DNA from: Candidatus Berkelbacteria bacterium
Lineage (GTDB): Bacteria; Patescibacteriota; UBA1384; JACPKC01
Assembly: GCA_016187225.1 (NCBI GenBank)
Contig: JACPKC010000010.1
Coordinates: 156,590 to 220,589, forward strand
Direction of reading: 5' to 3'
DNA length: 64,000 nucleotides
The notes beneath the pieces were generated by a model that saw nothing but the letters and a program-made list of their open reading frames with translations, had not been told where the DNA came from and searched no databases. Shown here piece by piece: positions 1 to 64,000 of the stretch. How positions within the stretch are numbered: the first letter of the stretch is position 1; each line of letters begins with the position of its first letter. The position numbers were made by a program, and so were the translations under genes.

Positions 1-682
1 GACCCACCTTGCTCAATTAAGCCAGTCACAAAGCTATAGAGCGATCCCCAGCTGACTGAACCGGAACTGCGACCATTAACACCTTTCACATAATCGTAAC
101 GAGGTCGTAAACTTGAAAGATTAATCCCAACACCGCCGCCGCGCGACATAATTTCAGCCATACGGTTGAGCGTCTCGATGATTCCACCGCGTGAATCGTG
201 CGGACTCGGAATTACATAACAGTTGTAGTAGGTCAAGGCCTGGTTGGAACCAGCACCGGTTAAGATGCGCCCAGCTGGCACAAATTTCCAATCCTTGAGC
301 GCTTGCTGAAACTTACCCTCCCACTTATTTTGGAGCGCTGGGGTTTTTTCCACAGAAGCAATTCCGCGCGCAACCCGTGCCTGCATTTGGGTCGGATCAG
401 TTTCGAGCGGCTTATCGACATGCTCAACGGCTCGTGTAATTTCGCTCCCATCGGTGCGAAGCTTGATCGTCACCTGCTCGTGGTCAAGTTTGGTGACGAT
501 GCCAATCTCACGTTGGCTCGTCTCGAGATCGACGCAGACTACAACCGTATCGCCCACAGAAAGAGTTTCTTTTTTACCATCTTTAATGGCATAGCGATCA
601 AGAAAAATTTTATACCCGATTTCGGATAGCTTATTGACCGTTGCAGTCGCTGGATCATAGTCAACTTGCGTTTTTACCATAC
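1..682 (-). CDS. nrdJ: Class II (adenosylcobalamin-dependent) ribonucleotide reductase NrdJ, N-terminal part; the gene continues beyond the window start
   Basis: Reverse-strand translation from the ATG at 680-682 (RBS AGGAGGGAG upstream) gives MVKTQVDYDP...GRILTGAGSNQALTYYNCYVIPSPHDSRGGIIETLNRMAEIMSRGGGVGINLSSLRPRYDYVKGVNGRSSGSVSW. These are the typical NrdJ substrate/thiyl-site motifs. There is no stop before the window edge, and nrdR lies immediately upstream. Confidence 0.7.
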
Positions 683-729
683 TCCCTCCTCTCTTGAATT
701 TTTTAGATGTGTGCCCGACCATTGTTTTC

Positions 730-1212
730 TTAATCTGTTTCGACTTCCACTTTTTCTTTACAAACCCGTTCGTTCAAAATTTTTTGGAGTTCAGCTTCGA
801 ACGACTCAAGGTCTGTAAACGATCGATACACTGATGCAAATCTCATGTAAGCAACTGGATCGATTGCTTTTAATTCCTTAAGAACAAACTTGCCGATCTG
901 ATGCGAAGTGACTTCATCTTTGCACCGAGCATAAAGATTACGCTCAACCGTGTTGGCAATTTCCTCGGCGCGCGCCAACATCTCGGGCCGCTTTTCACCA
1001 GCTAGAAGGATGCCTTTTAAAAGTTTCTCTTTTGAAAATGGTTGGCGAGTGCGGTTGCGTTTAATGACCATTAAATTAATCACTTCAATGCGCTCAAAGG
1101 TTGTAAAACGGAACTGACAGGCCAAACATTCACGCCGTCGGCGCACCGCTTGCTCATCTTCGCGTGAGTCAATCACTCGCGTTTCACCTTTACGGCAAGC
1201 GGGACAGACCAT
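730..1212 (-). CDS. nrdR: Transcriptional repressor NrdR (zinc ribbon plus ATP-cone)
   Basis: MVCPACRKGETRVIDSRED...CLACQFRFTTFERIE zinc-ribbon followed by an ATP-cone; 160 aa; sits upstream of the RNR gene. Confidence 0.9.
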   Translation of the reverse strand: MVCPACRKGETRVIDSREDEQAVRRRRECLACQFRFTTFERIEVINLMVIKRNRTRQPFSKEKLLKGILLAGEKRPEMLARAEEIANTVERNLYARCKDEVTSHQIGKFVLKELKAIDPVAYMRFASVYRSFTDLESFEAELQKILNERVCKEKVEVETD

Positions 1213-1357
1213 TCTTCTCCTAAAAACTGACTACTAGATATTGGGGTATAATTTTTACTTTATGCCCCATATCTTGTGTCTGCAAGGTAAAAGTGTGGAT
1301 ATTTCCAGCTTGTTTGAGCTTGAGATTAAAACGTTCAATAATTTTGCTCGAACCTAA

Positions 1358-1696
1358 TTAGGCTGCAAAATCGGATTTGGATTGAGAGCTAAGAATATCC
1401 TTGTAGGCCTTGCCTACTTCACGTCTAAAATTATCAAGTCTAACCTTAAGCTTTTCTATTTCTTCCGAAGGAGGTGTTTTTCTATTTCTATCGTTCAGAA
1501 TGACACTTAAAGCCCTAAATTCTTCTTGAAGCTTATCATAGACTTCATTTTGCCATTGCGACTCTTCATCGAAATTGACGCCGCGAGGAACATGATTTTC
1601 ATACTCTTGCCAGAAAGTCACCAGTTCCTCTAACTGAATTCCGAGTCCTCTAAATTTCTCATTATTCCCATCTAATCGCGGCGAAAATTTTTCCAT
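1358..1696 (-). CDS. Hypothetical charged or coiled-coil protein immediately downstream of ftsZ (5 nt gap)
   Basis: 112-aa ORF co-directional with ftsA-ftsZ; no recognisable domain. Confidence 0.5.
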   Translation of the reverse strand: MEKFSPRLDGNNEKFRGLGIQLEELVTFWQEYENHVPRGVNFDEESQWQNEVYDKLQEEFRALSVILNDRNRKTPPSEEIEKLKVRLDNFRREVGKAYKDILSSQSKSDFAA

Positions 1697-1701
1697 ACAA
1701 T

Positions 1702-2910
1702 TTATTTTAGTTTTCTACGAATAAAGGCCGGCACATCGATTTCTTCTTCATCGGCTTGCGGAGTAAAAGCAGGTTCGGTTTCGGGCGCATACGGTTGATA
1801 TTGAGGCGTTGACGGTTGTTCGTTGGGTTGAGATTGAGGTTCATATTGAGGGCGAAAGCGGGTGCCAAAACGATTCGCAAACGCGCCTAATCGCGGCGCA
1901 GGTTGAGCTGGAGTTTGATTTGGCTCGCTTTCGCGTTGGCCGCGACTGCGGATTTCACGCGTTTCGTCGAAGCCAGTCGCAATTACAGTAATTTTAACCT
2001 CGCCTGCCATTGCGTCATCGATAATTGCGCCAAAGATAATGTTTGCCTCTGGGTCTGCCGCTTCTGTGATTGTTTTCGCCGCCTCGTCAATTTCGTACAT
2101 CCCAAGATCAGGCCCGCCGGTGATGTTAAAAAGAATTCCTTTAGCGCCGTCAACTGAAAGTTCCAAAAGTGGCGAGTCAATCGCCGCGCGTGCCGCCTCT
2201 ACCGCCCGGTTATCGCCGGTACCATAACCAATACCCATCAGCGCCGAGCCCGCATCGGCCATAATCGTTCGCACATCGGCAAAATCGACATTGATAATGC
2301 CATGAAGAGTAATAAGATCAGAGATACCCTGGACGCCTTGACGAAGCACGTCATCCACAATTCCAAACGCATCCATGAGTGAGGTTTTTTTATCCACAAT
2401 CTGCAGAAGACGATCGTTGGGAATAACAATTAAAGTGTCGACTTTGTCTTTGAGTTCCTGAATGCCTAAGTCGGCGATCTTACGCCGGCGCGCGCCTTCA
2501 AAGGAAAATGGTTTAGTGACCACACCCACTGTTAGCGCTCCGAGTTCCTTGGCGATTTGGGCAACAAGCGGCGCCGCGCCCGTGCCCGTGCCGCCACCCA
2601 TGCCGCAGGTTACGAACACCATGTCGGCGCCTTTTAAGACCTCGTAAACCTCATCCTTATTTTCTTCAGCCGATTTGCGGCCCACTTCAATATCAGCGCC
2701 TGCTCCAAGGCCCGCTGTCGTCTCCTTGCCAATCTGAACTTTAATCGGCGCCTGATTATTGAGCAGAGCCTGCGAGTCCGTATTGATGGCGATAAATTCG
2801 ATTCCCTTGACCTTGGCCGCGATCATTCGATTGACTGCGTTGCCGCCCGAACCTCCGCAACCCGCCACTTTAATAATGGCAAACGACTCGATCTCGCTAT
2901 TTTGGCTCAT
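1702..2910 (-). CDS. ftsZ: Cell division GTPase FtsZ
   Basis: [10 protein letters not shown] tubulin signature, NAVNRM, and a C-terminal [10 protein letters not shown] FtsA-binding peptide. Confidence 0.95.
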
Positions 2911-2932
2911 CGAGTTCTCTCCTTTTGAATTA

Positions 2933-4177
2933 CTATGGAAGCAGTTGTTTTAAGAAATCTCGCGCTTTCCCGACAACCCCCTCCATCGTGTCAAAGGAAA
3001 TCGATTTTTTTTGTGATGCGATTGGCGCTCGGCCTGCCAATCCCCAGAGCGCTAAACCAACACTGGTAGCGTATGAAGGATCATCTAGCTTGTCAACACT
3101 GCCGGCGAATTCGAGCGTCGGTCTACCGAGAGTTGCCGGAAGATGCAACGCCTGTTTAGTAAAATCAATCAGGCCATTCAGCTTTGAGCCGCCGCCTGTT
3201 AAAACTGCGCCCGCGGGCAAGGTGCCGTCTCGTCCAATTTTGCGAAGTTCATCGTTGATCATCAAGAAAAGTTCCGAGAGTCGCGCTTCAATAATTTCGG
3301 CGACGTATTTGAGTTTTGGTCGCTGATTTTCGTCTGGATTGATCTCGGCCAGTTCGATCAATTCCGTTTCTGAAGTTCGCTCTTTGAGCGCCGAGCCAAA
3401 GCGCATCTTAACAATCTCGGCTACGTCGATCGAAGTGCGCAGGCCAATTGCAATATCGTTAGTAATGTGCATCGAACCGATCGGCACAATCGCGGCATGC
3501 ACCAAATCGCCCTCTTCGTAGATGGCTAGGCTTGTCGTACCGGCGCCGATATCAATCAAGAGCGCGCCCGATTCTTTTTGGCGTTTATTGAGCATGATTT
3601 CGGCTGTTGCGAGGGGGTCAAAAACTAAATCATCAACCTGCAGACCTGCTTGGGTAACGGCGCGTAACGTATTTTTAACCGCTGATGAGGCACAACTTAC
3701 AACGTGCGCTTCAACTTCCAAACGAATACCGGTCATGCCGACTGGGTCGACGATTCCTTGCTCGGCATCGACCGAGAAAGCTTTGGGGAGAACGTGGATA
3801 ATTTCTCGATTGGCTGGCATCGCGACCGCGCGAGCGGCTTCAACTACTCGATCAACATCTTGACTGGTGATCTCTCCATCAGGGCGTGAAACTGCGATCA
3901 CACCCTTGGATTTAGTCGTTTCAACGTGCGCTCCGCCTAAGCCAACAAAAGCGCTTGAGATTGTGACTTGCGTCGTGCGTTCCGACTCTTCAAGGATGGC
4001 CGAGATCGCCGAAACAGTTTCAGCGATATCAATCACCTGCCCTTTGCGAAGACCGGTATTCGGAACCTTGCTCATACCTAGAATTTCAATCCCACCTTCG
4101 GCAAAATGGCCGACCGTTGCCGCCACCTTGGTTGTTCCAATATCTAAACCCATAACCACATGCTTTGGTTCAGACAT
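2933..4177 (-). CDS. ftsA: Cell division protein FtsA (actin-like ATPase)
   Basis: [15 protein letters not shown] actin-fold phosphate-1 motif; 414 aa; lies upstream of ftsZ. Confidence 0.95.
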
Positions 4178-4393
4178 GTTTTTAGTCCTCCATTGCGATG
4201 CGCCTAGTATAGCGCAGGCGCTTTACAATCACCAAATCAAATCGTAGGCGTGTTTTGTTCTAATTCTTCAACCACCTCATCGTCGATAATTTGAGAAAAT
4301 GACTTCATTTGAAAGACTTTCTCTCTCGTCATTGCAAGAGCTAAAACGACGAAGCAATCTGGAAGGTGTATACTTATAAAATTGGAGGTGACA

Positions 4394-4927
4394 ATGTCAC
4401 CCCTTGAACAAGCGAAAATCTCATATCTTATTCTACATCGGAGCCCAGTTTTTGTGCTCCTCGACTTACTTCTGATTGAATGTGTTTATTTTATTTTTAT
4501 TGCTCTTCTGCTTTGGTTCCTACTCGTTCTCTTAAATCAAATTACTCTGTCTCCACTGGGTTTAATCGCAATTTTGTTTGTAAGTTTAGTCCTTAAGGCC
4601 GGAGCAGTTGCGTTGGCTGGTGTCGGTTGGTTGCATGAATACTACGAAATTCGCGTCGCGGAAATCACGCACCATCGAGGTATCTTTCGCAAGTATCATG
4701 AGGTTTTAAGCACCGGCGAGGTGCGTTCAATCACACTGACACAGGATTTTTTGGGTCAAATCTTGCGGTATGGAACACTCACCTTACATAATCCCGCGCT
4801 TGGTCAAGAAATTCGTTTAGCGGGCATTTCAAATCCAAATCGGTGTCAACAACTGCTCGCTCAATTCTTGCCTAAAATTGAACAGCCGCCATCCTTTATT
4901 CAAACTGGGGGGATTGCGGCTTCGTGA
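4394..4927 (+). CDS. Membrane protein with a bacterial PH (bPH_2/YdbS-like) domain
   Basis: Two N-terminal TM helices followed by ...EYYEIRVAEITHHRGIFRKYHEVLSTGEVRSITLTQDFLGQILRYGTLTL, which is characteristic of bPH_2. The ATG at 4394 has a GGAGGTG RBS at spacing 5; the ORF track start is 4382. Confidence 0.55.
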   Translation: MSPLEQAKISYLILHRSPVFVLLDLLLIECVYFIFIALLLWFLLVLLNQITLSPLGLIAILFVSLVLKAGAVALAGVGWLHEYYEIRVAEITHHRGIFRKYHEVLSTGEVRSITLTQDFLGQILRYGTLTLHNPALGQEIRLAGISNPNRCQQLLAQFLPKIEQPPSFIQTGGIAAS

Positions 4928-5008
4928 TCTTATCCCCAATTGATTATGAAATATCCCGAGCAGAGAGTATTATTTAATTAAATATTAGTTCTCCTTAAAG
5001 GAGGGGCA

Positions 5009-5653
5009 ATGGATAAACATCGAAAGGTGCTCTTGCGGAGTATATTGTCGCTGGTGAGCGTGCTTGCCATCGGCGGCGGCGTCACGTATGCATTATTCAC
5101 CTCGAACACGGTGACGGTGGGTCAAAGTCAGATGACAACCGGTGGCGCCGATTTACGAATTTGCAACTCGCTCAATTCAAACCCTGTCGGTTCGAATACC
5201 TGGAAGGATTCAATTTCACCCACGATCGATTTTTCAGCAGTCAATCCGGGCGACACCGACATTGACGTTACGCTTGGCCATGAGATGTATTTAGGCAACG
5301 ACGACGGCACGCTCGAAGATGCGGTTGGTGGTGGGATTTGCAGTGGCTATGATGGTGCTATCACGCCCGGGAATTCAACCGTTCCACTTAACATGATTCC
5401 AACAATTTCGAACATTGTTTGCACCGGTGGTTCTGATCTGGAAAATCAACTTTCATTGCGTTTTAATCTCGGCGGATCTTTTACCGGCTATAAAACTTTG
5501 ACCGGCTGGTCAACAAATACCACAGATTATTTGCCAGATTTTCTGACTGGCGAGGCGAAAATGTTTTCGATGCAAGCAAAGTTGCCTTCGGCCTATGCTC
5601 TGCAGGATGCAACTTGCACTTTTGACACTAACTTCCAAGGCGAGCAGGCTTAA
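5009..5653 (+). CDS. TasA/camelysin-like secreted protein with a SipW-cognate signal peptide
   Basis: N-terminus MDKHRKVLLRSILSLVSVLAIGGGVTYALFTSNTV matches the SipW-cognate signal class (KK..L..AxGGGTxAxFxD/S); RBS AAAGGAGGGG. Confidence 0.6.
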   Translation: MDKHRKVLLRSILSLVSVLAIGGGVTYALFTSNTVTVGQSQMTTGGADLRICNSLNSNPVGSNTWKDSISPTIDFSAVNPGDTDIDVTLGHEMYLGNDDGTLEDAVGGGICSGYDGAITPGNSTVPLNMIPTISNIVCTGGSDLENQLSLRFNLGGSFTGYKTLTGWSTNTTDYLPDFLTGEAKMFSMQAKLPSAYALQDATCTFDTNFQGEQA

Positions 5654-5698
5654 TTCGCATTAAGTTGAAAGCTTCATCCTTGCCTGGCTACGCAGGGA

Positions 5699-6241
5699 GT
5701 GGAGCTTTTGCTCTTGATGCGAATCCGATCCATGCTTCAAAGCTTAAGTTTAGTCCTGCTCATCGGCGTCGGAGCTATTGCCCTATCCGGTCGAACAAAT
5801 CTACTGGGCGATTACCATTTCTATGCAGTTTTGACTGGTAGCATGGAGCCAGCAATCCCAACTAACTCTCTAATCTTTGTGCGCAAGCCCAATTCAAGCG
5901 CCCAAATTGTTCCAGGCGATATTATTACCTTCAAATCCCCTGACGCGTCTGAGCAACTCATTACTCATCGCGTGGCGAGTTTTGAGCAAGGAAGTTTCCG
6001 CACTCAAGGCGACGCGAACCCTAGCCAGGATCCATGGCGCCTCAATTTTAATGACATTCAAGGTCAGTATCAGTTTCACCTTCCCTACCTTGGCGCTGTG
6101 CTAACCTTTCTTCGCACCCCGCTTGGCATCGGTCTTTTGGTCGGAATTCCAGTCTTAATTTTAGTTTTTCATGATTTGTTTTCAATTAATACTGCTCTTT
6201 TCGAGATGAAACTTGAGAGAGAACGGAAAAAAGCGAGTTAA
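5699..6241 (+). CDS. sipW: Signal peptidase I, SipW (archaeal/ER-type S26B)
   Basis: TGSMEPAIPTNSLIFV motif (the SGSMEP catalytic Ser box), an N-terminal TM, and GDIITF...ITHRV. Confidence 0.75.
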   Translation: MELLLLMRIRSMLQSLSLVLLIGVGAIALSGRTNLLGDYHFYAVLTGSMEPAIPTNSLIFVRKPNSSAQIVPGDIITFKSPDASEQLITHRVASFEQGSFRTQGDANPSQDPWRLNFNDIQGQYQFHLPYLGAVLTFLRTPLGIGLLVGIPVLILVFHDLFSINTALFEMKLERERKKAS

Positions 6242-6243
6242 AT

Positions 6244-6954
6244 GTGGCCCGCAAACGCCAAGCGCAGATCGTTGGATTTTTGATTTTCGTTTTTGTTTTT
6301 AGCGTCAGTGAAGCCTTTGCTCTGTTTTTAAGCAATCGCGTGTTTGTTCAGAACATTAAGATTAACGTTGCCGCTTTCCCTTCGATTAAGGTCTTTGCCT
6401 CTAGCGACACCGCATTTGATCAAGACGATGTCGAAGAAAACTTTGGGAATGTCGATGAAGAGGACGTTAGTTCAAAAGACGGTCAAAATCGACGACTGGC
6501 TTTTCGTTTCGATATCCCTACGCTCCCAACTGGCGTCACTCTGGTAGGTTGCTCGCTGAATCTTTTCATGAACGAGGCGCCTTCGTTTGAAAGCCGTTCT
6601 CATGGCGCGTACCGATTTACTCTCCATGAGAACGAGTGGGGCGAGGGTGCGGGCGGGCCGGATGAAGCCGAGGTTGGCGAAAGTAGTTGGCAGTGGTACG
6701 CTCGGCCCGATGAATGGGCTACGCCTGGTGGTGATATTAGCGACTCACCGATTGCAGTGGCGGCTACTGGTCTCGAGGATGAAGTTTGGCAGGCGTGGGA
6801 CGTCACGGCCGACTGCGCTCCTGGCGAAACCCGCTCTTGGCTCATTCGTGATACCAGCGAAGATGCGCCAATGACAAGAGATGCCGAGTATAACTTGCGT
6901 GAAGACGGCTTCGCTACCGCTCCATATCTTTTACTTACCTACCAGGTGCCCTAA
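6244..6954 (+). CDS. Second putative SipW-cognate secreted protein (unknown function)
   Basis: N-terminus MARKRQAQIVGFLIFVFVFSVSEAFALFLSNRV shares the AxF(T/L)SN cleavage-region motif with the upstream TasA-like protein. It is D/E-rich and has no known catalytic motif. Confidence 0.5.
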   Translation: MARKRQAQIVGFLIFVFVFSVSEAFALFLSNRVFVQNIKINVAAFPSIKVFASSDTAFDQDDVEENFGNVDEEDVSSKDGQNRRLAFRFDIPTLPTGVTLVGCSLNLFMNEAPSFESRSHGAYRFTLHENEWGEGAGGPDEAEVGESSWQWYARPDEWATPGGDISDSPIAVAATGLEDEVWQAWDVTADCAPGETRSWLIRDTSEDAPMTRDAEYNLREDGFATAPYLLLTYQVP

Positions 6955-6960
6955 CGGATT

Positions 6961-7383
6961 CTAGCGCCATCTTCCTTCATCATCGTGATCGTGGCCGACA
7001 AGGTGGCGTACGCCATGCTCAACAAGTTCTAAAAACAATTCTTCAAGCTTTTGACCAAAGCGCGTTGCCTGCCGCCTAACTGTTTCAAGCGAAATAAGAA
7101 TTGTGCCGAGGCACAGTGGAGCTTGAGTGTGATTTGGGACAACCGTACCTCGTTCAACGTCCATTGCCATCGGCAAGGAGAGCACGTCGGTTGGAGCTTG
7201 AATGCCACGGTGTTGATGATTGAGAATCTGCATCTCGCGATCATCCACAATTACAAGCTCTAGAGTTACTTCCGTCAAAAACTGTGCATGTGTCGCTAAA
7301 ACCTCTCGAATTTTTTGCTCAATCAAATGCCGCTTGATCGGAACGGGTAAGTTTTCGATCAAGTCGAGTTCGAGTTTGATCAC
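6961..7383 (-). CDS. ybeY: rRNA maturation endoribonuclease YbeY
   Basis: HGVRHLVGHDHDDEG zinc-binding H..H..GxDH motif. Confidence 0.85.
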   Translation of the reverse strand: MIKLELDLIENLPVPIKRHLIEQKIREVLATHAQFLTEVTLELVIVDDREMQILNHQHRGIQAPTDVLSLPMAMDVERGTVVPNHTQAPLCLGTILISLETVRRQATRFGQKLEELFLELVEHGVRHLVGHDHDDEGRWR

Positions 7384-7823
7384 GAGAGGTGTTTGCGAAC
7401 CATGGCTGAAACTCGACTGCCGCCAGCTCGCCCTTGAAGCCTTGGCATCAAGGCGCTCATTACTTTTCCCAGCTCGGCGGCTGAACGCGCGCCAGTTGCT
7501 TGAATCGTTTCGCTGATGAGACGAGTCAATTCTTCGTCTGAAAGTTCGGTCGGCAAGTAAGCATTTAAAATTGCTAGTTCCGAGCCTTCTTTTTCAGCTA
7601 ATTCGGGCCGATTTCCTTTTTGATATTCGGCTTGTGCCTCCCTGCGTTGTTTGGCTTCTTTTTGTAAGACAGCTAACGCTTCTACGTTGTTCAACTCATG
7701 ACCCAATTCGATCTGCTTGTTTTTAAGCGCGCTTTTGACCATTCGCAAAGTCGAAAGAAGTTCTGGCCTACCAGCCTTAAGCGCTTCTTTGGCATCGCTA
7801 TTAATTTGACTAACTATATTCAT
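7380..7823 (-). CDS. GatB/YqeY domain protein
   Basis: YqeY-like sequence throughout (ALKAGRPELLSTLRMVKSALKNKQIE ... ELGKVM); 147 aa. Confidence 0.8.
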   Translation of the reverse strand: MNIVSQINSDAKEALKAGRPELLSTLRMVKSALKNKQIELGHELNNVEALAVLQKEAKQRREAQAEYQKGNRPELAEKEGSELAILNAYLPTELSDEELTRLISETIQATGARSAAELGKVMSALMPRLQGRAGGSRVSAMVRKHLS

Positions 7824-7826
7824 ATT

Positions 7827-8057
7827 CTAGTATCCTCGGCGCAATCTTTTAGTAACTGCTTTGCGGCGCGCCGAAATGCGTCGCAGACGCCGTGAAAGCT
7901 CTTTAGCATGGTATCGGCGTTTTTTTACTTCTGAAAGGATGCGACTCTGTTGAACCTCGCGAAAAAAACGACGAAGTGTCACTTCAAAAGACGGCCGCCG
8001 CTCGCGCGTTGTGCTAAATTCAGTTCGTGAATCCTGAAAATCAGCCATCACACTCAC
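7827..8057 (-). CDS. rpsU: 30S ribosomal protein S21
   Basis: 76 aa, very basic, SRILSEVKKRRYHAKELSRRLRR pattern typical of bS21. Confidence 0.8.
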   Translation of the reverse strand: MSVMADFQDSRTEFSTTRERRPSFEVTLRRFFREVQQSRILSEVKKRRYHAKELSRRLRRISARRKAVTKRLRRGY

Positions 8058-8103
8058 CTCATTTCTGATGGCCAGAAAACTTTACGGAAAAACAATGCCT
8101 GGA

Positions 8104-8445
8104 CTATACCATGCTTCCCAGTCGATGTCCACCGAGTAAATGCAAATGAATGTGATCAACTACCTGTCCGCCATGCGCGCGGGTATTAAAGACCAAGCGA
8201 TAGCCGTCGCTCGATATCTTCTGTTCATCGGCAATTTTTCGCGCAACGTTGATCATATAGCCAATTAGAGGCTCATGTTCCCTCGTCATTTCCGCTACGC
8301 TCGTGAGATGTATACGGGGAACAATCAGAATGTGTATCGGCGCCTTGGGCGCAATATCATTGAAGGCACTTACGCGCCTATCCTGAAAAATTAATTTAGT
8401 TCCCTCTTTACCGGTGGCAATTTTACAAAAAAGACAGTTTTCCAT
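8104..8445 (-). CDS. HIT family (histidine triad) hydrolase
   Basis: LFCKIATGKE ... DHIHLHLLGG histidine triad motif. Confidence 0.85.
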   Translation of the reverse strand: MENCLFCKIATGKEGTKLIFQDRRVSAFNDIAPKAPIHILIVPRIHLTSVAEMTREHEPLIGYMINVARKIADEQKISSDGYRLVFNTRAHGGQVVDHIHLHLLGGHRLGSMV

Positions 8446-8908
8446 AGAGACTCCTTTTAACTTTATGATTGGCGCGAACGTAATCCGTCCAATGCTTTTT
8501 GAGCCAATTCTCTTGAAATTTTAGCACCGCGCCCAAGCCACGTTTTGCAAGCTCGCGATCGACGACGCCGCCGTGATGAGGGTGTTTGTAAAGTTGTGGT
8601 CGGGGGCTCGAAAACCCATGCGCATAATGAACGAGTTCATGTGCCATCACACCTAAAACGACCTCGTCGGGAATCTTAGGATCTTTGAGGTGGCTCGTAA
8701 TCGTGATAATACTTCGCCGCTCAAGCGCGCCGCTTTGTTGTCGAAGCGGTTTTCTCCCCCACTTAATTGAACCGAGTCGCGTGATGGCTGGCTGACCAAA
8801 TTTAATCACAACGTCATTTGGTTGATCAATATCATCAAAATAGCGATACCATAGCATCGCGAGTTGTTCGGTCAGCCACTCATTGGTGCGCATTGAGAGG
8901 TTTTTCAT
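8423..8908 (-). CDS. SprT-like zinc metallopeptidase domain protein
   Basis: MAHELVHYAHGF...HPHHGG is an HExxH-containing SprT-like core. Confidence 0.5.
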   Translation of the reverse strand: MKNLSMRTNEWLTEQLAMLWYRYFDDIDQPNDVVIKFGQPAITRLGSIKWGRKPLRQQSGALERRSIITITSHLKDPKIPDEVVLGVMAHELVHYAHGFSSPRPQLYKHPHHGGVVDRELAKRGLGAVLKFQENWLKKHWTDYVRANHKVKRSLYGKLSFL

Positions 8909-8997
8909 TCTTTACAACTTAGCGTATTTCGCTTGTCTTTCATAAGTTTACTCCTTATGCTCTCAATGTCCCAAAATTTTTAGGGAGGTAGTTTTAA

Positions 8998-9864
8998 ATG
9001 TCGTTTTTAGAACTTATCGAAGCTCGCTTCGATAAAGGCTTGCGTTTGTGTGCCGGCCTCGATCCAGTGCTCGACCGAATTGCGTCTTATTTCCCGAACG
9101 GAAATCGGGAAAGCGTCTATCTCATCGAGCGGTTTCTGAGACCGATCATCGACGCAATTCATCACCTCGTTGCGGCCTTTAAACCGAACTCGGCTTTTTT
9201 CGAAGCCCATGGGCCTCAAGGGATGCTCTTGCTAGAAAGTTTGATCAATTACATCATCACCCACTATCCGGAAGTCCCCATTATTCTGGATTGGAAACGG
9301 GGTGATGTTAGAGCCAGTAATCAGGCTTACGCGCAGGCTTTCGTGCGAACGAAAGCTCATGCTTGCACACTCAATCCTTACGTTGGCGGGCAGGCGCTCG
9401 CGCCTTTCTTGGAGCTTGAAGGTAAAGGGCTCTTCTTCTTATGTAAAACCTCAAATCCTGGCTCCGATGAGTTTCAGGATTTGAAACTCTTTGAGTGGGA
9501 AAAGAGACTCTGCGAGAAGGTCGCCTGTCGTGTGAAGAGCTGGCAATCTGCCTCTACTAGAGGACTGGTTGTGGGCGCCACCTATTCACAACACCTGGCC
9601 GCAATTCGAAAAATTGTTGGCCAAGAGATGGTTTTATTGGTGCCCGGCGTCGGGTCACAGGGAGGCGAACTGGAGGCGGCGCTCTTGGCCGCAACCAATG
9701 ATGAGGGAAAAAATTTCCTTATCAATGCTTCACGTAGCCTGCTCTACGCAGGTCAACCTGGCGATGGAAGTTTTGTCCGCGCTTCCCAGGAGTATGTGCG
9801 GATGCAGAACAATCATATTTCCCAGACACTCGCGACCCTGGCGTCCAGTCCCGCCAATCGGTAA
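8998..9864 (+). CDS. pyrF: Orotidine 5-phosphate decarboxylase, type 2
   Basis: LCAGLDP and ILDWKRGDVRASN motifs of type-2 OMP decarboxylases; RBS GGGAGG. Confidence 0.85.
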   Translation: MSFLELIEARFDKGLRLCAGLDPVLDRIASYFPNGNRESVYLIERFLRPIIDAIHHLVAAFKPNSAFFEAHGPQGMLLLESLINYIITHYPEVPIILDWKRGDVRASNQAYAQAFVRTKAHACTLNPYVGGQALAPFLELEGKGLFFLCKTSNPGSDEFQDLKLFEWEKRLCEKVACRVKSWQSASTRGLVVGATYSQHLAAIRKIVGQEMVLLVPGVGSQGGELEAALLAATNDEGKNFLINASRSLLYAGQPGDGSFVRASQEYVRMQNNHISQTLATLASSPANR

Positions 9865-9879
9865 AGACCTTTGTGATTC

Positions 9880-9904
9880 AAGCGGCTTCGGCCGCTTCTT
9901 TTTT
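9880..9904 (+). terminator. Rho-independent terminator of pyrF
   Basis: AAGCGGC-TTCG-GCCGCTT hairpin followed by CTTTTTT. Confidence 0.75.
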
Positions 9905-9943
9905 GCCATTTATAACAAACCATATATTTGCATTAAAACTATT

Positions 9944-9971
9944 GACAAATACTAATTATATGGTATAGTTC
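9944..9971 (+). promoter_or_regulatory. Sigma70-like promoter for the lytic transglycosylase gene
   Basis: TTGACA (9944-9949), 16-nt spacer, TATAGT (9966-9971). Confidence 0.5.
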
Positions 9972-10082
9972 TACACGTTTCCTAATCAAACTTCTGAACC
10001 TGTAAAACAGGTTCATTTTGTTTCCGGCGAGACCCGATTAATACTCGGCGCAGTAGCCGCTTGGGAACGGGAGCTAAAATTT

Positions 10083-10760
10083 ATGTTTCTCCTTGCAAAA
10101 GGGAGGGAGAAGCAAAAAGCTACAAAAGTATTTTTAGTCGGGGTTTTGATATTTGAATTAGTGTTGGGCAATTTTGCACAAGCCCAAGAAGCTAAAATGC
10201 CGCTTGTTTCGACCCTGGTTTTAGATCCGCAGTCTTCAAGTGTAATTGTAAATTTGTCGCCCCGACGCGAGTTAACTATTACAGTGATTGAATCGAGAGC
10301 CGAGCAAACGGCTCGACTTGCGCGTATGGAAGCGGTGCGTAAGCAGAAGCCGCAAGTCGTAACGAGAGTTGAGTTAAAAGTTCAAGAGACTGATGTTGGT
10401 TTTGAAACCAAACGGGCTTTGGCTCAAAAAGCCGCCGCCGCTTATGGTCTTGACTGGAAAATTGTCGAAGCTGTTTGGCAGGTTGAGTCCGGTAAACGTT
10501 GGGTAACGTCCGTTCGATCTTATGCTGGCGCCCAAGGCCCAATGCAATTTATGCCAGGCACCTGGCGTCGCTATGGTGTTGATGGAAATGGTGACGGTGC
10601 TAAAGATATAAACCACGCCGAGGACGCTGTCTTCGCGGGGGCTAACTATCTGGCCGCCAACGGCGCCGCTTCTAATATCGACCGTGCGCTTTTGGCCTAC
10701 AATCATGCCCAGTGGTATGTGGATAAAGTCAAAAAGCTCGCCGCTTCGATCGAAGGGTAG
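10083..10760 (+). CDS. Secreted lytic transglycosylase (SLT/GH23 domain)
   Basis: Signal peptide followed by GAQGPMQFMPGTWRRYGVDGNGDG...AGANYL SLT motifs. Confidence 0.8.
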   Translation: MFLLAKGREKQKATKVFLVGVLIFELVLGNFAQAQEAKMPLVSTLVLDPQSSSVIVNLSPRRELTITVIESRAEQTARLARMEAVRKQKPQVVTRVELKVQETDVGFETKRALAQKAAAAYGLDWKIVEAVWQVESGKRWVTSVRSYAGAQGPMQFMPGTWRRYGVDGNGDGAKDINHAEDAVFAGANYLAANGAASNIDRALLAYNHAQWYVDKVKKLAASIEG

Positions 10761-10768
10761 ATCTTTCT

Positions 10769-10805
10769 AAACACCACCCCGCCCCGGCGGGGTGGTGTTG
10801 TATTA
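10769..10805 (+). terminator. Terminator hairpin after the lytic transglycosylase gene
   Basis: AACACCACCCCGCC..GGCGGGGTGGTGTT, about 12-bp GC-rich stem, followed by a weak U-tract. Confidence 0.55.
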
Positions 10806-10883
10806 GAGGGAGTTATGTAGTATATAAAACAGTCTTTGTAAGACAATTAACAATTAAATTTTACGAAGGAGAGGTATGCACAG

Positions 10884-12308
10884 ATGCATATTTTTGAGAT
10901 TGAACAGGCAATTCTGGCTAATCAGAAAGTTGTTCGAAAGCATCTTCTATACTGCTGGGAAGATGTTAATGAGACCCTCGACCTTTGTTACGCTCTCGGG
11001 CGCATCTTCTATCGCGGCCTCGATCAGCTCAAGAGATCCGAAAAACGCAATTTTCAGCGTTGTCTTAACGCTATTCGGAAAGCCACGGAGCGGATCGATT
11101 CTGATAAGATGATCGCGATTGCTAACGCGCATAGAGCCTACACCGTTAGGGTCGGCATGAACTTTGCGACCATTTTTTTAGGGTCTGATGCGAATGACTT
11201 CGAGCGATCGGAGAAGATCGTCAGCTTGCTTCATCAGGCAAGGATCAGGACCTACCCTGATGAACTCTCGCTGACAGAACAATACAATGAATTTGCATCT
11301 ATCTTGTCTCTTATTGGCACGTTGATCCATGGCGCCTCGCGAACATGGACAAACTTCTTGCGCTCAGTTGCAAGCGGGTCTCAAACGGCGGGTGCCATTT
11401 TCGATCACATAGTCTTTTTCTATGCTTCGGTTAGGGCAAACGTGAACCTTGTTCACTTGTCTGAATGGCCTTTTCAAACAGCGACTAACATAGAAGAGAC
11501 AATCTTGGTCGCGATCGGCGGTGAGCATGACCCAGTCTTTCTGCCTGTGCCAGATGAGATTATTGATGCAATCAACGGTCGCATCCACGCATTCAATGCG
11601 TGGATTGACAGGCAAAACATTCTCACCCGAGAGTTAGTTGCTTGGTTCCAGACTAAGCGCGACGATTTTCATTCCAAGGAGGAGCAGATGTGGCAGGAGA
11701 TCGTTATGCAACCCAAATATGGCCTGCGACCAGCCGGTCTCGATAAGCTCCGCGTCGATCTAGCAGATAGTTGTGAAACTTATGTACAACTAATTCCGGT
11801 CGGTGATTTTCCTCTGACTCATGTCAAGCTCTGGATGAGATACCGTTACCTTAGGTATTGGTATACGGCGTCCATTATCCTCGATCCAAATAATTGGCAG
11901 GAAGTGGTGTGTTCTGATTGTTCTTGCACACGGGAGGGGGTGCAGGAGATGGATCGGGTGCACAGATTTGTCTGCCTCTACTGTCTGTGGTGGATAGTCA
12001 CAGGCCAGGGTGTGAAGGCGTCAACGTATCATGAAAAAGGAGGTAAGAAGTCGAACGGATTTGGCGTCCCCGCGTCCAAAACACCGATTCGAGCGCATTT
12101 TCGTCGACTGCCTCTTGGCAGGAATCCATCTGAAGCAGCTCAACTTCGTGCGATTGATACGTTAGATGTTTTGCCGCCAATCGGTACGACCTTTGTGCGC
12201 TCTCATCTGCGCAATAATACGCCAACCGAGCAGGAGATTCGCGACTTCGAAAAGATCGAGCCTTTGCCCAATTTTATTTTTTCGTTCAGTAAGTTTGGTT
12301 TCGCTTGA
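10884..12308 (+). CDS. Hypothetical 474-aa protein, Cys-rich (CSDCSCT...CLYC), no recognised domain
   Basis: Long ORF with an RBS (GAAGGAGAGG); ends at a bidirectional terminator. Confidence 0.6.
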   Translation: MHIFEIEQAILANQKVVRKHLLYCWEDVNETLDLCYALGRIFYRGLDQLKRSEKRNFQRCLNAIRKATERIDSDKMIAIANAHRAYTVRVGMNFATIFLGSDANDFERSEKIVSLLHQARIRTYPDELSLTEQYNEFASILSLIGTLIHGASRTWTNFLRSVASGSQTAGAIFDHIVFFYASVRANVNLVHLSEWPFQTATNIEETILVAIGGEHDPVFLPVPDEIIDAINGRIHAFNAWIDRQNILTRELVAWFQTKRDDFHSKEEQMWQEIVMQPKYGLRPAGLDKLRVDLADSCETYVQLIPVGDFPLTHVKLWMRYRYLRYWYTASIILDPNNWQEVVCSDCSCTREGVQEMDRVHRFVCLYCLWWIVTGQGVKASTYHEKGGKKSNGFGVPASKTPIRAHFRRLPLGRNPSEAAQLRAIDTLDVLPPIGTTFVRSHLRNNTPTEQEIRDFEKIEPLPNFIFSFSKFGFA

Positions 12309-12331
12309 GCTAGCGGAGACCAAAATGATGC

Positions 12332-12360
12332 AAACGACCGCCCAGGCGGTCGTTTTAAAA
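12332..12360. terminator. Bidirectional terminator between convergent genes
   Basis: Perfect AAACGACCGCC-CAG-GGCGGTCGTTT hairpin with T/A-rich flanks on both sides. Confidence 0.75.
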
Positions 12361-12362
12361 AT

Positions 12363-13544
12363 TTAATTTATCGTTCCTGATAGGTTTGCATCACCCGTTG
12401 CGGTTAGCGGTGGAGTTTCGGTGTGTGTCACCGATGTGCCGGGCGGAATCACCTCAAACCAAGTCTTGCCCTTGATGAGCGTTAACTCATTGCCGTTGCT
12501 ATCGTACAAACGTAACATCTCGTCGGTGCTGGATTTTTTCCACTTGCCTTCAGTTGCAGTGCCATTTTGAATGAGCGTTGACTTCCCCTCTCCTTCTGTG
12601 GTCATAAACCATTCGCCTTTGCCCTGATTTGTTTTAGCGTCGTAGACGCGCTCCACTTCGATGACAGCGATGTTTTTGGCTGTAATTTGATCGCCCGTAA
12701 CACGATCAATGTGCGCCGCACCCGCAAGTGAACGTTTATAGATGTTCTCTTCGCGCTCATAGACCCACTCCGCTTTGTAAGAAGGTGTTGAAAAATCAAT
12801 AGCAAGGGTTGCCGTGGCCGCTCGTTGCTCACTTGCGATATCGTCAGCAAATTTAAGCGGCGTGAACTCGCTTTCTAGTTTCACTTCTTTTTCTTTGGCG
12901 AATTCATAGAGCTTGGCGCTTGAGGTGAAGAGCGTATGTTCAACCGCGATGCCTGGTTTTGGTTCGCGTTCAAAATAAGCGGCTGTATGGGGTAAATCAA
13001 CGATCGCCGGTGTCTTAGGAATTAGGGCCAGCGCCGCTTGCGATCCGCCTGCATGCGTATACAGCGCTTTGTAACCAGCGGCATAGTGGACAAAGTACGG
13101 TCGAGCCGATCTTACAGGTCCGATTTTTTGCGCATCGGCTGGACCAAAAATTGCCATAAAACGTGTGATGCCGCCTTCCACAATCACCTCGAAAACAACA
13201 CTCGCATCGATCAGCCCAGCTTGTGGGCGCGCGTCGGGGTGATTCTCAATCATCACTGCCAGGGGCCGAATTTTGGCCTTACTGGGATCAACTTCAGTCC
13301 CATCTAAAGTTGATGGTTCGGTTTTGGGTACTTCCTTAACTGAAAGATTTGGCAAGATCGAGTTATTCGCGGATTGAAGATTAAATCCTTCGGGTACGAA
13401 ATATCGATAATAAGCAGCCGTGCCCGCCGCACCAAATACAATTATGAATAGGCTGATTATGAGGGTTGCGTGTCCGCGCCGGCTATTTATAAAACGCACA
13501 AGACGTTCGCGAAAATTACCCTTCTCGAGATTAAGTGTCTCCAT
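12363..13544 (-). CDS. DUF3048 (YerB-like) secreted or membrane-anchored protein
   Basis: RPLAVMIENHPDARPQAGL...VVFEVIVEGGITRFMAIF matches the DUF3048 N-terminal core. The start is chosen at METLN (RBS AGGAAG); the ORF track extends to 13601. Confidence 0.65.
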   Translation of the reverse strand: METLNLEKGNFRERLVRFINSRRGHATLIISLFIIVFGAAGTAAYYRYFVPEGFNLQSANNSILPNLSVKEVPKTEPSTLDGTEVDPSKAKIRPLAVMIENHPDARPQAGLIDASVVFEVIVEGGITRFMAIFGPADAQKIGPVRSARPYFVHYAAGYKALYTHAGGSQAALALIPKTPAIVDLPHTAAYFEREPKPGIAVEHTLFTSSAKLYEFAKEKEVKLESEFTPLKFADDIASEQRAATATLAIDFSTPSYKAEWVYEREENIYKRSLAGAAHIDRVTGDQITAKNIAVIEVERVYDAKTNQGKGEWFMTTEGEGKSTLIQNGTATEGKWKKSSTDEMLRLYDSNGNELTLIKGKTWFEVIPPGTSVTHTETPPLTATGDANLSGTIN

Positions 13545-13548
13545 AAAA

Positions 13549-14634
13549 TTACTTCCTGGCTGTTCGCAAATTAAACCAAGCGAAACGAAGCAGGGTGCCA
13601 AAGCCTACACACCAGGCGCCAAAAATTAAAATCCAACCTAAGAATGGAATGAGCTTAAGAATTACCAGCACAATCGACCCAACGAGAAATGCATTCACAA
13701 GTGTGAGTTTCTGCTTGAAGAGAAGGTCGCCGACCCAAAGATTGGCCACAGCGCCGGCTAGAATCGCAAGCGCTCCAACCAAGAAAATTTCAAGAAATGC
13801 GAGTGGTAAAGTTATATAGAACACAAAGAGGAGAATTAAGATAAAAGGCGCCGCTCCAAGCGAGACTAATCCGACGAGGAGTGCATTGAGCGGTTCCTTA
13901 TAAGCTTGAGCGCGCAGGACCTCAACGGTTTTTGGAGCGAGTAGATAGATTAACGCGCCGGTCATTAGCAAACCGAGGATAGTCGCCACTTCGGCAAATA
14001 AACTACCCAGACCAAAGCCAAACTGTTGGGCTTCATCAGTATCTGTTTGACGTTTCAACTCAACCCCACCAATCACCATTGCACCCTCCGGTTTAACGAA
14101 TGGTTTCGTGGTCGTGCCTGTCAGTTTGCCTTCAATTTTAGCTGTATCAGATAATGTAACCGACTCGGTCCCAACATTCACATTGCCATCCACGGCGCCG
14201 GCCAGATGCAAGGTGCCTGCATAAACAGTAACGTCGCCAGCCACGCGCCCGCGCACTTCAACGTTGCCGGCAAATACCAAGAGATCACCGTCAATAGTTG
14301 CATCCGATCTTAGAGTTACGGTACTGCCGGCAACTAAAACATCGCCCTGGACTCGGCCATTGATTTTTATACTCGAACCAGCGGCAAACACATTGCCACC
14401 GACACTATCATCAATTGTGACTGTATTGCCAGCCGCTACAAGGTCGCGAGCCACTCGCCCTCGAATATCAATATCGGCGCCGGCCGTAATTAAGGTATCG
14501 TTAATTATCTGACCACTTTCTACTACGACATTGCCCGAGCTTTCGGGCTGTTGGAATTCGAGAGCTTGAACATCGCTCAATCCCAGTGTAAGAACCGATA
14601 GAATCGCGAGCGTAGAGATGCTGTGCATTTTCAT
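13549..14634 (-). CDS. Bactofilin-like (polymer-forming, beta-helical repeat) protein with a signal peptide and a C-terminal multi-TM domain
   Basis: Repeated DIxIxGxVxGDVxxAGxTV units followed by four hydrophobic helices. Confidence 0.5.
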   Translation of the reverse strand: MKMHSISTLAILSVLTLGLSDVQALEFQQPESSGNVVVESGQIINDTLITAGADIDIRGRVARDLVAAGNTVTIDDSVGGNVFAAGSSIKINGRVQGDVLVAGSTVTLRSDATIDGDLLVFAGNVEVRGRVAGDVTVYAGTLHLAGAVDGNVNVGTESVTLSDTAKIEGKLTGTTTKPFVKPEGAMVIGGVELKRQTDTDEAQQFGFGLGSLFAEVATILGLLMTGALIYLLAPKTVEVLRAQAYKEPLNALLVGLVSLGAAPFILILLFVFYITLPLAFLEIFLVGALAILAGAVANLWVGDLLFKQKLTLVNAFLVGSIVLVILKLIPFLGWILIFGAWCVGFGTLLRFAWFNLRTARK

Positions 14635-15197
14635 CTTCCCTCCTTGTTTACATCATTAAGATAGCATGTAAGTTCATTTGGTTTCAAACTTTTTAGAAGC
14701 CATCGATCAAGTGGTCGAAAAAAACGGCTTGAAAATTGTTCATTTTGACTCAACGGTTGGACGAGTGCGGTTTGCATGCCGGCTAAACGTCCGCCGATTA
14801 TATCGGCTATCAAAAGATCGCCAATGATTAAAGTTTGAGCTGGCGAGACTTGCATCGCTTGTGCCGCTTTGAATAGGAAATAAGGCAAAGGCTTAATGAG
14901 TAAGCCGGTTGCAAACGCGCGCAGGCCTAATTTACTGGCTTCTGTTTGCAGACACTCTTTGCCAGTGCGTGTCACCTGATTAGAAACGATTGAAATTTTT
15001 TGCTTGGAAAAAACTTCAATCCAACACTGAAGGTGTTGAATGAGTTCAGCTCGAATCACGGGTTCAGGATAGTATTTGAGAGTATTGTCAAAATCGAAAA
15101 TGATTGCTCGAATACCTTTTGCGTAAAGTAAATTTGGATCAAGATCATCTAATTTTGCAATATAATAATCTGGCCAGTACCATGGTCGGTTAATCAT
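14631..15197 (-). CDS. yqeG: YqeG-family HAD-IIIA phosphatase
   Basis: GIRAIIFDFDNTL (motif I) and IGDLLIADIIGG (motif IV). Confidence 0.8.
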   Translation of the reverse strand: MINRPWYWPDYYIAKLDDLDPNLLYAKGIRAIIFDFDNTLKYYPEPVIRAELIQHLQCWIEVFSKQKISIVSNQVTRTGKECLQTEASKLGLRAFATGLLIKPLPYFLFKAAQAMQVSPAQTLIIGDLLIADIIGGRLAGMQTALVQPLSQNEQFSSRFFRPLDRWLLKSLKPNELTCYLNDVNKEGR

Positions 15198-15248
15198 ATT
15201 AAATCATCATATCATCCATTTTCTACACTAACCGACATATTGTACCGA

Positions 15249-16058
15249 TTAGTAAATATAGCCGCGAATGACACCACTGGCGCTTTTCATTCTCCGTTTC
15301 GATACTTTGCCCCAGCCGATCATGTTCATATCCGAGACGATTAATTCGTCGCCCTCGACTTTTTCGACATACCCGACATGACCGAGTGGTCCCTCACTAG
15401 TTACAATTACCGAACCAGCTTGAGGCGTTTTCCCAGTTGCAAAACCCGATCTTTGAGCGCTCTTGAGCCAGGCGCTTGCATTCCCCCAGCGATTGGGGAT
15501 ATCTGGTCGACGTTCTTTTGCCCACCAGGTGCAGTAGCCATAGCTGTAAGTGTTACCGGCAGTCGTGGCAGTGGCTTGAAAAGCGCTTGTTTGGGCTGAA
15601 GGTTTGAACGCTCGTCGTACCTGTGTTTTGGCGACCTGGGCAAGTTGAGCTTTGCTAATCCGTTCTGCTTCCTCGCGTGCTTGAAGTTCTTTTTCGGGGC
15701 GGCCAATATCTGTTGTTAGTACGGTTGGCTTCTCGATAAAGCCATCGGCAAGATGCGTTTCATGGGCAGAGGGTGTATCAAAGGGAATTTCTTCAACAGT
15801 TTCAAACGAGAAATCAGCGAGTTGCGCTGTAATCGAGGTTGGCCCGGCGGCGGCCAGCGCCTTATTACTCGCGAGTGGATTCAAGGCGATTAAAAGCACG
15901 GTTGCAATAACAGTCCGCCAGCCACGTTGCAGTGAGGGTTGGATGAGTTTTCGAGTAAGCCAATAACGACGCCGTAAACTCAATCTCCAATTGTGAAAGC
16001 TTCGCTTCAAGCGTATAAGCGGTGGCTCCGCCTGCTCGGCAACCTGAATTGAAGTCAT
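15249..16058 (-). CDS. CHAP-domain peptidoglycan hydrolase with an N-terminal membrane anchor
   Basis: GYCTWWA (catalytic Cys) and GHVGYVE (His) CHAP motifs. Confidence 0.75.
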   Translation of the reverse strand: MTSIQVAEQAEPPLIRLKRSFHNWRLSLRRRYWLTRKLIQPSLQRGWRTVIATVLLIALNPLASNKALAAAGPTSITAQLADFSFETVEEIPFDTPSAHETHLADGFIEKPTVLTTDIGRPEKELQAREEAERISKAQLAQVAKTQVRRAFKPSAQTSAFQATATTAGNTYSYGYCTWWAKERRPDIPNRWGNASAWLKSAQRSGFATGKTPQAGSVIVTSEGPLGHVGYVEKVEGDELIVSDMNMIGWGKVSKRRMKSASGVIRGYIY

Positions 16059-16180
16059 TATTTCTCCTCTCTATAAAACCTATTTTTGGACAAATAAAAT
16101 AACTACCACTGGTAGCTACATGGGGAGTCTAGCAGAGTCAGAAGTACTGTCAAGTTATAATGTGGATAATAGACGTATTC

Positions 16181-16222
16181 TCCAATAAAAATGAGAAACA
16201 CCTCGCGCAAGGCAAGGTGTTT
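16181..16222 (-). terminator. Rho-independent terminator downstream of the LytR_C gene
   Basis: AAACACCT...AGGTGTTT 8-bp stem; on the minus strand it is followed by CTCATTTTTATTGG. Confidence 0.6.
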
Positions 16223-16330
16223 CTTTGAAGCGTGGTTACGTGAGGAGGGTAACACGCAACCAACACTCATTTAAATATTATGAGAAAGTGATTTAGATGT
16301 CAAACAAAATTTCAGTGGTCTTATGCGGGG

Positions 16331-16975
16331 TTATTCTTGACCCGCAACAACTAACAACTGATCCGGCTTAGGTAAATCACTTTCTTTTAACTCGGCCGAT
16401 TCCCAATCGAGAAGATATTGAACCTCCTGGGCCTCGCTCATAAATCCAGGCAGGTAATAAATTGTTGAAATCTGGTGAGTCGTTTTGGCATTGCCAATCG
16501 ATGAAACATTAATTTGAGCGCTTTTTAATTGATCGCGAATCTTAGCGGCTACCCCAGTCGCGCTCCCGCCATTTAGGACTCTTACCGTGAAAGTCTTTGG
16601 AGTTTTGGGCGCAATTTTTTCTTCTTGAGGCGCGGAATTTGTGGTTGGTTGGTCGAGAATCACCAGCGCGTCGAGTGAATCTTCAATTTGTGCGACAGGT
16701 GCTTTAAATGTTTTTGCGGGCGCGCGAGTGTCATTATCTTCGTCAGCAGTTATAATTTCGTCTGTAAATTTTTCTTCAGCAAGTAATTTTTCGGACAATG
16801 ATTCTGTTTCGCGCGACAGTGTCGGTCGGATAAAAAGGAGCGCTAAAACTGCAACCACAGGCACAAACAATAAAACCCCATCTCTTGATCGCTTCGATCG
16901 AGGTCGAGTGTTGTGAGTTAGCTTTGATTGTAGAACCGTGCGCGGCGACGCTCGAATCCCATCAAAAGTCGGCAC
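16331..16975 (-). CDS. LytR_C (cell-envelope-related attenuator C-terminal) domain protein, membrane anchored
   Basis: VRVLNGGSATGVAAKIRDQLKSAQINVSSIGNA LytR_C motif; N-terminal TM. Confidence 0.65.
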   Translation of the reverse strand: MPTFDGIRASPRTVLQSKLTHNTRPRSKRSRDGVLLFVPVVAVLALLFIRPTLSRETESLSEKLLAEEKFTDEIITADEDNDTRAPAKTFKAPVAQIEDSLDALVILDQPTTNSAPQEEKIAPKTPKTFTVRVLNGGSATGVAAKIRDQLKSAQINVSSIGNAKTTHQISTIYYLPGFMSEAQEVQYLLDWESAELKESDLPKPDQLLVVAGQE

Positions 16976-16993
16976 ACTCCTCCTGTATTGGCT

Positions 16994-17599
16994 TTAATAG
17001 ATAGGTGAAAATTGTCTAATCACACCGAGCACTCTCCCTTGAATTGAAACGTCATTGGTGTAGATCGGCGGATATTTAGGGTTAGCTGGTTGTAATCGAA
17101 TTCGCCCCTTCTCTTTATAATAGCGTTTGAGTGTCACATTCTCTTCTTCCAGAAGAGCCACCACAATATCCCCATTTTTTGGTTGTTTTGTGCGTTGAAT
17201 TACCACATAGTCTCCGTCTAAAATTCCATCGTGCACCATGGAGTCGCCGCTAACTTTAAGTGCGTATACATCATGACCCATCATTGAGCGTGGAATATCG
17301 ATCGTCTCGTTGGTTCGAATCGCCGCAATCGGATTACCCGCCGCGATCACGCCCAGAAGAGGAATCTCGTGAGTACGCTCATCCCAAGCGGGTGTTACTT
17401 GCACGGCACGCGCGCCTTCATCTTTACAAATATGGCCCTTGAGTCTTAGTGATTCGATATGCTCCGCGACTGTCGCTACCGATTTCAATTCAAAATGTTG
17501 GGCAATTTCTCGGTAGCTCGGCGCATACTCATGATCATTGATATACGTTCGTAAGTACTCAAGAACGGCTTTTTGTTTGGGTGTAGGAAGCTGGTGCAT
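16994..17599 (-). CDS. lexA: SOS repressor LexA (S24 peptidase)
   Basis: N-terminal wHTH, an AAG cleavage site (VIAAGNP), and SGDSM / TLKRYY Ser-Lys dyad motifs. Confidence 0.9.
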   Translation of the reverse strand: MHQLPTPKQKAVLEYLRTYINDHEYAPSYREIAQHFELKSVATVAEHIESLRLKGHICKDEGARAVQVTPAWDERTHEIPLLGVIAAGNPIAAIRTNETIDIPRSMMGHDVYALKVSGDSMVHDGILDGDYVVIQRTKQPKNGDIVVALLEEENVTLKRYYKEKGRIRLQPANPKYPPIYTNDVSIQGRVLGVIRQFSPIY

Positions 17600-17615
17600 A
17601 GTGTTACTTTATACC

Positions 17616-17644
17616 GAACAAAAACCGTAAACAATAGAATTTAT
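17616..17644 (-). promoter_or_regulatory. Putative lexA promoter (-10 TATAAA) with a candidate LexA operator
   Basis: Minus strand reads TTGTTTACGGTTTTTGTTCGGTATAAAGTAACACTATG. The block CGGTTTTTGTTCGG abuts the -10 and is almost identical to the block at the dinB promoter. Confidence 0.45.
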
Positions 17645-18912
17645 CCACATAAGAGTCTTCTGCTTCTTCCGTCTAAAAGGTTGTGCATTTTTACTCCAAC
17701 GCTCCAGCCGCTTTGCACACTTGTTTCGCCAAAGCGGGCTCGAATTTTATTGATTGCCATTGTCAGGTTTGATGAATTAGCGTCGAACGGTAATCGAACA
17801 GGCGCTTGAATTTTTGGAGTCAGAACGGAAACAGTGACACTTGGCATGCGTACTAAAGTCTCCAGAGTTAATTTGTCGCCTCGCTGGCAGGCCGAGGAGA
17901 TGAGCTTCCAGGCATAGCATTCGATATCTCTGTCTGATTCAATTCGGTATGAAGTCTGAAGAGTTGAGCCCCAGCTGGGCGCATTTGTGCGGCGTAAATA
18001 AATTTGAATTGATTGACCGACAAATCCCCTCTTTCTTAGTCGATTCCCCACTTTCTCGCTCAAACGAAATAAGATTGGTCGTAATTCGCGTACCGGTACG
18101 TCGTGCGGCAAAGTGTATTGATGACCGATCGATTGTTCAGCTTTTTGCCGCCAATATGGAACAACACGAGCAAGGTCGATGCCCTGCCCAATCAAATGCA
18201 GTTCTTTTTCGTATGGGAAAACTAATGTCCGCAAGGTATCAAGTGATTGTTGGGTAAGATCGGCCAATGTCTGAATACCGGCGGCGCGCAGTCTTCGGCC
18301 AAGCCGTGGCCCGATACCACACAATTCCTCAACCTGTGTTTGGGTAAAAAGTTCTACTTGTGTCCAGGCCGTTACCCCCTCCCGGCGCAATTTTGCAACT
18401 GTTTTCTCCTCGGCGTTATTTAAAAGTGCGACAAGTCCATCGGGTTTTTGCGATTCGCTTGCCAATTTAGCAAGACGTTTATTACGCGCGATCCCAATCG
18501 AAGCGGTCAGCACCGGCCCGAGTTGATTGTGAAATTTAGTTTTAATCGTGCGAGCGATATTGATAGCTTGTTCCAAGCTAGTATCGATCTCAATGAAGCC
18601 CTCATCGATCGAGAAGGGCTCGACCGCCGGTGAGAATTGCTCAAGAATTTGAAATATATGCTGACTAATTGCCTGATATCGTTCGTAGACGGGTGGCACA
18701 ATGATGAGTTGCGGACAGTGTTTGAACGCTTCCCGACCGTTCATGCCTACCCGAACACCCAGCCGTTTTGCTTCTCTCGAGGGCGCCACAATCACTGATC
18801 GTGTGCCTGGTTTGCCACCCACGCCAATTGCTTTGCCACGAAGCGCCGGATTATATTGTTGCTCGACTGAAGCAAAGAAGCTGTTCATGTCGATGTGTAA
18901 AATCCAGTTCAT
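17641..18912 (-). CDS. dinB: DNA polymerase IV (Y-family, DinB)
   Basis: MNWILHIDMNSFFASVEQ start with a GGAG RBS at spacing 7. The ORF track extends to 18972, but there is no RBS there. Confidence 0.9.
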   Translation of the reverse strand: MNWILHIDMNSFFASVEQQYNPALRGKAIGVGGKPGTRSVIVAPSREAKRLGVRVGMNGREAFKHCPQLIIVPPVYERYQAISQHIFQILEQFSPAVEPFSIDEGFIEIDTSLEQAINIARTIKTKFHNQLGPVLTASIGIARNKRLAKLASESQKPDGLVALLNNAEEKTVAKLRREGVTAWTQVELFTQTQVEELCGIGPRLGRRLRAAGIQTLADLTQQSLDTLRTLVFPYEKELHLIGQGIDLARVVPYWRQKAEQSIGHQYTLPHDVPVRELRPILFRLSEKVGNRLRKRGFVGQSIQIYLRRTNAPSWGSTLQTSYRIESDRDIECYAWKLISSACQRGDKLTLETLVRMPSVTVSVLTPKIQAPVRLPFDANSSNLTMAINKIRARFGETSVQSGWSVGVKMHNLLDGRSRRLLCG

Positions 18913-18991
18913 TTTGATCTCCATTTCGAGTTCCACCATCTGCCAACTTGCGAGGGCGAAGTTGAGAACCATTCACAAACCAGCCTTGTTT

Positions 18992-19020
18992 AATTATACA
19001 CGAACAAAAGCCGAACAAAT
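18992..19020 (-). promoter_or_regulatory. Putative dinB promoter (-10 TATAAT) overlapping a GTTC-N7-GTTC candidate LexA operator
   Basis: Minus strand reads TTTGTTCGGCTTTTGTTCGTGTATAAT. The plus strand reads GAAC(19002-05)-N7-GAAC(19013-16). Confidence 0.5.
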
Positions 19021-19021
19021 T

Positions 19022-19942
19022 GTGGAACTAATTTTGGTCGGCGTTGCCGTGGGGATGTTCTTCTTTGGGATGGGGATGACCAGGCGAGAGTCTGGGGCTT
19101 CGATCAAAAATAAGACTCCGATCAAAAAAGATCTACAGGGTGCCAAGATTGGTGTTGCCTGCATTGAGCCGAATGGCTCGGTTCACGACCTCGAGGCCGA
19201 GGTGATCAATGCCGTCCTGGGGAATGGCGGACACTGTGTGGCCACCAATCGAAAACGAGTGCATGAGCTCATGAAGGGGCTCGACGTTACCGACGGTGGT
19301 GGCCGAATAGTTAATGCCGATCTACTGATCGCCGGCATTGTTACCGAGCAGACCGAGGAGCTCCAACTTGGGGGAGCGGCGACTTATACCCAGGAATTTA
19401 TTGCTTGGGTATTCCACCACTATCCGCGGGCGCTGGACAGGTATCAGTACTTCAAATCTGATTACGAAATTGGTGGTGACAGCAGGTGGAAACCATACCC
19501 GGAAATGGATCTCAAAAAGATCCAGGCACAGTACCAGAAACAGATGCAGGTACAAACCACTGTCTGGAGTGCTCGCAAGCAGTCCCGTCGAACCGTCACC
19601 GTCGATTTTCGTTGCTTTAGCGCCTATGGCGAGGTAATGGGCGCCGGAGTTCTGACGGAGACTGTCAAGAATGCTGACAGCCCAGCGAGCCTGCTGACGC
19701 TCGCCCAGCAGATCGTCGCCCGGTTGCACGTCCACCGGTCGGAAGCGGAGCTCGAGCTCTGGTACGGCGACGCCCGAGCTGCCGCCATTCATCGGCCGAT
19801 CGTGCCACTCGCACCACCCCAGCTCCCGACGAGCTCCAGCCACGTTGAAGAGCAGGCTCCTCCTGCTCCATGGCGTGAAGAACAACCGGAGGGATCACTG
19901 CTCTGCGACTATCGCACCAAGCGGATAGGGGTGGACGACTAG
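19022..19942 (+). CDS. Hypothetical protein A of the GC-rich island, possible N-terminal TM helix; start uncertain (GTG 19022 or ATG 19055)
   Basis: Long ORF in the only open frame. Hydrophobic N-terminus ILVGVAVGMFFFGMGM. Ends 15 nt before a strong terminator. No recognised domain. Confidence 0.45.
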   Translation: MELILVGVAVGMFFFGMGMTRRESGASIKNKTPIKKDLQGAKIGVACIEPNGSVHDLEAEVINAVLGNGGHCVATNRKRVHELMKGLDVTDGGGRIVNADLLIAGIVTEQTEELQLGGAATYTQEFIAWVFHHYPRALDRYQYFKSDYEIGGDSRWKPYPEMDLKKIQAQYQKQMQVQTTVWSARKQSRRTVTVDFRCFSAYGEVMGAGVLTETVKNADSPASLLTLAQQIVARLHVHRSEAELELWYGDARAAAIHRPIVPLAPPQLPTSSSHVEEQAPPAPWREEQPEGSLLCDYRTKRIGVDD

Positions 19943-19956
19943 AAGACGGGTTTGAA

Positions 19957-19983
19957 ATGCGGCCCACCCGGGCCGCATTTTTT
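19957..19983 (+). terminator. Strong rho-independent terminator after island gene A
   Basis: ATGCGGCCC-ACCC-GGGCCGCAT 9-bp GC stem followed by TTTTT. Confidence 0.8.
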
Positions 19984-20139
19984 ATTGCTGAATATTTTTG
20001 AGACCATTGAAAAAAGTGTTCATGTTCTAACTTGTCGAGAACTATTCATTACGAGTTTCTCCACCAAAAGGTCCAGGTATAGTCCTTAGTTCTTTTACAG
20101 ATGTTTCCCAGGGACATTAAACGAAGGAGGGTGATGACG

Positions 20140-20442
20140 ATGTCGACCCCATCGATCACGCCTATGAATACAACCCCGAATGAATTTGCCGATGAACGAG
20201 TGAGACCGCATGCGGACTTCGTTTACGACTCAAACACTTTGCCAACTCTCAATAAGCAGGAGAAGAATCTCCGCAAAGTCCTGGGAATGAAGAAAAGTGC
20301 CCAGATAGTCCGGATTCCGTGGCAAGTTGAGATACCTGCCGAGGCCGATGGCCTCATGCTGGTTTCCTCGCTTTCCGATCTCGGCAAAGTGTTTGGTCTT
20401 AATGACCCGCTCGGTGAGAATTACGGCCCACTCTGTATTTAG
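20140..20442 (+). CDS. Hypothetical protein B of the island (about 100 aa)
   Basis: AGGAGG RBS 9 nt upstream of the ATG at 20140; elevated GC; no recognised domain. Confidence 0.45.
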   Translation: MSTPSITPMNTTPNEFADERVRPHADFVYDSNTLPTLNKQEKNLRKVLGMKKSAQIVRIPWQVEIPAEADGLMLVSSLSDLGKVFGLNDPLGENYGPLCI

Positions 20443-20445
20443 ATT

Positions 20446-20916
20446 GTGGAGCGAGTCGGGAAGTCCCGGCAACCCTTTGCCAACTACTGCTACTGCGAGG
20501 ATGTATTTTTCAGAGAGCGCATTCGTCTTCACACCGACGTCCGTAGCCGCTGGGAAACACTTGAGGAAAAACACTCAGTGGAACAACTCCGGCTGTTTGA
20601 GCTCCCGGTCTCAACCGGCAGATTATACCAAGGCTACTCACCCCGAAACGCTCGGCAGGACGCCTTCATAAAAGGTCAGTTGTCACTTGATCCGGCCACA
20701 GGCGTCTGTGTTCTTGCGGCTTGGCCGAACCGACTGACTCGTTATCCGGAAACCTTTATGGATTTTCCAGGTGCGGAATACGCGCCGTGCGCTGACGGCG
20801 ACTTCGTCCATGTCCTGTCTTTCAGCTGGGAAGCTGGCGATTCTTGGCTTCGCTCCGTCCGGGCCGAGTTTGTCTTCGGATGCTATGGGTCCGCCGTGGT
20901 GTTCCTCCCGGAGTGA
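20446..20916 (+). CDS. Hypothetical protein C of the island (156 aa), translationally coupled to B
   Basis: The GTG start lies 3 nt after the stop of B; elevated GC; no recognised domain. Confidence 0.45.
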   Translation: MERVGKSRQPFANYCYCEDVFFRERIRLHTDVRSRWETLEEKHSVEQLRLFELPVSTGRLYQGYSPRNARQDAFIKGQLSLDPATGVCVLAAWPNRLTRYPETFMDFPGAEYAPCADGDFVHVLSFSWEAGDSWLRSVRAEFVFGCYGSAVVFLPE

Positions 20917-20973
20917 TATCCCTGGGGACTTGAGGCCTTGGTGTCTTTTGTTCCCCTGGAACACGTTCAGGAG

Positions 20974-21014
20974 ATTGGGAGTGGATTGGATGTTACCCGT
21001 CCCGTCCACTCCTT
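20974..21014 (+). terminator. Rho-independent terminator after island genes B-C
   Basis: GGAGTGGA...TCCACTCC stem followed by TTTTTTATT. Confidence 0.7.
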
Positions 21015-21016
21015 TT

Positions 21017-21496
21017 TTATTGCCGTAAGTGGGCGAGAGCAATGCCGTAGGCCACGGTTACATTGAGCGATTCTTTTATGCCGAGCATGGGAATTTGGAT
21101 AGTCTGATTAGCTAATTTAAGCGCTCCTTCAGAGACGCCGTAAAGTTCATGACCAACAACAAGCGCGATAGGCGCGTTGCTTGGTGGCGAATACGTAGTA
21201 ATAGATAGCGCTGTCGGGGCTTGTTCAAGAGCGAGGATAAACAAACCATCTCGTTTTAGTTCTCTTATCACCTCGATTGCCTGTGGCGCATACGACCACG
21301 GCACAGTTTGTTCGGCGCCAAGCGAGGTCTTTGTGATTTGAGCTCTCTGCTTTGCTTCGGCCGGCGTTCCAGTGAGGCCGCATAAATACAGATGCTCGAT
21401 CGCAAACGCATCACTGGTTCGAAAAATACTCCCAACGTTGTAGAGACTCCGAATATTGTCGAGCACCGCAATAATTCGAGATTGGCGCTTAATCAT
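21017..21496 (-). CDS. SpoU/TrmH-family RNA 2-prime-O-methyltransferase
   Basis: SPOUT fold motifs IIAVLDNIRSLYNVGSIFRTSDAF ... ALVVGHELYGVS ... NVTVAYGIAL. Confidence 0.8.
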   Translation of the reverse strand: MIKRQSRIIAVLDNIRSLYNVGSIFRTSDAFAIEHLYLCGLTGTPAEAKQRAQITKTSLGAEQTVPWSYAPQAIEVIRELKRDGLFILALEQAPTALSITTYSPPSNAPIALVVGHELYGVSEGALKLANQTIQIPMLGIKESLNVTVAYGIALAHLRQ

Positions 21497-22957
21497 TTAT
21501 ATCAATTTGCGTTCATCTGGTGTGACATCAATACTGTCTGGGTGTCTATTCTTTTTGATAAGCGGAGTTCTTTTATTCCGTTCACACAACCGGTCGGCAA
21601 GTTCTGGCGAGACATACCAAATAATCTTCTGCTTGTCGTAATTGTAGTATTTTTTCTTTTCTTCGTTTGGATGGGTCACTTCTTGGTCCGCCCAAGCGGC
21701 AAGAACGTTGTAAGCGCGTCCAGATTCCTCTGCCAGATCAATTAATGCAATCCAATCAGTTGGCGCCACCTCTTTGTAAAGAATCTCTGCCCGAAGTCGA
21801 GGATTCTCGCGCATTGCATCAATATCAAGAATTGCCTTGGGTGAGCAATAGTAGCCGATTCGGAAACCTTGTCGAACTTGTCGTGAGATAAATTTTCCAG
21901 CCCCAGGATGATTAACCCGTTGGATTTTTCGGAAATACTGCTGTGCCGTTGAGGTTGATATGTTTCGGTCACTAGCATACTCATATGCATTGATCCAACC
22001 TGTTGGCGGTGACCCAAGTTTGCGCATGCTTTCAATCTGTTTTTCGATTATTTTAACTAGTTCAGGCGCAATAAAATCCGCCTGGCTCCGCCCTCGGCCA
22101 CCCAATGGTCTTTGGATGCGAAAGCGTTTAAGCCAATCTGGATTTTCAACGAGGTTCTTTGCTATCCAGTGCCGGATCGTGCCCGGATCAAGATTATAGT
22201 GAGTCGCCAATTCACTTAACTGACGCCAACCTGCTGGCGATTCATCTGAAATTTTTTGGCGAGGTGACTGAAGGCTTGGCATCTCTGTGCGTTCGAGTGT
22301 CTCCACGACGGTTTTTTTCCACGTTTCAGGATCACTCGTATAGGAGATGCGACTCGTTGGGAACAGTGTGCCTAAATCATCCTTTGTTGTTTCCAAAATT
22401 GAATTAATAGCTTCTTCCCGCACTCCATAAACCACAAATGTTGCATTTCCTTCTTCATTGCAAATTAGAATAAGTTGGTTTTTGTCGGGCAGAAAAAAGG
22501 CGACATACGGCTGTTTGCGTATTTGAGTCGATTCAACTCTGCCGATTTTAACATCATAGTTAAGATTAAGATTGCTTAGAACTTCAATGAGATAAAGTGT
22601 TCTTGGAATAATTTGCTTCCCCCCATTATTGTTTCCGCTCTCTCCTGATTGAATAGCGCCCATCTCGCTAGGCGGTAGAATCACCTCATCAATTTGATCC
22701 CAGTGTTCAGGTAGCTTGAATTCGTTGTCGGTTTTAAGCGTGTGTTCTATAAAACCTTGAACGTCAAAACTGATAATCTCCCCGGCCTGTCGATTTTTGG
22801 ATAGTGTTCGTCGAATAAAAGATTGCGCATTTAGAATCTCGGCCAGAGTTTGCACATCTGTATATTTGGTAAGAAGCTCATGAATTTTGCGTTGAAGTTC
22901 GGCTTTTTGTAATTCAGGGCGTGCTTCGTGATTTGACCCTTGTGCTTCCTCCAGCAT
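21497..22957 (-). CDS. Hypothetical 486-aa protein, start/stop-coupled between hisS and the SpoU methyltransferase
   Basis: Long ORF with no recognised domain. It lies 3 nt downstream of hisS, and its stop abuts the methyltransferase start. Confidence 0.6.
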   Translation of the reverse strand: MLEEAQGSNHEARPELQKAELQRKIHELLTKYTDVQTLAEILNAQSFIRRTLSKNRQAGEIISFDVQGFIEHTLKTDNEFKLPEHWDQIDEVILPPSEMGAIQSGESGNNNGGKQIIPRTLYLIEVLSNLNLNYDVKIGRVESTQIRKQPYVAFFLPDKNQLILICNEEGNATFVVYGVREEAINSILETTKDDLGTLFPTSRISYTSDPETWKKTVVETLERTEMPSLQSPRQKISDESPAGWRQLSELATHYNLDPGTIRHWIAKNLVENPDWLKRFRIQRPLGGRGRSQADFIAPELVKIIEKQIESMRKLGSPPTGWINAYEYASDRNISTSTAQQYFRKIQRVNHPGAGKFISRQVRQGFRIGYYCSPKAILDIDAMRENPRLRAEILYKEVAPTDWIALIDLAEESGRAYNVLAAWADQEVTHPNEEKKKYYNYDKQKIIWYVSPELADRLCERNKRTPLIKKNRHPDSIDVTPDERKLI

Positions 22958-22960
22958 TGG

Positions 22961-24283
22961 TTAGCTTTCATTGAGTTCGGCGAGACGTTTTTCAATTACA
23001 GATTCGACATCGTCGAAGTGAACTGTTTCTTGGGTGCCGTCGCTCATCATGCGGACGATAATCGTATCGTCGATTGCCTCGCGTTCACCAACAATCAATG
23101 CCAATCGGGCGCCCATTTTATCGGCGCTTTTGAGTTGGGCTTTCAAGCTCTCTTTGCCAAGCGCCATTGAAGCAGCCAAGCCTTTTTTCCCTAAGCTCAC
23201 CAAAAGCGGGATCGCCTTCTTTTTCGCTCGATCGCCCAATTGAATAATCAGAATTTCTGCGCCTGCTTTTTCGATTATTGGAATTTTTTTCTCAACTAAT
23301 TTTTCAATCAAACGTTCGAGGCCAATGCCAAACCCAAAAGCGGGTGTTGCTAATCCGCCCAGTGATTCCACCAAAGTATCGTATCGCCCGCCGCCGCCGA
23401 GCGAGGCTTGGCGGTGAGTGTCGTTTCGGTCACGGATTTCAAAGACGGTGCGCGTGTAATAATCCAGGCCGCGCACTAGAAACGGGTTGAGTTCGTAAGG
23501 CACTCCAGCGCTGTCAAGATACTCAAGGACAAGCATGAAATGTTGACGAGAGGCATCATCGAGGGAATCCACAATTTGTGGCGCCGTTTCTCTATAGGGC
23601 TGACACTGCTCTTCTTTGCAATCGACTAGGCGGAGGGGATTAACCTTAAAACGTCGCTGACAGTTGGCGCAAAGTTTTGGCAAGAGTGGCTGATAATATT
23701 CGTGTAAGACAGTGCGAATTTGTTCGCGTGAAGCGCTGTCGCCGATCGAGTTGAGCTCAATCACCGCGCCTTGATCGAGTTCGAGATCTTGCAGAATTTG
23801 CCAGAGAGCCAAAATTGTCATGGCATCGGTGAGGGGTTCGCCATCGCCGAGTACCTCAACATTTAGCTGGGTATGCTGACGATAGCGCCCTTTTTGCGGT
23901 CGGTCATAGCGAAAAATCGGCATGAATGAAAAAAGTTTAACTGGTTGAGGCCAAGTATGCATCCCGTTTTCAATATAGGCGCGAACGATGCCAGCTGTAC
24001 CTTCGGGACGCAAGACTAGTTCCGGTGTCTGGTTTGGAGTGTTCTGTTCAGTTTGATGAGTGCCGAGACGGACAACGCCGAACAGCTCTTTTTCAATTAG
24101 ATCGGAACTTGTCCCGACGCCTCGAACAAAGAGATCTTTTGCTTCGATAATTGGAGTATCGATGCGTTGAAAACCGAAACTCCGCAAGCGATTAGTGGCA
24201 ATAGTCTGAATTTTTGTCCAGTACTTTTGTTCTGTTGGTAGAACATCGCGCATCCCGCGAGCAATTTGAATCGATTGAGGCAT
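22961..24283 (-). CDS. hisS: Histidyl-tRNA synthetase
   Basis: Class II aaRS motifs (RGMRDVLP, LRPEGTAGIVRA, GGGRYD) and a C-terminal anticodon-binding domain. Confidence 0.9.
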   Translation of the reverse strand: MPQSIQIARGMRDVLPTEQKYWTKIQTIATNRLRSFGFQRIDTPIIEAKDLFVRGVGTSSDLIEKELFGVVRLGTHQTEQNTPNQTPELVLRPEGTAGIVRAYIENGMHTWPQPVKLFSFMPIFRYDRPQKGRYRQHTQLNVEVLGDGEPLTDAMTILALWQILQDLELDQGAVIELNSIGDSASREQIRTVLHEYYQPLLPKLCANCQRRFKVNPLRLVDCKEEQCQPYRETAPQIVDSLDDASRQHFMLVLEYLDSAGVPYELNPFLVRGLDYYTRTVFEIRDRNDTHRQASLGGGGRYDTLVESLGGLATPAFGFGIGLERLIEKLVEKKIPIIEKAGAEILIIQLGDRAKKKAIPLLVSLGKKGLAASMALGKESLKAQLKSADKMGARLALIVGEREAIDDTIIVRMMSDGTQETVHFDDVESVIEKRLAELNES

Positions 24284-24353
24284 TCATTACTCCTTATATA
24301 CAGGAGAATGCTAGCATCTTTTCAGATGAAGAGCAAAGCCTTCCACTTTCTAA

Positions 24354-25847
24354 TCACGAAATTCCGAAGCGGCTTTTAATACTGGTACGAGCCTTTTGCG
24401 TTTTTGCAAAACGGAGCCAATCGCGTTTCGGCCCTTGCGGTTTTTTGGTCACTAAAATTTCTACAATGTCGCCATTTTTAAGTTCAGTATCAAGCGGTTT
24501 GAGACGGTCGTTGATTTTGGCGCCTGTACAGTTATCGCCGATGTCGGAGTGAATTGCGTAAGCAAAATCGATTGGCGTACTTTGGACTGGCAAAGTAATC
24601 ACATCGCCAAGAGGAGTAAAAACAAAGATTTGATCACGAAAAAATTCCAGTCGGAGCATGGCCTGAAGCTCCTTGGGGTCCTTCAAGGTTTGTTGCCATT
24701 TATGCAAATCTGCCAGCCAGCTGGGTCGTGGTAAAACATCGTCTTTTTTTGATTTGTGCTCGGTGTAGTGCCAGTGGGCGGCAATCCCCCACTCTGCTTG
24801 CTCGTGCATTAATGGGGTGCGAATCTGAATCTCGGTAATCTCGCCGTCGACGCCAAAAACCGTACTGTGTAATGATTGATAACCATTCGGTTTTGGAGTT
24901 GCAATATAATCTTTAATCCGACCAAGAAGAGGATTCCAGCGGCTGTGGATCAGTCCGAGAACTTGGTAACAATCAGCAGGTGTTGGCACAATAATGCGAA
25001 TTGCGATTAAATCATAGATCTTGCTTAAGTCGCCTTGGTAACGTTGGAGTTTTTGCCACAGGCTGTACTCATGCTTAACGCGACCGTGAATATCAAGCAT
25101 CTTGATGTGCTCCGATTCCAGATATTGCTTCAAAGTGCGCTGAAAACGCACGATGTACTGATCGCGCTCGCGGATTCGTTCGCCTAGTTGATCGCGCAGA
25201 AATTTGTGTTCTTTAGGATAAACATAAGGAAAAGCTAAATCCTCCAGTCGACCTTTGATGTCGCCCATTCCGAGGCGGTAGGCGAGCGGCGCATAAATTT
25301 CAAGTGTTTCTTGAGCGATTCGGGCTCGTTTATCGGGGCGGACAGCGTGAAGTGTTTCCATATTGTGAAGCCGATCGGCAAGTTTAATAAGAATCACTCG
25401 GATGTCATCAGTCATTGCAAGTAACATCTTGCGCAATGATTCCACTTGGCGCTCAAACGCTACTCGCTCCTCCTCTCGGCGCAAAAGAAAAGCCGGCAGA
25501 AAACGGCCGGTTTTTTTAAGACGAACGCGGGCGAGTTTTGTAACCCCGCTTACGAGTTTGGCGATCCCAGGTCCAAATCGGCGTTCGATTTGTTCGGCGG
25601 CGATGCTCGTGTCTTCGAGAACATCATGCAAAAGCGCCGCGGCTATAGTTTCAACATCGAGTTCAAGTTTAGCCAAAAAAAGCGCGATTCTGACTGGATG
25701 AGTTAAATACGTTTCACCACTTTCTCGCTTGATGCCCCGATGCGCCTCCTCGGCATATTGGTATGCTCGTTCAACTAAGGCCCGATCTTCTTCATTCATG
25801 TAAGATCGAATTGTCTCCTTAAGTTGTAAGTACTCTTTGTCGTGCAT
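24354..25847 (-). CDS. rel: Bifunctional (p)ppGpp synthetase/hydrolase Rel, short form (HD, RelA/SpoT synthetase, TGS; no ACT)
   Basis: HD motif LLHDVLEDT, synthetase domain, and TGS (GDIVEILV); 497 aa. Confidence 0.85.
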   Translation of the reverse strand: MHDKEYLQLKETIRSYMNEEDRALVERAYQYAEEAHRGIKRESGETYLTHPVRIALFLAKLELDVETIAAALLHDVLEDTSIAAEQIERRFGPGIAKLVSGVTKLARVRLKKTGRFLPAFLLRREEERVAFERQVESLRKMLLAMTDDIRVILIKLADRLHNMETLHAVRPDKRARIAQETLEIYAPLAYRLGMGDIKGRLEDLAFPYVYPKEHKFLRDQLGERIRERDQYIVRFQRTLKQYLESEHIKMLDIHGRVKHEYSLWQKLQRYQGDLSKIYDLIAIRIIVPTPADCYQVLGLIHSRWNPLLGRIKDYIATPKPNGYQSLHSTVFGVDGEITEIQIRTPLMHEQAEWGIAAHWHYTEHKSKKDDVLPRPSWLADLHKWQQTLKDPKELQAMLRLEFFRDQIFVFTPLGDVITLPVQSTPIDFAYAIHSDIGDNCTGAKINDRLKPLDTELKNGDIVEILVTKKPQGPKRDWLRFAKTQKARTSIKSRFGIS

Positions 25848-28350
25848 TAATCGCTAACGTTTTACCTTTAAGATCGATCTGAAATTCATGGCGGGTTGGG
25901 AAGCGCAAACTTGCATCGGCCACGAGCGTCGCAACGTGAGTTTCGATTAGGCGCCGAATAGCCCGCGCTCCTTCTTTGTTTGCGACAATTTGTGCGATTA
26001 GCCAATTTTCTGCTTCGGGAGTAAGCATTATTTCAAGGCTAGTTGAGCGCGCATAAGTTTTAAGACGATCAAGTTCAAGCTGAACAATTGCGCGTAAAGT
26101 TTCTTCTGCAAGTGGCTGAAAAATTAAGATATTATCCAACCGATTCAAAAACTCGGGCCGAAAATGCTCTTTAAGTTGATCTTGAAGCGGTGTTTGCCAC
26201 CACGGTGTTTGTGAGCTGACCCGAAAACCTATTCCGCCTGCACGTTTCCACAGCTCGCCTCCAATGTTTGAGGTTAGAATGATAAGAGTTTCCCGAAAGC
26301 TAACGGCGCGACCTTTGGAATCAGTAAGTATGCCATCTTCCATCATTTGCAGGAGCAAGTGAAATACATCTGGATGCGCTTTTTCAATTTCATCAAAAAG
26401 CACCAAACGATGCGGTCGTCGCCGGACACTTTCAAGTAGTTTCGCTGGCTCGTCATGGCCAACATAACCTGGTGGTGCGCCTAAGAGTCGAGCCACCTGA
26501 TGACGCTCCATGAATTCGCTCATATCAAGTTTAATGAGCGCATCTTCGGTGCCAAAAATTTCCTCTGCTAAAACCCGAGCAGTTTCGGTTTTACCCACTC
26601 CACTTGGACCAACAAACAAAAAGGCGCCTATTGGACGATTTGGCGATTTTAATCCGCTTTTGGCGCGTCGAATTGTTTGAGCTAGAGTTTTCAAGGATTC
26701 AGTTTGGCCAAGAATTTTAGTCTGAAGAGATTCTTCAAGTTTTAAGAGATTGCGACGATCCGCGTTTCCCAAGCGTTCAATGGGAATTTTTGTCCAGGTG
26801 CTTAAGACATGGCGAATATGGTCGAGAGTTAGCGATTTAGCTCTAGTGGGTGGCGTTTTGAGTTGGGCTGGATCAGCTTCTTTTTGCAAAAGTCGGAGTT
26901 TAATCTCTTGGTCACGCAGATATGCCGCCCGCTCAATGTGACCGGTTTTGAGTTCATACTCTTTTTGATTTTTGAGCCTTTTGAGCTCGCGTTCGATGTC
27001 GTGTGCAGTAGCGCGCCGGCGCGGCGCGGGTGTGTTCTTGGCTCGCATCGCGGCGGCGGCTTCATCAATGAGGTCGATCGCTTTGTCCGGAAAATTCCGA
27101 TCATGAATATAACGATGCGCCAGTGTCACTGTTTCTTCAATCACTTCAGATGGAATACCAATGCCGTGGAAGGCCTCGTATTTTGGCGTGAGACCTTTGA
27201 GAATTTCAACTGTTTCCAACTGCGTGGGTTCACTGACGACAATTGGCTGAAAGCGGCGTTCAAGCGCCGCATCCTTTTCAATATATTTTTGATATTCAGT
27301 ACTCGTGGTGGCGCCAATGAGTCGCAATTGACCTTTGGCAAGCAAAGGCTTTAAGATATTTGCCGCATCCAGAGCGCCCTCGGCGCCACCGGCGCCGGTC
27401 ATGGTATGCAGTTCATCGATGAAGAGCAGAATGTCGCCTTGAGTTTGCACTTCTTCCACAAGATGGCGAAGGCGATCTTCAAACTGGCCGCGATACATTG
27501 TGCCGGCAACCAGGATACTCAATTCCAAACTGACGATTCGGCTGTCAGCTAGATATTCTGGTACGGCGCCACCGACAATTCGTTGCGCCAGTCCTTCAAT
27601 TATGGCTGTTTTCCCCACTCCCGGCTCGCCAATTAGAACGGGATTGTTTTTAGTTTTTCGCCCTAAAATATGCATCAGCCGCTCCAGTTCGGCCTCTCGA
27701 CCAATTAAAGGATCGAGCAGTTTCTCATGCGCTAGCGCTGTAAGGTCAAGCGTGAACTCATCTAGAAATGGTGTTTCCGTTTGTTCGTCGACCTCTTCGG
27801 GTAGATTAAGTTGGGGGCGATGCGTCGATGGGATAGGCTCCTGACTAAGTTGACCGACCACGCCGAGAAGTTCAATTTCTTGGTGAACCATCGTATTCGG
27901 TGATGATTTTTGTTCTGCAAAAAAATGTTCAAGTGATTTTCGAATTGTTTTTGGTTCGATGCCAAGTTGGAGCACGATTTCGTGAGCGCGAGAATTGGTA
28001 TCCGAAATCAGTGCCCAAAGCAGATGTTCTGGTTCAATAAATTGCATGCCAAGTGTTGTTGCCTGAAATGCCGCTCGCTCCAAGACTGCCTTGGCTTCTA
28101 TTTTCATACCCATGCCGCGTTCGGAAGAAATCTCTTTTAATGAGAGCGCCAGACGAATTTGGTCAGGTGTAATTGGCACCTTTCGGAGAAGATTGTAAGC
28201 ATAGGTATCGGGCGTGATGCTGATGGCGAGAAGTAGATGCTCTGAACCAAGCACATTCCCCATCGCCTCCGCATAGCGTTGCGAAGCGAGCAAGACTATC
28301 TTTGCCGACGGAGAGAATTTTCCAAAACTTGCAGATTGCGCGTCATTCAT
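25819..28350 (-). CDS. clpC: Class I Clp/Hsp100 ATPase, ClpC-like (two AAA+ modules)
   Basis: Walker A motifs [10 protein letters not shown] and GPSGVGKTE. The N-domain FGKFSPSAKIVL aligns with the ClpC N-terminus. The true start is uncertain, between 28350 and 28392. Confidence 0.8.
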   Translation of the reverse strand: MNDAQSASFGKFSPSAKIVLLASQRYAEAMGNVLGSEHLLLAISITPDTYAYNLLRKVPITPDQIRLALSLKEISSERGMGMKIEAKAVLERAAFQATTLGMQFIEPEHLLWALISDTNSRAHEIVLQLGIEPKTIRKSLEHFFAEQKSSPNTMVHQEIELLGVVGQLSQEPIPSTHRPQLNLPEEVDEQTETPFLDEFTLDLTALAHEKLLDPLIGREAELERLMHILGRKTKNNPVLIGEPGVGKTAIIEGLAQRIVGGAVPEYLADSRIVSLELSILVAGTMYRGQFEDRLRHLVEEVQTQGDILLFIDELHTMTGAGGAEGALDAANILKPLLAKGQLRLIGATTSTEYQKYIEKDAALERRFQPIVVSEPTQLETVEILKGLTPKYEAFHGIGIPSEVIEETVTLAHRYIHDRNFPDKAIDLIDEAAAAMRAKNTPAPRRRATAHDIERELKRLKNQKEYELKTGHIERAAYLRDQEIKLRLLQKEADPAQLKTPPTRAKSLTLDHIRHVLSTWTKIPIERLGNADRRNLLKLEESLQTKILGQTESLKTLAQTIRRAKSGLKSPNRPIGAFLFVGPSGVGKTETARVLAEEIFGTEDALIKLDMSEFMERHQVARLLGAPPGYVGHDEPAKLLESVRRRPHRLVLFDEIEKAHPDVFHLLLQMMEDGILTDSKGRAVSFRETLIILTSNIGGELWKRAGGIGFRVSSQTPWWQTPLQDQLKEHFRPEFLNRLDNILIFQPLAEETLRAIVQLELDRLKTYARSTSLEIMLTPEAENWLIAQIVANKEGARAIRRLIETHVATLVADASLRFPTRHEFQIDLKGKTLAINARQRVLTT

Positions 28351-29479
28351 TCTGTTGATTTTTTCCTTGACCCTCATCTTTTGTCGACTCATCCTCGGTT
28401 GGAATTTCTTTTATTTCTTTATCTTCGTCTGTATTTTGATCTTTAACTATATCTAACTCCCAACCAGTTAGTTTACTTGCAAGGCGAACGTTTTGTCCAC
28501 CCTTTCCAATTGCCAGTGAGACTTGATCCGCTGGCACTCGAATGGTGGCTTTTTTGAGAGCTTCATCAAGAATAATTTCGTCAACCTTGGCCGGCGAAAG
28601 CGCATTGGCAATAAGTTTTTTTGGATCGGCATCCCAGAGAATGATGTCTATTTTTTCATTACCCAAATCAGAAAGAACCGCTTGGACACGAATCCCACGT
28701 TGCCCAACACATGAGCCAACCGGGTCAAGACCTTCTTGGTGAGCGGCAACAGCAATTTTAGTGCGTGAGCCAGCCTCGCGCGCGATTGTTTCGATTGTTA
28801 CAGTTCCCGATTGGATTTCTGGCACTTCTTGGGTAAAGAAACCGCGAATAAGATCAGGATGCGAGCGCGAGACCATAACTTTTGGGCCGCGGTTGGTTTC
28901 CTCGACGCCCTTAACGTAGATCTTGAGACGTTGGCCAATATAGTAACGTTCCTCATGAATTTGGTCGGGAAGCATCATCACGGCATTCATGCGCCCGATA
29001 TTAATAACAATGTCTCGTCCATCGATTTGTTGAACCGTGCCGCTGACAATTTGTCCTTCTTTACCTTTGAATTCAGAATAGAGAAGGGATCGTTCAGCCT
29101 CCGCTATCCGTTGAATGATTACCTGTTTGGCTGTTTGAGCCGCAATCCGTCCAAAATCGGCTTGGTGTGGAAGGGGCATACTTACTTCTCCGCCTATATC
29201 TGCCTTGTCGTCGAGTTTTTGAGCTTCAGTTAGAGTAATCTGCCGTTCCGGTTCCTCAATTTCCGCATCATCGGCAACAATCTCGAAAACTTGTCGCATT
29301 TGAGTTTTGCCGATGTCATTTGGATTTAAGGTTGCGCGAATCACTTGGCCGGTTCGTCCATAGTCTTTTCGATACGCCGCCGCCAGTGCCGCCTCGACAG
29401 TTTGAACGACAGTTTCAATAGGAAGGCCGCGTTCCTCGGCAAGTTCCTGAAGGGCAACTAAAAAAGGTGAATCCTTCAT
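28343..29479 (-). CDS. nusA: Transcription termination/antitermination factor NusA
   Basis: N-terminal domain, S1 domain and two KH domains (GSCVGQRG, AIGKGGQNVRLA). Confidence 0.9.
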   Translation of the reverse strand: MKDSPFLVALQELAEERGLPIETVVQTVEAALAAAYRKDYGRTGQVIRATLNPNDIGKTQMRQVFEIVADDAEIEEPERQITLTEAQKLDDKADIGGEVSMPLPHQADFGRIAAQTAKQVIIQRIAEAERSLLYSEFKGKEGQIVSGTVQQIDGRDIVINIGRMNAVMMLPDQIHEERYYIGQRLKIYVKGVEETNRGPKVMVSRSHPDLIRGFFTQEVPEIQSGTVTIETIAREAGSRTKIAVAAHQEGLDPVGSCVGQRGIRVQAVLSDLGNEKIDIILWDADPKKLIANALSPAKVDEIILDEALKKATIRVPADQVSLAIGKGGQNVRLASKLTGWELDIVKDQNTDEDKEIKEIPTEDESTKDEGQGKNQQNE

Positions 29480-29520
29480 ATTTATCCTTTCTTATTTAGA
29501 GTATATAGGATCAATTCCTA

Positions 29521-29550
29521 TAAAAAAACAGCCACCATTCTTGGTGCTGT
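29521..29550 (-). terminator. Terminator downstream of the wecB/tagA-like gene
   Basis: ACAGCCACCA..TGGTGCTGT hairpin; on the minus strand it is followed by TTTTTTTA. Confidence 0.6.
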
Positions 29551-29601
29551 TGACTACAGTATAAGGTGAATCGATTTAGTCGTCAATCGTATGCGGGGTT
29601 T

Positions 29602-30459
29602 CTATGAATTTTTGTATTGGCGTGCCCAAAAGACTTTCCACGGGAAAACCAGCGTTGCTTTGAGAATACGGCGCCAACGCCAGGGTTGAATGAGTAAACG
29701 CCAGCACCATTCAAGGCCAAGCGAGCGGAGCCAGGCAGGGGCACGGGGGACAATACCTGCAAGATAGTCAAATGCTCCTCCTACCCCAAGCATTAATGAG
29801 ATGCCGAGAATTTTTTTATGTTCATGAATAAAAAGATCTTGTGTCGGCGCTCCCAATGCTACCAGTAGAATGTCTGGCTTGAGAGCGCGAATGCGGTGAG
29901 CCAGTAAGTTAAGTTCATCTTTGCGTCGCTTGCCTTGAACTGATTTTGCCACTCCCGCTTCGGCGCCGACGACTATTAATTCAGGATAATGTGTACGTAG
30001 TTTAATCGCAGCTTGTTCGGCTATTCCCTTATCGCCACCGAGAAAAAAGAATTTCCATCTGTGTTTTGTTCCGTATGCCGCCAGTTGATCAATTAAATCG
30101 ACGCCTGTGATAATTTCAGGAATGGGATGATTTAATTCCTTTGACTGAAGAATAAAAATCAGGCCTACCCAGGCCCCCGCTAAAAGCCCAACCACCAGGC
30201 GAGCTGGTTGCCAAGTAGGAAAAGAAAGCGAATTATAGTACGCGGCAAGTTGAATACCTTTGCCATCGGCTGTAGACATTTCAGCATCCCCAAGAGCAGT
30301 GCGAAAAGCGCGATTCGTTTGGGCTTCAAGAATAAATTCCGGATTCACAGTTACAAGCTGACTTGGCAAACGAGCTTGAATAATATTTGCACAACTTGCT
30401 AGTAAATCTGGGCGTAAGCGACAGTCGATTGACACTGAAAGAATTTGCGCTCGTTTCAT
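29602..30459 (-). CDS. WecB/TagA/CpsF-family glycosyltransferase
   Basis: GLEWCWRLLIQPWRWRRI C-terminal signature; DILLVALGAPTQD. Confidence 0.8.
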   Translation of the reverse strand: MKRAQILSVSIDCRLRPDLLASCANIIQARLPSQLVTVNPEFILEAQTNRAFRTALGDAEMSTADGKGIQLAAYYNSLSFPTWQPARLVVGLLAGAWVGLIFILQSKELNHPIPEIITGVDLIDQLAAYGTKHRWKFFFLGGDKGIAEQAAIKLRTHYPELIVVGAEAGVAKSVQGKRRKDELNLLAHRIRALKPDILLVALGAPTQDLFIHEHKKILGISLMLGVGGAFDYLAGIVPRAPAWLRSLGLEWCWRLLIQPWRWRRILKATLVFPWKVFWARQYKNS

Positions 30460-30460
30460 A

Positions 30461-31003
30461 TTATTTTATTGTGACGCTCATCATCTGGTCACCGACTTGA
30501 ATTTGATCCACAACATTCATGCCGTCAGTTACCTCGCCGAAAATCGTATAGTTTGGCGGTAGAGGCTTGTCTTCTAGCATGATAAAAAATTGACTGCCAT
30601 TAGTGTTTGGTCCACTGTTTGCCATAGCGACTATCCCGCGTTTGTACTCTTGTCTAATAGGTTCATCTTTAAATGTGTATCCCGGTCCGCCGGTACCGTC
30701 ACCATTTGGGTCGCCGCCCTGGATAACAAAACCCGGCTCAACACGATGAAATGTAAGGCCGTCATAGAACTTTTTCTCAATAAGCGTGATGAAATTGCTA
30801 ACTGCCAGCGGCGCGTCATCTGGGAGTAGGCTGATTCGAATTGTGCCTTTAGGAGTTTCAACGATTGCAGTTTTATTCTGAATTTTTTCCCCTGGCAAAA
30901 TAGTTGGCGCCTGACTTTGATTAGTCATAGTTTTCTCCTTTACGCAACCTGTTAACGTAGTTGCGGTGGTTATGGCTATGAGTACATAGAGTAAGATTTT
31001 CAT
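30461..31003 (-). CDS. ppiB: Cyclophilin-type peptidyl-prolyl isomerase, lipoprotein
   Basis: Lipobox LTGC; GFVIQGGDPNGDGTGGPGYTFKDE...ANSGPNTNGSQFFI. Confidence 0.85.
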   Translation of the reverse strand: MKILLYVLIAITTATTLTGCVKEKTMTNQSQAPTILPGEKIQNKTAIVETPKGTIRISLLPDDAPLAVSNFITLIEKKFYDGLTFHRVEPGFVIQGGDPNGDGTGGPGYTFKDEPIRQEYKRGIVAMANSGPNTNGSQFFIMLEDKPLPPNYTIFGEVTDGMNVVDQIQVGDQMMSVTIK

Positions 31004-31097
31004 AATTTAGATGTACTCCTTAACAATTTTATGAGTATTATTTGGGGACTCGGTTATTATTTCCCCTATTATGCTTACCTTGCTATCTTATTGACGT

Positions 31098-31328
31098 ATG
31101 CAAATAAATGGCCAAGAGCCAATCGGACAACTTATTAAAGATTATCCTGTGCTTAAAGAAGTTCTGCAAGCTTACGGTTTACACTGCGCTGGTTGTTTTC
31201 TGAATGAATGGGACACGCTTGCTGGAGGCGCTAGATTGCATGGTATGAGCGAACGTGAAATGTATAATCTCTTGAGGGATGTTAATGAAGTTATAAGGAC
31301 TAGAGTGCTCTATGCTGAAACTCAATAA
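31098..31328 (+). CDS. DUF1858 (hybrid-cluster-associated redox disulfide) small protein
   Basis: IKDYPVLKEVLQAYGLHCAGCF CxGC motif typical of DUF1858; overlaps the sufC start. Confidence 0.6.
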   Translation: MQINGQEPIGQLIKDYPVLKEVLQAYGLHCAGCFLNEWDTLAGGARLHGMSEREMYNLLRDVNEVIRTRVLYAETQ

Positions 31329-32049
31329 CTTATCGATTTCTGTTGGTTCGCAACAAATCGTGTCAAATTTTTCTTTAGCTGTAAATCCTGGAGAAATGCA
31401 TGTTTTACTTGGCCCAAACGGTTCAGGTAAGAGCACGCTTGCGGCCGCACTCATGGGGCACCCTGATTATTGTATCACTTCGGGTGAAGCCATGCTCGAC
31501 GGTCAGGATCTGCTCGCTCTTACTCCTGACAAGCGAGCGCAAATCGGATTTTTTCTGTCTTTTCAAACTCCGGTGGCTATTCCTGGTTTGAAACTTGAAA
31601 GTTTTTTACGTTCAGCGGTTAATCAGGTGAGGGAGAGTCAAAAGAAGTCCACCTATTCGGTATTAGAGTTTCGCAAGAAATTGCAAAGCGCAATTGCCCT
31701 GCTCGGGTTAGACGCTTCATTTTTGGCTCGCACATTAAATGATGGTTTTTCTGGCGGCGAACGCAAGCGCTGTGAGATTATGCAGTTTCTCCTCTTTGAA
31801 CCAAAATATGCCATCCTAGATGAGTGTGATTCCGGCCTCGATGTCGACGCCTTGCGTTTGATTGGGGGGTTACTTAATCGAGCGCGGACAAGTGAGCAGG
31901 GTGTTGTTCTGATCACCCATTCTCCGCAACTCCTGTCTTATATCGAAGCGCCTAAGCGCGTTCATATCATTCGTCAAGGCGCACTTGCGCTTTCCGGTCA
32001 AGACGACCTGATAACAAATTGGGCAGAGCATGGTTTCCAAAACGCTTAA
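31312..32049 (+). CDS. sufC: Fe-S cluster assembly ATPase SufC
   Basis: Walker A GPNGSGKST, an ABC signature, and the SufC-type H-loop. Confidence 0.9.
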   Translation: MLKLNNLSISVGSQQIVSNFSLAVNPGEMHVLLGPNGSGKSTLAAALMGHPDYCITSGEAMLDGQDLLALTPDKRAQIGFFLSFQTPVAIPGLKLESFLRSAVNQVRESQKKSTYSVLEFRKKLQSAIALLGLDASFLARTLNDGFSGGERKRCEIMQFLLFEPKYAILDECDSGLDVDALRLIGGLLNRARTSEQGVVLITHSPQLLSYIEAPKRVHIIRQGALALSGQDDLITNWAEHGFQNA

Positions 32050-33436
32050 TCTCGCGCTCGGGTACAAAGAAAAGTATGGGTTTTCAACCCGCCACATACC
32101 CTACCTTGAGGCACCGACCGGTTTAAATGAGTCTGTAATTCGTTTTTTGAGCCATACCAAACGAGAACCTATTTGGATGCTGACGCGTCGCCTGCAAGCG
32201 CTCAAGGTTTTTTGGAGCAAACCTCTGCCAACTTGGGGTGCAGACTTGAGTCGTCTGGATTTTTCGCAAATTACCTACTATATCAAATCGACCGAGGATC
32301 AATATCGACGGTGGGAAGATGTGCCGCCGGAGATTACTCAAACATTTGAGCGACTCGGTGTGCCGCAAGCAGAACGAGCTTTTCTTGCTGGCGTAGGCGC
32401 TCAATTTGAATCTGAAGTGGTGTATCAACACCTAGAGGCGGATCTGGCGAGCAAAGGTGTAATTTTTACTGATATGGATAGCGCGCTTCAACAATATCCA
32501 AAATTTGTAAAGCGCTATTTAGGTACAGTAGTTTCGTTGGCTGACAATAAATTTGCCGCTCTTAATAGCGCTGTATGGAGCGGCGGTAGTTTTGTTTATG
32601 TACCTGCCGGTGTCGAAATTGATGTACCTCTACAAACTTATTTCCGAATCAACGCTAAGAATATGGGTCAGTTTGAGCGTACGTTGATTATCGCCGAAGA
32701 AGGCGCTCGTGTGCATTACGTTGAGGGGTGCACCGCGCCAGTTTACGCTTCAGATTCGCTTCATGCGGCTGTGGTAGAAGTAATTGCTAAGCCTGGCGCG
32801 CAGGTGCGTTATACGACCATTCAAAATTGGTCGAATAATGTTTACAACTTAGTCACTAAGCGAGCGATCGCTTATCAGGATGCAAAGGTGGAGTGGATCG
32901 ATGGCAACATTGGAAGCGGGGTAACAATGAAGTATCCGTGTGTGGTTCTTGTTGGTGAGCGCGCCCAGGCTCAAATCTTAAGCCTAGCGTATGCTGGTAA
33001 AAATCAGTGTCAGGATACGGGTGGCAAAGTTATTCACGGCGCACCCAATACATCTTCCACGGTCGTGAGTAAATCAATTAGTCGGGATGGCGGGCGAGCA
33101 ACGTATCGAGGACTAGTCAAGGTTGCACATCAAGCAACTAACACCAAAGTCTCGGTCAATTGCGACGCCTTGCTTTTGGATAATATTTCACACTCAATCA
33201 CCTTGCCTGATATGCAGATCATGAACGACGACGTTGCCATCGCTCATGAGGCCAGCGTCGGACGAGTTAGTCAAGATCAATTATTTTATCTGCAAAGTCG
33301 AGGGGTTCCCCAAGCACAGGCGCTTGCTTTGATAATTCATGGCTTCATTGAACCAATCACGCGATCTTTACCTTTTGAGTACGCTATTGAACTTAATCGC
33401 TTAATCGAACTTGAAATGGAAGGATCAGTTGGATGA
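32030..33436 (+). CDS. sufB: Fe-S cluster assembly protein SufB
   Basis: 468 aa; SufB/SufD beta-helix core with conserved C-terminal motifs. Confidence 0.9.
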   Translation: MVSKTLNLALGYKEKYGFSTRHIPYLEAPTGLNESVIRFLSHTKREPIWMLTRRLQALKVFWSKPLPTWGADLSRLDFSQITYYIKSTEDQYRRWEDVPPEITQTFERLGVPQAERAFLAGVGAQFESEVVYQHLEADLASKGVIFTDMDSALQQYPKFVKRYLGTVVSLADNKFAALNSAVWSGGSFVYVPAGVEIDVPLQTYFRINAKNMGQFERTLIIAEEGARVHYVEGCTAPVYASDSLHAAVVEVIAKPGAQVRYTTIQNWSNNVYNLVTKRAIAYQDAKVEWIDGNIGSGVTMKYPCVVLVGERAQAQILSLAYAGKNQCQDTGGKVIHGAPNTSSTVVSKSISRDGGRATYRGLVKVAHQATNTKVSVNCDALLLDNISHSITLPDMQIMNDDVAIAHEASVGRVSQDQLFYLQSRGVPQAQALALIIHGFIEPITRSLPFEYAIELNRLIELEMEGSVG

Positions 33437-33993
33437 AAAATTTCTTGCGCATTCAAGCCAGAAGAAACACCTTTGTGTTAGAAAAAGCCGGTGAGTATTT
33501 TTTACCTATTAGCGTAGAGAGCAAATCCGATTCCCTCTCTCTGTATGTCGACATAATTTCTACGAACGTTAAATTAATAATTATCTCAACATTTCTTGGT
33601 AAAGCTCAAGATAATTTTCAGTTCGACATTCAGATTCACCACCGTGCGCCTAAGACGCAATCCGATATCAAAATTTTTGCCGCTCTTTTTGAAATGAGTC
33701 AATTATCAGTCAACGGCGCGATTAATTTACCAACCGGTGTTAAAAATTCCAGCACCTATTTTTTTGTCAAAAGTTTACTCCTCTCTGACAAGGCGCGCAC
33801 ACGAGTAATTCCCTCTCTTGGGATTGAAGAAAATGAGGTCCGAGCCGGGCACGGTGTAAGTATTGGACGCATCAGTGATGAAGAGTTGTTTTATCTCATG
33901 TCGCGTGGCTTAACGCAGGCCCAGGCCCAGAATCTTTTGGTTCAAAGTCTCTTTGAGCCGGCACGAGAAAAAATAAGAGAGTATGGTTTATGA
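33433..33993 (+). CDS. sufD: Truncated SufD-like protein (186 aa)
   Basis: C-terminal ELFYLMSRGL...LLVQSLFEP SufBD-family motif; N-terminal region absent. Confidence 0.6.
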   Translation: MKNFLRIQARRNTFVLEKAGEYFLPISVESKSDSLSLYVDIISTNVKLIIISTFLGKAQDNFQFDIQIHHRAPKTQSDIKIFAALFEMSQLSVNGAINLPTGVKNSSTYFFVKSLLLSDKARTRVIPSLGIEENEVRAGHGVSIGRISDEELFYLMSRGLTQAQAQNLLVQSLFEPAREKIREYGL

Positions 33994-35222
33994 ATTCAAC
34001 GGTCGTAGAGCATATAACTAGAAAAGATTTTCCTTTCTTTAGATTTAATCCGAACGTTGTTTATTTAGACACAGCCGCAAGCGCTCAAAAGCCCCAATGC
34101 GTTATTGATAGAATACAAAAATTCTACGAACGTGAATACTCTAGCGTTAATAGAGCAGATTACTACGAAGCGCTTGTGGCGACAGCTGAATTAGAGAACG
34201 TGCGTTTGGCAGTAGCTGACTTTATTCACGCATCTGCCAGAGAAATAATATTCACTCGAGGCGCAACCGAGAGCATTAATCTAGTCGCACAGTCTTTCCT
34301 CAAGGCGTGTTTACAGCCTGGCGAGGTTGTTCTTGCAACTTCGGCAGAACATCATTCCAATTTTTTGCCTTGGTTAAAAGTGTGCCAGCAGACTGGCGCA
34401 GAACTTTTGATTTTGGACATTTCTAAAAACGGAGCATTCCCATTGCAAGAGTATCAGGCCCAACTGAAGAATAGACGTGTGAAGTTTGTGGCCCTTGCTT
34501 ACGTTTCGAATGTTCTAGGTTGCGTTTTTCCAGTTAAAAAAATTATCGACCTCGCTCATCAATCAGATTGCCAAGTACTCGTTGACGCAACTCAAGCTGT
34601 GCCGCATCTGCCAGTCGATGTTGCTGAATTGGGAGCAGATTTTTTGGTTTTCTCTGGCCACAAAATTTACGGTCCAACCGGTGTCGGTGTCCTCTTTGTT
34701 CGTCGAGCCTTGCTCGAGAAGATGAAGCCAATCAACCTCGGCGGCGAGATGGTGACTAAAGTTTGGCATGGTGGCTACGAACTTCAAGGCATTCCCCAAC
34801 GCTTTGAGGCCGGTACTCCTGCGATTGCAGAAATCCTCGGTCTAGGTGAGGCTGTTCAGTATCTTAATAGGTTCAATTGGTTTGCTCTTCGTATCCATGA
34901 AACAAACATCTTAAACATGTTCCTCAAGAAGTTGGAAAAATTTCCCAGTATCCAAATTTTAGGACCGAACAGTGAAGAATCGCGCACAGGTGTTCTTGCT
35001 TTTTGGAGTAACCGTTTGCATGCACATGATATCGCAAGTTTATTAGCTGAAGAGCGGGTTGCAGTTCGAGCCGGTTATCACTGTGCTGAAATTTTACATC
35101 GATCCCTAAAAATTCCTGCGACCGTGCGTTTAAGTGTTGGTATGTATACTTCTTATAATGATGTTGAGAGATTTTTCGCCGCTCTGGGTCGTTCTTTGAA
35201 AAGGATAGGAATTGTCATCTAA
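33990..35222 (+). CDS. sufS: Cysteine desulfurase SufS (class V aminotransferase)
   Basis: PLP-Lys region FSGHKIYGPTGVGVL and active-site Cys loop RAGYHCAE. Confidence 0.85.
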   Translation: MNSTVVEHITRKDFPFFRFNPNVVYLDTAASAQKPQCVIDRIQKFYEREYSSVNRADYYEALVATAELENVRLAVADFIHASAREIIFTRGATESINLVAQSFLKACLQPGEVVLATSAEHHSNFLPWLKVCQQTGAELLILDISKNGAFPLQEYQAQLKNRRVKFVALAYVSNVLGCVFPVKKIIDLAHQSDCQVLVDATQAVPHLPVDVAELGADFLVFSGHKIYGPTGVGVLFVRRALLEKMKPINLGGEMVTKVWHGGYELQGIPQRFEAGTPAIAEILGLGEAVQYLNRFNWFALRIHETNILNMFLKKLEKFPSIQILGPNSEESRTGVLAFWSNRLHAHDIASLLAEERVAVRAGYHCAEILHRSLKIPATVRLSVGMYTSYNDVERFFAALGRSLKRIGIVI

Positions 35223-35624
35223 ATGCAAAGTCTATATTCAGAATTAGTGCTTGATTATTTTTATACCCCTCGCTACACGCCGCCTTTGGCTAATCCAGAT
35301 TACGAGAGTCAGCTTCATAATACTTACTGTGCTGACTCTATATATCTCACGTTCGTAGTAAATAAGCAGATGGTTATTCAAGCTGTTGGAGCAGAGGTTA
35401 AAGGTTGCGCTCTTGCACATGTGGGCGCCTCTGTGCTTGCCGAACAAATAATCGATAGAACTCTGTCAGAAGTTAAAAATTTTCAACCCGAGCAAATTTT
35501 ATCCACTCTTCAATTAGTCTCAATCTCTCCTCTGCGCCTCAACTGTTTTTTACTAGCTTATCGATCGTTCCAAAAAGCTCTATGTCCTCAAGCCATACCC
35601 TCGTCGGAAAAGACTGACGGTTAG
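35223..35624 (+). CDS. sufU: NifU/SufU-like Fe-S scaffold or sulfur acceptor
   Basis: NTYCADSIYL and GCALAHVGASVL Cys motifs. Confidence 0.6.
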   Translation: MQSLYSELVLDYFYTPRYTPPLANPDYESQLHNTYCADSIYLTFVVNKQMVIQAVGAEVKGCALAHVGASVLAEQIIDRTLSEVKNFQPEQILSTLQLVSISPLRLNCFLLAYRSFQKALCPQAIPSSEKTDG

Positions 35625-36347
35625 AATCGACAGACCCGTGATTGACACTAAAATTAATATCAGACCAGTAGTTGGATTAGTTTCTCTAATACCGATCATT
35701 GAATAACGAATCCCGTCGATAAAATAAAAAAACGGATTAAAGCGCGCAATGGTTTGAAGGTTTGCGGGCAACATATTGATTGAATTGAAGACGCCGCCAA
35801 CAAAACTTAAAGGCATAATCACAAACGTATTTAAAATATTGAGCTGTTCAAAGCCTTTTGCCCAAAGGCCAGTTAAAATCCCCAAAAAACCAAAAATAAT
35901 CGAAACAGAAATCATGTAGAACAAAAATGCGCCAACATGATTTAGATTAGCCGCACTGAATAAAACAGCGATTAAATAAATTCCAACTCCGACAACTCCG
36001 GCCCGAATCATTGACCCAATCACGTAGCCGATAATCATTTCTGCATACGAAAGAGGCGAGACTAAAATTTCTTCAATATTGCGGGCAAAGCGTTGAAAGT
36101 AGAGGGAGAACGAAGATTGGGAAAACGCCGCCATCAAAACATTCATCATGAGAATGCCGGGGAGCACGAAGTCGATATATTCCACGCCTTCAATAAAATT
36201 AATTCTCTGTCCGACCACTTGTCCAAAAACAAAAATATAAAGAAGAGCGCTAATCCAGGGCGTAATTAGAGTTTGAATTGAAACTTTGAAAACACGTTCT
36301 GCTTCTTTTTGAATTATCGTATAAAGTCCAGTCCAGTTTCTAATCAT
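35580..36347 (-). CDS. ABC-2 type transporter permease
   Basis: Six predicted TM helices; ABC-2 family; overlaps the ATPase gene start. Confidence 0.8.
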   Translation of the reverse strand: MIRNWTGLYTIIQKEAERVFKVSIQTLITPWISALLYIFVFGQVVGQRINFIEGVEYIDFVLPGILMMNVLMAAFSQSSFSLYFQRFARNIEEILVSPLSYAEMIIGYVIGSMIRAGVVGVGIYLIAVLFSAANLNHVGAFLFYMISVSIIFGFLGILTGLWAKGFEQLNILNTFVIMPLSFVGGVFNSINMLPANLQTIARFNPFFYFIDGIRYSMIGIRETNPTTGLILILVSITGLSILTVSLFRRGYGLRT

Positions 36348-37078
36348 TTCATACTCCGTGTTAAATTCAGATAGATGTCTTCAAGGCGTTGACTGCCTTT
36401 AGTGAGCTTCTCTAGAGTATCATTGGCGACCAATTGTCCTTGGGAAATTATAGCGACTCGGTAACATAATTTTTCGATCTCTTCTAGATAATGTGAAGTT
36501 AAAATAATCGTTTTCCCTTCACGATTCAATTCTTTTAAGTAACGCCAGAGTTCTAATCTCAACTCAACATCGACACCCGCTGTGGGTTCGTCGAGAATCA
36601 AGAGTTTTGGATCATGAATCAAGGCCCGAGCTAGTATGACACGCCGTTTCAATCCACCCGAAAGTGTCTGAAATTTTTTGTCCGCATGTTGCGAAAGATT
36701 GAAACGTTCTAAAAGTTCATCGATGCGCTGTCTGCGTTTTGAGCTTGGCATACCATAGTATCCCCCCATATAGTCGAGAATTTTTCGAGTAGAAAGAAAA
36801 ATATCAACATTAAATTCTTGTGGCGAGAGACCAATTTGTTGCCGTGCCTGGCGATAATCGACAACGGCGTCATAACCAAAAATACTGATTTTTCCGCTTG
36901 TAATGGTTGCGATGCCGGTGACGCAGTGGATTGTGGATGATTTTCCAGCTCCGTTTGGACCAAGGAAACCAAAAAATTCTCCCGCCTGAACTGTCAACGT
37001 AAGATCGTGCACCGCAGTTACGGCGCTATATCGTTTAGTAAGCGATTTAATCTCAAGCGCAGGTTCTTTTTGACTCAT
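36344..37078 (-). CDS. ABC transporter ATP-binding protein
   Basis: Walker A GPNGAGKSS, signature LSGGLKRR, and Walker B LILDEPT. Confidence 0.85.
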   Translation of the reverse strand: MSQKEPALEIKSLTKRYSAVTAVHDLTLTVQAGEFFGFLGPNGAGKSSTIHCVTGIATITSGKISIFGYDAVVDYRQARQQIGLSPQEFNVDIFLSTRKILDYMGGYYGMPSSKRRQRIDELLERFNLSQHADKKFQTLSGGLKRRVILARALIHDPKLLILDEPTAGVDVELRLELWRYLKELNREGKTIILTSHYLEEIEKLCYRVAIISQGQLVANDTLEKLTKGSQRLEDIYLNLTRSMK

Positions 37079-37150
37079 GATTTATCTTTCGCTAGCCTTT
37101 TTGTAGAAGTTATTGTAGAGTTCCTGCGTATAAGATTGCTGTAAGGAAGA

Positions 37151-37762
37151 ATGAATACTGTTCAAAAAATTCATCCATTAATGTTTACTGGTGGTTTTGC
37201 ACTGGCATTGATTACACTTGGCGTGCCGGTTCTTTCGATTTGGTTTAGTTTTTTTGTCTTAGGCAAGATTAGCTTCTTTGCGAGAATTCTCCAAATCAAT
37301 AGCTATCCCCTTTTTTCACTCGCCCCCGGATTCATACTTGGTGTTTTTATTATTTTGATTGGGCTAGTGCTTGCTCGCAAGCAGAATGAATTAGCTTTAC
37401 GGTGGGTGACAGCGCTTGTAGGGGGAACGATTATTACCTCAACGATTGTCGCGTTTTGGGTAATGCTTTTAATCCAAATGCCCCGTTTTCAAATTTATCA
37501 GATCGCCTTTGAACAAACACGCTGGAATCAAAGTTCATGCAATTATAGTCGTGTTCGTCAGCAGATGTTAAGCGATTTGCGCACACGTGCTCAAGGTAAA
37601 ACCAAGGCAGAACTCGAAGCGATGATTGGTCGTCCAACTGATGGTCAAAATTCATACTGTCTCGGCCCAGAAGCACACGTCATTCCGATAGATCGAGTTT
37701 TTATGCAACCTATTTATAGTCGAGATAGCCGTGTCACTGATTTGAGAATCACGGCGAGCTAG
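37151..37762 (+). CDS. Hypothetical integral membrane protein
   Basis: Four predicted TM helices; no domain recognised. Confidence 0.5.
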   Translation: MNTVQKIHPLMFTGGFALALITLGVPVLSIWFSFFVLGKISFFARILQINSYPLFSLAPGFILGVFIILIGLVLARKQNELALRWVTALVGGTIITSTIVAFWVMLLIQMPRFQIYQIAFEQTRWNQSSCNYSRVRQQMLSDLRTRAQGKTKAELEAMIGRPTDGQNSYCLGPEAHVIPIDRVFMQPIYSRDSRVTDLRITAS

Positions 37763-37772
37763 TTTATACATT

Positions 37773-38021
37773 TTACGGACGTTGATTATTTGCCGATAAT
37801 TTATCGTTGTCATTGAGTTCTCCCCTATTCTGAAATTTTTCCTGGATAATCATAAACTCGTGTTCAATCGTTGCAAGTTTTTTTTGAGCACATTGCAAGA
37901 GACGATTCCCTTGTTCATATAACTTCAGACCCTCTTCGAGCGGTGTCTTTTCACTCTCAAGTCGAGTGGTAATTTCTTCAATCGCATTCAATAGATCTTC
38001 AAATGATTGTTGTTTTTTCAT
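37773..38021 (-). CDS. xseB: Exodeoxyribonuclease VII small subunit
   Basis: SFEDLLNAIEEITTRLES...LEEGLKLYEQGNRLLQ. Confidence 0.8.
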   Translation of the reverse strand: MKKQQSFEDLLNAIEEITTRLESEKTPLEEGLKLYEQGNRLLQCAQKKLATIEHEFMIIQEKFQNRGELNDNDKLSANNQRP

Positions 38022-39130
38022 ATTTGAACCTTAGATACAAAAGACCCATCGGCAACTCGGGTCCGTATTACACTTCCTGCCAGGGCTAGAGTGGCGCTTC
38101 GAATTACTCTGCCTGATGTCTCATTGGTAGTCACCGAATAACCACGTTTCAAAACGCTTTGAGGGTTAACAGCTATTAAAATTCTCTCATACCCTTCAAG
38201 CACCACGCGAGCAGTTTGGATAGGCCTTCTTAGAATGGCAAAAGTTGAACGCAAAAATATTTGTTTTGATTCAAGTTTTTGTTGGAACAATTGTTTGATT
38301 CGTATACCAGAATGGCTGATTTCGGCTTGGAGTGTCATTCGATCCGGCACAGCTAATTGAGCGGTGTTGCTTGGCGTCGCGGCCCGGGCATCAGCCACTA
38401 ATTCGGCGATTGTGACATCTCGCTCGTGCCCAATTGCGGCGATGATTGGAATTCGGCTGGAAAAGATTACCCGCGCCAAGCGTTCATCGTTGAATGCTTG
38501 TAAATCCTCAAGAGATCCTCCGCCTCGGGTTAAGATAAGCGTATCGACCGGATGGTGGGTATTGAAATAATTAATTGCATTCAAGATTTCGTCTACAGTC
38601 GTAGTGCCTTGCACTTTTACCGGAAATAAATAAAGCCGAAAGCCTCCCCAACGTTCGCGCAAAATTCGTCGCACGTCGCCGAGCGCCGCTCCTTGACTTG
38701 AGGTAATGAGACCGATTGAGTCGGGAAAGCGCGGTATGATCTGTTTATGTTTTTGCGCAAACAAACCTTCTGCCTCAAGTTTTTTCATAAGTAGCAAATA
38801 AGCGCGATGCAAAGCGCCCGAACCAACAGGTTCGATCGCCAAGACATTAAAAGAATATTTACCGTAGGGGAGATAGATTCTGGGAATACCCAGAATTCGC
38901 ACTTCCATCCCATCTTCGATCACAGTGCCAATGCGAGTTCGATGAGCGAAGCAACTCAAAACACTAGTTCCGTCCTTGAGATCAAAACCCACCCAGGCGT
39001 TGGCTCGGAGCGTGTACCCGTTAACCTCGCCCCTTACTAAGGCTTCGCCGATTTGTTCCGTTAGCAGATTATTCACCAGTAAGTTAAATTCACTAACGGT
39101 GTAACACGGAATACTAATTTTCGAGCTCAC
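38018..39130 (-). CDS. xseA: Exodeoxyribonuclease VII large subunit
   Basis: N-terminal OB fold plus catalytic domain (ITSSQGAALGDV, LTRGGGS). Confidence 0.85.
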   Translation of the reverse strand: MSSKISIPCYTVSEFNLLVNNLLTEQIGEALVRGEVNGYTLRANAWVGFDLKDGTSVLSCFAHRTRIGTVIEDGMEVRILGIPRIYLPYGKYSFNVLAIEPVGSGALHRAYLLLMKKLEAEGLFAQKHKQIIPRFPDSIGLITSSQGAALGDVRRILRERWGGFRLYLFPVKVQGTTTVDEILNAINYFNTHHPVDTLILTRGGGSLEDLQAFNDERLARVIFSSRIPIIAAIGHERDVTIAELVADARAATPSNTAQLAVPDRMTLQAEISHSGIRIKQLFQQKLESKQIFLRSTFAILRRPIQTARVVLEGYERILIAVNPQSVLKRGYSVTTNETSGRVIRSATLALAGSVIRTRVADGSFVSKVQI

Positions 39131-39557
39131 GGCTTACCTCTCGGATGCGTTTTAAAATAGGCTTCAGAGTTTTATATGAAATTATTTGCTCAAGTTCAGT
39201 GGGAGTTGCCCATCTAAGATCTAAGATTCTCTCTTTGATTTGTGGTTTTGGCTCGGTTCCTATCAGTGTTTCAAAAAGAAAATGGTCGATGAATTTATGC
39301 ACATTTTCTCCGGGCTGTTCAAAGCGATCGTGGAACCAAAATTCGCTTGTTCCTAGAGAACGAATCAGAATGAGATCATCTAAGCCAACTTCCTCACGAG
39401 TTTCGCGTCGTGCCGCTTGGATAGGTGTTTCGTTAGGTTCAATACGTCCTTTTGGGAATGCCCAACCTCCATGAGAATCCTGAATCACAAGAATTTCGAT
39501 GCCACGTTTAGGATTACGACGCACGACAATACCGCCGGCAGATCGTTCAATGCGCAT
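39114..39557 (-). CDS. NUDIX hydrolase
   Basis: Nudix box GGWAFPKGRIEPNETPIQAARRETREEVGL. Confidence 0.8.
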   Translation of the reverse strand: MRIERSAGGIVVRRNPKRGIEILVIQDSHGGWAFPKGRIEPNETPIQAARRETREEVGLDDLILIRSLGTSEFWFHDRFEQPGENVHKFIDHFLFETLIGTEPKPQIKERILDLRWATPTELEQIISYKTLKPILKRIREVSRELEN

Positions 39558-40686
39558 TGCGAACTTCTTGCACCGCCGATTCTAGCACTCCAACCGTTGT
39601 TAGGGCGGCACGTTCCCAACTGAATTGCTTTGCTCGTTCCAGACCTTTGGACTGTAATGATTTTTGTACATATTGACGTTTTAGAAGCGGGAGGATGCCC
39701 TCGGCGATTGCTTCAGCACGTGTATGATTGACGAGAATTCCAGCTGGCCCTACGATTTCAGGCATCGATGAGATGTTGCTCGCGACAACTGGTATACCCG
39801 AAGCCATGGCTTCGACAATCGGTAAACCGAAACCTTCGAAACCCGAAACAAAAACTAAACAACTGGCGAATCGAAGCCAAGTCGCGTGTGCCTGATCGCT
39901 TAAGTAGCCGAGGAGATGAATGTCGTCACGCGTATTTTGAGGTAGCTCTTTGAGAACTTGTTCAATTTCGGCATAACCATATTGACCAGGTGTGCCAGCG
40001 ATGACTAAATGATGTGGCATCTGGTATTTTTCTTTTAGAATCCGAAAAGCACGCAGGAGTTGGACTGTGTTTTTTTTGGCCTCAAGCCGGCCGATTGAAT
40101 ATAGATAAGGCATGTATTCATGGATGCGCAAAGAGGGCTTGCTGAGTGGATCGACTGGGTGGAAAATCTCGCGATCAACACCATGATGGATTACATGAAT
40201 TTTACTCGCTGGAAATTGAGTATAATGAAGAATATCGCGTTTAGTGGCGGCTGAAAAAGTTATAATCCTGGTCGAGGCGCGCAGAGCTTGAGTAAGACCA
40301 AACTCCTGGTAGACACGCTCGAGTCGACTGTAGTACTCGGGGAAGCGTTTAAATCCCAGGTCGTGAATTGTACTTACGGTTGGCGTTGGATGAATGAGTG
40401 GAACAGTGTGGGAGGGAATAAAAAGAACATCAGTGTGACAGTGCATTAGAAATTCCGCGCTTAATCGCACATGTGTCCACAATTTGGGGAATGGAATAAT
40501 GCGCCAGTCAACTTGCGCGTTGGCGGTTTTAAGCGGTTTCGTACTCAATGCCGGCGCGTAAATTGTATAACGGTGATGCGGCGCCACCCTAAACATTTGC
40601 TCGAAAATCTGGTGCGAGTAATGTTCCGTGCCAGTGTAGTGCGCTTTTGCAATTCGTGAGCCGTCGAGGCCGATATGTAGATTCAT
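39547..40686 (-). CDS. Glycosyltransferase family 4 (GT-B)
   Basis: EGFGLPIVEAMASGIPVVAS motif. Confidence 0.8.
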   Translation of the reverse strand: MNLHIGLDGSRIAKAHYTGTEHYSHQIFEQMFRVAPHHRYTIYAPALSTKPLKTANAQVDWRIIPFPKLWTHVRLSAEFLMHCHTDVLFIPSHTVPLIHPTPTVSTIHDLGFKRFPEYYSRLERVYQEFGLTQALRASTRIITFSAATKRDILHYTQFPASKIHVIHHGVDREIFHPVDPLSKPSLRIHEYMPYLYSIGRLEAKKNTVQLLRAFRILKEKYQMPHHLVIAGTPGQYGYAEIEQVLKELPQNTRDDIHLLGYLSDQAHATWLRFASCLVFVSGFEGFGLPIVEAMASGIPVVASNISSMPEIVGPAGILVNHTRAEAIAEGILPLLKRQYVQKSLQSKGLERAKQFSWERAALTTVGVLESAVQEVRNAH

Positions 40687-40698
40687 ACTTATCTTTCT

Positions 40699-41715
40699 CT
40701 AACTTTTTGCCCAGAGAACAGAGCGCTTGTATGCTTCCAGATGCTCAACAGCCATCCCTGCTCCTTTGACTACGCAAAGCATTGGCTCTTCAGCAAGTTG
40801 GCATGGCACGCCGGTGACTTTAGTAAACAAATCATCAATTTGAGTTAAAAGCGCTCCGCCACCGGTTAAGACGATCCCTTTATCCATCACATCCGAGGCA
40901 AGTTCGGGCGGTGTATGCTGGAGTACGTCCTTCACGGTTGCAATAATTTCGCTAATCGGTTCTTTAACTGCTAAAACTGTATCATTCGTCGTAACGATCA
41001 CACTTTCAGGTAAACCTGTAACGGCATTTGAGCCAGAGACCTCCATCGTTAATTCTTTTTTAGGCGTGATAGCCGCTCCAATCTGTATTTTGACTCCTTC
41101 AGCGGTTTGATCGCCGATGATTAAATTATATTTCTTACGAATATAGCCTGCAATTGCTTGATCGATCTTATTCCCGCCAACGCGTACTGAAGATGAGGCG
41201 ACAATATCGCCCAAAGAGATTACCGCTACTTCAGAGGTGCCACCACCAATATCTATCACCATGTGCCCGCTGGGTGATGCAATCGGAATGCCGGCGCCAA
41301 GCGCCGCGGCTACCGGAGATTTAATAATGTAAGCTGACTTGGCGCCGGAGGCAATGCAGGCATCGATTACAGCGCGGCGTTCGGTACTAGTCGCCCCAGC
41401 CGGCGCCGCGATCATAATTTCAGGGCGAAAAAAGCGTACACGTCCGCCCAGACGATTTACAAAGTAGCGTAACATCGCTTGAGTTACACGGTAATTTGCA
41501 ATCACACCATCTTTTAGTGGATGCACTGCGATAATACTTTCAGGGGTGCGGCCGAGCATTGCCCGTGCTTCTTGACCAATAGCCATGACCTGATTGGTTG
41601 CCGCATCAACGGCAACTACTGCAGGTTCATTGATAACAATGCCCTGACCCGGCACATGAACTAAAACATTTGTTGTTCCTAAATCAATTGCCAGACGGCG
41701 TAAAAAAAACGGCAT
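40699..41715 (-). CDS. mreB: Rod-shape-determining protein MreB
   Basis: LAIDLGTTNVLVHV phosphate-1 motif; start chosen at MPFFLRR (the ORF track extends to 41757). Confidence 0.9.
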   Translation of the reverse strand: MPFFLRRLAIDLGTTNVLVHVPGQGIVINEPAVVAVDAATNQVMAIGQEARAMLGRTPESIIAVHPLKDGVIANYRVTQAMLRYFVNRLGGRVRFFRPEIMIAAPAGATSTERRAVIDACIASGAKSAYIIKSPVAAALGAGIPIASPSGHMVIDIGGGTSEVAVISLGDIVASSSVRVGGNKIDQAIAGYIRKKYNLIIGDQTAEGVKIQIGAAITPKKELTMEVSGSNAVTGLPESVIVTTNDTVLAVKEPISEIIATVKDVLQHTPPELASDVMDKGIVLTGGGALLTQIDDLFTKVTGVPCQLAEEPMLCVVKGAGMAVEHLEAYKRSVLWAKS

Positions 41716-41719
41716 AGCA

Positions 41720-43015
41720 TTAACTTTTCTGTCGGCGGATATTTGCTCCAAGTGCAATTAATTTCCCTGACAGATTTTCGTAGCCGCGATCCAAGTGCTC
41801 CACCCCAGTTAGCCTTGACTTGCCGGACGCAATTAAAGCGGCGATCACGTGTGCCATTCCAGCTCGAATGTCAGGCATTATTACTTCAGCGCCGCGAAGT
41901 TGAATCGGTCCGTTCAGGTAAGCAACGTGAGGAAAATTTTTGTCTGCAAAACGGCATGACTGTTCGGGTGGACACTGAGTGTGAATTTCAACCTCAACGC
42001 CCATAGTCTTAAAACTGGCTAAATAGCCGAATCGGTTATCGTAGACCGTTTCATGAATTATTGATTTCCCCTTTGCGGTAAGTAAGATCATTGTTGAGGG
42101 TTGTTGCCAATCTGTCATAAAACCCGGATGGACATTGGTTGTAATATGAGTGGCTTTAAGTTCCCCATCGGCTTGGAAAAGGATTCCTTTAGCAGTCGTT
42201 TGGGACACACCGCCTATACATTTCACGAACGTTAGAAATTTGTCGAGTACAGCTAGGTGAGCATCTTCAATTAAAACACTGCCGCGAGTGGCGAGAGCGG
42301 CGGCGGCGTATGAGACGGCCTCAATTCGATCCGGCATCACTTTTTGCGCAGCGCCACTTAATTTGCTTTTGCCGAGGATTATCCAGGTCCGGTCATGACG
42401 TTCAATGCGTACCCCAAGACTTCGCAAGAACTTTGCAAGCTCTAAGAGTTCTGGTTCGGTCGCGCCATTTTGAATTCGAGTTTCCTCGGGAATGCGACTT
42501 GCAGTGAGTAGAATTGATTCTGTCGCACCCACACTCGGGTAAGGCAAAATAATTTTTGTGCCACGAAGAGTGTTTGCTTGAATGTCTACGTAGTCACTAA
42601 ACTGAAAAATTTGCGCGCCAAAGTTCTTAAGCGCTGAAAGATGGAAATTAATCGGTCGATTTCCAATGCGATCACCGCTAGGCAGGGGGACGAGCGCTCG
42701 ACCATCGCGATGCAAGAGCGGCCCGACTGCTAAAATTGGTAACCTGTTTGTGCCACTTTGCCGCAAATCGTAGTTATGATGAGATGCAGATGTAACTTCA
42801 ATGCTATCGACTCCGCGCCAATCAACTCTCTTCCCTGCTCGTTCGAGAATATTAGTCGCGATCAAGGTTTCACCATGTCGAGGCATGTTTTCCAAGAGGC
42901 ATGTTTCATCAGTCAGAAGAGTTGCTAAAAGCAACTTACTGGCAAGATTCTTGGCACCTGAAAGTTTAATCGTCCCCATAAGAGGTCGACCACCAATGAT
43001 TTCATAGCTTTCCAT
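41720..43015 (-). CDS. murA: UDP-N-acetylglucosamine 1-carboxyvinyltransferase
   Basis: IIGGRPLMGTIKLSGAKN N-terminus; EPT-fold repeats; 431 aa. Confidence 0.9.
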   Translation of the reverse strand: MESYEIIGGRPLMGTIKLSGAKNLASKLLLATLLTDETCLLENMPRHGETLIATNILERAGKRVDWRGVDSIEVTSASHHNYDLRQSGTNRLPILAVGPLLHRDGRALVPLPSGDRIGNRPINFHLSALKNFGAQIFQFSDYVDIQANTLRGTKIILPYPSVGATESILLTASRIPEETRIQNGATEPELLELAKFLRSLGVRIERHDRTWIILGKSKLSGAAQKVMPDRIEAVSYAAAALATRGSVLIEDAHLAVLDKFLTFVKCIGGVSQTTAKGILFQADGELKATHITTNVHPGFMTDWQQPSTMILLTAKGKSIIHETVYDNRFGYLASFKTMGVEVEIHTQCPPEQSCRFADKNFPHVAYLNGPIQLRGAEVIMPDIRAGMAHVIAALIASGKSRLTGVEHLDRGYENLSGKLIALGANIRRQKS

Positions 43016-43045
43016 TAGTGAGAGCCTATCAGTATACTGTCTTCT

Positions 43046-43750
43046 ATGCTACAACTGCGTGGTCAGACGGGGTGGGATGTAACCGCTTTCATTCTTCAGA
43101 CTGTCCTCACGTTATTGACTGGAGGCATCTTGGTCGCCCAAGCAAATGGCTATGACATTGATTTTCGAACCCTTGCCGTTGAGAAGACAGGGCTTTTAGT
43201 GTTAGATGTTCAGCCAGCTTCTGCTCAGGTTTTTGTGGATGAACAAGAGCTTTTTGAACGGAATGGCGAACGTGTTCGCCAGCTTCTGCCGGGTCCGGTT
43301 AGGATCCAGGTCACAAATGCAGACTACATATCCTGGAATCATTTCGCGGTTATTGATTCGGGGCTGACAAAAGTTTTTTCTAAGGTGAGACTTTTTTTTA
43401 AAGAACCGCTCATAATTAGAACACGCTCGGTGACGAAAAACGAATTTTTATCTCCATTCATTGATTCATCTCTGCGTCTTGATCAGGGAGAAATTTGGCG
43501 AATTCAAGGTGAGACAGCGCGCCTTATTACTCGCCTGTCCAGACCAATTTTAAGCGCGACGATGCTCGATGAGGGCCACGTTGTTTTTCAAATTGAGCGA
43601 GAAATCCACATTCTTGATCTTGATGGCAGTAATGACATCAATCTTTTAACACTTGAATCTGATCGTGCGATACAACTAATTAGTCTGTATGGTGGCAATG
43701 TATTGGGCGTGCTTTCGGAAGGCATTTTAACTGAATATCAAATCAGTTAA
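43046..43750 (+). CDS. Hypothetical membrane-anchored protein
   Basis: N-terminal TM helix followed by a beta-rich region; no confident domain. Confidence 0.45.
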   Translation: MLQLRGQTGWDVTAFILQTVLTLLTGGILVAQANGYDIDFRTLAVEKTGLLVLDVQPASAQVFVDEQELFERNGERVRQLLPGPVRIQVTNADYISWNHFAVIDSGLTKVFSKVRLFFKEPLIIRTRSVTKNEFLSPFIDSSLRLDQGEIWRIQGETARLITRLSRPILSATMLDEGHVVFQIEREIHILDLDGSNDINLLTLESDRAIQLISLYGGNVLGVLSEGILTEYQIS

Positions 43751-44510
43751 TCAGATATATATCTGTGAGACTTGCATAAACTATTAGACGGTTCAAAGTT
43801 GTACCGACTGGCGTACATGTCATCAGAGCGAGTTGGTTTTGTGTCAGAGTTTCGTCCCGCACAACTCGAACTTCCGTTGGCCTTACAACCTCGCTCCCAG
43901 TGACACGATAACGATAGATTTTCTCGTCTTTGCGCACAAAAACTTCGTCACTTGGAGCAAGACGGTCCAGTACGCTAAATACTTTTGTCCAAGGATTACG
44001 ATTCCACCAGTATCCTGAAGAATGGCCAATGATAAATGTTCGTCCAATCTCCCCCGGCAGGACTGATTCACTCGTCTGGACGACACCTTTTTGTAAGCCG
44101 TTTAGTGACTCGACAAGCGGTATTTGCCACTCAATCGGCGCCCTTACTTCGATTGTCGGAATGAGGAGGGTATTATCTTCTAATGTTGGGATGATGTGAT
44201 CGACCGAATAATTTAAGAATGACGATGGGCTTAACCATTCGCTCCCTTCACTGTTTGTAGCTTGAACTAAATCTTTTACAACAAAACGCAAGCGTTCCAA
44301 CTGCGCCGGGCCAGATAGAACCAGGAAGACTATACTCGCAATTCCGACCCCATAAAGAAGTTGTTTAAAGCCATGAAAAAACAGCCGCTTGCGCCGGCTA
44401 CATTCAAAATGCCTCTGAACGTTTAGAGCCTCATTGAAGGTGATAAAACTTTGCATTTTTTGACTCAAAAACACCACACTATACCTGATATAATCTTCCA
44501 TGTCAATCAA
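43743..44510 (-). CDS. Sortase-like transpeptidase 1 (type II membrane topology)
   Basis: N-terminal TM. Catalytic triad context: FIIGHSSGYW (His), ALMTCTP (the TLxTC Cys), NRLIVYA (Arg). Confidence 0.7.
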   Translation of the reverse strand: MIDMEDYIRYSVVFLSQKMQSFITFNEALNVQRHFECSRRKRLFFHGFKQLLYGVGIASIVFLVLSGPAQLERLRFVVKDLVQATNSEGSEWLSPSSFLNYSVDHIIPTLEDNTLLIPTIEVRAPIEWQIPLVESLNGLQKGVVQTSESVLPGEIGRTFIIGHSSGYWWNRNPWTKVFSVLDRLAPSDEVFVRKDEKIYRYRVTGSEVVRPTEVRVVRDETLTQNQLALMTCTPVGTTLNRLIVYASLTDIYLIN

Positions 44511-44708
44511 TAGGTATTATTCATTTTACACAGAGCACTTGACAGAGAGTGAGGATTTACGAGAAAAGAAAATATATCTAACTTGACAAGATCTACGGAC
44601 GTGCTAGTGTCAAACATACGAAGAAAACCGGCAAAAAAGTCTGAATTCTACTTACGAACGTTGAGAGATTAAAACAAATCAACAAATAAGCAAGTTTGGG
44701 AGGTAGGC

Positions 44709-45689
44709 ATGAGGCAAGACGCAACTAGAGCGATTGAACCGCACCAAGGTATCAGAGAACTCATGCGTGGTCTAGCTGTCACGTTTTACATTGCCTCATT
44801 AGTCTTATCACCGGTATCGGCCTTAGCGCTCGAAGGTGATCTGGCGAACACAGAAACTGGCTCCAACTCGACCAATGCAAATGACATTGATCAGGACACA
44901 ACGATTTCATTCAATATTCGCAATGAGGGCGATGCAGATACTGATTTGGATTTTAATTTTAATACTGGCGGCAATACAGTGGTTGATAATACGACCGTCG
45001 GCGATATAACTACCGGTGACATCGAAGTTGAGGCCGAAGTTGAAACGGAGATCAATACCCAGCAAGTCGATCTATCAGAATTAGTTGAGGAATTAAATCA
45101 CCTCGGTGAAGTGAATATCGCATCAACTAACGAACAAACCGGCGCCTCAAGTACCAATGTCAATACAACATCGACAACTAACACAGTCAGCGTAGCTGAA
45201 ACGAACACAGCCAATTCTACAACCAATGTGGTCCTAGCGCTTAACACTGGCGGCAATACAGTTAGTCATAATACGACCGTTGGAGATATAACTACCGGCA
45301 ATATTATTGCCTCTTTGACAGTTAGTAATCGTCTCAATGTTCCCAGTGAAGAACCATCCGTATCGTCAGCAACTCCCACTGGCGGTGGCATGATGCCGAC
45401 AACATCTCCTGCCTCTTCTTCTGCTCCTTCTCAAATCCAGCCAATAACCAGCTCAAACTTACCCGCGGCATTGCCTCAAATTGCTCAAGCCGCCCCAGTT
45501 TCATCTCAAAAGCAATTAGCCACCGAACGTCAAGAATTTTTTCCAGCAGGCGCAAGCGGATCATTGTTGACACTCTTGTTACTTGCGAGTTTTGCTTTAA
45601 TTTCTGTTTATGCGCCCGAACTCATTAACCTCATGGCGCGCCAGAAACATTTTTTGCATCGCTTAAGCGCTGTCTTGCCACTCCTCTAA
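44709..45689 (+). CDS. Secreted modular repeat protein 1 (two units of about 70 aa) with a C-terminal TM anchor
   Basis: RBS GGGAGG. The N-terminus after an N-region is a signal/anchor (FYIASLVLSPVSALA). Two units end in NTGGNTVxxNTTVGDITTGDI. The C-terminus has a hydrophobic helix and a basic tail. Confidence 0.7.
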   Translation: MRQDATRAIEPHQGIRELMRGLAVTFYIASLVLSPVSALALEGDLANTETGSNSTNANDIDQDTTISFNIRNEGDADTDLDFNFNTGGNTVVDNTTVGDITTGDIEVEAEVETEINTQQVDLSELVEELNHLGEVNIASTNEQTGASSTNVNTTSTTNTVSVAETNTANSTTNVVLALNTGGNTVSHNTTVGDITTGNIIASLTVSNRLNVPSEEPSVSSATPTGGGMMPTTSPASSSAPSQIQPITSSNLPAALPQIAQAAPVSSQKQLATERQEFFPAGASGSLLTLLLLASFALISVYAPELINLMARQKHFLHRLSAVLPLL

Positions 45690-45786
45690 TATCTTTGAGG
45701 TCGATACTTTTTCGCTCTCGTATGCGGCGCAAAAGTCATAAACAAGCATACTCCTACAAGTTAAAATATATGGGAAAGGAGTTTTT

Positions 45787-46656
45787 ATGAAACTCAATCT
45801 CATTTCCGCACGTAACCGCATGCGGGTAATGGCTGCAGTTGCGGCAGTTGCCCTCATGAGTGGTGCTGGTTCAGCCTGGGCAGACGTTGACCTAAGCGCT
45901 GGCAACGACATCACAGGACCAGATTCGGTTAATCGCAACGACTTCGACATCACTGACGATCTCGATTTAGATATCGACAATGATGCTGACGCTGACAACG
46001 ACATCGATCTCGATGCCGACAGTGGCGATAACACCATCGATAGCAACACCACGGTTGGTGATTTCGAGGGTGGCGATATTGAAGTTGAAGGCGAATTTGT
46101 GACCGAGCTCAACACGGGTGAAGTTATGCTTGGGGATATGGAACTCGGTGATGTTGATGCTGATTTCAGCAACGATACCACCGGTCCTAACTCCGACAAC
46201 CGCAATACACTCGATATCGATCGCACTGCTGATATTGATGTCGATAATGATGCCGACATCGACAACGACTTTGACGTTGATGTTGATACCGGTGGCAACG
46301 ACATTACTAACAACACAACGGTTGGTGATATCGAAACCGGTGACTTTGAGATGGAACTAACCGTCGAGAACACCGCGAATATGGGTGCGTCACAGGTGAC
46401 GTTGCCAAGTATGGGCGACCAGGATGTCGATGCTGATTTCAGCAACGATACCACCGGCCCTAACTCTGTTAATCGCAACACGCTCGATGTGGACAACACA
46501 TTGAATGTTGATGTCGATAACGATGCCGATGTTGACAATGACCTAGATGTTGATGTCGACAGCGGTGATAACACCGTTGATTCGAACACAACTGTTGGTG
46601 ATATTACAACCGGCGACGTGTCAATTAACTTCAGCTTCACCAATATTTTGAACTAA
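45787..46656 (+). CDS. Secreted modular repeat protein 2 (three D/N-rich units), no C-terminal anchor
   Basis: RBS GAAAGGAG. Signal peptide MKLNLISARNRMRVMAAVAAVALMSGAGSAWA. Three units of TGPNSxNRN...(D/T)(S/T)G(D/G)N(T/D)(I/V)xxNTTVGD(F/I)x(T/G)GD. Confidence 0.7.
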   Translation: MKLNLISARNRMRVMAAVAAVALMSGAGSAWADVDLSAGNDITGPDSVNRNDFDITDDLDLDIDNDADADNDIDLDADSGDNTIDSNTTVGDFEGGDIEVEGEFVTELNTGEVMLGDMELGDVDADFSNDTTGPNSDNRNTLDIDRTADIDVDNDADIDNDFDVDVDTGGNDITNNTTVGDIETGDFEMELTVENTANMGASQVTLPSMGDQDVDADFSNDTTGPNSVNRNTLDVDNTLNVDVDNDADVDNDLDVDVDSGDNTVDSNTTVGDITTGDVSINFSFTNILN

Positions 46657-46735
46657 AATAAAGGAAGTTCGAAGTTTGTGTAGGCTCGAGGAAGTTGCTT
46701 CCTCGGCCTCACAAATATCGAAGCGGGGAGAATAT

Positions 46736-48856
46736 ATGCACAAATCCAGATTTAAGAAATTCCGGCGAGTCTTTGCAATTTCTATGGTCGGACTCATTTT
46801 GAGTTTTTCTTCAATCGCGCCCGCCCTTGCGGTTGGGCCAATCGGACCAGTTGGTCCACAAGGCCCAGTGGGGCCCCAGGGTCAGGTTGGTCCACAAACC
46901 CCAGTTGGCCCCCAAGGCTCTATCGGTCCTCAACCAGTCACAGAACAAGGTCCAGCTTCAACATCAACAGCCGAACCATCAGTGATTTCAAATGAACCAC
47001 CAGTTGCACAACTCACTAATAACTCGAACGTAATAGAGCCAGGCGTTCAAACTTCCACTCCGCTTGAACCAGTCGCACCAATCGAGTCGACCAGCGCTTC
47101 AGCCGACCCGGCGATTGAAGGCACGCAAGTCAGCGCCGGCGAACTTACGAATGAGCAAACTGGCTCGAACTCGGAGAATTCAAATGCCGTCGGTGTCACA
47201 AATTCGGCAATGGTTGAAACGACAAATTCGGCCACAGTCGGCAATAATCTTAATTTAGATGCGGCGACCGGCGATAACGAAGTTACGAGCAATACCATGG
47301 TCGGAAGTTTCACGACTGGTGATATTCAAGGTTCGATTAACATCATCAACGCTACGAATTCAGAATTTGCCCCTGGCAGTACCGTGGGTGTTGGCGAGAT
47401 CACAACAAATGCAAGTGGTGATGTTTTCTTGCTTGATGGAGTGGATCGGTTATATTTACCAAGCAACAATGAAACTGGAGTGAATTCAGCTAATACAAAC
47501 GTTATTAATGACACGAACGTGGTACGTATAATTACAGATAATAATGCCGACATTGATAATGTTATCGATATTAGTGCCGATACCGGCAATAATACGCTCA
47601 CCAGCAACACAGTGCTCGGCGATATTGCGACCGGCACGATCGACCTTTCATTGAACATCATCAATTTACTTAACCTACTTATGCCGGACACGCTTTTTTC
47701 GCTCGACCTTTGGTCAATTTTTGGCGACCTTGCGAGTGATATTATTCTCCCCATGGTCAATGAACTCACCGGCGTAAATTCGGAAAATACAAATTCTGCT
47801 ATCCAAAATACAACTGTCGATGTTACCCTGGCGAATAACGCTCAAATCGATAATATCTTCGACATTCAAACCGAGACAGGCAATAACGCACTCGCCAGCA
47901 ATAGTACTGTCGGAAACATCGAAACCGGCGGCACGCGGATCGAGGGTGGAGTTACAAATATTGCTAACAGCGCCAATCCGACACTTTATCTCTTTAATGT
48001 TTTGGGTGACTGGACTGGGAGCGCTCTCGGATTGCCAGGCGGTAATTTTATTGTGAATGAACTTTCCAGCCTACTAACGGGTCCTAATTCGCTCAATGAG
48101 AATACTGCCCAGCAAACAAATGATGTTTTAGTTGACGTAACCAATACCGCCAACGTTTCCAACCAGCTTTCTTTGAACGCAAATACCGGCGCTAACACGG
48201 TTGAGCGAAATTCAAAAGTTGGCAATATTAAAACCGGCGATATTAATGTCATGGCGAATGTGGTCAATTTCCTTAATTCGTTTGGGAGTGATCTTAAAAA
48301 GTTTTCTCTCAAGGTTGTGAATATTTTTGGAAACTGGAATGGCACCGCGAAATCAACGCCCGATCCAGAAATTCAAACTGCAAGCGCTCTCGCATCGCCA
48401 GAGAACATCGATAATCAGTCATCGCAAAATTCAAACACTGCCGATGTGTGGGTTACACAACCAGTCGCCGCAACTTCAATAGAGATTTCACAAGCATCAT
48501 CAAATTCTACCGGTGAAAACAATCTATCGGAAACTGTGATAGCTAGTGTTGCCGAAGATCAGTCGCCTGAAATGCCAAGTTCGCCAGTTCAAGTTGCAAG
48601 CGCGAATGAAAATACAAGACTTGCGTTTGTTGAGCAAAAACAGAATTCTAATGACGAATCGAGATTATCTGAAGATGCTACACCCGAAGAAAATCTCACT
48701 AAAATTGCTTCAGCTCACATTGAACAACCTGTCTTGGTTGGGGCTGAAAAGAATAAAATAAATTGGCAACTGATACTAGTCTTAAGTCTACTTAGCTTCT
48801 TCGCTTTAATCTGGGGTTCTCTTGAGATTGCCGCCGTTAAATCAATTCGTCGTTAA
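46736..48856 (+). CDS. Large surface protein 3: signal peptide, collagen-like GXY tract, at least four units of about 70 aa, and a C-terminal TM anchor with a KSIRR tail
   Basis: Start at MHKSRFKK with RBS GGGGAGA. GPIGPVGPQGPVGPQGQVGPQ...GPQGSIGPQ. Units TG(S/V/P)NSxNxN...TGxNxxxxNTxxGxxxTGD. The C-terminus is WQLILVLSLLSFFALIWGSL followed by EIAAVKSIRR. Confidence 0.7.
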   Translation: MHKSRFKKFRRVFAISMVGLILSFSSIAPALAVGPIGPVGPQGPVGPQGQVGPQTPVGPQGSIGPQPVTEQGPASTSTAEPSVISNEPPVAQLTNNSNVIEPGVQTSTPLEPVAPIESTSASADPAIEGTQVSAGELTNEQTGSNSENSNAVGVTNSAMVETTNSATVGNNLNLDAATGDNEVTSNTMVGSFTTGDIQGSINIINATNSEFAPGSTVGVGEITTNASGDVFLLDGVDRLYLPSNNETGVNSANTNVINDTNVVRIITDNNADIDNVIDISADTGNNTLTSNTVLGDIATGTIDLSLNIINLLNLLMPDTLFSLDLWSIFGDLASDIILPMVNELTGVNSENTNSAIQNTTVDVTLANNAQIDNIFDIQTETGNNALASNSTVGNIETGGTRIEGGVTNIANSANPTLYLFNVLGDWTGSALGLPGGNFIVNELSSLLTGPNSLNENTAQQTNDVLVDVTNTANVSNQLSLNANTGANTVERNSKVGNIKTGDINVMANVVNFLNSFGSDLKKFSLKVVNIFGNWNGTAKSTPDPEIQTASALASPENIDNQSSQNSNTADVWVTQPVAATSIEISQASSNSTGENNLSETVIASVAEDQSPEMPSSPVQVASANENTRLAFVEQKQNSNDESRLSEDATPEENLTKIASAHIEQPVLVGAEKNKINWQLILVLSLLSFFALIWGSLEIAAVKSIRR
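46835..46933 (+). repeat. Collagen-like Gly-X-Y triplet tract (about 10 triplets, one interruption) inside protein 3
   Basis: In-frame translation of GGNCCN-rich DNA gives GPI GPV GPQ GPV GPQ GQV GPQ (TPV) GPQ GSI GPQ. Confidence 0.7.
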
Positions 48857-49448
48857 ATTCCTACGTTCGATTCTAGCTTTTTCGCTTTTGTTATTATTTT
48901 GGTACGCGCCGCTCATTTTTTCACTTACTCAACCGACCCTGATTGAAGCTGGTGTACTAGGTAAGAGGATTGCTGAAGCGCCGGTCGCTGACACTTTTAG
49001 ATACGAAAATTTAGGGATTGAGGTTCCAATCGAAAAGGCCGCCTGGACATCACCCTTAAATACAAAAGATTGGCGTAAAATTCGCTCGGCGCTCGAACGG
49101 GGCGTAAGTTTGGCATATGAGGGCGAGTTTTTGGAGAGTGTTACCCTTGCCTTTATTACCGGTCACTCGAGCGATGTCTATCCACACAGATATAGTTCCG
49201 TTTTTGCCAGCCTTGGCCAAGCGCAAAGAGACGATAATTTTACCTTGTGGCTTAATCAAAATCCCTACCAGTTTAAAGTTACTGGGGTCAAAATTATTTC
49301 ACCCCAGGATGTTGAAGAGTTTCAGGCCCTGAATCCGGGAGAGAAATCAGACATCCAACGAGTTGCTCTGGTAACTTGCTGGCCGGTCTTGACAACTCGC
49401 TCAAGACTCGTTGTGATTGGAGAACGCAGTTTGAGAGGTAGCTTATGA
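48822..49448 (+). CDS. Sortase-like transpeptidase 2
   Basis: N-terminal TM; AFITGHSSDVY (His), ALVTCWP (Cys), TRSRLVV (Arg). It overlaps the end of protein 3 by 35 nt and the start of the subtilisin gene by 4 nt. Confidence 0.65.
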   Translation: MRLPPLNQFVVKFLRSILAFSLLLLFWYAPLIFSLTQPTLIEAGVLGKRIAEAPVADTFRYENLGIEVPIEKAAWTSPLNTKDWRKIRSALERGVSLAYEGEFLESVTLAFITGHSSDVYPHRYSSVFASLGQAQRDDNFTLWLNQNPYQFKVTGVKIISPQDVEEFQALNPGEKSDIQRVALVTCWPVLTTRSRLVVIGERSLRGSL

Positions 49449-50602
49449 ATAGTTATAAAATTTTTATTACTGGTCTAGCATTGTTGATTTGGTTTAGTAT
49501 TAGCTTGCCTGCAGAAGCAAGTCAAACGCGGGTTCAGGTTGGCGAACGCAAAGTTGTAAAATGTAAAATTTCGCTTGACAAGTGCGCCAACGAACTTCGT
49601 TCACAAGGTGTGCTTGTAAAGAGAAAACTTTCGTTTATTCAAGGCGTGGCGGCGAATTTGAATAGTGAAAGCGAGGCGAAACTTATAGCCACTGGTGTGA
49701 TTCAGAACGCTGACCCAGATATTGAGATTTCTGCTTTAAGCCATCGCGACCAGGCTCAAATTCTAACCTGGAACATTGCCCGAATCCAAGCCGATCGAGC
49801 ACAGGCAAAGAGTACTGGATTAGGTATTGATGTGGCGGTGATTGATACAGGTATCGATCTCGATCACCCGGATTTAATTGGTAGAATTAAGGGCGGTATC
49901 AACCTCATAAATCCTTGGGCCAACGCTGATGACGATAATGGTCATGGCACACATGTTGCTGGAATTATAGCGGCGGAAAATAACGGTTTTGGCGTTCTCG
50001 GTGTTGCTCCGAAGAGCAACTTATACGCAGTTAAAGCTCTTGATCGGCGTGGCCGTGGCTATCTTTCAGATATTCTTGCTGGCATGGAATGGGCGCTCAA
50101 TTCCGGGATTGAGGTGATCAACTTGAGTCTTGGAACGCCGGTTAGCATTCCCACACTTCAGGAGGCCACAACTCGGCTGGTGCAGACTGGGATTGTAGTT
50201 GTTGCGGCGGCTGGCAACGACGGCGCCGCCGTGAATTATCCAGCGGCGTATCCAGGCGTAATTGCTGTTGGCGCAGTCGGTGATGAGGACGAATTACAAC
50301 GTTGGTCATCACATGGATCCGCGCTCGATGTTGTTGCTCCAGGCGATCATATTTATTCCACTTATCGAAGAGATCGGTATCGAACCATGAGCGGAACATC
50401 GATGGCAACCCCTCATGTTGCCGGACTTGCAAGCTTACTTCTTGCTTACCCGTCAGCTTGCGACCAAAATAGCGATAATCAGTGTTCGGCTGAAGAAGTT
50501 GCCGCTCGGATTTTTGCAACGGCAGACAATTTAGATACACCTGGCTACGATTTGACTACTGGTTATGGCGTGATTAATTCAGCTCGAGCCCTAGGACTTT
50601 AG
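49445..50602 (+). CDS. Secreted subtilisin-like serine protease (S8)
   Basis: Triad motifs VIDTGID (Asp), HGTHVAGIIAA (His), GTSMATPHVAG (Ser); signal peptide. Confidence 0.85.
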   Translation: MNSYKIFITGLALLIWFSISLPAEASQTRVQVGERKVVKCKISLDKCANELRSQGVLVKRKLSFIQGVAANLNSESEAKLIATGVIQNADPDIEISALSHRDQAQILTWNIARIQADRAQAKSTGLGIDVAVIDTGIDLDHPDLIGRIKGGINLINPWANADDDNGHGTHVAGIIAAENNGFGVLGVAPKSNLYAVKALDRRGRGYLSDILAGMEWALNSGIEVINLSLGTPVSIPTLQEATTRLVQTGIVVVAAAGNDGAAVNYPAAYPGVIAVGAVGDEDELQRWSSHGSALDVVAPGDHIYSTYRRDRYRTMSGTSMATPHVAGLASLLLAYPSACDQNSDNQCSAEEVAARIFATADNLDTPGYDLTTGYGVINSARALGL

Positions 50603-50647
50603 AACTCATTGTTTGTCCTATTAAAGCCTGTTAATATAGCAGGCGGT

Positions 50648-50734
50648 GCCGCGGTGGCGGAACCGGCAGACGCGCTGGACTCAAAATCCAGTGATCGCAA
50701 GATCGTGTGGGTTCGACTCCCACCCGCGGCACCA
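50648..50734 (+). tRNA. tRNA-Leu (anticodon CAA), class II long variable arm, encoded CCA
   Basis: Acceptor GCCGCGG/CCGCGGC. Anticodon stem-loop CTGGA-CTCAAAA-TCCAG. T-arm GGGTTCGACTCCCAC. Discriminator A, then CCA. Confidence 0.8.
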
Positions 50735-50808
50735 AAACAAAACCGGACGGCTTTTTGAGAGCCAGATCGTGGGTGCTCTTGTTGTGAGCAACGGCTAATA
50801 TCTTATAC

Positions 50809-51285
50809 TTACATCTGGTCGATGCCGGTTGCAAATTGACGTTTATTGTCCCCTACGCTTTCAATTAAGAAGTAACCCAAGCGTGGCGCGGCCGATGCTT
50901 TTTTACTGAATTCGGCATTAGCATTTCCGCTTTCGTTAGTTGAAAAATTACCGATTGACACTTTGGTGCCATTGTAAATGTTATTGCCATCCGGATTCGC
51001 GCCAGTATTCTTGAGACTAATGAAGAAAAGCTTATAAGTTTTCTCTGCAGAGGCACCCTCAAGGTGAACGTCAATTTCATCCTCTGTCACCGATACTTGT
51101 CCTTCCTGCAGAGGATCAGTACCTTTTTTAACGGCATTACTGCCGCAATCGTTACCGCTTTTAGTATCAGCACAGCGAATGAGGTCGCTTTCCATCGAAT
51201 GCCATTCGGAAGCAATTGCGTAGACAGCGCTCGCCGAAAGAGTTAATAAGACAAGTGTTAGAATTACTAATTTCCATGATTTCAT
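50809..51285 (-). CDS. Hypothetical secreted protein
   Basis: AGGAGGTGA RBS and ATG at 51285 (MKSWKLVILTLVLL signal peptide); no recognised domain. Confidence 0.5.
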   Translation of the reverse strand: MKSWKLVILTLVLLTLSASAVYAIASEWHSMESDLIRCADTKSGNDCGSNAVKKGTDPLQEGQVSVTEDEIDVHLEGASAEKTYKLFFISLKNTGANPDGNNIYNGTKVSIGNFSTNESGNANAEFSKKASAAPRLGYFLIESVGDNKRQFATGIDQM

Positions 51286-51349
51286 TTCACTCACCTCCTC
51301 TCTACATTGAATATATTTAAAACAGATGGGATTGTAAATTATTCAATTA

Positions 51350-51967
51350 TTAAATTGGAGTAAAGTGTGCATTGCCCTGCCTGATCAGCGTGGGCGGGGT
51401 AGTTGTGAGATCGACGACAGTTGAAGAAGGAACTTGTGGCAAAGCGCCGGCATTGAGAATCAAATCCGGTTGAGATTCTTGAGGGACGACATGAAGAAAA
51501 TGTTTCTTAATGTCTTCAAGTGAGTATAAGGCGCCTTGTCCAGATAGATTGGCGCTGGTTGTAATATAGGCGTCGTGGAATGTCTGCGAAATAACTTGAG
51601 TGATCGGGTAGTCGGGAATGCGAATACCGATTGTGTTCGTTGGAGAAATACCGAAATCGGCATTGAGTAAGATAAAAGTATACGATCCAGGCAGATAACG
51701 TTTCAGCGTTTCGCGTTGGTAATCGGAAAGCTGGGCGAGCCTTTCAATGTGTTCAAGGTCTTGAGCAATAACAGAAAATTTTTTGCCAGTCTCTCGATCT
51801 TTCAGGGCAAGGAGACGTTGAATTGCGCGCCGATTGCGCGCATCAGTTCCTAAACCATAACAAGTATCGGTTGGATAAATTAAGACACCGCCTCGTTTTA
51901 ACACTTCAACTGCCGCCTGAATAGCGCTCGAATCCGGTTTTTGAGGCGAAAGTGTCAGTATTTTCAT
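51350..51967 (-). CDS. tsaC: L-threonylcarbamoyladenylate synthase (YrdC/TsaC family)
   Basis: GGVLIYPTDTCYGLGTDARN YrdC signature. The start is uncertain; the ORF track extends to 52003, which would abut tRNA-Ala. Confidence 0.75.
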   Translation of the reverse strand: MKILTLSPQKPDSSAIQAAVEVLKRGGVLIYPTDTCYGLGTDARNRRAIQRLLALKDRETGKKFSVIAQDLEHIERLAQLSDYQRETLKRYLPGSYTFILLNADFGISPTNTIGIRIPDYPITQVISQTFHDAYITTSANLSGQGALYSLEDIKKHFLHVVPQESQPDLILNAGALPQVPSSTVVDLTTTPPTLIRQGNAHFTPI

Positions 51968-52010
51968 CATTAGTAACGTACCAGTAAATCTGATAAGATG
52001 CATCTTATCT

Positions 52011-52086
52011 GGGCCGTTAGCTCAGCTGGTAGAGCGCAGCATTCGCATTGCTGAGGTCGGGAGTTCGATTCTCCCACGGTCCACCA
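52011..52086 (+). tRNA. tRNA-Ala (anticodon CGC), G3:U70 identity pair, encoded CCA
   Basis: GGGCCGTTAGCTCAGCTGGTAGAGC D-arm; anticodon loop TTCGCAT; T-arm GGGAGTTCGATTCTCCC; acceptor 3-prime ACGGTCC-A-CCA. Confidence 0.85.
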
Positions 52087-52094
52087 AATTAAGA

Positions 52095-52805
52095 ATGATT
52101 TTTATGTCAGAAAAAACAATTTTCAATATTGCCTTTAACTGCGATAGCACGCTGGTTTCGATTGAGGGCCCGGTTGAACTAGCACGTCGCTTAAAAGTTC
52201 AGGGGATCGATGAACTTACGGAGCAAGCTATGCAGGGCGAGGCGTCATTTACCGAAGTTTTCCGGCGTCGTTTTGAGCTTTTGCAACCCAGTCTTCCAGA
52301 CGTTCAATGGCTTGGTTCGCGTTATCTTGAAACTATCGTTCCTGGTGCAAGAGAAGTTATTCAGACACTTAAAGATCAAGGCCATCGCATCTACCTTATT
52401 GCTCCAGGGTATCGAACCGCAATTCTTAAACTTGCAAAATATCTTGGCATTCCTTCACTCAACGTCTGCGCGGTTGATATCGAATTCGACAGCGTCGGAA
52501 AATATCTTTCTTTTGATGAGGATAATATTCTTACAACTGATGAGGGCATTCCTATGGTTTTAGCTGAAATCGCTAAACTTGGTCCAACAATTTATATTGG
52601 TGATTCCGTGCGCGATTTAGATACTCGCTCGGTCGTTGATCTCTTTATTGGCTTCGGTGGAGTCCGTTTTCGACAGAAAGTCGCCGATGAGGCCGAAGTG
52701 TATGTCAAAACACCGAATTTTTTACCAGTTCTTGCGCATATTCAAAACAGAATACAAATTATTCACGAACGTAGAATGAATAAAGCGGCGCTAGCGATGG
52801 TCTAG
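52095..52805 (+). CDS. HAD-IB (SerB-like) family protein with Asn at the nucleophile position
   Basis: Motif I reads IAFNCDSTLV, whereas SerB has FDxDSTL. Later HAD motifs (GYRTAIL, IGDSVRD) are present. Confidence 0.65.
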   Translation: MIFMSEKTIFNIAFNCDSTLVSIEGPVELARRLKVQGIDELTEQAMQGEASFTEVFRRRFELLQPSLPDVQWLGSRYLETIVPGAREVIQTLKDQGHRIYLIAPGYRTAILKLAKYLGIPSLNVCAVDIEFDSVGKYLSFDEDNILTTDEGIPMVLAEIAKLGPTIYIGDSVRDLDTRSVVDLFIGFGGVRFRQKVADEAEVYVKTPNFLPVLAHIQNRIQIIHERRMNKAALAMV

Positions 52806-52817
52806 CAGAGGAGTTTT

Positions 52818-53903
52818 ATGCCCGTCCTTGATCTTCAGGAAAATTTTCAGACACTTGATCGTGAAAATATGCTCCAGTCGATCGAAGACATGCCAGCTCA
52901 ATGTATGGCGGCTTGGGAAGGAATGAATTCAATTACTTTGCCAACTCATTATATTCAAGCCAATCAGATGATTTTATTAGGCATTGGCGCGAGTCGAGTT
53001 GCGGCTGAATTTGTACAGGCGATCGCTTTAAAGACTAGTACAATTCCCATTGAAGTTTTGACTGGTCCGGATTTGCCAACTTATGTTGGCAGTCAAACGT
53101 TGGTCATTGCCATAAGTTATACGGGAAACACGCGCGAAGTGGCTGCCGCCTTTCGCTCTGCTGGTGAGCGTGGGGCAAAGTTATTCGGTATTAGCGCTGG
53201 TGGGGATTTAGCCGCTCTCTGTCGTAAATACCGAGCTCCATATTTCTCGATTCAATATGGTGCTCAACCACGAGCGGCGATTGGTTATCTGATAATGCCG
53301 CCTTTATTGGCGCTCGAGCGCCTTGGTTTTGTTGAATTCGAAACCCAGGATCTATTGGCCAAGGGAGTTGAAACCTTACGCCAATGTGCCGAAATTCTAC
53401 GTCCGTCAGTGTCGACTCCACAAAATCAAGCAAAACAACTCGCCCAACGTTTGATGGGTAAGATCCCCGTGATTCTTTCGCCTGATTTCCTTCGAGCAGG
53501 CCGACATCGTTTTCAAATGCAACTTCAGGAAAATGCTAAAACCTTTACGGTTGAAGTTGAACTACCTGAAGGCTTTCATACGTTTATCGCCGATCTAAAA
53601 TTTCCTCAAAGTATTGCCAGTGAATTAGCTTTCGTTTTGCTCCGTTCGCAATACGAATCGACAGGTTTGCGTGAAGAATACGAAACTTTGGGCACTCAAC
53701 TCAAGCAAGGGCACCTACAAATAGAACAGATCAAGCTTAAAGATGGCAATACATTTCTTGATGAGCAATTCGGTTTTTTGAGCTGGGCTGATTACGTTTC
53801 ATTTTATCTGGCTCTCCTGAATGGAGTTGACCCCTCGCAGTCAGGGGATATGATAAACATTCAAGCATCAAAAGTTGGCTTAAAGGCATTTTTCCAAACG
53901 TAA
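52818..53903 (+). CDS. Bifunctional phosphoglucose/phosphomannose isomerase (archaeal-type PGI/PMI, SIS domain)
   Basis: SYTGNTREV signature (the SYSGNTEE box of bifunctional PGI/PMI) and GISAGGD. Confidence 0.75.
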   Translation: MPVLDLQENFQTLDRENMLQSIEDMPAQCMAAWEGMNSITLPTHYIQANQMILLGIGASRVAAEFVQAIALKTSTIPIEVLTGPDLPTYVGSQTLVIAISYTGNTREVAAAFRSAGERGAKLFGISAGGDLAALCRKYRAPYFSIQYGAQPRAAIGYLIMPPLLALERLGFVEFETQDLLAKGVETLRQCAEILRPSVSTPQNQAKQLAQRLMGKIPVILSPDFLRAGRHRFQMQLQENAKTFTVEVELPEGFHTFIADLKFPQSIASELAFVLLRSQYESTGLREEYETLGTQLKQGHLQIEQIKLKDGNTFLDEQFGFLSWADYVSFYLALLNGVDPSQSGDMINIQASKVGLKAFFQT

Positions 53904-53918
53904 TCATTAAGGAGGGAT

Positions 53919-55127
53919 ATGAGCGTTATTAAGTCGATTCAAGCGCGTGTCATACTTGATTCCAGGAGCGATAAAACACTCGAAGTCGACGTTTGGTTGG
54001 ATGATGGTGTTCGTGGTCGTGCCTCGGTTCCGGCAGGCGCATCAACGGGGATTCATGAAGCCGCTCAAATCAAAGATATGGATCAGGCGAAACATAATGT
54101 GAACACACTTGCTAGTTTAATTCTAGGTCAAGACCCAAGTCAGCAGGAGCAAATTGACCGCACCTTACTTTCAACCGACGGCACCGAAGAGAAAAGCGCT
54201 TTGGGTGGTAACGTAATTTTAGCGCTTTCATTAGCGGTTTGTGATGCCGCCGCTCAAAGTCGTCATTTACCGCTTTTTAAGCATATTCAAGAACTTGCGG
54301 GTCTGAAGACTGGGTCACGCCTGCCAACGCCGATGTTCAATATCATTAATGGCGGCAAACATGCTGATAACTCACTGGAATTTCAGGAATTTATGATTGT
54401 CCCGGCGGCCGACGAGCGTTCATTTCGTGAAAAATTGATGATTGGCGCTGATCTTTTTCAAAAACTGCGAGCGGTTCTGCATAAAATGGGGCACTCGATC
54501 GCACTTGGGGATGAGGGCGGTTTTGCTCCACGGCTCAACTCAAATGAAGAGGCATTGGAAATTTTAGTTCAAACGATTGAGGGCGCAAATTACCAACCGG
54601 GTCGTGATGTCACTTTGGCCTTGGATATTGCCGCGAGTTCAATTGCCGATCTCACACCAGTTACCTACCCGCTAGATTCCAACTCGTACTACAAAAAATT
54701 AATTTCAACTTATCCGATTTCTTCACTGGAAGATCCATTAGCCGAGGAAGATTGGCAGGGTTGGGCGAAACTGAATGCCCTAATCGGTTCGAGTATTTTA
54801 ATTGTCGGTGATGATCTTTACACAACCAATCCGAAAAGACTAGCAATGGGAATTCAGCAAAAGGCGGCAAACGCAATTATTATTAAGCCGGATCAAATCG
54901 GCACACTTACCGAGACTTTGCAGGCCGTGCGCCTTGCAGAACGGGCTGGTATGACAATTATCGTCTCACATCGCTCCGGGGAAACAGAGTCAACCTTCAT
55001 TTCTGATCTTGCCGTTGGCACTGGCGCGGCCTTCATTAAAACCGGCGCTCCCGCGCGCGGCGAGCGGGTCGCCAAGTATAATCAGCTTCTTAGGCTTGAG
55101 GAGTTTTTACAGGAGAATCAGGCATGA
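53919..55127 (+). CDS. eno: Enolase
   Basis: ARVILDSRSDKTLEVDV N-terminus; SHRSGETES active-site motif. Confidence 0.95.
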   Translation: MSVIKSIQARVILDSRSDKTLEVDVWLDDGVRGRASVPAGASTGIHEAAQIKDMDQAKHNVNTLASLILGQDPSQQEQIDRTLLSTDGTEEKSALGGNVILALSLAVCDAAAQSRHLPLFKHIQELAGLKTGSRLPTPMFNIINGGKHADNSLEFQEFMIVPAADERSFREKLMIGADLFQKLRAVLHKMGHSIALGDEGGFAPRLNSNEEALEILVQTIEGANYQPGRDVTLALDIAASSIADLTPVTYPLDSNSYYKKLISTYPISSLEDPLAEEDWQGWAKLNALIGSSILIVGDDLYTTNPKRLAMGIQQKAANAIIIKPDQIGTLTETLQAVRLAERAGMTIIVSHRSGETESTFISDLAVGTGAAFIKTGAPARGERVAKYNQLLRLEEFLQENQA

Positions 55128-56704
55128 GCGCCAAAGAAAAACCAAAAGCTATTTTAATTATTCTCGATGGCTTTGGCCTTTCGCCCATTACCAAAGGCAA
55201 CGCAATTTACCAAGCTAAAACACCAAATCTCAATCGAATTTTAGCAAGTTATCCATATACGGCTTTACGCGCTCATGGCACCGAAGTTGGTTTGCGATGG
55301 GCGGAGATGGGCAATTCTGAAGTCGGTCACTTAAATATTGGCGCCGGTAGAGTCGTTGAGCAGGATGTAACGAAAATTTTTCATTCAATTGACGACCGTA
55401 AATTTTTTGATAATCGTCCGTTACGCGAGGCATGTAGTCAGGCTAAAAAATCCAAATCAACTTTGCATCTGATTGGTTTAGCTTCAGCCGGCGGCGTGCA
55501 TGGGCATATTGATCATCTTAAGGCGCTCCTGGAATTGGCTCATTCATACAGAATCGAGCATGTTGCTTTGCACCTTATCGCTGATGGCCGTGACGCAGAG
55601 TCAAAGTCGTTGGCAAAATATCTTCCTGGCATTGAAGAAACTCGCGCGCGTTTTGGTGGCGAATACGCAACTCTCATTGGTCGCTACTATGCAATGGATC
55701 GCGATCGACGCTGGGAACGAACGCAAGCCGCTTATCAAGCAATGGTGAGCGGCGAAGGGCAAAAGGCGGCAACGCTCGAAGAGGCATTAGAGTTGGCCTA
55801 TGCTCGCAAAGAAACGGATGAGTTCATTCGGCCGACTGTTATTAATCCTGCAAAAAAGGAGTTGCGAATTCAAAATGGCGACGTCGTAATTTTTGCCAAC
55901 TATCGGCCGGATCGCGCACGTCAACTTGCCGCCGCCTTTCGAGGGGCGGATTTTGATGGATTTGTCCGTAAGGAACGGAATATTCATTTTGTGACATTCA
56001 CAGATTATGGAATTGAGCTTAAGCACTCCGTGGTCGCTTTTTTGCCTGAACCAGTGCCACGTCAACTCGCGAGTATTTTGGCTTCGGCTCACTTGAGACA
56101 GTTGCATATTGGGGAAACCGAAAAGTATGCTCACGTTACTTATTTTTTCAATGGCGGCGTGGAGAAACCTTTTGACGGAGAAAAACGTATCCTTATCAAT
56201 TCGCCCAAGGTTGGCACTTACGATGAGGCGCCTGAAATGTCGGCTCGCGAAATTACCGATTCATTACTCACTGCTTGGTCGCGTGACAGTTTTGATGTTG
56301 CAATCGTTAACTATGCAAATCCTGATATGGTCGGTCATACCGGAGATCTGGCGGCAACGGTGAAAGCGTTAGAATTTTTGGATCAGTGTTTGGGCAAGAT
56401 CTTTGAGTTGGCCGAAAGTCAAGGCGATTGCATCCTAATTACCAGCGACCATGGCAATGCCGAACAGCTTCTGAATCCTATGACTGGAGATGTTGACAAA
56501 GAACATACCGTTAATCCTGTGCCTCTGATCCTAGTTGCTCCCACCGTCAAGCATCGCCCGAAAGGCGGAGATGTGAAACTTGAGCTTCTTTCGCAATCAC
56601 CGGTGGGTATTTTGGCTGATGTAGCGCCAACCTTACTCGCACTTCTTGATATCAAACGACCAGCAGAAATGACTGGAGAGAATCTCCTGCATGAACTGCG
56701 TTAA
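55124..56704 (+). CDS. gpmI: 2,3-bisphosphoglycerate-independent phosphoglycerate mutase (paralog 1)
   Basis: ILDGFGLSP, SEVGHLNIGAGRV (catalytic Ser), ITSDHGNAE. Confidence 0.9.
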   Translation: MSAKEKPKAILIILDGFGLSPITKGNAIYQAKTPNLNRILASYPYTALRAHGTEVGLRWAEMGNSEVGHLNIGAGRVVEQDVTKIFHSIDDRKFFDNRPLREACSQAKKSKSTLHLIGLASAGGVHGHIDHLKALLELAHSYRIEHVALHLIADGRDAESKSLAKYLPGIEETRARFGGEYATLIGRYYAMDRDRRWERTQAAYQAMVSGEGQKAATLEEALELAYARKETDEFIRPTVINPAKKELRIQNGDVVIFANYRPDRARQLAAAFRGADFDGFVRKERNIHFVTFTDYGIELKHSVVAFLPEPVPRQLASILASAHLRQLHIGETEKYAHVTYFFNGGVEKPFDGEKRILINSPKVGTYDEAPEMSAREITDSLLTAWSRDSFDVAIVNYANPDMVGHTGDLAATVKALEFLDQCLGKIFELAESQGDCILITSDHGNAEQLLNPMTGDVDKEHTVNPVPLILVAPTVKHRPKGGDVKLELLSQSPVGILADVAPTLLALLDIKRPAEMTGENLLHELR

Positions 56705-56716
56705 AAGGAATGACGG

Positions 56717-58357
56717 ATGGGAACCCAGTCAATTACCGACGTAAAAATTCATCCTAGGCCGATCGTTCTATTAATTTTGGATGGTTGGGGACTTTCGCCC
56801 TCATGGGGTGGAAACGCAATTGCCCTCAATGATCCGCCAACTTTTAATTATTTGTGGAAGTATTATCCACATACTGTTTTGCAAGCCTTTAAGGTGATTG
56901 CGGGGCCTTCTGGGATTGTTGGCTCATCCGAGATTGGCCATGCTTCAATTGGTTCCGGGCGAGTCGTTCAACAAGATTTGACCGAAATTAGTCTTGCGAT
57001 TGAGAGCGGTGTTTTCTATAAAAATCAGGTCTTGAAAGATGCGTTTGCCACCGCTAAAGAAAAAAAGAAGCGTGTGCATCTAATCGGCTTACTTTCCGAA
57101 GGTGGCATTCATGGTTCGCTGAAACACGCGCTTGCTTTGGTTGAATTTGCTAAGCGGGAAGGCGTAAAGGATTTATGGCTACATCCATTTACCGATGGCG
57201 AGGATTCTGATACTCATTCAGCCCAAGAAAATTTGCATGCCCTGCAAGCGACTCTCGGCAGAATTGGAGTGGGTAGGATTGGTACAATCAGCGGTCGATT
57301 TTATGGGCTGGATCGAGATGGGTATTGGGATCGGACAGCGCGAGTTTATGAGGCGTTGGTGTATGGTCGTGGTGAGCAGGCATCAACACCTGCGCAAGTC
57401 GTCAGTCGAGCTTATCAAGCAGGCTTGGACGATGAACACATCCCGCCAACGGTGATACAAGCTCAAAGCGAAATTAGCGCGAGTCGCATTCAACCCGGTG
57501 ATGTAGTGATTCATTGGAATTTTCGCGCTGATCGAGCGCGGCAATTAGTTCGCGCTTTTCTTGATCGCAAGGTTTTTCGGCCATATTTCATTCATCGGCG
57601 CTACCCTTTAGCGGGAGTATCCGTAGTGTCGTTTACTGATTACCATCTTGATCTTCCAAATCTAACGATTGCATTTCCATCGGCAGTGATTTCAAATACT
57701 TTAAGCGAACTTTTGGCGACGCATAAATTGACTCAACTCCATGTGGCCGAGAGTGAAAAATACGCTCACGTCACCTATTTTTTCAACGGTGGTCTCGAGG
57801 AGCCGCATCTAGGTGAGGACCGGATCATTGTGCCCTCTCCTCGAGCTCAAGCATACGACACTGTGCCGGCGATGAGTGCGGGGGCGATCACGCGCATTCT
57901 AGAAAGATCAATTCGTCGGAAATCTCATGATTTCATTGTTGCGAATTTTGCCAATGTAGACATCGTCGCTCATACCGGCAATCTTGCCGCGACTGGCAAA
58001 GCGGTTCTGGTTGTTGATGAGGCACTGCGCCGAATTGCCAATGCCGTCATTGATGTGGGCGGCGCTCTATTCATTACAGCAGATCACGGGAATGCCGAAT
58101 CGGTTGCTCGACTCAAATTAGAGCAAGACAGTCGCGAGACGCTCCATACCTTGAATCCAGTTCCATTTATGTATATAGCCCGTGAAGTTAAAAAAGTCGA
58201 GCAACTTACTCACGCTTTACTCGGCAAAAGTTTGGTTGGTCAGATGCTAACTCTTGAGCGAACCTTGGCTGATGTGGCGCCAACGATTCTAGATGTGATG
58301 GGAATACCGGCGCCAAACGACATGACTGGCGCATCGCTCGTGAAAGAATTTGATTAA
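56717..58357 (+). CDS. gpmI: 2,3-bisphosphoglycerate-independent phosphoglycerate mutase (paralog 2, more divergent)
   Basis: LDGWGLSP, SEIGHASIGSGRV, ITADHGNAE; 546 aa. Confidence 0.85.
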   Translation: MGTQSITDVKIHPRPIVLLILDGWGLSPSWGGNAIALNDPPTFNYLWKYYPHTVLQAFKVIAGPSGIVGSSEIGHASIGSGRVVQQDLTEISLAIESGVFYKNQVLKDAFATAKEKKKRVHLIGLLSEGGIHGSLKHALALVEFAKREGVKDLWLHPFTDGEDSDTHSAQENLHALQATLGRIGVGRIGTISGRFYGLDRDGYWDRTARVYEALVYGRGEQASTPAQVVSRAYQAGLDDEHIPPTVIQAQSEISASRIQPGDVVIHWNFRADRARQLVRAFLDRKVFRPYFIHRRYPLAGVSVVSFTDYHLDLPNLTIAFPSAVISNTLSELLATHKLTQLHVAESEKYAHVTYFFNGGLEEPHLGEDRIIVPSPRAQAYDTVPAMSAGAITRILERSIRRKSHDFIVANFANVDIVAHTGNLAATGKAVLVVDEALRRIANAVIDVGGALFITADHGNAESVARLKLEQDSRETLHTLNPVPFMYIAREVKKVEQLTHALLGKSLVGQMLTLERTLADVAPTILDVMGIPAPNDMTGASLVKEFD

Positions 58358-58359
58358 CT

Positions 58360-59742
58360 ATGAGCTCAATGCTTAGACAAAAACGAGCGATTGAAATTGT
58401 CAATAAATTACGCTTGCAAGGTTTTGTCGGTTATTTTGTTGGTGGGAGTGTGCGCGATCTCCTCTTGAAGCGCACACCCAAAGACTATGACTTGGTGACC
58501 GATGCAACACCAGACGAAGTGGCAAAGATTTTTCCCAAACACCACGCGATTGGCAGAAAGTTCGGTGTGTTGACAGCCATATTCCCTGAAGGTACATATG
58601 AGATCGCGACTTTCCGCGCGGAAAAAACATATGAAGACAAGCGCCGTCCTAAAGAAGTTTTTTGGACCCACGCTCGCGAAGATATCTCGAGGCGCGACTT
58701 CACAGTGAACGGTCTTTTGTATGATCCGATCGCAAACAAAGTAGTGGACTACGTTCATGGCCAGCGCGATCTTGAGTTACGAGTGATTCGTTTTATCGGA
58801 CACGCAAAAAAACGCATTCAAGAAGATCCAGTTAGGATTCTTCGAGCAGTGCGGCTAAAAAATAAACTTCGATTCCAATATGATCCAACTACCTACCGAG
58901 CGCTGACCGCCTTGAGCGCGGAGCTAAAACATGTCTCACTGGAACGTGTTCGCGATGAATTGAACCTGATGTTGAGTCAGGCGTCACGTCTCACGGCGCT
59001 TCAGGATTTAGATCGAATCGGCGCCCTGAAAATACTTTTGCCGGAGATTGACGCCTTAAAAGGTGTTCCCCAACCCATTGATTATCATCAGGAAGGCGAT
59101 GTCTACGACCATACTCTTCGAGCGCTTGCAAGTCTTGAGACTTATAGCCCAAGTTTTTTAATTTGGGCAGTGCTCTTGCATGATAGTGGCAAACCAACCA
59201 CCCTCTCTTACAAACAAGTTCATGGCAAACCGACCATTACAACCAACCACCATGCCGAAGTTTCGGCTGAAATTGCAGAACAAGTTTTACGCCGTCTGCA
59301 TTTTTCTGCAAGTGAAACGGACACAATCGCATGGATGATTCGTCACCATATGAGTCTCAAAGATATCGAGCAGATGCGTCCGGTGCGTCAGGAGGCTTAT
59401 GTTTTAGACCCGCGCTTCCCATGGTTATTGGAACTGCACAAGGCTGATGCCTTGGGCGCCAAGCCAATCGATCTCTCGCTTTATGCACGCGACTTAAAAC
59501 TTTATGAAGGAATGAAGCAACGTCGCCTCGCCGCCATTAAACTCTCCCCTACTCCGCTCCTAAACGGGCATATTCTACAATCAGAGCTTGCGTTAATGCC
59601 TGGCCCGATGCTTGGTGAGCTTCTTGAAGAAGTGCGCAACGCACAACTTCAAGGCTTAATCCGTACTCCGAATGAGGCGATCGAATATGCGCGCGCTCTC
59701 ATAAAAACCAATTCCACAATTTCTTCTAGGCAGAAAAATTAA
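58360..59742 (+). CDS. cca: CCA-adding tRNA nucleotidyltransferase (pol-beta head plus HD domain)
   Basis: GGSVRDLLL...DYDLVT nucleotidyltransferase motif and HD motif LLHDSGK. Confidence 0.85.
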   Translation: MSSMLRQKRAIEIVNKLRLQGFVGYFVGGSVRDLLLKRTPKDYDLVTDATPDEVAKIFPKHHAIGRKFGVLTAIFPEGTYEIATFRAEKTYEDKRRPKEVFWTHAREDISRRDFTVNGLLYDPIANKVVDYVHGQRDLELRVIRFIGHAKKRIQEDPVRILRAVRLKNKLRFQYDPTTYRALTALSAELKHVSLERVRDELNLMLSQASRLTALQDLDRIGALKILLPEIDALKGVPQPIDYHQEGDVYDHTLRALASLETYSPSFLIWAVLLHDSGKPTTLSYKQVHGKPTITTNHHAEVSAEIAEQVLRRLHFSASETDTIAWMIRHHMSLKDIEQMRPVRQEAYVLDPRFPWLLELHKADALGAKPIDLSLYARDLKLYEGMKQRRLAAIKLSPTPLLNGHILQSELALMPGPMLGELLEEVRNAQLQGLIRTPNEAIEYARALIKTNSTISSRQKN

Positions 59743-59766
59743 GTGTAGGTATACTGTTTACTAACT

Positions 59767-62460
59767 ATGGATCTGAATAAATTTACGGTTAAAACCCAAG
59801 AAGCCTTGTTTCAGGCGCAAAACGTCGCTCTTGAACGTCAACAACAACAGGTTGATGTTGCGCATGTAATGTTAGCGTTAATCGAGCAAACAGATGGCAT
59901 TGTCCGCCCGTTACTCCAAAAAATTAACGTAAGTGAGCAACTTTTGCGCTCGCGGATTAATCAATTGATTGAACTTATGCCGCGCACAATTTCGCCTTCA
60001 GGTCAGTTTGGTCAGGTATATATTGCCGAATCTTTGCGCCGAGTTTTGGTTCAAGCCGGGAAAGAAGCCGAACAGCTCAAGGATGAGTTTATTAGCACTG
60101 AACACGTGCTTTTAGCAATTCTTGAAATCAACACTCCAGTTAAGCAGGTTTTGAACGCATTGGGCGTTCATCGTGAGGAAGCGCTTAAGGCGCTTATGGA
60201 TGTGCGCGGCAGTCAGCGCGTGACCGACCAAACACCTGAAAACAAATATCAAGTTCTTGAAAAATATACGATTGATCTAACGGCCGAGGCTCGCAACGGT
60301 AAACTCGACCCTGTTGTTGGGCGCGATGAAGAGATTCGGCGTGTTATGCAAGTTTTGTCGCGCCGCACTAAAAATAATCCTGTTCTCATCGGCGAACCGG
60401 GAGTTGGCAAGACCGCAGTTGTCGAAGGTCTAGCCCAACGAATTGTCGCCGGCGATGTCCCGGAATCGATCGCTAATAAACGTCTACTTTCACTCGATCT
60501 GGGCTCCATTATTGCCGGAACAAAATTTCGAGGTGAATTTGAAGATCGTCTCAAGGCGTTGCTTAAAGAGATTGATCAGTCGGCAGGCCAAATTATTCTC
60601 TTTATCGATGAACTGCACACTTTAGTTGGCGCGGGGGCAACAGATGGGGCGATGGATGCGGCCAATCTCCTTAAACCCGCGCTTGCTCGCGGCAAATTGC
60701 ATGCGATTGGCGCCACGACACTTAAAGAATACCAACAACATATTGAAAAGGATGCGGCGCTTGAACGGCGCTTTCAGCCAGTGATGGTGAAAGAGCCAAC
60801 GATTGAAGACACGATCGCAATTTTACGGGGAATTAAAGAAAAGTATGAAGTTCATCATGGCGTGAAGATCACCGACTCTGCCATTGTCGCGGCGGCTAAT
60901 CTTTCCACGCGCTATATCACTGATCGTTTTTTGCCCGATAAGGCAATCGATTTAATTGATGAAGCAACTTCTTCGCTTCGGATGGAAATCGATTCTATGC
61001 CGGTTGAGCTGGATTCACTGAAACGCAAGATTATTCAGTTAGAAATCGAGCGTGAAGCCTTAAAGCGGGAGACGGATAAAGAAAGCAAGGATCGTCTTAA
61101 AGAACTAATGGAAGAACTAGCAGGTTTACGTGAAGATGCTGAACAGCTTGAATTGCGCTGGAAGAATGAAAAAGAGATTATCACCAAGCTTCGTGATCTT
61201 TCGATGAAGCTGGATCAAGCGCGTGTCGATGCCGAGCAGGCCGAGCGTCAGGGCGAACTTGAAAAAGTCGCTATGATTCGATATCAGCGTGTGCCTGAAT
61301 TGCAAAGAGAGCGCAAAACTTTAACTAAGCAATTAAGTGAAGTCCAAAAGGACAGTAAGATTTTGAAAGAAGAAGTGACTGAAGAGGATATTGCGCAAGT
61401 GGTTGCGCATTGGACAGGCATTCCGGTAACCAAAATGCTTGAAAGCGAGGCGAAAAAACTTGCCCACATGGAGACCGAGATTAAAGCTCGAATTGTCGGC
61501 CAAGAAAACGCTATCACAGCTGTTGCAAACGCAATTCGTCGATCTCGGGCAGGCATCTCTGAAGAGTCGCGCCCAATCGGATCCTTTATGTTCTTAGGCC
61601 CAACAGGCGTGGGCAAAACCGAACTGGCGCGCGCCTTGGCTGAATTTATGTTTAATGATTCAAGTGCGATGATTCGGATCGATATGAGTGAGTATATGGA
61701 AAAACATGCGTCGAGCAAGTTGATTGGCGCTCCGCCTGGTTATGTCGGTTACGAGGAAGCCGGCCAACTCACTGAACAAATTCGTCGGCGCCCCTACTCC
61801 GTTGTGCTTTTTGATGAAATTGAAAAAGCTCACCCAGAAATTTTCAATATGCTTTTGCAAGTTCTCGACGACGGTCGCCTAACTGATTCTAAGGGTCGAG
61901 TTGTGAATTTCAAAAATGCCATCATCATTTTAACAAGTAATTTAGGTAGTCAGATTATCCAGGATTACACCGCTCAACGTCAAAGTCACGCTATTGGTTA
62001 TCATGTCGCCGAGCAAGCCACTGATGAAAAACAGGAAATGAAAGATAAAGTTCTCGAAGAAGTACAGCGCTTCTTTAAGCCAGAATTTTTGAATCGCTTG
62101 GATGAGATTCTAATTTTTGATGCTCTTTCCGAAAAACAAATTCGCCAGATCATTGATCTTCAGTTGGCCCATGTTATTGAGAGAGTAGCGAAACAGCGTG
62201 GTCTAAAACTCACGATCAACACAGAAGTTAAACAAGAACTTGCCCGACGTGGGTACGACCCTGTTTATGGCGCTCGTCCGCTCAAACGTGTCATTCAACA
62301 TGAAATTTTAGATCCCCTAGCCTTGATGGTCCTCGAGCATCAATTTCCCGAAGATACAAATCTTGATGTTGTGATTAAAGATGGTAAGATAACTATTCTT
62401 CCTCAACTTGAACAAATGCCTCCCAAAGAAATTAGTTCAGCGAAAACCGTTCCTGTATAA
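59767..62460 (+). CDS. clpB: Chaperone ClpB (Hsp100 disaggregase with a long M-domain coiled coil)
   Basis: 897 aa with two AAA+ modules ([19 protein letters not shown]) and a long coiled-coil middle domain. Confidence 0.9.
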
Positions 62461-62461
62461 G

Positions 62462-64000
62462 ATGCGCTACGATCACAAAGTAATTGAGCAAAAATGGCAA
62501 AAGCACTGGGCGTCTCGGGACGCCTATCGTACGCCAGTAAAACCTCAAAAAAAGTTCTATTGCTTGGATATGTTTCCCTATCCTTCAGGCGTTGGCTTAC
62601 ATGTTGGTCATCCGCGTGGTTATGTTGCGACCGATGTCGTCAGTCGTTTTAAGCGTGCGCAGGGTTTTGACGTGCTCCATCCAATGGGTTGGGATTCTTT
62701 CGGCTTGCCAGCTGAAAATTATGCAATTAAAACTGGCATTCATCCTGCAACTACAACCGAGCAGTCAATTCGGAGATTTAAGTGGCAACTGCAATCGATG
62801 GGTTTGAGTTACGACTGGGAGCGTGAGATTACTACATCAAATCCTGATTATTATCGTTGGACCCAGTGGCTATTTCTAAAACTTTACGAGCATGGCCTTG
62901 CCTACCAAAAGAAAGCACCTGTTAACTGGTGCCCTTCGTGTAAGACAGTGCTCGCAAATGAACAAGTGACGCAAGGTAAGTGTGAGCGTTGCGGGACAAT
63001 GGTGATTCAGCGCCATCTTAAGCAATGGTTTTTCAAGATTACAGAATATGCTGAAGAACTGTTAGCTTCGCTTGATAACCTTGATTGGCCGGAACCGATT
63101 AAGGTTATGCAAAGGAACTGGATCGGCAAGAGCGTTGGCGCCACGATTCAATTTGCAGTTAAAGAGCATGGATTCACGGTCGATGTCTTCACTACACGGC
63201 CGGAGACTCTGTACGGTGTCACTTACCTTGTCTTGGCGCCAGAGCACTCACTCGTAAAAAACTTAATAACAAAAAATCAACGAACGTTAGTTGAATGTTA
63301 CCAGCAAGAAATTAAAACACATTCCGAACGCGATCGTCAGATGAATGCTAAAACGGGAGTTTTTACCGGTGCGTTTGCGCTTCATCCTCTTACTCAAGTC
63401 AAGCTCCCGATTTGGATCGCAGACTATGTTCTGCCGCATTACGGGAGTGGTGCAGTGATGGCTGTGCCTGCCCACGATAAACGTGATTGGGAATTTGCTC
63501 AAAAATATCGTTTGCCAATAAAGTTTGTCGTCGAGACTAGCAACGAACGTGAAGTGTATACAGAGCCTGGAAAATTAATAAATTCGCCGCTCTGGAAAGG
63601 CCTCCATTCAGAGCGTGATTTTAAACAAATTATTCAAACTCTTGAGGAGCAAAAAATTGGTTTGAGCGATACACGTTTTCGGCTTCGTGACTGGCTAGTC
63701 TCGCGTCAACGTTATTGGGGCACGCCAATCCCAATCATTTATTGCGGCGCTTGCGGAGTTTGTCCGGTGCCAGAAGCAGATTTAGTCGTCGGACTGCCAC
63801 ATGACGTTGATTTTAAGCCGACGGGCGAATCTCCACTTACGCGTTCGAAGGAGTTTCAAAGCGTGCGTTGCCCAAAGTGTCAAGGCAAAGCGCGGAGAGA
63901 AACTGATACCCTAGACACATTTGTTGATTCGAGCTGGTACTTTTTGCGTTTTGTCAATCCGCGTCTTGCAGAGGCGGCCTTTCGGAAATCTGAAATTTTG
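62462..64000 (+). CDS. leuS: Leucyl-tRNA synthetase, N-terminal part; the gene continues beyond the window end
   Basis: MRYDHKVIEQKWQKHW...FPYPSGVGLHVGHPRGY (HIGH motif) and a CP1/zinc region; no stop before the window end. Confidence 0.9.
   Translation, partial: MRYDHKVIEQKWQKHWASRDAYRTPVKPQKKFYCLDMFPYPSGVGLHVGHPRGYVATDVVSRFKRAQGFDVLHPMGWDSFGLPAENYAIKTGIHPATTTEQSIRRFKWQLQSMGLSYDWEREITTSNPDYYRWTQWLFLKLYEHGLAYQKKAPVNWCPSCKTVLANEQVTQGKCERCGTMVIQRHLKQWFFKITEYAEELLASLDNLDWPEPIKVMQRNWIGKSVGATIQFAVKEHGFTVDVFTTRPETLYGVTYLVLAPEHSLVKNLITKNQRTLVECYQQEIKTHSERDRQMNAKTGVFTGAFALHPLTQVKLPIWIADYVLPHYGSGAVMAVPAHDKRDWEFAQKYRLPIKFVVETSNEREVYTEPGKLINSPLWKGLHSERDFKQIIQTLEEQKIGLSDTRFRLRDWLVSRQRYWGTPIPIIYCGACGVCPVPEADLVVGLPHDVDFKPTGESPLTRSKEFQSVRCPKCQGKARRETDTLDTFVDSSWYFLRFVNPRLAEAAFRKSEIL

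Follow-up and report, generated by a model that had tools for sequence, protein, structure and literature searches.

TasA-superfamily donor-strand fibres, together with a dedicated archaeal-type signal peptidase, are recognised in Firmicutes, Actinobacteria, Chloroflexi and many archaea. The uncultured CPR bacteria (Patescibacteria) are believed to need host cells and to attach to them by type IV pili; any defined surface appendage would therefore be a useful handle on attachment in these organisms. In TasA fibres, assembly proceeds through a donor strand at the N-terminus, which the N-terminus of TapA mimics (PMC9674648, PMC10151520); furthermore, loci of the superfamily commonly carry a dedicated SPase I and variable tip or minor components (bioRxiv 10.64898/2026.01.04.697558). 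On SipW or TasA in CPR bacteria, the only statement we found in the literature is a one-line remark on Pfam distribution, in a survey that already noted TasA homologues in Patescibacteria (PMC9245690).

Here we analyse a locus within a 64-kb stretch of DNA from a Candidatus Berkelbacteria bacterium (the window, meaning the whole stretch). We judge that it probably represents a self-contained extracellular-fibre module of the TasA superfamily, in which the product of gene C serves as a strand-donating nucleator, anchor or tip. In general terms the mechanism would be the known TasA/TapA one, making this a lineage-specific addition to a known fibre system and not a new type of system. What is new is a TasA-type subfamily restricted to CPR bacteria and overlooked by curated models, as well as a previously undescribed kind of accessory, which appears to tether a copied donor strand to a CBM96/DNRLRE lectin-type domain. 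The three-gene system is compact and could be rebuilt in vitro.

Three co-oriented open reading frames on the + strand, A (214 aa), B (180 aa) and C (236 aa), span positions 5009-6954, just where a preliminary description of this DNA had placed them (Table 1). The GTG start codon of C lies 2 nt past the stop codon of B, which suggests translational coupling of the two genes. For B itself, the ATG at 5717 is the more likely true start, judging from a GGGAG that overlaps the GTG at 5699. A promoter scan upstream of A returned no more sites than in shuffled sequence. A membrane protein of the bPH_2 type encoded upstream (4382-4927) was rejected as a fourth component because it is absent from the other loci, where the upstream genes differ.

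Table 1. Features of the locus, in positions of the window.
Feature	Position	Strand	Description
Weak sigma-70-like match	4946-4973		Upstream of gene A; does not count as promoter evidence
Shine-Dalgarno AAAGGAGGGG	4997..5006	+	Strong, 5' of the gene A ATG; read directly from the sequence
Gene A (HYW32_03580)	5009..5653	+	214 aa; divergent TasA/camelysin-superfamily protein, predicted major fibre subunit
A signal peptide	5009..5092	+	Residues 1-28, predicted; ends GGGVTYA, inferred cleavage before LFTSN
A donor strand (predicted)	5093..5143	+	First 17 mature residues, LFTSNTVTVGQSQMTTG
Gene B	5699..6241	+	180 aa as listed; archaeal/ER-type signal peptidase I, contains VLTGSMEPAIP
B catalytic residues	Ser48 5840-5842, His90 5966-5968, Asp105 6011-6013	+	GSMEP, THR, GDANP motifs
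Gene C (HYW32_03590)	6244..6954	+	236 aa; secreted accessory: signal peptide, A-like strand, CBM96/DNRLRE beta-sandwich
C signal peptide	6244..6321	+	Residues 1-26, predicted; ends SEAFA, putative cleavage before LFLSN
C N-terminal strand	6322..6372	+	First 17 mature residues, LFLSNRVFVQNIKINVA; mimic of the A strand
CBM96/DNRLRE beta-sandwich of C	6382..6945	+	About residues 47-234

The locus resembles tapA-sipW-tasA of Bacillus subtilis in its three genes, one for a dedicated archaeal/ER-type signal peptidase and two for substrates that share an unusual signal, in a major subunit that falls in the TasA/camelysin superfamily (for A, by remote homology), and in a minor protein whose mature N-terminus copies that of the major subunit (C that of A, TapA that of TasA). 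It differs in gene order, which here is major subunit, peptidase, accessory; in A, which neither PF12389 nor the TasA equivalog recognises and which has four conserved Cys and a Cys-containing insertion of about 25 residues; in C, which has no TapA domain and whose body is CBM96/DNRLRE with or without a lamin-tail domain (LTD); and in its host, an ultra-small CPR bacterium as opposed to a Firmicute. The Bacillus fibre architecture proposed in the preliminary description holds in part, in the sense of a TasA/SipW-like module whose dedicated archaeal/ER-type signal peptidase is encoded between two cognate secreted substrates, but the peptidase is not the SipW equivalog and the gene order is reversed.

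Archaeal filaments of the superfamily include the AbpA bundling pili (7ueg) with AbpB, and AbpX (9sj2), which sits beside a TIGR02228 peptidase; Sulfolobus threads (7pnb), Tafi pili (9p0a) and cannulae (9h8b) belong here too. Unlike the present locus, these belong to archaeal hosts, mostly thermophiles or halophiles; sequence identity is about 10%, no CBM96 accessory has been described there, and the AbpX-type peptidase is reported with ten TM helices as against two hydrophobic segments in B. The chaperone-usher pili of FimH and FimA, whose FimA is with FmlH among the top fold matches of A, offer a further parallel, as they too consist of a beta-sandwich subunit polymerised via an N-terminal donor strand (predicted for A) and carry a single terminal subunit with a lectin-type domain (proposed for C). 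However, the families are evolutionarily unrelated, no chaperone, usher or outer membrane is involved here, and in FimH the pilin domain is the strand acceptor, whereas the predicted role of C is that of donor.

B scores 84.3 bits on TIGR02228 (archaeal-type SPase I, cutoff 51.85) and 29.5 bits on TIGR02227 (bacterial LepB-type, cutoff 47), bearing out the earlier proposal of an archaeal/ER-type peptidase and speaking against a generic LepB-type enzyme for the 5699 gene. On the SipW equivalog NF046067 it reaches 95.4 bits, under the cutoff of 190; by these scores, B is SipW-like and not a SipW orthologue. It has one N-terminal and one C-terminal TM helix. GSMEP, THR, GDANP (as GDANPxxD) and D111 are invariant in 7 B orthologues; the catalytic residues of B are Ser/His (Asp), not a Ser/Lys dyad. 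No paralogue of B was found within the window.

The homology of A surfaced only via an exhaustive HMMER search and profile-profile steps. A Pfam search with A gave no family match at E <= 1, PF12389 (Peptidase_M73, TasA/camelysin) included, and the direct TasA/camelysin Pfam match looked for in A and C was found in neither; the A1 profile alone found nothing among PDB sequences, and Foldseek of the A model against the PDB gave no match at E <= 1e-3. The HMMER search returned 177 matches at E <= 1e-3. About 41 of these, at E <= 1e-17, carry the A-type ...YA-LFTSN N-terminus, with a Patescibacteria origin established for those whose records were checked, and behind them comes a tail of proteins, 175-200 aa long, whose N-termini are of the canonical camelysin/TasA kind. 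Aligned by hhalign, profiles A1 and A4 match with 99.94% probability (E 1.1e-36, 172 columns, taking in the C-terminal FDxxFxGxQ strand); PF12389 is matched by 36 of the 86 relatives in A4, and the A4 profile in turn finds the solved structures of TasA (5of1, 5e-5; 8aur, 7e-5) and AbpX (9sj2, 5e-5). Searched against 177,635 PDB sequences, the merged profile A7 matches only AbpX and TasA at E <= 1, the TasA alignment covering residues 4-203. At the level of sequence profiles, A is thereby shown to be a very divergent homologue of the TasA superfamily along its length. Among 185,579 species-representative genomes, the A-type subfamily turns up at no more than 6 loci, each in Patescibacteria; it is CPR-restricted and missed by curated models. 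Mature A is acidic (pI 4.05).

Of the two N-termini quoted in the preliminary description, A indeed carries ...GGGVTYALFTSNTV and C carries ...SEAFALFLSNRV. On TIGR04088, A scores 16.6 bits (E 0.0064), under the cutoff of 19, and its orthologues 13.6-18.3 bits, one having no match; the distant A relatives P0078 and P0079 clear the cutoff with 22.1 and 24.4 bits, and neither C nor its orthologues match. A and C are both encoded beside the SipW-like peptidase, and we regard the signal peptide of A as predicted to be of the SipW-cognate type. A loose pattern for the shared motif, [TSAG][YFW]A[LYFWHAS][FLW].[SDA], matches 2 of the 276 ORFs of >=50 aa in the window, namely A and C, and both flank B, which argues that the motif is not a product of chance. 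T26, Y27, A28, L29, F30 and S32 of A are invariant in 16 of 16 homologues, as are A24, A26, F28, N31 and V33 of C in 5 orthologues. Cleavage of A would fall between A28 and L29, by analogy with what we take to be the signal/mature junction of TasA, and that of C probably between A26 and L27. The mature TasA protein comprises residues 28-261 (PMC10151520).

The first 17 mature residues of A are conserved throughout the family, and in TasA the matching N-terminal segment is the donor strand (PMC9674648). In the monomer model of A this segment is undocked and of low confidence (block pLDDT 41-60); taken together with the conserved strand sequence, this is consistent with polymerisation of A by donor-strand exchange. 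The corresponding region of C (residues 24-43) is modelled as disordered, with pLDDT < 50. Here the best non-A matches of A HMMs are C proteins, although a short HMM of the mature A N-terminus reached C proteins only at E 0.04-0.14 and missed the window's C. It was superseded by a PSSM built from 43 A-family mature N-termini and applied to C orthologues at fixed register, which scored 7 of 8 positively (30.8, 27.9, 20.9, 18.6, 15.4, 7.0, 3.8 and -5.7 bits). The window's C, at 3.8 bits, ranks lowest but one, and its value is equalled or beaten by 2 of 69,188 background 17-mers. By this measure, the likeness between the first 17 mature residues of C and of A goes well past what chance would give, and it parallels the likeness of TapA to TasA.

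The body of C, said in the preliminary description to have no characterised domain, is a CBM96/DNRLRE beta-sandwich, assigned from a family model above cutoff and from a fold match to solved members; neither a TapA family nor a TapA structure occurs among the matches of the globular domain. Mature C is acidic, as had been observed (pI 4.1, with 38 D+E against 14 K+R). Of the two roles suggested earlier for this second substrate, the best reading keeps the accessory subunit and drops the second fibre protein, given that C has no TasA-like globular domain; at most, C would be a functional analogue of TapA. In C orthologues a Pro-rich linker directly follows the strand, which fits a tethered strand, and in most an LTD follows the CBM96/DNRLRE domain. 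At the distant locus L012 a C-type strand and linker appear fused straight to the peptidase, which likewise speaks for C as a strand mimic. The window's C has neither linker nor LTD, unlike most orthologues, but its shortness is not a truncation artefact, as short forms without an LTD also occur at L010 and L011 and the rest of the window encodes no LTD.

Known CBM96/DNRLRE modules, such as the alginate-binding (7vbo) and chondroitin-sulfate-binding (8wab) ones, differ from C in that C is attached to no enzyme and that a SipW-type signal and a donor-strand-like segment precede its domain. The alginate CBM96 TM6-N4 of Dp0100 (7vbo) has a basic groove of K10, K22, K25, K27, K31, R36 and Y159 (PMC9971899). 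At the positions of the essential Lys residues of the alginate module, the aligned N-terminal region of C is strongly acidic (DQDDVEENFGNVDEEDVSSKDGQNRR), and only the Arg of NRR is kept in what is a weak alignment (E 0.014). Since the basic groove does not appear to be conserved, a transfer of alginate or chondroitin specificity to C was rejected, and a lectin function for C is putative.

The same triad, sought in related genomes, is kept in at least 7 other Patescibacteria loci, where A and C again flank the peptidase; all three genes occur together, in differing neighbourhoods, at L001, L003, L004, L005, L006, L010, L011 and L014.

Under the fibre reading, A and C would leave the cell through Sec, guided by a signal region that is both unusual and highly conserved (GGGVTYA before LFTSN in A, SEAFA before LFLSN in C), and the membrane-bound B would cleave both, baring a near-identical N-terminal beta-strand on each. 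Mature A, presumably a disulfide-containing jelly-roll or Ig-like beta-sandwich, would polymerise head-to-tail, each subunit inserting its strand into the sheet of its neighbour, like TasA, AbpA and AbpX. C, with the same strand and no TasA-like body, would lend that strand to just one A subunit, which we propose places C at a fibre end, acting in a TapA-like manner as nucleator, anchor or tip. Its lectin-like CBM96/DNRLRE domain (along with the LTD in most relatives) may tie the fibre to a glycan or surface. Cleavage by B and its exact site, polymerisation of A, the fibre end taken by C and the ligand of C are all inferred.

It is also possible, though we consider it unlikely, that the locus is a secretion cassette only, whose A (a beta-sandwich matrix or cell-surface protein) and C (a glycan-binding protein) are unrelated monomeric secreted or surface proteins and form no fibre. 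Common processing by B would then account for the special signal peptide of the two, and the likeness of their mature N-termini would reflect P'-side recognition by the peptidase in place of donor-strand exchange. Part of the likeness could indeed arise in this way, as A/C identity is strongest over LF(T/L)SN, the five residues that open the mature chains next to the cleavage site; the fold likeness of A to filament subunits is also modest. However, the likeness reaches position 17 (V7, h9, h14, T16, G17) and is significant at fixed register, and the Pro-rich linker right after the strand in C orthologues fits a tethered strand. Furthermore, A is homologous over its full length, C-terminal strand included, to TasA-superfamily proteins; every solved one among these (TasA, AbpA, AbpX, threads, cannulae, Tafi) forms donor-strand filaments.

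Quite improbable, in our view, is that C forms the functional core, as a secreted carbohydrate-binding protein for polysaccharide capture or scavenging, the use that CBM96 modules have in lyases, with A as a camelysin-like cell-surface protease or an accessory of C or of that protease. Pfam does call the family to which A is related 'camelysin metallo-endopeptidase', but the general view now takes camelysin-family proteins to be fibre subunits, and A contains no metalloprotease motif. It is in alginate and chondroitin lyases that CBM96/DNRLRE modules are best known (PMC9971899), yet none of the loci has a catalytic domain fused to or beside C, and acidic residues replace the basic groove; moreover, the solved relative of A, TasA, is a donor-strand fibre and not an enzyme (PMC9674648). 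We attach practically no credence to chance juxtaposition or an ORF-calling artefact, for which the sub-threshold scores on curated models are the sole argument: all three ORFs have conserved homologues, the motif is confined to A and C within the window, and the synteny of the triad across differing neighbourhoods refutes it.

A bolder form of the fibre reading, which we hold very tentatively and think rather doubtful, is that CPR bacteria, besides type IV pili, also build a second and far simpler appendage, a chaperone-free TasA-type donor-strand fibre whose end bears interchangeable lectin-like cargo, with C as a distal adhesin. The cargo (CBM96, CBM96 with LTD, or other small domains) would be held only via the copied donor strand, such that the strand-plus-linker 'plug' would allow modular loading of any domain onto the fibre, and C would dock the ultra-small cell onto host or biofilm glycans. 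In sequence terms, the peptidase fusion at L012 and an apparently dead peptidase, catalytically speaking, at L013 hint that the module is evolving quickly.

Three co-oriented ORFs, claimed in the preliminary description as a TasA-like/SipW/second-substrate operon, were found in this metagenome-assembled genome of Candidatus Berkelbacteria (CPR/Patescibacteria), surrounded by housekeeping genes (ftsA/ftsZ/nrdR on one side, ybeY/yqeY/rpsU on the other). ORFs A and C are identical to NCBI HYW32_03580 and HYW32_03590, respectively. We consider the general class of the locus to be highly probable: a subunit of the TasA superfamily, encoded together with its own archaeal-type peptidase and an accessory substrate. 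The locus shares its architecture with tapA-sipW-tasA in Bacillus subtilis and with the AbpA/AbpB and AbpX loci of archaea; for TasA-superfamily loci, a 2026 preprint (bioRxiv 10.64898/2026.01.04.697558) already describes dedicated SPase I genes along with tip or minor components that vary in structure, and homologues in Patescibacteria matching PF12389, the TasA/camelysin Pfam, have been on record since 2022 (PMC9245690). In the literature searched, neither this CPR subfamily nor a CBM96-bearing accessory is described. The locus therefore belongs to a known type of system, with a lineage-specific accessory subunit.

Coordinates of the module and of other features in the window
Feature	Position	Strand	Length (aa)
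bPH_2 membrane protein	4382-4927	+	
ORF A	5009-5653	+	214
ORF B	5699-6241	+	180
ORF C	6244-6954	+	236
Large ORF, first	10884-12308	+	474
Bactofilin-domain protein	13549-14634	-	361
ClpB/ClpC-type paralogue, first	25819-28392	-	
Large ORF, second	46676-48856	+	726
ClpB/ClpC-type paralogue, second	59767-62460	+	

A strong Shine-Dalgarno sequence lies upstream of A, and 2 nt separate the stop of B from the start of C. The GTG listed for B at 5699 overlaps GGGAG, probably the Shine-Dalgarno sequence of this gene, which makes the ATG at 5717 (MRIRSML...) the likelier start, in agreement with the N-termini of B orthologues; promoter and terminator scans at the locus were uninformative. The peptidase passes TIGR02228, the model for signal peptidase I of the archaeal/ER type (84.3 bits vs a cutoff of 51.85), and fails the bacterial LepB-type model (29.5 vs 47), which bears out the proposed archaeal/ER-type enzyme between two secreted proteins; at 95.4 vs 190 on the Bacillus SipW equivalog model, it is SipW-like without being an equivalog. 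In seven B orthologues the serine of GSMEP, the histidine of THR, GDANP and one further Asp do not vary, a hydrophobic segment lies at each end of the protein, and no B paralogue was found within the window. Directly upstream of the module is a membrane protein with a bacterial PH domain (bPH_2, 31.4 bits), which we rejected as a component given that it does not accompany the triad of A, peptidase and C at other loci.

The suggestion that A is TasA-like failed in direct tests and held as remote superfamily homology. A Pfam search with A gave no match, to the TasA/camelysin family or otherwise, and A falls below the cutoff of the SipW-cognate signal model TIGR04088 (16.6 bits vs 19), as do five of six A orthologues (13.6-18.3 bits). 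A word-indexed database search retrieved only 16 proteins, the few with a source name being Berkelbacteria or Patescibacteria; these homologues share an N-terminus that hardly varies, RSxLSLxxxLAIGGGVTYALFTSNxV, together with four conserved cysteines. When the A profile was run exhaustively with HMMER against 1.84 billion representative proteins, it returned 177 matches at E <= 1e-3, of which about 41 (E <= 1e-17; taxonomy checked for few loci only) carry A's ...YA-LFTSN N-terminus. The remaining tail comprises proteins of 175-200 aa that align to the profile in their N-terminal and C-terminal halves and whose canonical camelysin/TasA N-terminus, ...GGATYAxFSDTxTVxGNTFSTGxADLxI, grades visibly into A's ...GGGVTYALFTSNxVTVSQTQVSTGSADLRI. 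When the profile of the A family was aligned with that of 86 tail proteins, the probability was 99.94% (E 1.1e-36, 172 columns), with an insertion of ~25 residues in A (roughly 97-122); PF12389 is matched by 36 of the 86, and TIGR04088 is passed by both tail proteins tested. Against PDB sequences, the tail-protein profile retrieved B. subtilis TasA (5of1 at 5e-5, 8aur at 7e-5) and Pyrodictium AbpX (9sj2 at 5e-5, 9rhp at 6e-4) before a first match beyond these two at E 0.63, while a merged profile including the A family retrieved AbpX and TasA only at E <= 1, the TasA alignment covering residues 4-203. Judged by these profile steps, A is a divergent branch of the TasA superfamily, beyond the reach of curated models and so far seen in CPR/Patescibacteria records only. 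Its AlphaFold2 model, built with the homologue alignment, is confident and all-beta (pLDDT 82.5, pTM 0.75), with the signal helix and first mature residues at low confidence and undocked. Fold comparison listed many chaperone-usher pilins among the matches; Foldseek with the same model gave no significant match, and near the top of its list stood self-complemented FimA and AbpA.

The second substrate is acidic, as first described (pI 4.1); that it has no characterised domain proved incorrect, as C passes Pfam CBM96 (27.7 vs 26) and just misses NCBIfam DNRLRE (26.1 vs 34), which three of four orthologues pass. The AlphaFold2 model of C (pLDDT 71) resembles two solved modules in fold, with residues 24-43 disordered. 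In a characterised CBM96 module, alginate is bound by Lys residues (PMC9971899); in a weak alignment with C these positions are Asp/Glu, and we therefore rejected carrying over the ligand of known modules. Orthologues at the related loci L001, L003, L004, L005 and L006 are ~410 aa long: a signal peptide and the conserved strand at the N-terminus are followed by a Pro-rich linker, then CBM96, then a lamin-tail domain, whereas C in the window has neither the linker nor the C-terminal lamin-tail domain. Forms equally short occur at L010 and L011, on which grounds we rejected truncation; by this comparison, the short C is a natural variant, and two accessory-protein architectures coexist in the clade.

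A and C are linked by their N-terminus. From the predicted cleavage sites onward (between TYA and LF in A, AFA and LF in C), both proteins follow the pattern x-F-x-S-N-x-V-x-h-x-x-x-x-h-x-T-G over 17 residues. A loose regex for the shared N-terminal motif, run on the window's 276 ORFs of 50 aa or more, matches A and C only, so their pairing around the peptidase is not chance. A PSSM from 43 mature A-family N-termini, applied at the fixed post-cleavage register, scored eight C orthologues at 30.8, 27.9, 20.9, 18.6, 15.4, 7.0, 3.8 (the window's C) and -5.7 bits; among 69,188 background 17-mers the maximum was 15.5, and only 2 reached 3.8. The best matches of A HMMs outside the A family are likewise C proteins. 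The likeness is the relation published for TapA to TasA: in the TasA fibre, residues 28-38 serve as the donor strand, and the N-terminus of TapA, which is similar to that strand and predicted to become inserted into TasA, is the sole part of TapA required for fibre nucleation (PMC9674648; PMC10151520).

We lean towards a model in which Sec would export A and C, B would cleave both, donor-strand exchange would polymerise A, and the copied strand of C would go to one A subunit, placing C at one fibre end as a nucleator, an anchor or a tip bearing a lectin-like domain; cleavage, polymerisation, polarity and ligand are what we infer here. The main rival, which we consider unlikely, holds that the common N-terminus serves peptidase recognition only and that A and C are both monomeric. 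The TapA precedent argues for the donor-strand model. Were the fibre a host-attachment organelle of CPR cells, its interest would be greater.

A search for the triad in related genomes, as initially suggested, recovered it at L001, L003, L004, L005, L006, L010, L011 and L014 with differing upstream genes (FtsA/FtsZ, FtsH, CitMHS and others), and when 185,579 species-representative genomes were scanned by pattern, six loci only came up, all in Patescibacteria. At a distant A-family locus, L012:5711-6736 (GCA_034680565.1, JAXOUH010002800.1), the SipW-like peptidase lies within one 341-aa in-frame ORF, which continues with a third TM segment, PSAFA, resembling a cleavage site, the strand QFTSNSVFLASTSISVGT, a linker rich in Pro/Ser and a small domain rich in Asn. 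Here the enzyme would be joined to its own second substrate; the fusion could be real or an artefact of assembly or frameshift. The predicted layout shows that strand-plus-linker is what the second substrate conserves, with varying cargo. At a second distant locus, L013:5707-6300, the peptidase homologue beside an A-family gene no longer has its catalytic Ser (GSMEP to NDDMGKN) or His (THR to VRR) and may be a pseudo-peptidase; no C-like gene follows it. The Patescibacteria MAG JAYRIO01 (isolate SZ_szas25bin.55) carries the A gene twice, on separate contigs (L008 and L010), and some genomes thus have paralogous fibre loci.

Elsewhere in the window, a bactofilin repeat region (PF04519, 42 bits) follows an N-terminal signal-like segment in a protein with several hydrophobic helices at its C-terminal end, an unusual membrane-embedded setting for this domain. 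Two large ORFs have no Pfam match at E <= 1e-3, and two ClpB/ClpC-type double-AAA+ ATPase paralogues lie <35 kb apart in this small CPR genome.

Follow-up and report, generated by a model that had tools for sequence, protein, structure and literature searches.

A direct-repeat LexA motif has reportedly been defined experimentally for the superphylum Patescibacteria. Direct-repeat recognition by patescibacterial LexA is ascribed to Sanchez-Osuna, Barbe and Erill (Environ Microbiol 2017) by PMC7739468 and PMC8565304, and the former also cites Mazon et al. 2006 for an Acidobacterium (A. capsulatum) LexA with direct-repeat recognition. The alphaproteobacterial SOS box, described for Caulobacter crescentus, is GTTC-N7-GTTC (PMC9578287, Table 1; PMC12700426), while the Cheo box of the Bacillota and Actinomycetota is CGAAC-N4-GTTCG (PMC9578287, Table 1).

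Here, we analyzed a 64-kb stretch of DNA, referred to below as the window, in which a lexA gene and a dinB-like gene are each preceded by a copy of the same short sequence block. A protein that is 100% identical to the window LexA, encoded on a 320,597-bp contig, is labelled Candidatus Berkelbacteria (Patescibacteria/CPR), and the nearest lexA loci come from Berkelbacteria or Patescibacteria metagenome-assembled genomes, which places this lexA-bearing DNA in a patescibacterium. The patescibacterial LexA motif shares with the window sites the superphylum, the repressor and, as far as the citing papers relate it, the direct-repeat architecture; in the relatives compared here, the targets include lexA and translesion or recombination genes. 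The resemblance to the alphaproteobacterial box lies in the GTTC direct repeat with a 7-nt spacer, as opposed to a palindrome, and the dinB site fits that box exactly. However, the lexA site fits it in one half only, with TTAC as the upstream half; the conserved unit is longer here, extending to a GG behind each GTTC and including a T-rich spacer; and the host is, by its taxonomic labels, a member of the Berkelbacteria/Patescibacteria rather than an alphaproteobacterium. The window sites have the letters of the GAAC/GTTCG half-site in common with the Cheo box, but in the latter the half-sites are inverted and 4 nt apart, and GAAC-N4-GTTC had no match in the 64-kb window. The E. coli-type palindrome, CTGT-N8-ACAG, was absent from the SOS promoters of the window; its single match (16804–16819) lies inside an open reading frame, at a frequency close to chance (1 against 0.52 expected). 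The statement in a preliminary description of this DNA that neither a canonical Cheo box nor an E. coli-type box is present was thus correct.

The lexA and dinB promoters of the window

On the minus strand, CGGTTTTTGTTCG is found at 17615–17627 before lexA and CGGCTTTTGTTCG at 19001–19013 before the gene for a Y-family polymerase (dinB), in both cases abutting the −10 hexamer. Upstream of lexA, the sequence is TTGTTTACGGTTTTTGTTCG-G-TATAAA, with 8 nt between the hexamer and the ATG at 17599, and upstream of dinB it is TTTGTTCGGCTTTTGTTCG-TG-TATAAT; in longer readings of the same strand, the two regions are ...TGTGGATAAATTCTATTGTTTACGGTTTTTGTTCGGTATAAAGTAACACTATG and ...AGTTCCACAATTTGTTCGGCTTTTGTTCGTGTATAATTAAAC..., respectively. 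Both promoter strings had been quoted exactly in the preliminary description. The shared block to which it drew attention is also real, but the two copies are identical at 12 of 13 positions, and not at 13 of 14 as had been counted; the same pair of blocks was returned by an independent repeat search of the window. The 13-mer pattern CGGYTTTTGTTCG has exactly two matches in the 64 kb, both at these promoters, where simple arithmetic gives an expectation of about 0.004 exact copies. The features of the two promoters are listed in Table 1.

Table 1. Features of the lexA–dinB region in window coordinates.
Feature	Position	Strand	Remarks
lexA	16994..17599	-	201 aa; PF01726 (LexA_DNA_bind, winged-HTH) and PF00717 (Peptidase_S24)
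lexA -10, TATAAA	17608..17613	-	read from sequence; overlaps last 2 nt of the operator 21-mer
LexA operator (predicted), lexA promoter	17612..17632	-	GTTTACGGTTTTTGTTCGGTA; matrix score 23.3 bits
lexA operator half-sites	TTACGG 17630-17625 (degenerate, upstream); GTTCGG 17619-17614 (downstream)	-	T-rich spacer between
DnaA-box consensus TTATCCACA, exact	17641..17649	+	TGTGGATAA on the lexA strand
dinB-like Y-family translesion DNA polymerase	17641..18912	-	423 aa; Pfam IMS and IMS_C
dinB -10, TATAAT	18993..18998	-	read from sequence
LexA operator (predicted), dinB promoter	18998..19018	-	TTGTTCGGCTTTTGTTCGTGT; matrix score 20.8 bits
dinB operator half-sites	GTTCGG 19016-19011; GTTCGT 19005-19000	-	11-nt period
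Degenerate DnaA-box copy (TCCACA core)	19021..19029	-	AGTTCCACA; 3 mismatches, weak; 2 nt from dinB operator

At dinB, TTTGTTCG occurs at 19001 and again at 19012, 11 nt apart, which bears out the perfect direct repeat previously described for this site. The GTTC-N7-GTTC architecture that had been proposed for the block holds exactly at dinB (GTTCGGCTTTTGTTC), whereas the degenerate upstream half-site at lexA turns it into TTAC-N7-GTTC. By itself, bare GTTC-N7-GTTC is not specific: it has two matches in the window, the second of them intragenic, against 2.5 expected. Since this is the chance rate, the significance of the two sites rests on the longer motif. Both bare GTTC-N7-GTTC and the 13-mer with mismatches were discarded as search patterns, as their chance frequency made them useless. 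No Rfam family overlapped the lexA/dinB region.

The LexA protein has the expected equipment for self-cleavage, with an Ala87–Gly88 cleavage site and a Ser120/Lys158 dyad; residues A86, A87, G88, S120 and K158 do not vary among 21 homologues, and the protein aligns over its full length with the solved LexA structures 3k2z, 1jhh and 3jso. With only 8 nt between the −10 hexamer and the start codon, lexA is predicted to be transcribed with little or no leader. A comparable geometry was seen in about 15 related loci, in which the operator ends 8–15 nt before the start codon. The dinB transcript would have a 5′ UTR of about 74 nt, counted from a presumed start; a GGAG Shine–Dalgarno sequence lies 6 nt before the ATG at 18912, and the N-terminus, MNWILHIDMNSFF, agrees with the start of the IMS domain. 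The transcription start positions used here for both genes are estimates made from the placement of the promoter elements.

The 3′ end of dinB lies 41 nt upstream of lexA. No terminator-like structure between the two genes was predicted in 17600–17650, and read-through from dinB into lexA is therefore possible. A scan with the consensus sigma-70 pattern found no recognizable −35 element at either promoter, and because of this poor −35 region the scan calls neither of them. The divergent open reading frame at 19022–19942 was considered as a conserved member of the regulon and rejected, having no Pfam match and no homologue near lexA in 80 related loci.

Conservation of the direct repeat and its probable target genes

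The comparison was based on the 80 most similar lexA loci, with one genome per species, labelled as Berkelbacteria, as “Patescibacteria group” or, by automated assignment, as Saccharibacteria. A 21-nt weight matrix was refined from the 200 nt upstream of lexA in these 80 species, with the window itself excluded. In its consensus, ACGTTCGGTTTTTGTTCGGTA, two GTTCGG units follow each other in the same orientation every 11 bp (GTTCGG-N5-GTTCGG), and the spacer is rich in T. The conserved unit is thus a direct repeat of 17–21 nt within which GTTC-N7-GTTC is contained. A site of at least 10 bits was present upstream of lexA in 72 of the 80 species, and in most species it is directly flanked by TTGAC(A) and TAnnnT, so that it fills the spacer between the −35 and −10 hexamers. 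Both motif and promoter position are kept in dozens of species whose LexA proteins show an identity of only 50–79%. The degenerate TACGG upstream half of the window lexA site is shared by its closest relatives (L001–L005). In 12 species, a second site in inverted orientation is located downstream of the −10 hexamer, in the lexA 5′ UTR, usually 28–39 nt from the first, and three species carry three tandem 11-nt units.

When the window was scanned with this matrix, the two promoter sites received the highest scores (Table 1), followed by a next best match of 12.5 bits. Two sites of at least 20 bits were thus observed against 0.011 expected under an independent, identically distributed model. The scores fell only to 21.8 bits for the lexA site and 19.8 bits for the dinB site when the matrix was rebuilt without the six closest relatives. 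In dinucleotide shuffles of the T-rich window, the mean number of sites of at least 15 bits was 0.33, compared to the two observed, and the highest score reached in any shuffle was 22.8 bits. Weaker matches at 63267, 3716 and 7647 (9.7–12.5 bits) occur at the chance rate and were rejected.

In 26 of the 80 loci, lexA shares its strand with a dinB homologue, which usually lies upstream; 24 of these loci include the dinB 5′ end. In 20 of the 24, the matrix trained on lexA promoters detected a site scoring 18 bits or more before dinB, or before a small gene together with dinB. This site is either 12–23 nt from the dinB start codon or 270–490 nt away from it, with a gene of about 85 aa in between. 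In one of the four loci below 18 bits (L003), a weaker site is still recognizable before dinB. The small gene is conserved in its linkage to dinB among the relatives; as to its family, only a sub-threshold match to DUF6504 was obtained.

A metagenome scan for the exact consensus GTTCGGTNTTTGTTCGGTA gave at least 120 matches. Among the matches listed, 23 lie before lexA, two before the small gene, one before dinB and one before recA; others are located before SRAP and HNH genes. High-GC matches that had no promoter context, of which there were many, were set aside as belonging to other lineages or to chance.

In the six patescibacterial recA loci sampled (L182 and L201–L205), the recA promoter had one site of 21–31 bits in every case. 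The RecA of L182 is of the type found in Saccharimonadia and Parcubacteria. The five further loci, which encode four distinct RecA proteins, have a single site between TTGAC(A) and TAnnnT, and nothing else in any of these 5-kb loci reaches 12 bits. The six loci are a biased sample, since they are relatives of a recA that was itself found through the motif. The check on recA promoters that the preliminary description had proposed thus came out in favor of the motif in patescibacterial lineages other than that of the window only. None of recA, uvrA and ruvAB was detected in the 64-kb window, either with NCBIfam models on 20 large open reading frames or by tblastn with E. coli RecA. Likewise, no Berkelbacteria recA appeared among the homologues seeded with the L182 RecA, which were of Saccharimonadia and Parcubacteria types only, or on the 320-kb contig.

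Nature of the block and alternative explanations

A motif that marks lexA, dinB and recA has the signature of a LexA box. We therefore consider it highly probable (approximately 0.9, judged from sequence) that the LexA encoded in the same window uses the two blocks as its operators, each made up of tandem GTTCGG units with an 11-bp period. The preliminary description had suggested a candidate LexA operator with direct-repeat architecture, and this suggestion is supported by the sites before lexA, before dinB or the small gene, and before recA; the comparative footprinting across relatives that it proposed yielded the upstream site in nine tenths of the species (72/80). Its further suggestion, a distinct SOS box for this lineage, appears not to be new, to judge by the citations in PMC7739468 and PMC8565304. 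It is because these citations place a direct-repeat LexA motif in the Patescibacteria that we class the SOS box as an already known element, of which the present locus appears to be an instance.

The motif is unlike the best-known LexA boxes, and the conserved TTATCCACA element described below points to further factors acting at these promoters, as might be expected if the block were the site of another transcription factor that controls lexA, dinB and recA. We regard such a factor as very unlikely, since the strongest and most universal association of the motif is with lexA itself, both in the related species and among the metagenome matches listed (23 of at least 120), and autoregulation is a hallmark of LexA. 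The remaining targets are classic SOS genes, and the literature, in the form in which it is cited, assigns a direct-repeat motif to patescibacterial LexA. That the two window promoters resemble each other through a local accident or a recent duplication, with no function attached, is scarcely credible. A distance of only 1.4 kb between the sites and the chance frequency of bare GTTC-N7-GTTC speak for it, but the sequences flanking the sites are unrelated to each other, and motif and position are conserved in dozens of species whose LexA proteins have diverged to 50–79% identity.

The block might also be a feature of the core promoter, either a conserved spacer or an element read by an alternative sigma factor. 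It always fills the spacer between the −35 and −10 positions and abuts the −10 hexamer, and the window promoters are without a normal −35, both of which are consistent with such a role. However, most species have good TTGACA and TAnnnT hexamers alongside the repeat, the repeat is confined to genes of the SOS type, with just two sites in 64 kb, and in the 12 species with a second copy this copy lies downstream of the −10 hexamer in the opposite orientation. These 12 loci suggest that the function of the block does not depend on its orientation. Since it appears to be orientation-independent and occurs together with good −35 and −10 hexamers, a protein operator is preferred over a sigma recognition element, and we consider the core promoter explanation very unlikely.

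At both lexA and dinB, the block takes up the stretch from the −35 position to the −10 hexamer. An operator so placed should block RNA polymerase, and a LexA dimer bound to it would presumably do so by occlusion. Upon DNA damage, activated RecA would trigger self-cleavage of LexA at Ala87–Gly88, by means of Ser120 and Lys158; the operators would then be vacated and both the translesion polymerase and lexA induced. LexA would thus negatively autoregulate its own gene, by way of an operator whose upstream half-site is the weaker one. Binding, repression and induction by LexA at these two promoters are what the arrangement of the sites leads us to infer.

As the direct-repeat motif of patescibacterial LexA is already cited, the SOS box itself adds little. 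What is gained is the anatomy, at the level of single bases, of two SOS promoters, comprising the operators, the −10 hexamers, a lexA transcript that is predicted to be leaderless and a possible dinB–lexA read-through. The case also illustrates that the SOS operator of a particular lineage of uncultured CPR bacteria can be recognized by reading the bare sequence.

A DnaA-box consensus at lexA promoters

In E. coli, DnaA and LexA jointly regulate uvrB and recN (PMC6015884, PMC8203912). The lexA promoter described here is similar in that a DnaA-box consensus lies beside a predicted LexA operator in an SOS promoter. It differs in that the box, which is a match to the consensus only, belongs to the promoter of lexA itself, has been kept in many species and is placed upstream of the core promoter.

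The window copy of TTATCCACA is located 8 nt upstream of the lexA operator in reverse orientation, where it overlaps the dinB stop codon, and is centered near −44 relative to the presumed lexA start. In many related lexA promoters, the same element lies just upstream of the −35 hexamer. It is not itself a −35 hexamer, because it ends 21–22 nt from the −10 hexamer, which is too far; the clade to which the window belongs lacks TTGACA at these promoters. Exact copies are strongly overrepresented, with 44 in 576 kb of related loci against 5.9 expected, and 33 of the 44 fall within 250 nt upstream of lexA, a zone that makes up 3.5% of the sequence. With up to one mismatch allowed, the element is present in the lexA-upstream zone of 49 of the 80 loci, compared to 8.6% of random 250-nt windows. 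Among the metagenome matches listed, a TCCACA-type element was present in 22 of the 23 lexA promoters and absent from the promoters of dinB, the small gene and recA.

Identity to the consensus suggests that DnaA may bind at this element. Searches covering the window and the related loci retrieved revealed neither a dnaA gene nor an origin. It is conceivable, although we hold this only tentatively and think it on balance doubtful, that the lexA promoters of the Berkelbacteria and of many other Patescibacteria have two inputs, namely the LexA operator and a conserved DnaA-box consensus centered about 41–52 nt upstream of the presumed transcription start. If DnaA does bind to this element, the amount of SOS repressor would be tied to the status of replication initiation, and a DnaA box tightly specific to lexA, if real, would give the SOS switch a further input in organisms whose regulatory repertoires are minimal. 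In the literature searched, we found no description of a DnaA box at lexA itself or of a link between the two; this co-element is the only lead from the present analysis that might be new.

The degenerate copy next to the dinB operator (Table 1) is a weak match to the consensus. In the clade of the window, copies with no more than one mismatch also precede the operator of dinB or of the small gene; five related loci (L001, L002, L003, L005 and L006) have them in the corresponding position.

The DnaA-box consensus at lexA promoters

TTATCCACA, which corresponds to the DnaA-box consensus, is a conserved promoter element that is largely specific to lexA. In the lexA promoters of the 80 most similar loci (L001–L080) and of the lexA matches among the metagenome contigs with an exact operator consensus (L081–L200), it is located 0–16 nt upstream of the predicted LexA operator or of the -35. 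Within the 80 loci, 33 of the 44 exact copies fall ≤250 nt upstream of lexA. When up to one mismatch was allowed, the element was present in the 250 nt upstream of lexA at 49/80 loci, compared to 8.6% of random 250-nt windows. Among the matches listed for the metagenome contigs, 22 of 23 lexA promoters carried the upstream element.

The window contains five exact copies, including that at lexA, while ≈0.5 would be expected from base counts; at ≤1 mismatch, there are 25, compared to 12.6 expected. Among the exact copies, that at 16161 is located between genes, ≈100 nt upstream of one at 15249–16058. Three species carry, ≈3 kb upstream of lexA, an operator-like site that is weaker (18.9–20 bits with the weight matrix built from the lexA upstream regions) and is followed immediately by the double box TTCCACTTATCCACA, a further conserved pairing of both elements.

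Positions of the promoter elements and associated genes
Feature	Location	Remarks
Exact TTATCCACA at lexA	17641–17649	window
Further exact TTATCCACA (n = 4)	2390, 10718, 16161, 56863	window
Divergent ORF	19022–19942 (+)	start 3 nt from dinB operator
Second, inverted operator	L010, L014, L033, L036, L050, L064, L066–L068, L070–L072	
Operator-like site with TTCCACTTATCCACA	L037 ≈744, L048 ≈101, L051 ≈515	
Small gene (≈85 aa)	L002, L006, L015, L025, L037, L046–L048, L051, L052, L056, L057, L061, L062, L083, L197	
SRAP, HNH-endonuclease or 23S_rRNA_IVP-family gene	L171, L195, L156, L162, L194	metagenome contigs

Predicted leaderless lexA and the geometry of the operator

The window lexA is predicted to be leaderless (17599–17613), since only 8 nt separate the -10 TATAAA from the ATG. 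The distance from the operator end to the start codon is 8–15 nt in ≈15 lexA genes of relatives and for the majority of the small genes. A second predicted LexA operator, inverted, is present in the lexA 5' UTR of some lineages, 28–39 nt from the one in the promoter (69 nt in a single case). Three tandem 11-nt units occur at three loci (L053, L054 and L065). Neither arrangement is seen in the window. A lone, inverted half-site-like TTTTTGTTTGG at 17570–17580, 33 nt from the operator, lies within lexA codons 7–10 (conserved KQK). It does not reach a full-site score, and coding constraint probably accounts for its presence inside lexA.

The dinB promoter and the small gene

An inverted repeat, AGTTCCAC...GTGGAACT (18929–18942 and 19016–19029), encloses the operator and -10 of dinB together with the beginning of its 5' UTR. 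The 14-nt arms are 86% complementary and 73 nt apart, and both include the core of the upstream box, TCCAC. The divergent ORF encodes a protein with a hydrophobic N-terminus (ELILVGVAVGMFFFGMGM) and without a Pfam match, and no homologue of it is present near lexA in the 80 related loci. LexA could control this ORF in the window organism only.

In relatives, a gene for a conserved ≈85-aa protein, absent from the window, directly follows a predicted LexA operator. This gene is often leaderless, and it usually immediately precedes dinB. The protein consensus is ...IxVxASF...KIRxHxFxWRxRxYKVDSxNLFHI...YHFAVS...TLEWxL, and its resemblance to DUF6504 is sub-threshold only (best E = 0.012, 4/13 members).

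Occurrences away from lexA

In six metagenome contigs (L084, L111, L124, L129, L135 and L138), the GTTCGGTnTTT unit occurs in longer tandem arrays of 11-nt repeats, e.g., tgttcggtacttGTTCGGTATTTGTTCGGTA. These do not adjoin lexA, and may belong to unrelated elements, as iteron-like arrays. Among the matches listed, exact consensus operators also precede SRAP (PF02586) genes, HNH-endonuclease genes and one 23S_rRNA_IVP-family gene on low-GC contigs; these genes could be accessory members of the SOS regulon in Patescibacteria. The HNH-endonuclease genes behind such operators are leaderless, with TTGACA.

Follow-up and report, generated by a model that had tools for sequence, protein, structure and literature searches.

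The GC-rich segment at positions 19022-21016 is, on balance, best read as a small, probably foreign islet that holds two independent transcription units and is not one system. Such an islet would occupy the space from the LexA-controlled dinB-lexA promoter to the end of the nusA...hisS-spoU gene row. Its first unit would be gene A, encoding a single-pass membrane-tethered protein of a rare family, which may be held by LexA and freed after DNA damage by way of a promoter captured at insertion. Its second unit would comprise ORFs B and C, an orphan frame of 258 codons cut by an in-frame TAG, with C as a remnant at the 3′ side of the B-C transcript. If this reading is true, the region is an acquired islet and comes off the list of candidate new defence or mutagenesis systems, and an accessory gene would have joined the SOS regulon through promoter capture, in an organism whose SOS network is minimal.

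Base composition and gene content of the segment

The window, i.e. the whole 64,000-nt stretch of DNA that was analysed, has a GC content of 46.5%, compared to 54.1% for the segment 19022-21016, which is the GC maximum of the window at the 500, 900 and 1900 nt scales (the excess at 1.9 kb being about 3.4 sd). The earlier note had placed a shift to 57-60% GC at about 19140-20920. The segment is indeed the most GC-rich part of the window, but the values given are too high and are not sustained: 62-63% GC is reached in 19550-20000 only, and the spacer between A and B is AT-rich (42% GC), dividing the segment in two. The individual ORFs have GC contents of 56.9% (A), 50.5% (B) and 56.7% (C). At third codon positions (GC3), the values are 64.2% for A, 57.4% for B and 61.1% for C (z-scores of 4.3, 3.0 and 3.7, respectively), all three above every one of 54 host ORFs (42.7 ± 4.9%, top value 54.7%). 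The atypical base composition and codon usage that mark genomic islands are thus present in the segment.

The layout of the region largely holds up as it was originally described. Three ORFs on the plus strand and long ORFs antisense to them are present, the neighbours lexA, dinB and spoU are identified by Pfam, and the segment fills the gap from the dinB promoter/operator to the spoU stop codon. Both intrinsic terminators are real, each with a hairpin and a U-run: the terminator of A (19954-19987, plus strand) has a 12-bp GC-rich stem, with its hairpin part at 19954-19981 (-23.1 kcal/mol, z -3.85), and that of the B-C transcript (20977-21018, plus strand) has a hairpin at 20977-21013 followed by U6 (-25.4 kcal/mol, z -4.69), the U-run overlapping the spoU stop codon. 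An Rfam scan of 18800-21200 gave no match.

Gene A encodes a predicted membrane protein of a rare family

Gene A (HYW32_03670; 19022-19942, plus strand) encodes 306 aa from a GTG start at 19022. In the public annotation it is a hypothetical protein of Candidatus Berkelbacteria with 326 aa, starting at TTG 18962. Judged by its sequence, A is a real gene, with a coding score inside the host range and a family of 17 representatives whose core is conserved; all the named members are from Patescibacteria. The family is undescribed and very rare. Furthermore, A stands by itself and has a terminator of its own, and the neighbours of its homologs differ in each context examined, the housekeeping settings being unrelated.

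No recognisable domain had been noted in the three ORFs. By sequence this stands, as Pfam, NCBIfam, PHROGs and PADLOC were all empty, but it does not stand by structure in the case of A. Neither A nor any of the 17 family members has a match in Pfam and NCBIfam at E <= 1, and PDB sequence searches with the A profiles returned noise only. The AF2 model of A has a pLDDT of 79.4 (a model built from three sequences, with a pLDDT of 44.5, was set aside), and Foldseek with this model finds CsgG at E 6.5e-6. In a viral fold library the only match is a weak one, to phage CsgG. Sequence identity in the fold matches of A is 5-18%. The layout that emerges begins with a membrane helix at the N-terminus, continues with an alpha/beta domain of the CsgG/LptE-like type into which a helical module is inserted, and ends in a disordered tail rich in proline. 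On the strength of the model, the globular domain has the alpha/beta core that is typical of the lipoproteins CsgG, LptE, PelC, TraT and LpoB. A shares this core with these lipoproteins in its predicted structure, but it has no sequence-profile match to any such family, it has no lipobox or signal peptide, and its N-terminal helix is uncleaved.

The predicted membrane helix (residues 3-19; 19028-19078, plus strand) is followed by a K/R-rich linker. The N-terminus of A enters this 17-residue hydrophobic helix directly, and in 17 of 17 family members K/R residues are absent before the helix and abundant after it. By the positive-inside rule, this indicates an N-out, C-in orientation. The domain of A is therefore predicted to be on the cytoplasmic side, whereas the proteins that it resembles are periplasmic. 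The host, as one of the Patescibacteria, is not known to have an outer membrane. From the model we infer that A is a non-enzymatic, membrane-attached scaffold, which is probably oligomeric. A family in which a fold of the CsgG/LptE type is joined to an N-terminal membrane helix, in bacteria with no known outer membrane, bears on the reuse of such folds.

B and C share one frame interrupted by a stop codon

ORF B (HYW32_03675; 20140-20442, plus strand) encodes 100 aa from an ATG at 20140, with AAGGAGG at 20124-20130. It is an ORFan, matching only itself among 5.8 billion protein clusters. ORF C (20446-20916, plus strand; 156 codons) begins with GTG, has no Shine-Dalgarno sequence, was never annotated and is not called by any gene caller; no match to it was found among the same 5.8 billion clusters. 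Likewise, B, C and a fused B-C have no match in any fetched locus, phage or plasmid. C had been described as start-coupled to B. A 3-nt gap does lie between them, but the description overlooks that B and C lie in the same reading frame (frame 1), separated by TAG-ATT alone, so that a single frame is cut by an in-frame TAG (20440-20442, plus strand). TAG also closes 10 of the 53 long host ORFs and is thus an ordinary stop in this genome.

It should be asked whether B and C nonetheless work together, as a pair with C translated by termination-reinitiation at TAG-ATT-GTG, or as one protein of 258 residues made by TAG readthrough. In addition to the common frame and the 3-nt gap, no terminator separates B from C and a strong one follows C. 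A stop-free run of the length of C (157 codons) arises in only 45 of 2000 shuffles (2.3%), its GC at the three codon positions (62/47/61) follows a coding-like pattern, and C still has the best coding score of the six frames. Yet that score is only 0.015 with the host model and -0.06 with a donor-like model, compared to 0.16 for B with both models alike. The codon score of C falls below those of all host genes and of 12 of the 13 genes of the donor-like contig L005, and its second half is indistinguishable in coding score from the antisense frame. With the missing Shine-Dalgarno sequence and homologs, and with TAG as a normal stop in the host genome, we regard a functional B-C product as doubtful. 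From these sequence features, B is probably still translated and C is probably the decaying downstream remnant of a split B-C gene. An alternative for C is that it is untranslated 3′ sequence. A structured RNA in the C region was also considered and set aside, as the fold z of -2.4 is owed largely to the terminator.

The segment had further been proposed to be a three-gene cassette with a toxin/antitoxin, anti-phage or mutagenesis-related role, in which A, B and C would act jointly. Two features would fit such a cassette, namely: one transcript carries B and C as small neighbouring ORFs with a gap of 3 nt, and the composition of the segment is foreign, beside SOS genes. The database searches speak against it. 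A, B and C have no match in PADLOC (E <= 1), Pfam, NCBIfam or PHROGs, tblastn against phages and plasmids gave no match to a toxin-antitoxin, defence or mutagenesis family, B and C match no toxin or antitoxin family in Pfam, NCBIfam, PADLOC or PHROGs, and no DNA-binding domain of the antitoxin type was found. The proposed unity of the three genes fails as well, in that A has its own terminator, has homologs in unrelated contexts and never stands alongside B or C elsewhere, whereas B and C are one broken frame without homologs, of which C is weakly coding and uncalled. Joint action of this kind is thus highly improbable.

Foreign or native origin of the segment

The closest homologs of A are on contigs with a GC content near 54%. 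A shares 41-44% identity with the homologs P0002 and P0003 (the P0003 contig being about 54% GC), and its homologs in L003 and L005 match the GC content of their own contigs (55.3% vs. 53.6% and 53.7% vs. 54.8%, respectively). By composition and homology, the segment is probably of horizontal origin, and the presumed donor is a different member of the Patescibacteria, with about 54-57% GC, rather than a phage or plasmid. The earlier suggestion of horizontal acquisition is upheld in so far as the atypical composition is in keeping with it, but the segment shows none of the mobility genes, nearby tRNA gene or flanking repeats that might accompany such an event; the repeats found are at chance level only, and no tRNA gene lies closer than 30 kb. 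Like small acquired ORFan islets, the segment has atypical GC and GC3, orphan ORFs and one decaying frame, and it lies in an intergenic gap between convergent/divergent units. It differs from them in having no integrase, tRNA target or direct repeats. A 15-nt inverted repeat (19010-19024 and 21302-21316) was considered as an insertion scar but, with one arm (the second) located within spoU, was judged to be fortuitous.

The alternative is that the genes are native and vertically inherited, their high GC content reflecting a local or gene-specific bias. The missing mobility signatures agree with this, as do the coding scores of A and B, which are within the host range under the host model. Further support comes from the contig L009, which belongs to a distant relative (NusA 61%, RelA 54% and HisS 48% identical; housekeeping proteins 43-61%). 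L009 retains the order nusA-clpB-relA-hisS...IMS and has an A homolog (25% identity) elsewhere on the contig, less than 10 kb from the same conserved block, which is a hint of old linkage and not of recent import. On the other side, the GC3 of A, B and C exceeds that of each of the 54 host ORFs, the A homologs elsewhere match the GC content of their own hosts, and A is more similar to P0002 and P0003 than to the homolog in the syntenic relative L009 (25%, against 43-61% for the housekeeping proteins of that relative). We therefore consider native inheritance improbable and retain the horizontal origin as the preferred reading.

As for the presence or absence of the segment at the dinB/spoU junction in relatives, which had been put forward as a check, the hisS-IMS interval of L009 lacks A, B and C, an answer that comes from a distant relative only. 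Searches of genome contigs with the 486-aa neighbour or with DinB found no close relatives, and a search of metagenome contigs with a three-sequence alignment of A returned nothing. Two further assemblies, which come from the same population, show 100% identity.

The dinB-lexA promoter and its LexA operators

On the minus strand, dinB (17641-18912; Pfam IMS/IMS_C) and lexA (16994-17599; Pfam LexA_DNA_bind/Peptidase_S24) form one operon (16994-18912), which is divergent from A. The dinB-lexA promoter has an extended -10 element, TGTATAAT (18993-19000, minus strand), which aligns with TATAAT in 13 metagenome loci and L009. Directly upstream of this -10 element is the LexA operator, the direct repeat TTGTTCGGCTTTTGTTCG (GTTC-N7-GTTC; 19001-19018, minus strand). 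A second, degenerate LexA box, GTTTACGGTTTTTGTTCG (17615-17632, minus strand), lies directly upstream of lexA and is followed by the -10 element TAAAGT.

Support for the operator comes from comparison with other loci, the window by itself being insufficient: GAAC-N7-GAAC occurs within it at chance frequency and GAAC-N4-GTTC is absent. We searched metagenome contigs with a pattern consisting of the box, N2-4 and TATAAT. It matches in 13 contigs, and in 8 of the 13 the match is directly upstream of lexA homologs. The same box is found in L009 upstream of a DUF6504-IMS operon. On this comparative evidence, the SOS operator at 19001-19018 is genuine, and the LexA box that had been predicted beside the segment is confirmed by the eight metagenome loci and by the window's own lexA.

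The box, TGTTCG-N5-TGTTCG, is equivalent to the GTTC-N7-GTTC direct repeat that constitutes the LexA box of Alphaproteobacteria (PMC8565304). For direct-repeat LexA motifs, the sources listed in PMC7739468 include a study of Patescibacteria. The box of the window is found upstream of dinB, of lexA itself and, in eight metagenome contigs, of lexA homologs.

A is likely under LexA control

Only 3 nt separate the GTG start of A at 19022 from the LexA box, and this start lies within the upstream portion of the dinB promoter. The transcript of A must therefore begin in or cross the operator, and from this arrangement of the sequence LexA control of A is likely. Upstream of GTG 19022 there is no convincing sigma-70 promoter and no Shine-Dalgarno sequence. 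The annotated start, TTG 18962, has GAGGG upstream, and with this start the box falls within the coding region.

The A homologs in L003 and L005 have a half-site only, TGTTCGG, just downstream of their -10 element, and the conserved leader that these two homologs share is not significantly similar to the DNA upstream of A. No LexA box was found upstream of the homologs in L004, L008, L009, L023 and L024. Conversely, the 13 operator-bearing metagenome loci contain no homolog of A, B or C, and their divergent neighbours are mutually unrelated.

The position of A recalls YneA, ChiZ (Rv2719c), DivS and SosA. In Gram-positive bacteria, the genes for these single-pass membrane proteins are divergent from lexA, and cleavage of LexA releases them. 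A likewise encodes a single-pass membrane protein (one predicted helix), and its gene is divergent from the lexA operon and has the operator in common with it. By analogy, A could be an SOS-induced membrane effector of this ultra-small Patescibacteria bacterium, acting as a division or envelope checkpoint, whose CsgG/LptE-fold domain on the cytoplasmic membrane face would, when induced by damage, stop division or remodel the envelope. If true, A would be a new counterpart, without structural relationship, of YneA, ChiZ, SosA and SidA, and its family would have a first function. The SOS division inhibitors known from different phyla share no homology, so that homology of A to them is not to be expected. 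The half-site downstream of the -10 element in L003 and L005 is also consistent with such a role.

However, A is two to three times larger than these proteins, its large domain is predicted to be cytoplasmic and its predicted topology is opposite to theirs, and it is without a LysM or other wall-binding module. In addition, linkage to lexA is not conserved among the A homologs, which are elsewhere found away from lexA and without the box, and none of the 13 operator-bearing loci has one. We thus view an SOS effector role as quite unlikely, and the more specific proposal that the domain arrests division or remodels the envelope as equally so. The reading that we favour remains that of an acquired gene that probably came to lie beside the LexA operator.

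Finally, the promoter region contains a candidate element, TTCCACA (19021-19027, minus strand), a near match to the DnaA-box-like 9-mer that precedes the box in related promoters. This element overlaps the start codon of A.

Content of the GC-rich islet

The segment at 19022-21016 has a GC content of 54.1% vs. 46.5% for the window, of which it is the maximum at all scales tried. The enrichment is uneven, namely: 56.9% in gene A (19022-19942, plus strand), 42% in the A-B spacer, 50.5% in ORF B (20140-20442, plus) and 56.7% in ORF C (20446-20916, plus). The earlier note was therefore right that the segment is atypically GC-rich, but the 57-60% that it gave is reached only in 19550-20000. The three plus-strand ORFs, the long antisense ORFs and both terminators that it described are present, the terminators being real and strong, and Pfam agrees on the flanking genes lexA (16994-17599), dinB (17641-18912) and spoU (21017-21496), all on the minus strand. 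The population has been assembled twice independently, with 100% identity across the region, and proteins of the window are 100% identical to HYW32_03670 and HYW32_03675, hypothetical proteins of a Candidatus Berkelbacteria bacterium (Patescibacteria/CPR).

spoU closes the row nusA-clpB-relA-hisS-486aa-spoU. The 486-aa gene between hisS and spoU (21497-22957, minus) has no relative among the GTDB species representatives, and its sole family hint is a weak MerR-like helix-turn-helix match.

The proposed three-gene cassette is not supported: the islet consists of one real gene (A) and a split orphan frame (B-C). None of the three ORFs matches a model in Pfam, NCBIfam, PHROGs or PADLOC, which leaves the suggested toxin-antitoxin, defence and mutagenesis roles without support.

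Gene A is predicted to encode a membrane-tethered protein

Among 5.8 billion clusters, word-indexed searching yielded only 2 homologs of A (41-44% identity); when 1.84 billion representatives were scanned in full with HMMER, a family of 17 emerged, whose source-named members are all Patescibacteria. In all of them, the N-terminus forms a hydrophobic helix that leads into a conserved domain of ~200 residues; a central insert is missing from some. The AlphaFold model built from 3 sequences was unusable (pLDDT 44.5); that from 17 sequences reached 79.4, with the core above 90. The absence of a recognisable domain holds for the four model collections but not for the predicted structure of A, which has a CsgG/LptE-like fold. 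K/R residues are absent ahead of the helix and enriched in the stretch behind it in all 17 members; the positive-inside rule then predicts a cytoplasmic domain, in contrast to the structural look-alikes of A, which are all periplasmic. As modelled, A is an accessory membrane-tethered protein of CsgG/LptE-like fold.

Homologs of A lie in a pnp...RNase J context, beside nusA, after a lytic transglycosylase or after a ribosomal protein cluster. These neighbours are mutually unrelated, and A is therefore a stand-alone gene with no conserved operon.

In two of the homolog loci, L003 (60-160) and L005 (9690-9791), ~100 nt of upstream DNA are near-identical while the proteins have diverged. The shared stretch, possibly conserved as a leader RNA or an operator, includes TCGACA-17-TGTATAAA as promoter and a leader of 75 nt with TGTTCGG(C)TTAACAACTGAATAA. 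Directly 3' of the A homolog in L003 (971-1099) and L005-L007 (L005 10403-10618) lies a small conserved ORF (hydrophobic, 71 aa, ...EIDWWTIELGPSHGYHQIHLP...) that has not been called as a gene and is missing from the window.

B and C as one interrupted frame

A strong Shine-Dalgarno sequence precedes B (100 aa), whose codon score, 0.16, is near that of A and whose only match is to itself. No homologs of C were found, and the gene finders that supply the public collections never called it. Its codon score is 0.015 under the host model, below every host gene, and -0.06 when the model is trained instead on a Patescibacteria contig of 54% GC; its second half is indistinguishable from the antisense frame. 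C is still the best of six frames, and a stop-free run of its length arose in only 45 of 2000 shuffles. Only TAG-ATT stands between B and C, which are in frame with each other, and TAG is an ordinary stop codon here, since it closes 10 of the 53 long host ORFs. B and C are most simply read as a 258-codon orphan gene split by a nonsense codon. A strong terminator lies after C and none between the two; B would still be produced, with C carried as 3' sequence. Alternatively, C is possibly made by translation coupled to B.

Origin of the islet

The islet was probably acquired horizontally. Third-position GC is 64.2% in A, 57.4% in B and 61.1% in C, all outside the range of 54 host ORFs (mean 42.7 +/- 4.9%, maximum 54.7%), and the nearest A homologs reside in ~54% GC genomes, where their GC matches that of their own host. 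The segment is also missing at the equivalent site of the distant relative L009, which has the nusA...hisS...IMS row (43-61% protein identity) and whose A homolog is only 25% identical to A. However, a close relative for an empty-site comparison was not found, nor were integrase genes, tRNA genes or repeats, and the A homolog of L009 is oddly near the same gene block. In L009 1-11656, this homolog (P0015) lies at the nusA end of the conserved nusA-clpB-relA-hisS...IMS block, and A of the window at its dinB end. No connection of the islet to phages or plasmids was found. A 15-nt inverted repeat with 14 of 15 positions matching (19010-19024 / 21302-21316; GCCGAACAAATTGTG / CACAGTTTGTTCGGC) flanks the islet, one arm within the LexA operator and the other within spoU; it is probably coincidental, as we estimate ~0.2 such pairs by chance.

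The LexA operator and its recurrence

On the minus strand, the dinB promoter reads TTCCACA-ATT-TGTTCGGCTTTTGTTCG-TG-TATAAT; a 74-nt leader separates it from the dinB ATG. The significance of the repeat (19001-19018) is not demonstrable from the window sequence alone. A direct-repeat LexA motif, GTTC-N7-GTTC, is known in Alphaproteobacteria (PMC8565304), and PMC7739468 cites a Patescibacteria study among reports of LexA having evolved to direct-repeat recognition. L009 has the same TTGTTCGGTTTGTGTTCG and TATAAT upstream of its DUF6504-IMS operon, which opens with the DUF6504 gene. A scan of JGI metagenomes with TGTTCGGNTTNTGTTCG-N2-4-TATAAT (21 fixed bases) matched 13 contigs of 30-65% GC; in 8, a lexA homolog (37-48% identity) comes directly after the site, with dinB after lexA in 3 of these. 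The recurrence of the same box at lexA and dinB loci bears out the putative SOS operator as far as comparison goes.

In 3 more of the 13 contigs (L012 4922-5972, L014 and L022), the box-promoter module precedes a RhuM/Fic-domain gene of 332-337 aa, which may belong to the Patescibacteria SOS regulon. A degenerate copy of the box (17615-17632, minus) lies upstream of the window's own lexA and is followed by a -10 element, TAAAGT, ending 6 nt before the ATG (17597-17632), which suggests a leaderless autoregulated lexA transcript besides read-through from dinB.

Likely control of A by LexA

The box ends 3 nt before the putative GTG start of A (19022), and the upstream element of dinB overlaps the first codons of A. 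With this geometry, any A transcript must start in or traverse the operator, and A is likely under LexA control. TTCACA-17-TATACA (18972-19000) is a weak promoter candidate from which transcription would begin inside the box. The homologs of A have their start (M-E, then the helix) at the position that corresponds to GTG 19022, and the annotated start, TTG 18962, has GAGGG just upstream; from this TTG, the box would fall 40-57 nt into the coding sequence, as a possible roadblock. The box is absent upstream of other A homologs, and the 13 operator loci hold no homologs of A, B or C, their divergent neighbours being unrelated orphans. LexA control is not a trait of the A family, and A probably acquired it when it landed on the dinB promoter. 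A role of A as an SOS-induced effector of division or of the envelope seems improbable.

Of 14 aligned promoters, 8 carry a DnaA-box-like 9-mer (TTATCCACA / TGTGGATAA) at a distance of 5-20 nt on the upstream side of the LexA box (in the window at 19021-19027 and near 17642-17650, both minus; L009, L015, L016, L018, L020 and L021). Its occurrence in either orientation makes a -35 element unlikely, and it may be the site of a second regulator on Patescibacteria SOS promoters.

Follow-up and report, generated by a model that had tools for sequence, protein, structure and literature searches.

A predicted membrane-anchored, scaffold-fold protein encoded against a predicted LexA operator in a Berkelbacteria contig

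The locus

The window, meaning the whole 64,000-nucleotide stretch of Berkelbacteria DNA that was analysed and to which all coordinates refer, carries on its plus strand a gene for a 306-aa protein, here called A. On the other strand lie dinB and lexA, recognised by their Pfam domains, so that the original description of A as transcribed divergently from a dinB-lexA operon holds. The features used below are these:

16994-17599, minus strand: lexA (Pfam LexA_DNA_bind and Peptidase_S24)
17614-17631, minus strand: predicted lexA-proximal operator, TTTACGG-TTTT-TGTTCGG, directly 5' of TATAAA
17641-18912, minus strand: dinB, Y-family polymerase (Pfam IMS, 1.3e-40, and IMS_C; called at 423 aa), first gene of the divergent SOS operon
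18962-19021, plus strand: alternative 20-codon extension of A from TTG 18962, preceded by GAGGG (18951-18955) and overlapping the dinB promoter and operator
18992-18998, both strands: overlapping -10 elements of a putative bidirectional promoter, TATAAT on the minus strand (18998 to 18993, dinB) and AATTAT on the plus strand (18992-18997, A)
19000-19017, minus strand: predicted LexA operator of dinB and A, direct repeat TGTTCGG-CTTT-TGTTCGT (GTTCG-N6-GTTCG)
19022-19942, plus strand: coding sequence of A, 306 aa from GTG 19022 to the stop TAG at 19940-19942 (open reading frame and translation)
19022-19078, plus strand: predicted N-terminal transmembrane anchor of A, aa 1-19 (MELILVGVAVGMFFFGMGM), hydropathy 1.97, helical at residues 3-19 in the AlphaFold2 model
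19142-19801, plus strand: predicted globular alpha/beta domain, aa ~41-260, with a CsgG/LptE/PelC/TolB-N-like fold
19802-19939, plus strand: Pro/Glu-rich C-terminal tail, aa ~261-306, predicted to be disordered (pLDDT <60; GC 0.62-0.63)
19954-19981, plus strand: strong intrinsic terminator after A, a 12-bp stem followed by a T run

The start of dinB at ATG 18912 is backed by a GGAG ribosome-binding site, and 109 nt separate dinB from GTG 19022. LexA of the window is 60-79% identical to the LexA proteins of other Berkelbacteria. Two open reading frames antisense to A (19322-19885 and 19665-19967) were rejected as GC-rich artefacts opposite a conserved coding frame, and Rfam gave no RNA family in the A region.

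Reading frame and start codon

A is a genuine gene, since it has an identical NCBI-annotated protein, further homologues and a family of 17 clusters. The NCBI protein (HYW32_03670, Candidatus Berkelbacteria; P0001 in our set) is called from TTG 18962 and has 326 aa; the product read from GTG 19022 begins MELILVGVAVGMFFFGMGMTRRE.

The original prediction had left the start to be decided between GTG 19022 and ATG 19055. GTG 19022 is favoured, as it matches the N-termini of the family, which show M-E/D within four residues and then the helix; ATG 19055 was rejected, because it would cut the transmembrane helix to eight hydrophobic residues. Homologues P0002 and P0003 align with A from residue 1, and the starts of P0003 and P0004 are fixed by a strong Shine-Dalgarno sequence just ahead of the Met in front of the helix. 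A Shine-Dalgarno survey found none at GTG 19022 and one at about 11 of 16 neighbouring genes.

The family N-termini also disfavour TTG 18962, which is less likely than GTG 19022 to be the start even though gene callers prefer it. The extension would add four Lys/Arg over its 20 residues, three of them in the 15 residues before the helix. Should TTG 18962 be the real start, the operator would fall inside the coding region, the topology call made below would become ambiguous and AATTAT would no longer be the promoter of A.

A conserved LexA-type operator

A putative operator between A and dinB was part of the original prediction, and the analysis bears it out as a conserved LexA-type direct repeat. 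The intergenic DNA holds CGAACAAA twice, 11 nt apart, and on the dinB strand the site reads TTTGTTCGGCTTTTGTTCG-TG-TATAAT. Two copies of the 13-mer CGGYTTTTGTTCG, and no more, are present in the 64 kb (17615-17627 and 19001-19013). Each is on the minus strand just 5' of a -10 box (TATAAW), the first that of lexA and the second that of dinB; 0.01 copies would be expected, and 0 of 100 shuffles held two. The lexA ATG follows its -10 by 8 nt, so the lexA mRNA is apparently leaderless. On the other side, the dinB-proximal operator ends 4 nt before GTG 19022.

The same arrangement recurs in two other Berkelbacteria loci. In L039 the direct repeat CCTGTTCGGTCCGTGTTCGGGTATCGT stands before dinB-lexA, and in L041 TTGTTCGGTTTGTGTTCGGTACTATAAT stands before DUF6504-dinB and CGTTCGTATTATGTTCGGTACAGTAT before lexA, in each case immediately 5' of the -10. 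A position weight matrix was built from six sites that include those it then scores, and with it the two operators of the window reached 24.7 (19000-19017, the top score) and 23.9, against 14.6 for the next best position. The single independent site is ACTACGGTCTTTGTTCGG, just before lexA in L039, which the matrix found untrained and which mirrors the degenerate first half-site of the lexA box in the window. Pattern scans for lexA in genome and metagenome contigs returned relatives at no more than 44% identity, useless for footprinting.

We regard it as well supported that the operator is a conserved Berkelbacteria LexA-type direct repeat, TGTTCGG-N4-TGTTCGG, at which LexA is predicted to bind. 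Its core, GTTCG-N6-GTTCG, equals the alphaproteobacterial LexA box GTTC-N7-GTTC (PMC8565304), to which it adds the flanking positions of the longer repeat, and like that box it reaches into the core promoters of lexA and dinB. PMC7739468 reports a direct-repeat motif for Patescibacteria LexA, with which the operator of the window agrees. Other CPR lexA loci have palindromic boxes, GGTGAG-N6-CTCACC and TGTACG-TT-CGTACA. The repeat gives a testable LexA box for Berkelbacteria.

Promoter geometry and predicted control

The two -10 elements between dinB and A overlap in such a way that hexamer positions 2 and 6 base-pair between the opposite strands. Read from the sequence, the predicted transcription starts are A18986 (minus) and A19004 (plus), both adenines and 18 bp apart, which would place the operator at -4 to +14 of A and -14 to -31 of dinB. 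Overlapping -10 elements with 18 bp between the starts are the commonest geometry of bacterial bidirectional promoters, which are enriched in horizontally acquired DNA (bioRxiv 10.1101/2020.01.31.928960). The -10 pairing and the spacing are common to the bidirectional promoters of Warman et al. and to the site predicted here; the latter differs in that its plus-strand hexamer, AATTAT, matches at only four of six positions and has no good -35, and in being a prediction only. A consensus promoter scan gave no plus-strand promoter in the dinB-A spacer, and no canonical promoter of its own was found upstream of A.

The mechanism that we propose is promoter capture. The only plausible plus-strand -10 for A would be the mirror image of the dinB -10, and transcription of A, with a start near 19004, would exploit the LexA-controlled promoter of dinB in reverse. 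One LexA dimer at the operator could then silence both genes, and both would be induced once RecA has stimulated the cleavage of LexA. Wherever in the 109-nt spacer the promoter sits, transcripts that reach GTG 19022 are expected to cross the operator, which lies 4 nt from the start. On this arrangement of sites, control of A by LexA seems rather probable, and A is probably damage-inducible in this genome, given its position directly against a LexA-type operator.

Membrane anchor and topology

A hydrophobic N-terminal segment had been noted for A, and it holds up as a transmembrane helix: residues 1-19 are the single hydrophobic segment of the protein, with a mean Kyte-Doolittle hydropathy of 1.97, and AlphaFold makes residues 3-19 helical, with a disordered linker between helix and domain. 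A 19-residue segment at the extreme N-terminus exceeds a hydropathy of 1.6 in 14 of the 17 family members and lies at 1.03-1.54 in the other three.

The charges around this segment are strongly asymmetric. Not one of the 17 members has Lys or Arg before it, and Asp or Glu precede it in about two-thirds of them; the 15 residues after it hold one to seven Lys/Arg (mean about four; four in A), and aa 20-40 of A form a K/R-rich juxtamembrane linker. There is neither a basic signal-peptide n-region nor a lipobox at the N-terminus of A. Under the positive-inside rule this charge pattern, found in 17 of 17 members, predicts that A is a single-pass reverse signal anchor with its N-terminus out and its C-terminus in, the globular part being cytoplasmic.

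Predicted fold

The AlphaFold2 model of A was built on the 17-sequence alignment and has a mean pLDDT of 79.4, with a core above 90; an alignment of three sequences had given a pLDDT of 44.5. Foldseek against the PDB matched the model to the pre-pore form of CsgG (E 6.5e-6) and to LptE (6e-4), and against BFVD the best match was a phage CsgG; three independent fold searches were concordant. The soluble domain is accordingly given by the model as an alpha/beta scaffold fold of the CsgG/LptE/PelC/TolB-N-like kind, predicted to be non-enzymatic. Neither the family nor the structure searches found homology to an enzyme; homology to an unrelated enzyme is what the original prediction had named as speaking against it.

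Modules with CsgG/LptE-type folds have no enzymatic activity and serve as scaffolds or plugs in envelope machines; several assemble into rings (9-mer in CsgG, 12-mer in PelC, 10-mer in TraT). The alpha/beta core of the A model is common to CsgG, LptE, PelC, TraT, DUF799, TolB-N and LpoB. The differences are considerable. A has no sequence match to the CsgG, LptE or PelC families at E <=1 (Pfam) or <=10 (PDB); those proteins are tethered by a lipidated Cys where A has a transmembrane helix, and they are periplasmic or outer-membrane proteins whereas A is predicted to be cytoplasmic in a presumably monoderm CPR host. A also carries two extra parts, a polar beta-hairpin/helical insertion (aa ~108-200), absent from the family members of 188-205 aa, and the disordered tail, which is poorly conserved in A1 and A2. 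A CsgG-like membrane pore was considered for A and rejected, as the long beta-strands are polar. Judging from the model, the product of A most likely works close to the membrane as a scaffold or adaptor between proteins. The fold of the family is otherwise recorded from outer-membrane lipoprotein machines.

Family, composition and genomic context

When 1.84 billion cluster representatives were searched exhaustively by HMM, 17 clusters in total fell in the A family. A word-indexed search of 5.8 billion proteins gave only two homologues, at 41-44% identity, and a profile search of that database, narrowed by its word filter, gave three proteins. Three members carry a taxon label, either Berkelbacteria or 'Patescibacteria group'. 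As known so far, the family is thus very small and recorded only from Patescibacteria. Searches of A and the 17 members against Pfam, NCBIfam, PHROGs, PADLOC and PDB sequences found nothing above threshold (a near-match to WWE, at E 0.011, was below the cut-off and was rejected). Neither the JGI metagenome contigs scanned nor IMG/VR yielded a relative to the A profile, which leaves A with no viral link.

A stands out in composition, with GC 0.569 and GC3 0.642 against 0.472 +/- 0.027 and 0.437 +/- 0.046 for 28 other open reading frames; its closest homologues lie on contigs of about 55% GC. The slot that A takes up, from the SpoU methylase gene/hisS to dinB, is filled with unrelated genes both in L039 (products of 245, 400 and 460 aa) and in L041, and tblastn found no match to A there. 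A is probably horizontally acquired, being a GC outlier in a variable slot. A search for direct repeats or att-like sites flanking the 19022-21016 island gave nothing convincing.

Elsewhere the family occupies varied positions. P0002 and P0004 are flanked by a small gene and RNase J, P0006 by rpsI and glnA, and P0016 by an SLT gene and ahpC. The neighbours of P0014 and P0018 are nusA and wecG, within a hisS-relA-clpB-nusA block that is also present in the window. None of these six other contexts neighbours lexA. P0014 (L041) is on the same contig as lexA, about 10 kb away, and has no LexA box upstream although the boxes of L041 are clear. With the matrix, no upstream site scores above 12 for the homologues of L023, L024 and L025. 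Canonical -10 elements, mostly with a TTGAC -35, and strong Shine-Dalgarno sequences precede the homologues in L019 and L022-L024; in L016 and L001 the homologue is preceded by a -10-like box and a GAGGG Shine-Dalgarno. The conserved 5' leader of L001 and L016 was sought in the window and is absent, and the upstream regions of recA and of the A homologue in L016 share no motifs.

Interpretation and alternatives

The reading that we favour, at a probability of about 0.55, is that A is an acquired, N-anchored cytoplasmic protein with a scaffold fold, whose gene makes reverse use of the LexA-controlled promoter of dinB. By its composition the gene would be a foreign arrival, in a slot of variable content flanked by the SpoU methylase gene and dinB. 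If A is LexA-controlled, an accessory gene would have been recruited into a minimal CPR SOS regulon via a symmetric promoter, and A would give a first functional handle on an unannotated, Patescibacteria-only family of membrane proteins.

A coincidental adjacency is rather unlikely. A would then be an acquired or relocated housekeeping scaffold, the operator would serve dinB-lexA only, and A would be LexA-independent or barely expressed. The unrelated genes that fill the slot in L039 and L041, the GC and GC3 of A and homologues that are never LexA-linked are all in keeping with this, as is the operator itself, which has the orientation of dinB and the dinB spacing to the -10, just as in other Berkelbacteria; about 160 nt separate the box from the start of the divergent gene in L039. 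So is the missing Shine-Dalgarno sequence of A. Two points count the other way: plus-strand transcripts to GTG 19022 would have to start in, or read through, DNA predicted to be occupied by LexA, and the reading frame of A is intact with all family-conserved residues kept, which argues for expression.

An outward-facing domain, as in an extracytoplasmic scaffold that organises or regulates a cell-wall or surface machine, is improbable. It would need either TTG 18962 as the real start or a failure of the topology rule. CsgG/LptE/LpoB-like lipoprotein relatives do organise or regulate envelope machines in diderms, TTG 18962 has a good Shine-Dalgarno sequence and adds Lys/Arg N-terminal of the helix, and cysteines are conserved in the closest subfamily of A. 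Against such a placement stand the charge pattern of all 17 members, the starts of P0003 and P0004 fixed directly before the helix, and an N-terminus of A that lacks both signal-peptide n-region and lipobox.

Comparison with SOS division inhibitors

The original prediction had proposed A as an SOS-induced, membrane-anchored inhibitor of the YneA/ChiZ/DivS/SidA kind, which would block the divisome after DNA damage. We consider this improbable as well. Part of the likeness is real: like YneA, ChiZ (Rv2719c), DivS and SosA, A combines a single transmembrane segment, divergence from a lexA-containing unit, a LexA-type operator, here abutting the start codon, and a lineage-specific sequence. A has no similarity to any known division inhibitor, which is not disqualifying, as the known SOS division inhibitors lack sequence similarity to each other (PMC6851548). 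Members of the class, as described, cross the membrane once and have their C-terminus outside the cell; a LysM domain is usual, synteny with lexA is conserved, and one member, SosA, has 77 aa (PMC6851548).

On most of these features A departs from the class. Its soluble domain is predicted to be cytoplasmic, the opposite of YneA, ChiZ and SosA. It was rightly described as larger than the known inhibitors, its 306 aa lying far above the roughly 29-165 aa of other class members. No LysM or other Pfam domain scores above threshold in A or the 17 members, unlike usual class members (DivS and SosA also lack a LysM/peptidoglycan-binding domain). The four inhibitors are divergent from lexA and A from dinB, and where their lexA synteny is conserved, the lexA linkage of A is missing in six of six other family contexts. 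P0014 lacks a LexA box in a genome with identifiable boxes, the rest of the family sits behind canonical, constitutive-looking promoters, and A is a GC outlier in a variable slot. Most likely, then, A is not a YneA-class extracytoplasmic division inhibitor. The case for A blocking cell division is weak: beyond its position, nothing points to it.

A layout such as that predicted for A is seen in ZipA and EzrA, which are anchored by an N-terminal transmembrane helix, run N-out/C-in and carry, beyond a charged linker, a globular domain in the cytoplasm. The resemblance is an analogy of topology only, although a ZipA-like orientation would put the domain of A next to FtsZ and FtsA. To our knowledge, every known membrane SOS inhibitor acts from outside, and it is very improbable that A is a new kind of SOS effector, for example a checkpoint protein that reaches the divisome, or some other membrane machine, from within the cytoplasm.

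The architecture of YneA and ChiZ is better matched by another gene of the window. A LytR_C membrane protein (16331-16975) starts 18 nt after lexA with a strong Shine-Dalgarno sequence, is co-transcribed with lexA, and has an N-in/transmembrane/C-out layout with a cell-envelope domain. For a CPR division checkpoint, which A does not identify, the conserved lexA-LytR_C linkage is the better lead: the LytR_C gene is syntenic with lexA in L039, L040 and L041.

An envelope protein encoded behind lexA

Directly downstream of lexA, on the same strand, lies the following gene:

16331-16975, -: gene of a LytR_C-domain protein, beginning 18 nt past the lexA stop codon behind a strong SD sequence (CAGGAGGAGT-GTG)

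In the product, a single TM segment separates a basic cytoplasmic N-terminal tail from the LytR_C domain, which is external, and the order lexA then LytR_C is kept in three other Berkelbacteria loci (L039, L040 and L041). Because of the SD sequence and short spacing, this layout and the synteny, we regard it as a conserved, lexA-cotranscribed, membrane-anchored envelope protein. It fits the architecture of the SOS membrane division inhibitors YneA and ChiZ better than does protein A (19022-19942, +), the membrane-anchored product divergent from dinB and lexA that the original prediction had compared with this class.

A conserved, apparently structured leader of ~200 nt stands 5′ of a CHAP peptidoglycan-hydrolase gene in the window (16059-16275, -), in L039 (9425-9640) and in L040. 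Common to all three are the blocks GCGTGTTACCCTCCTCACG, CTTGACAG and CTACCAG-GGTAGT, and the hairpins occupy equivalent positions with differing sequences, in genomes of 46% and 61% GC. The segment CCCUCCUC could pair with the SD sequence of the CHAP gene. An Rfam search with the leader assigned it to no family, the sole match being a sub-threshold one to preQ1-II (E 0.63). Upstream of the leader there is a predicted LexA box in L039 and L040, and a TTGACA-17-TAATAT promoter in the window.

The lexA promoter and LexA boxes

At the lexA start (17600-17640, -), 8 nt separate the -10 element TATAAA from the ATG, and an SD sequence is absent; the lexA mRNA of the window appears to be leaderless. 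The dinB gene of L039 is arranged similarly (TATCGT, 6 nt, ATG). Inside dinB, towards its 3′ end and ~185 nt ahead of lexA, a third exact GTTCG-N6-GTTCG (GTTCGATTACCGTTCG) occurs at 17784-17799 (-), in the same orientation as both predicted operators of the window, those of dinB and lexA; this could be either a coincidence or an auxiliary site for LexA.

Upstream of lexA in other CPR lineages (L007, L009, L010 and L011), the -35 and -10 elements enclose candidate LexA boxes of other sequence: GGTGAG-N6-CTCACC in Peribacteria and Gracilibacteria, and TGTACG-TT-CGTACA in one Peregrinibacteria contig. CPR bacteria therefore do not share a single LexA motif.

Protein A surroundings and homologues

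Beyond protein A the GC-rich 'island' has two parts:

20140-20442, +: HYW32_03675, hypothetical protein of 100 aa without a match to any family, its gene preceded by a good SD sequence
20446-20916, +: candidate GTG ORF of 156 aa (GC 0.57) abutting HYW32_03675, not predicted by gene callers and absent from the protein collection

The ~95 nt directly upstream of the genes for two protein A homologues, P0003 (L001:66-157) and P0004 (L016:9695-9788), are ~94% identical; the proteins share only 32% identity, and beyond this block the two upstream regions are unrelated. Judged from its sequence, the block resembles a conserved promoter together with a 5′ leader RNA. It has no Rfam match and is absent from the window. 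L016 is a Patescibacteria contig, and two of its regions (~10770 and ~16487) stand out. RNase J and recA each have the 13-mer AATCACGAACTAC upstream; recA is also preceded by a strong inverted repeat (ATTGTGACGA-N10-TCGTCACAAT), and between RNase J and the protein A homologue P0004 there is an untranslated gap of ~560 nt.
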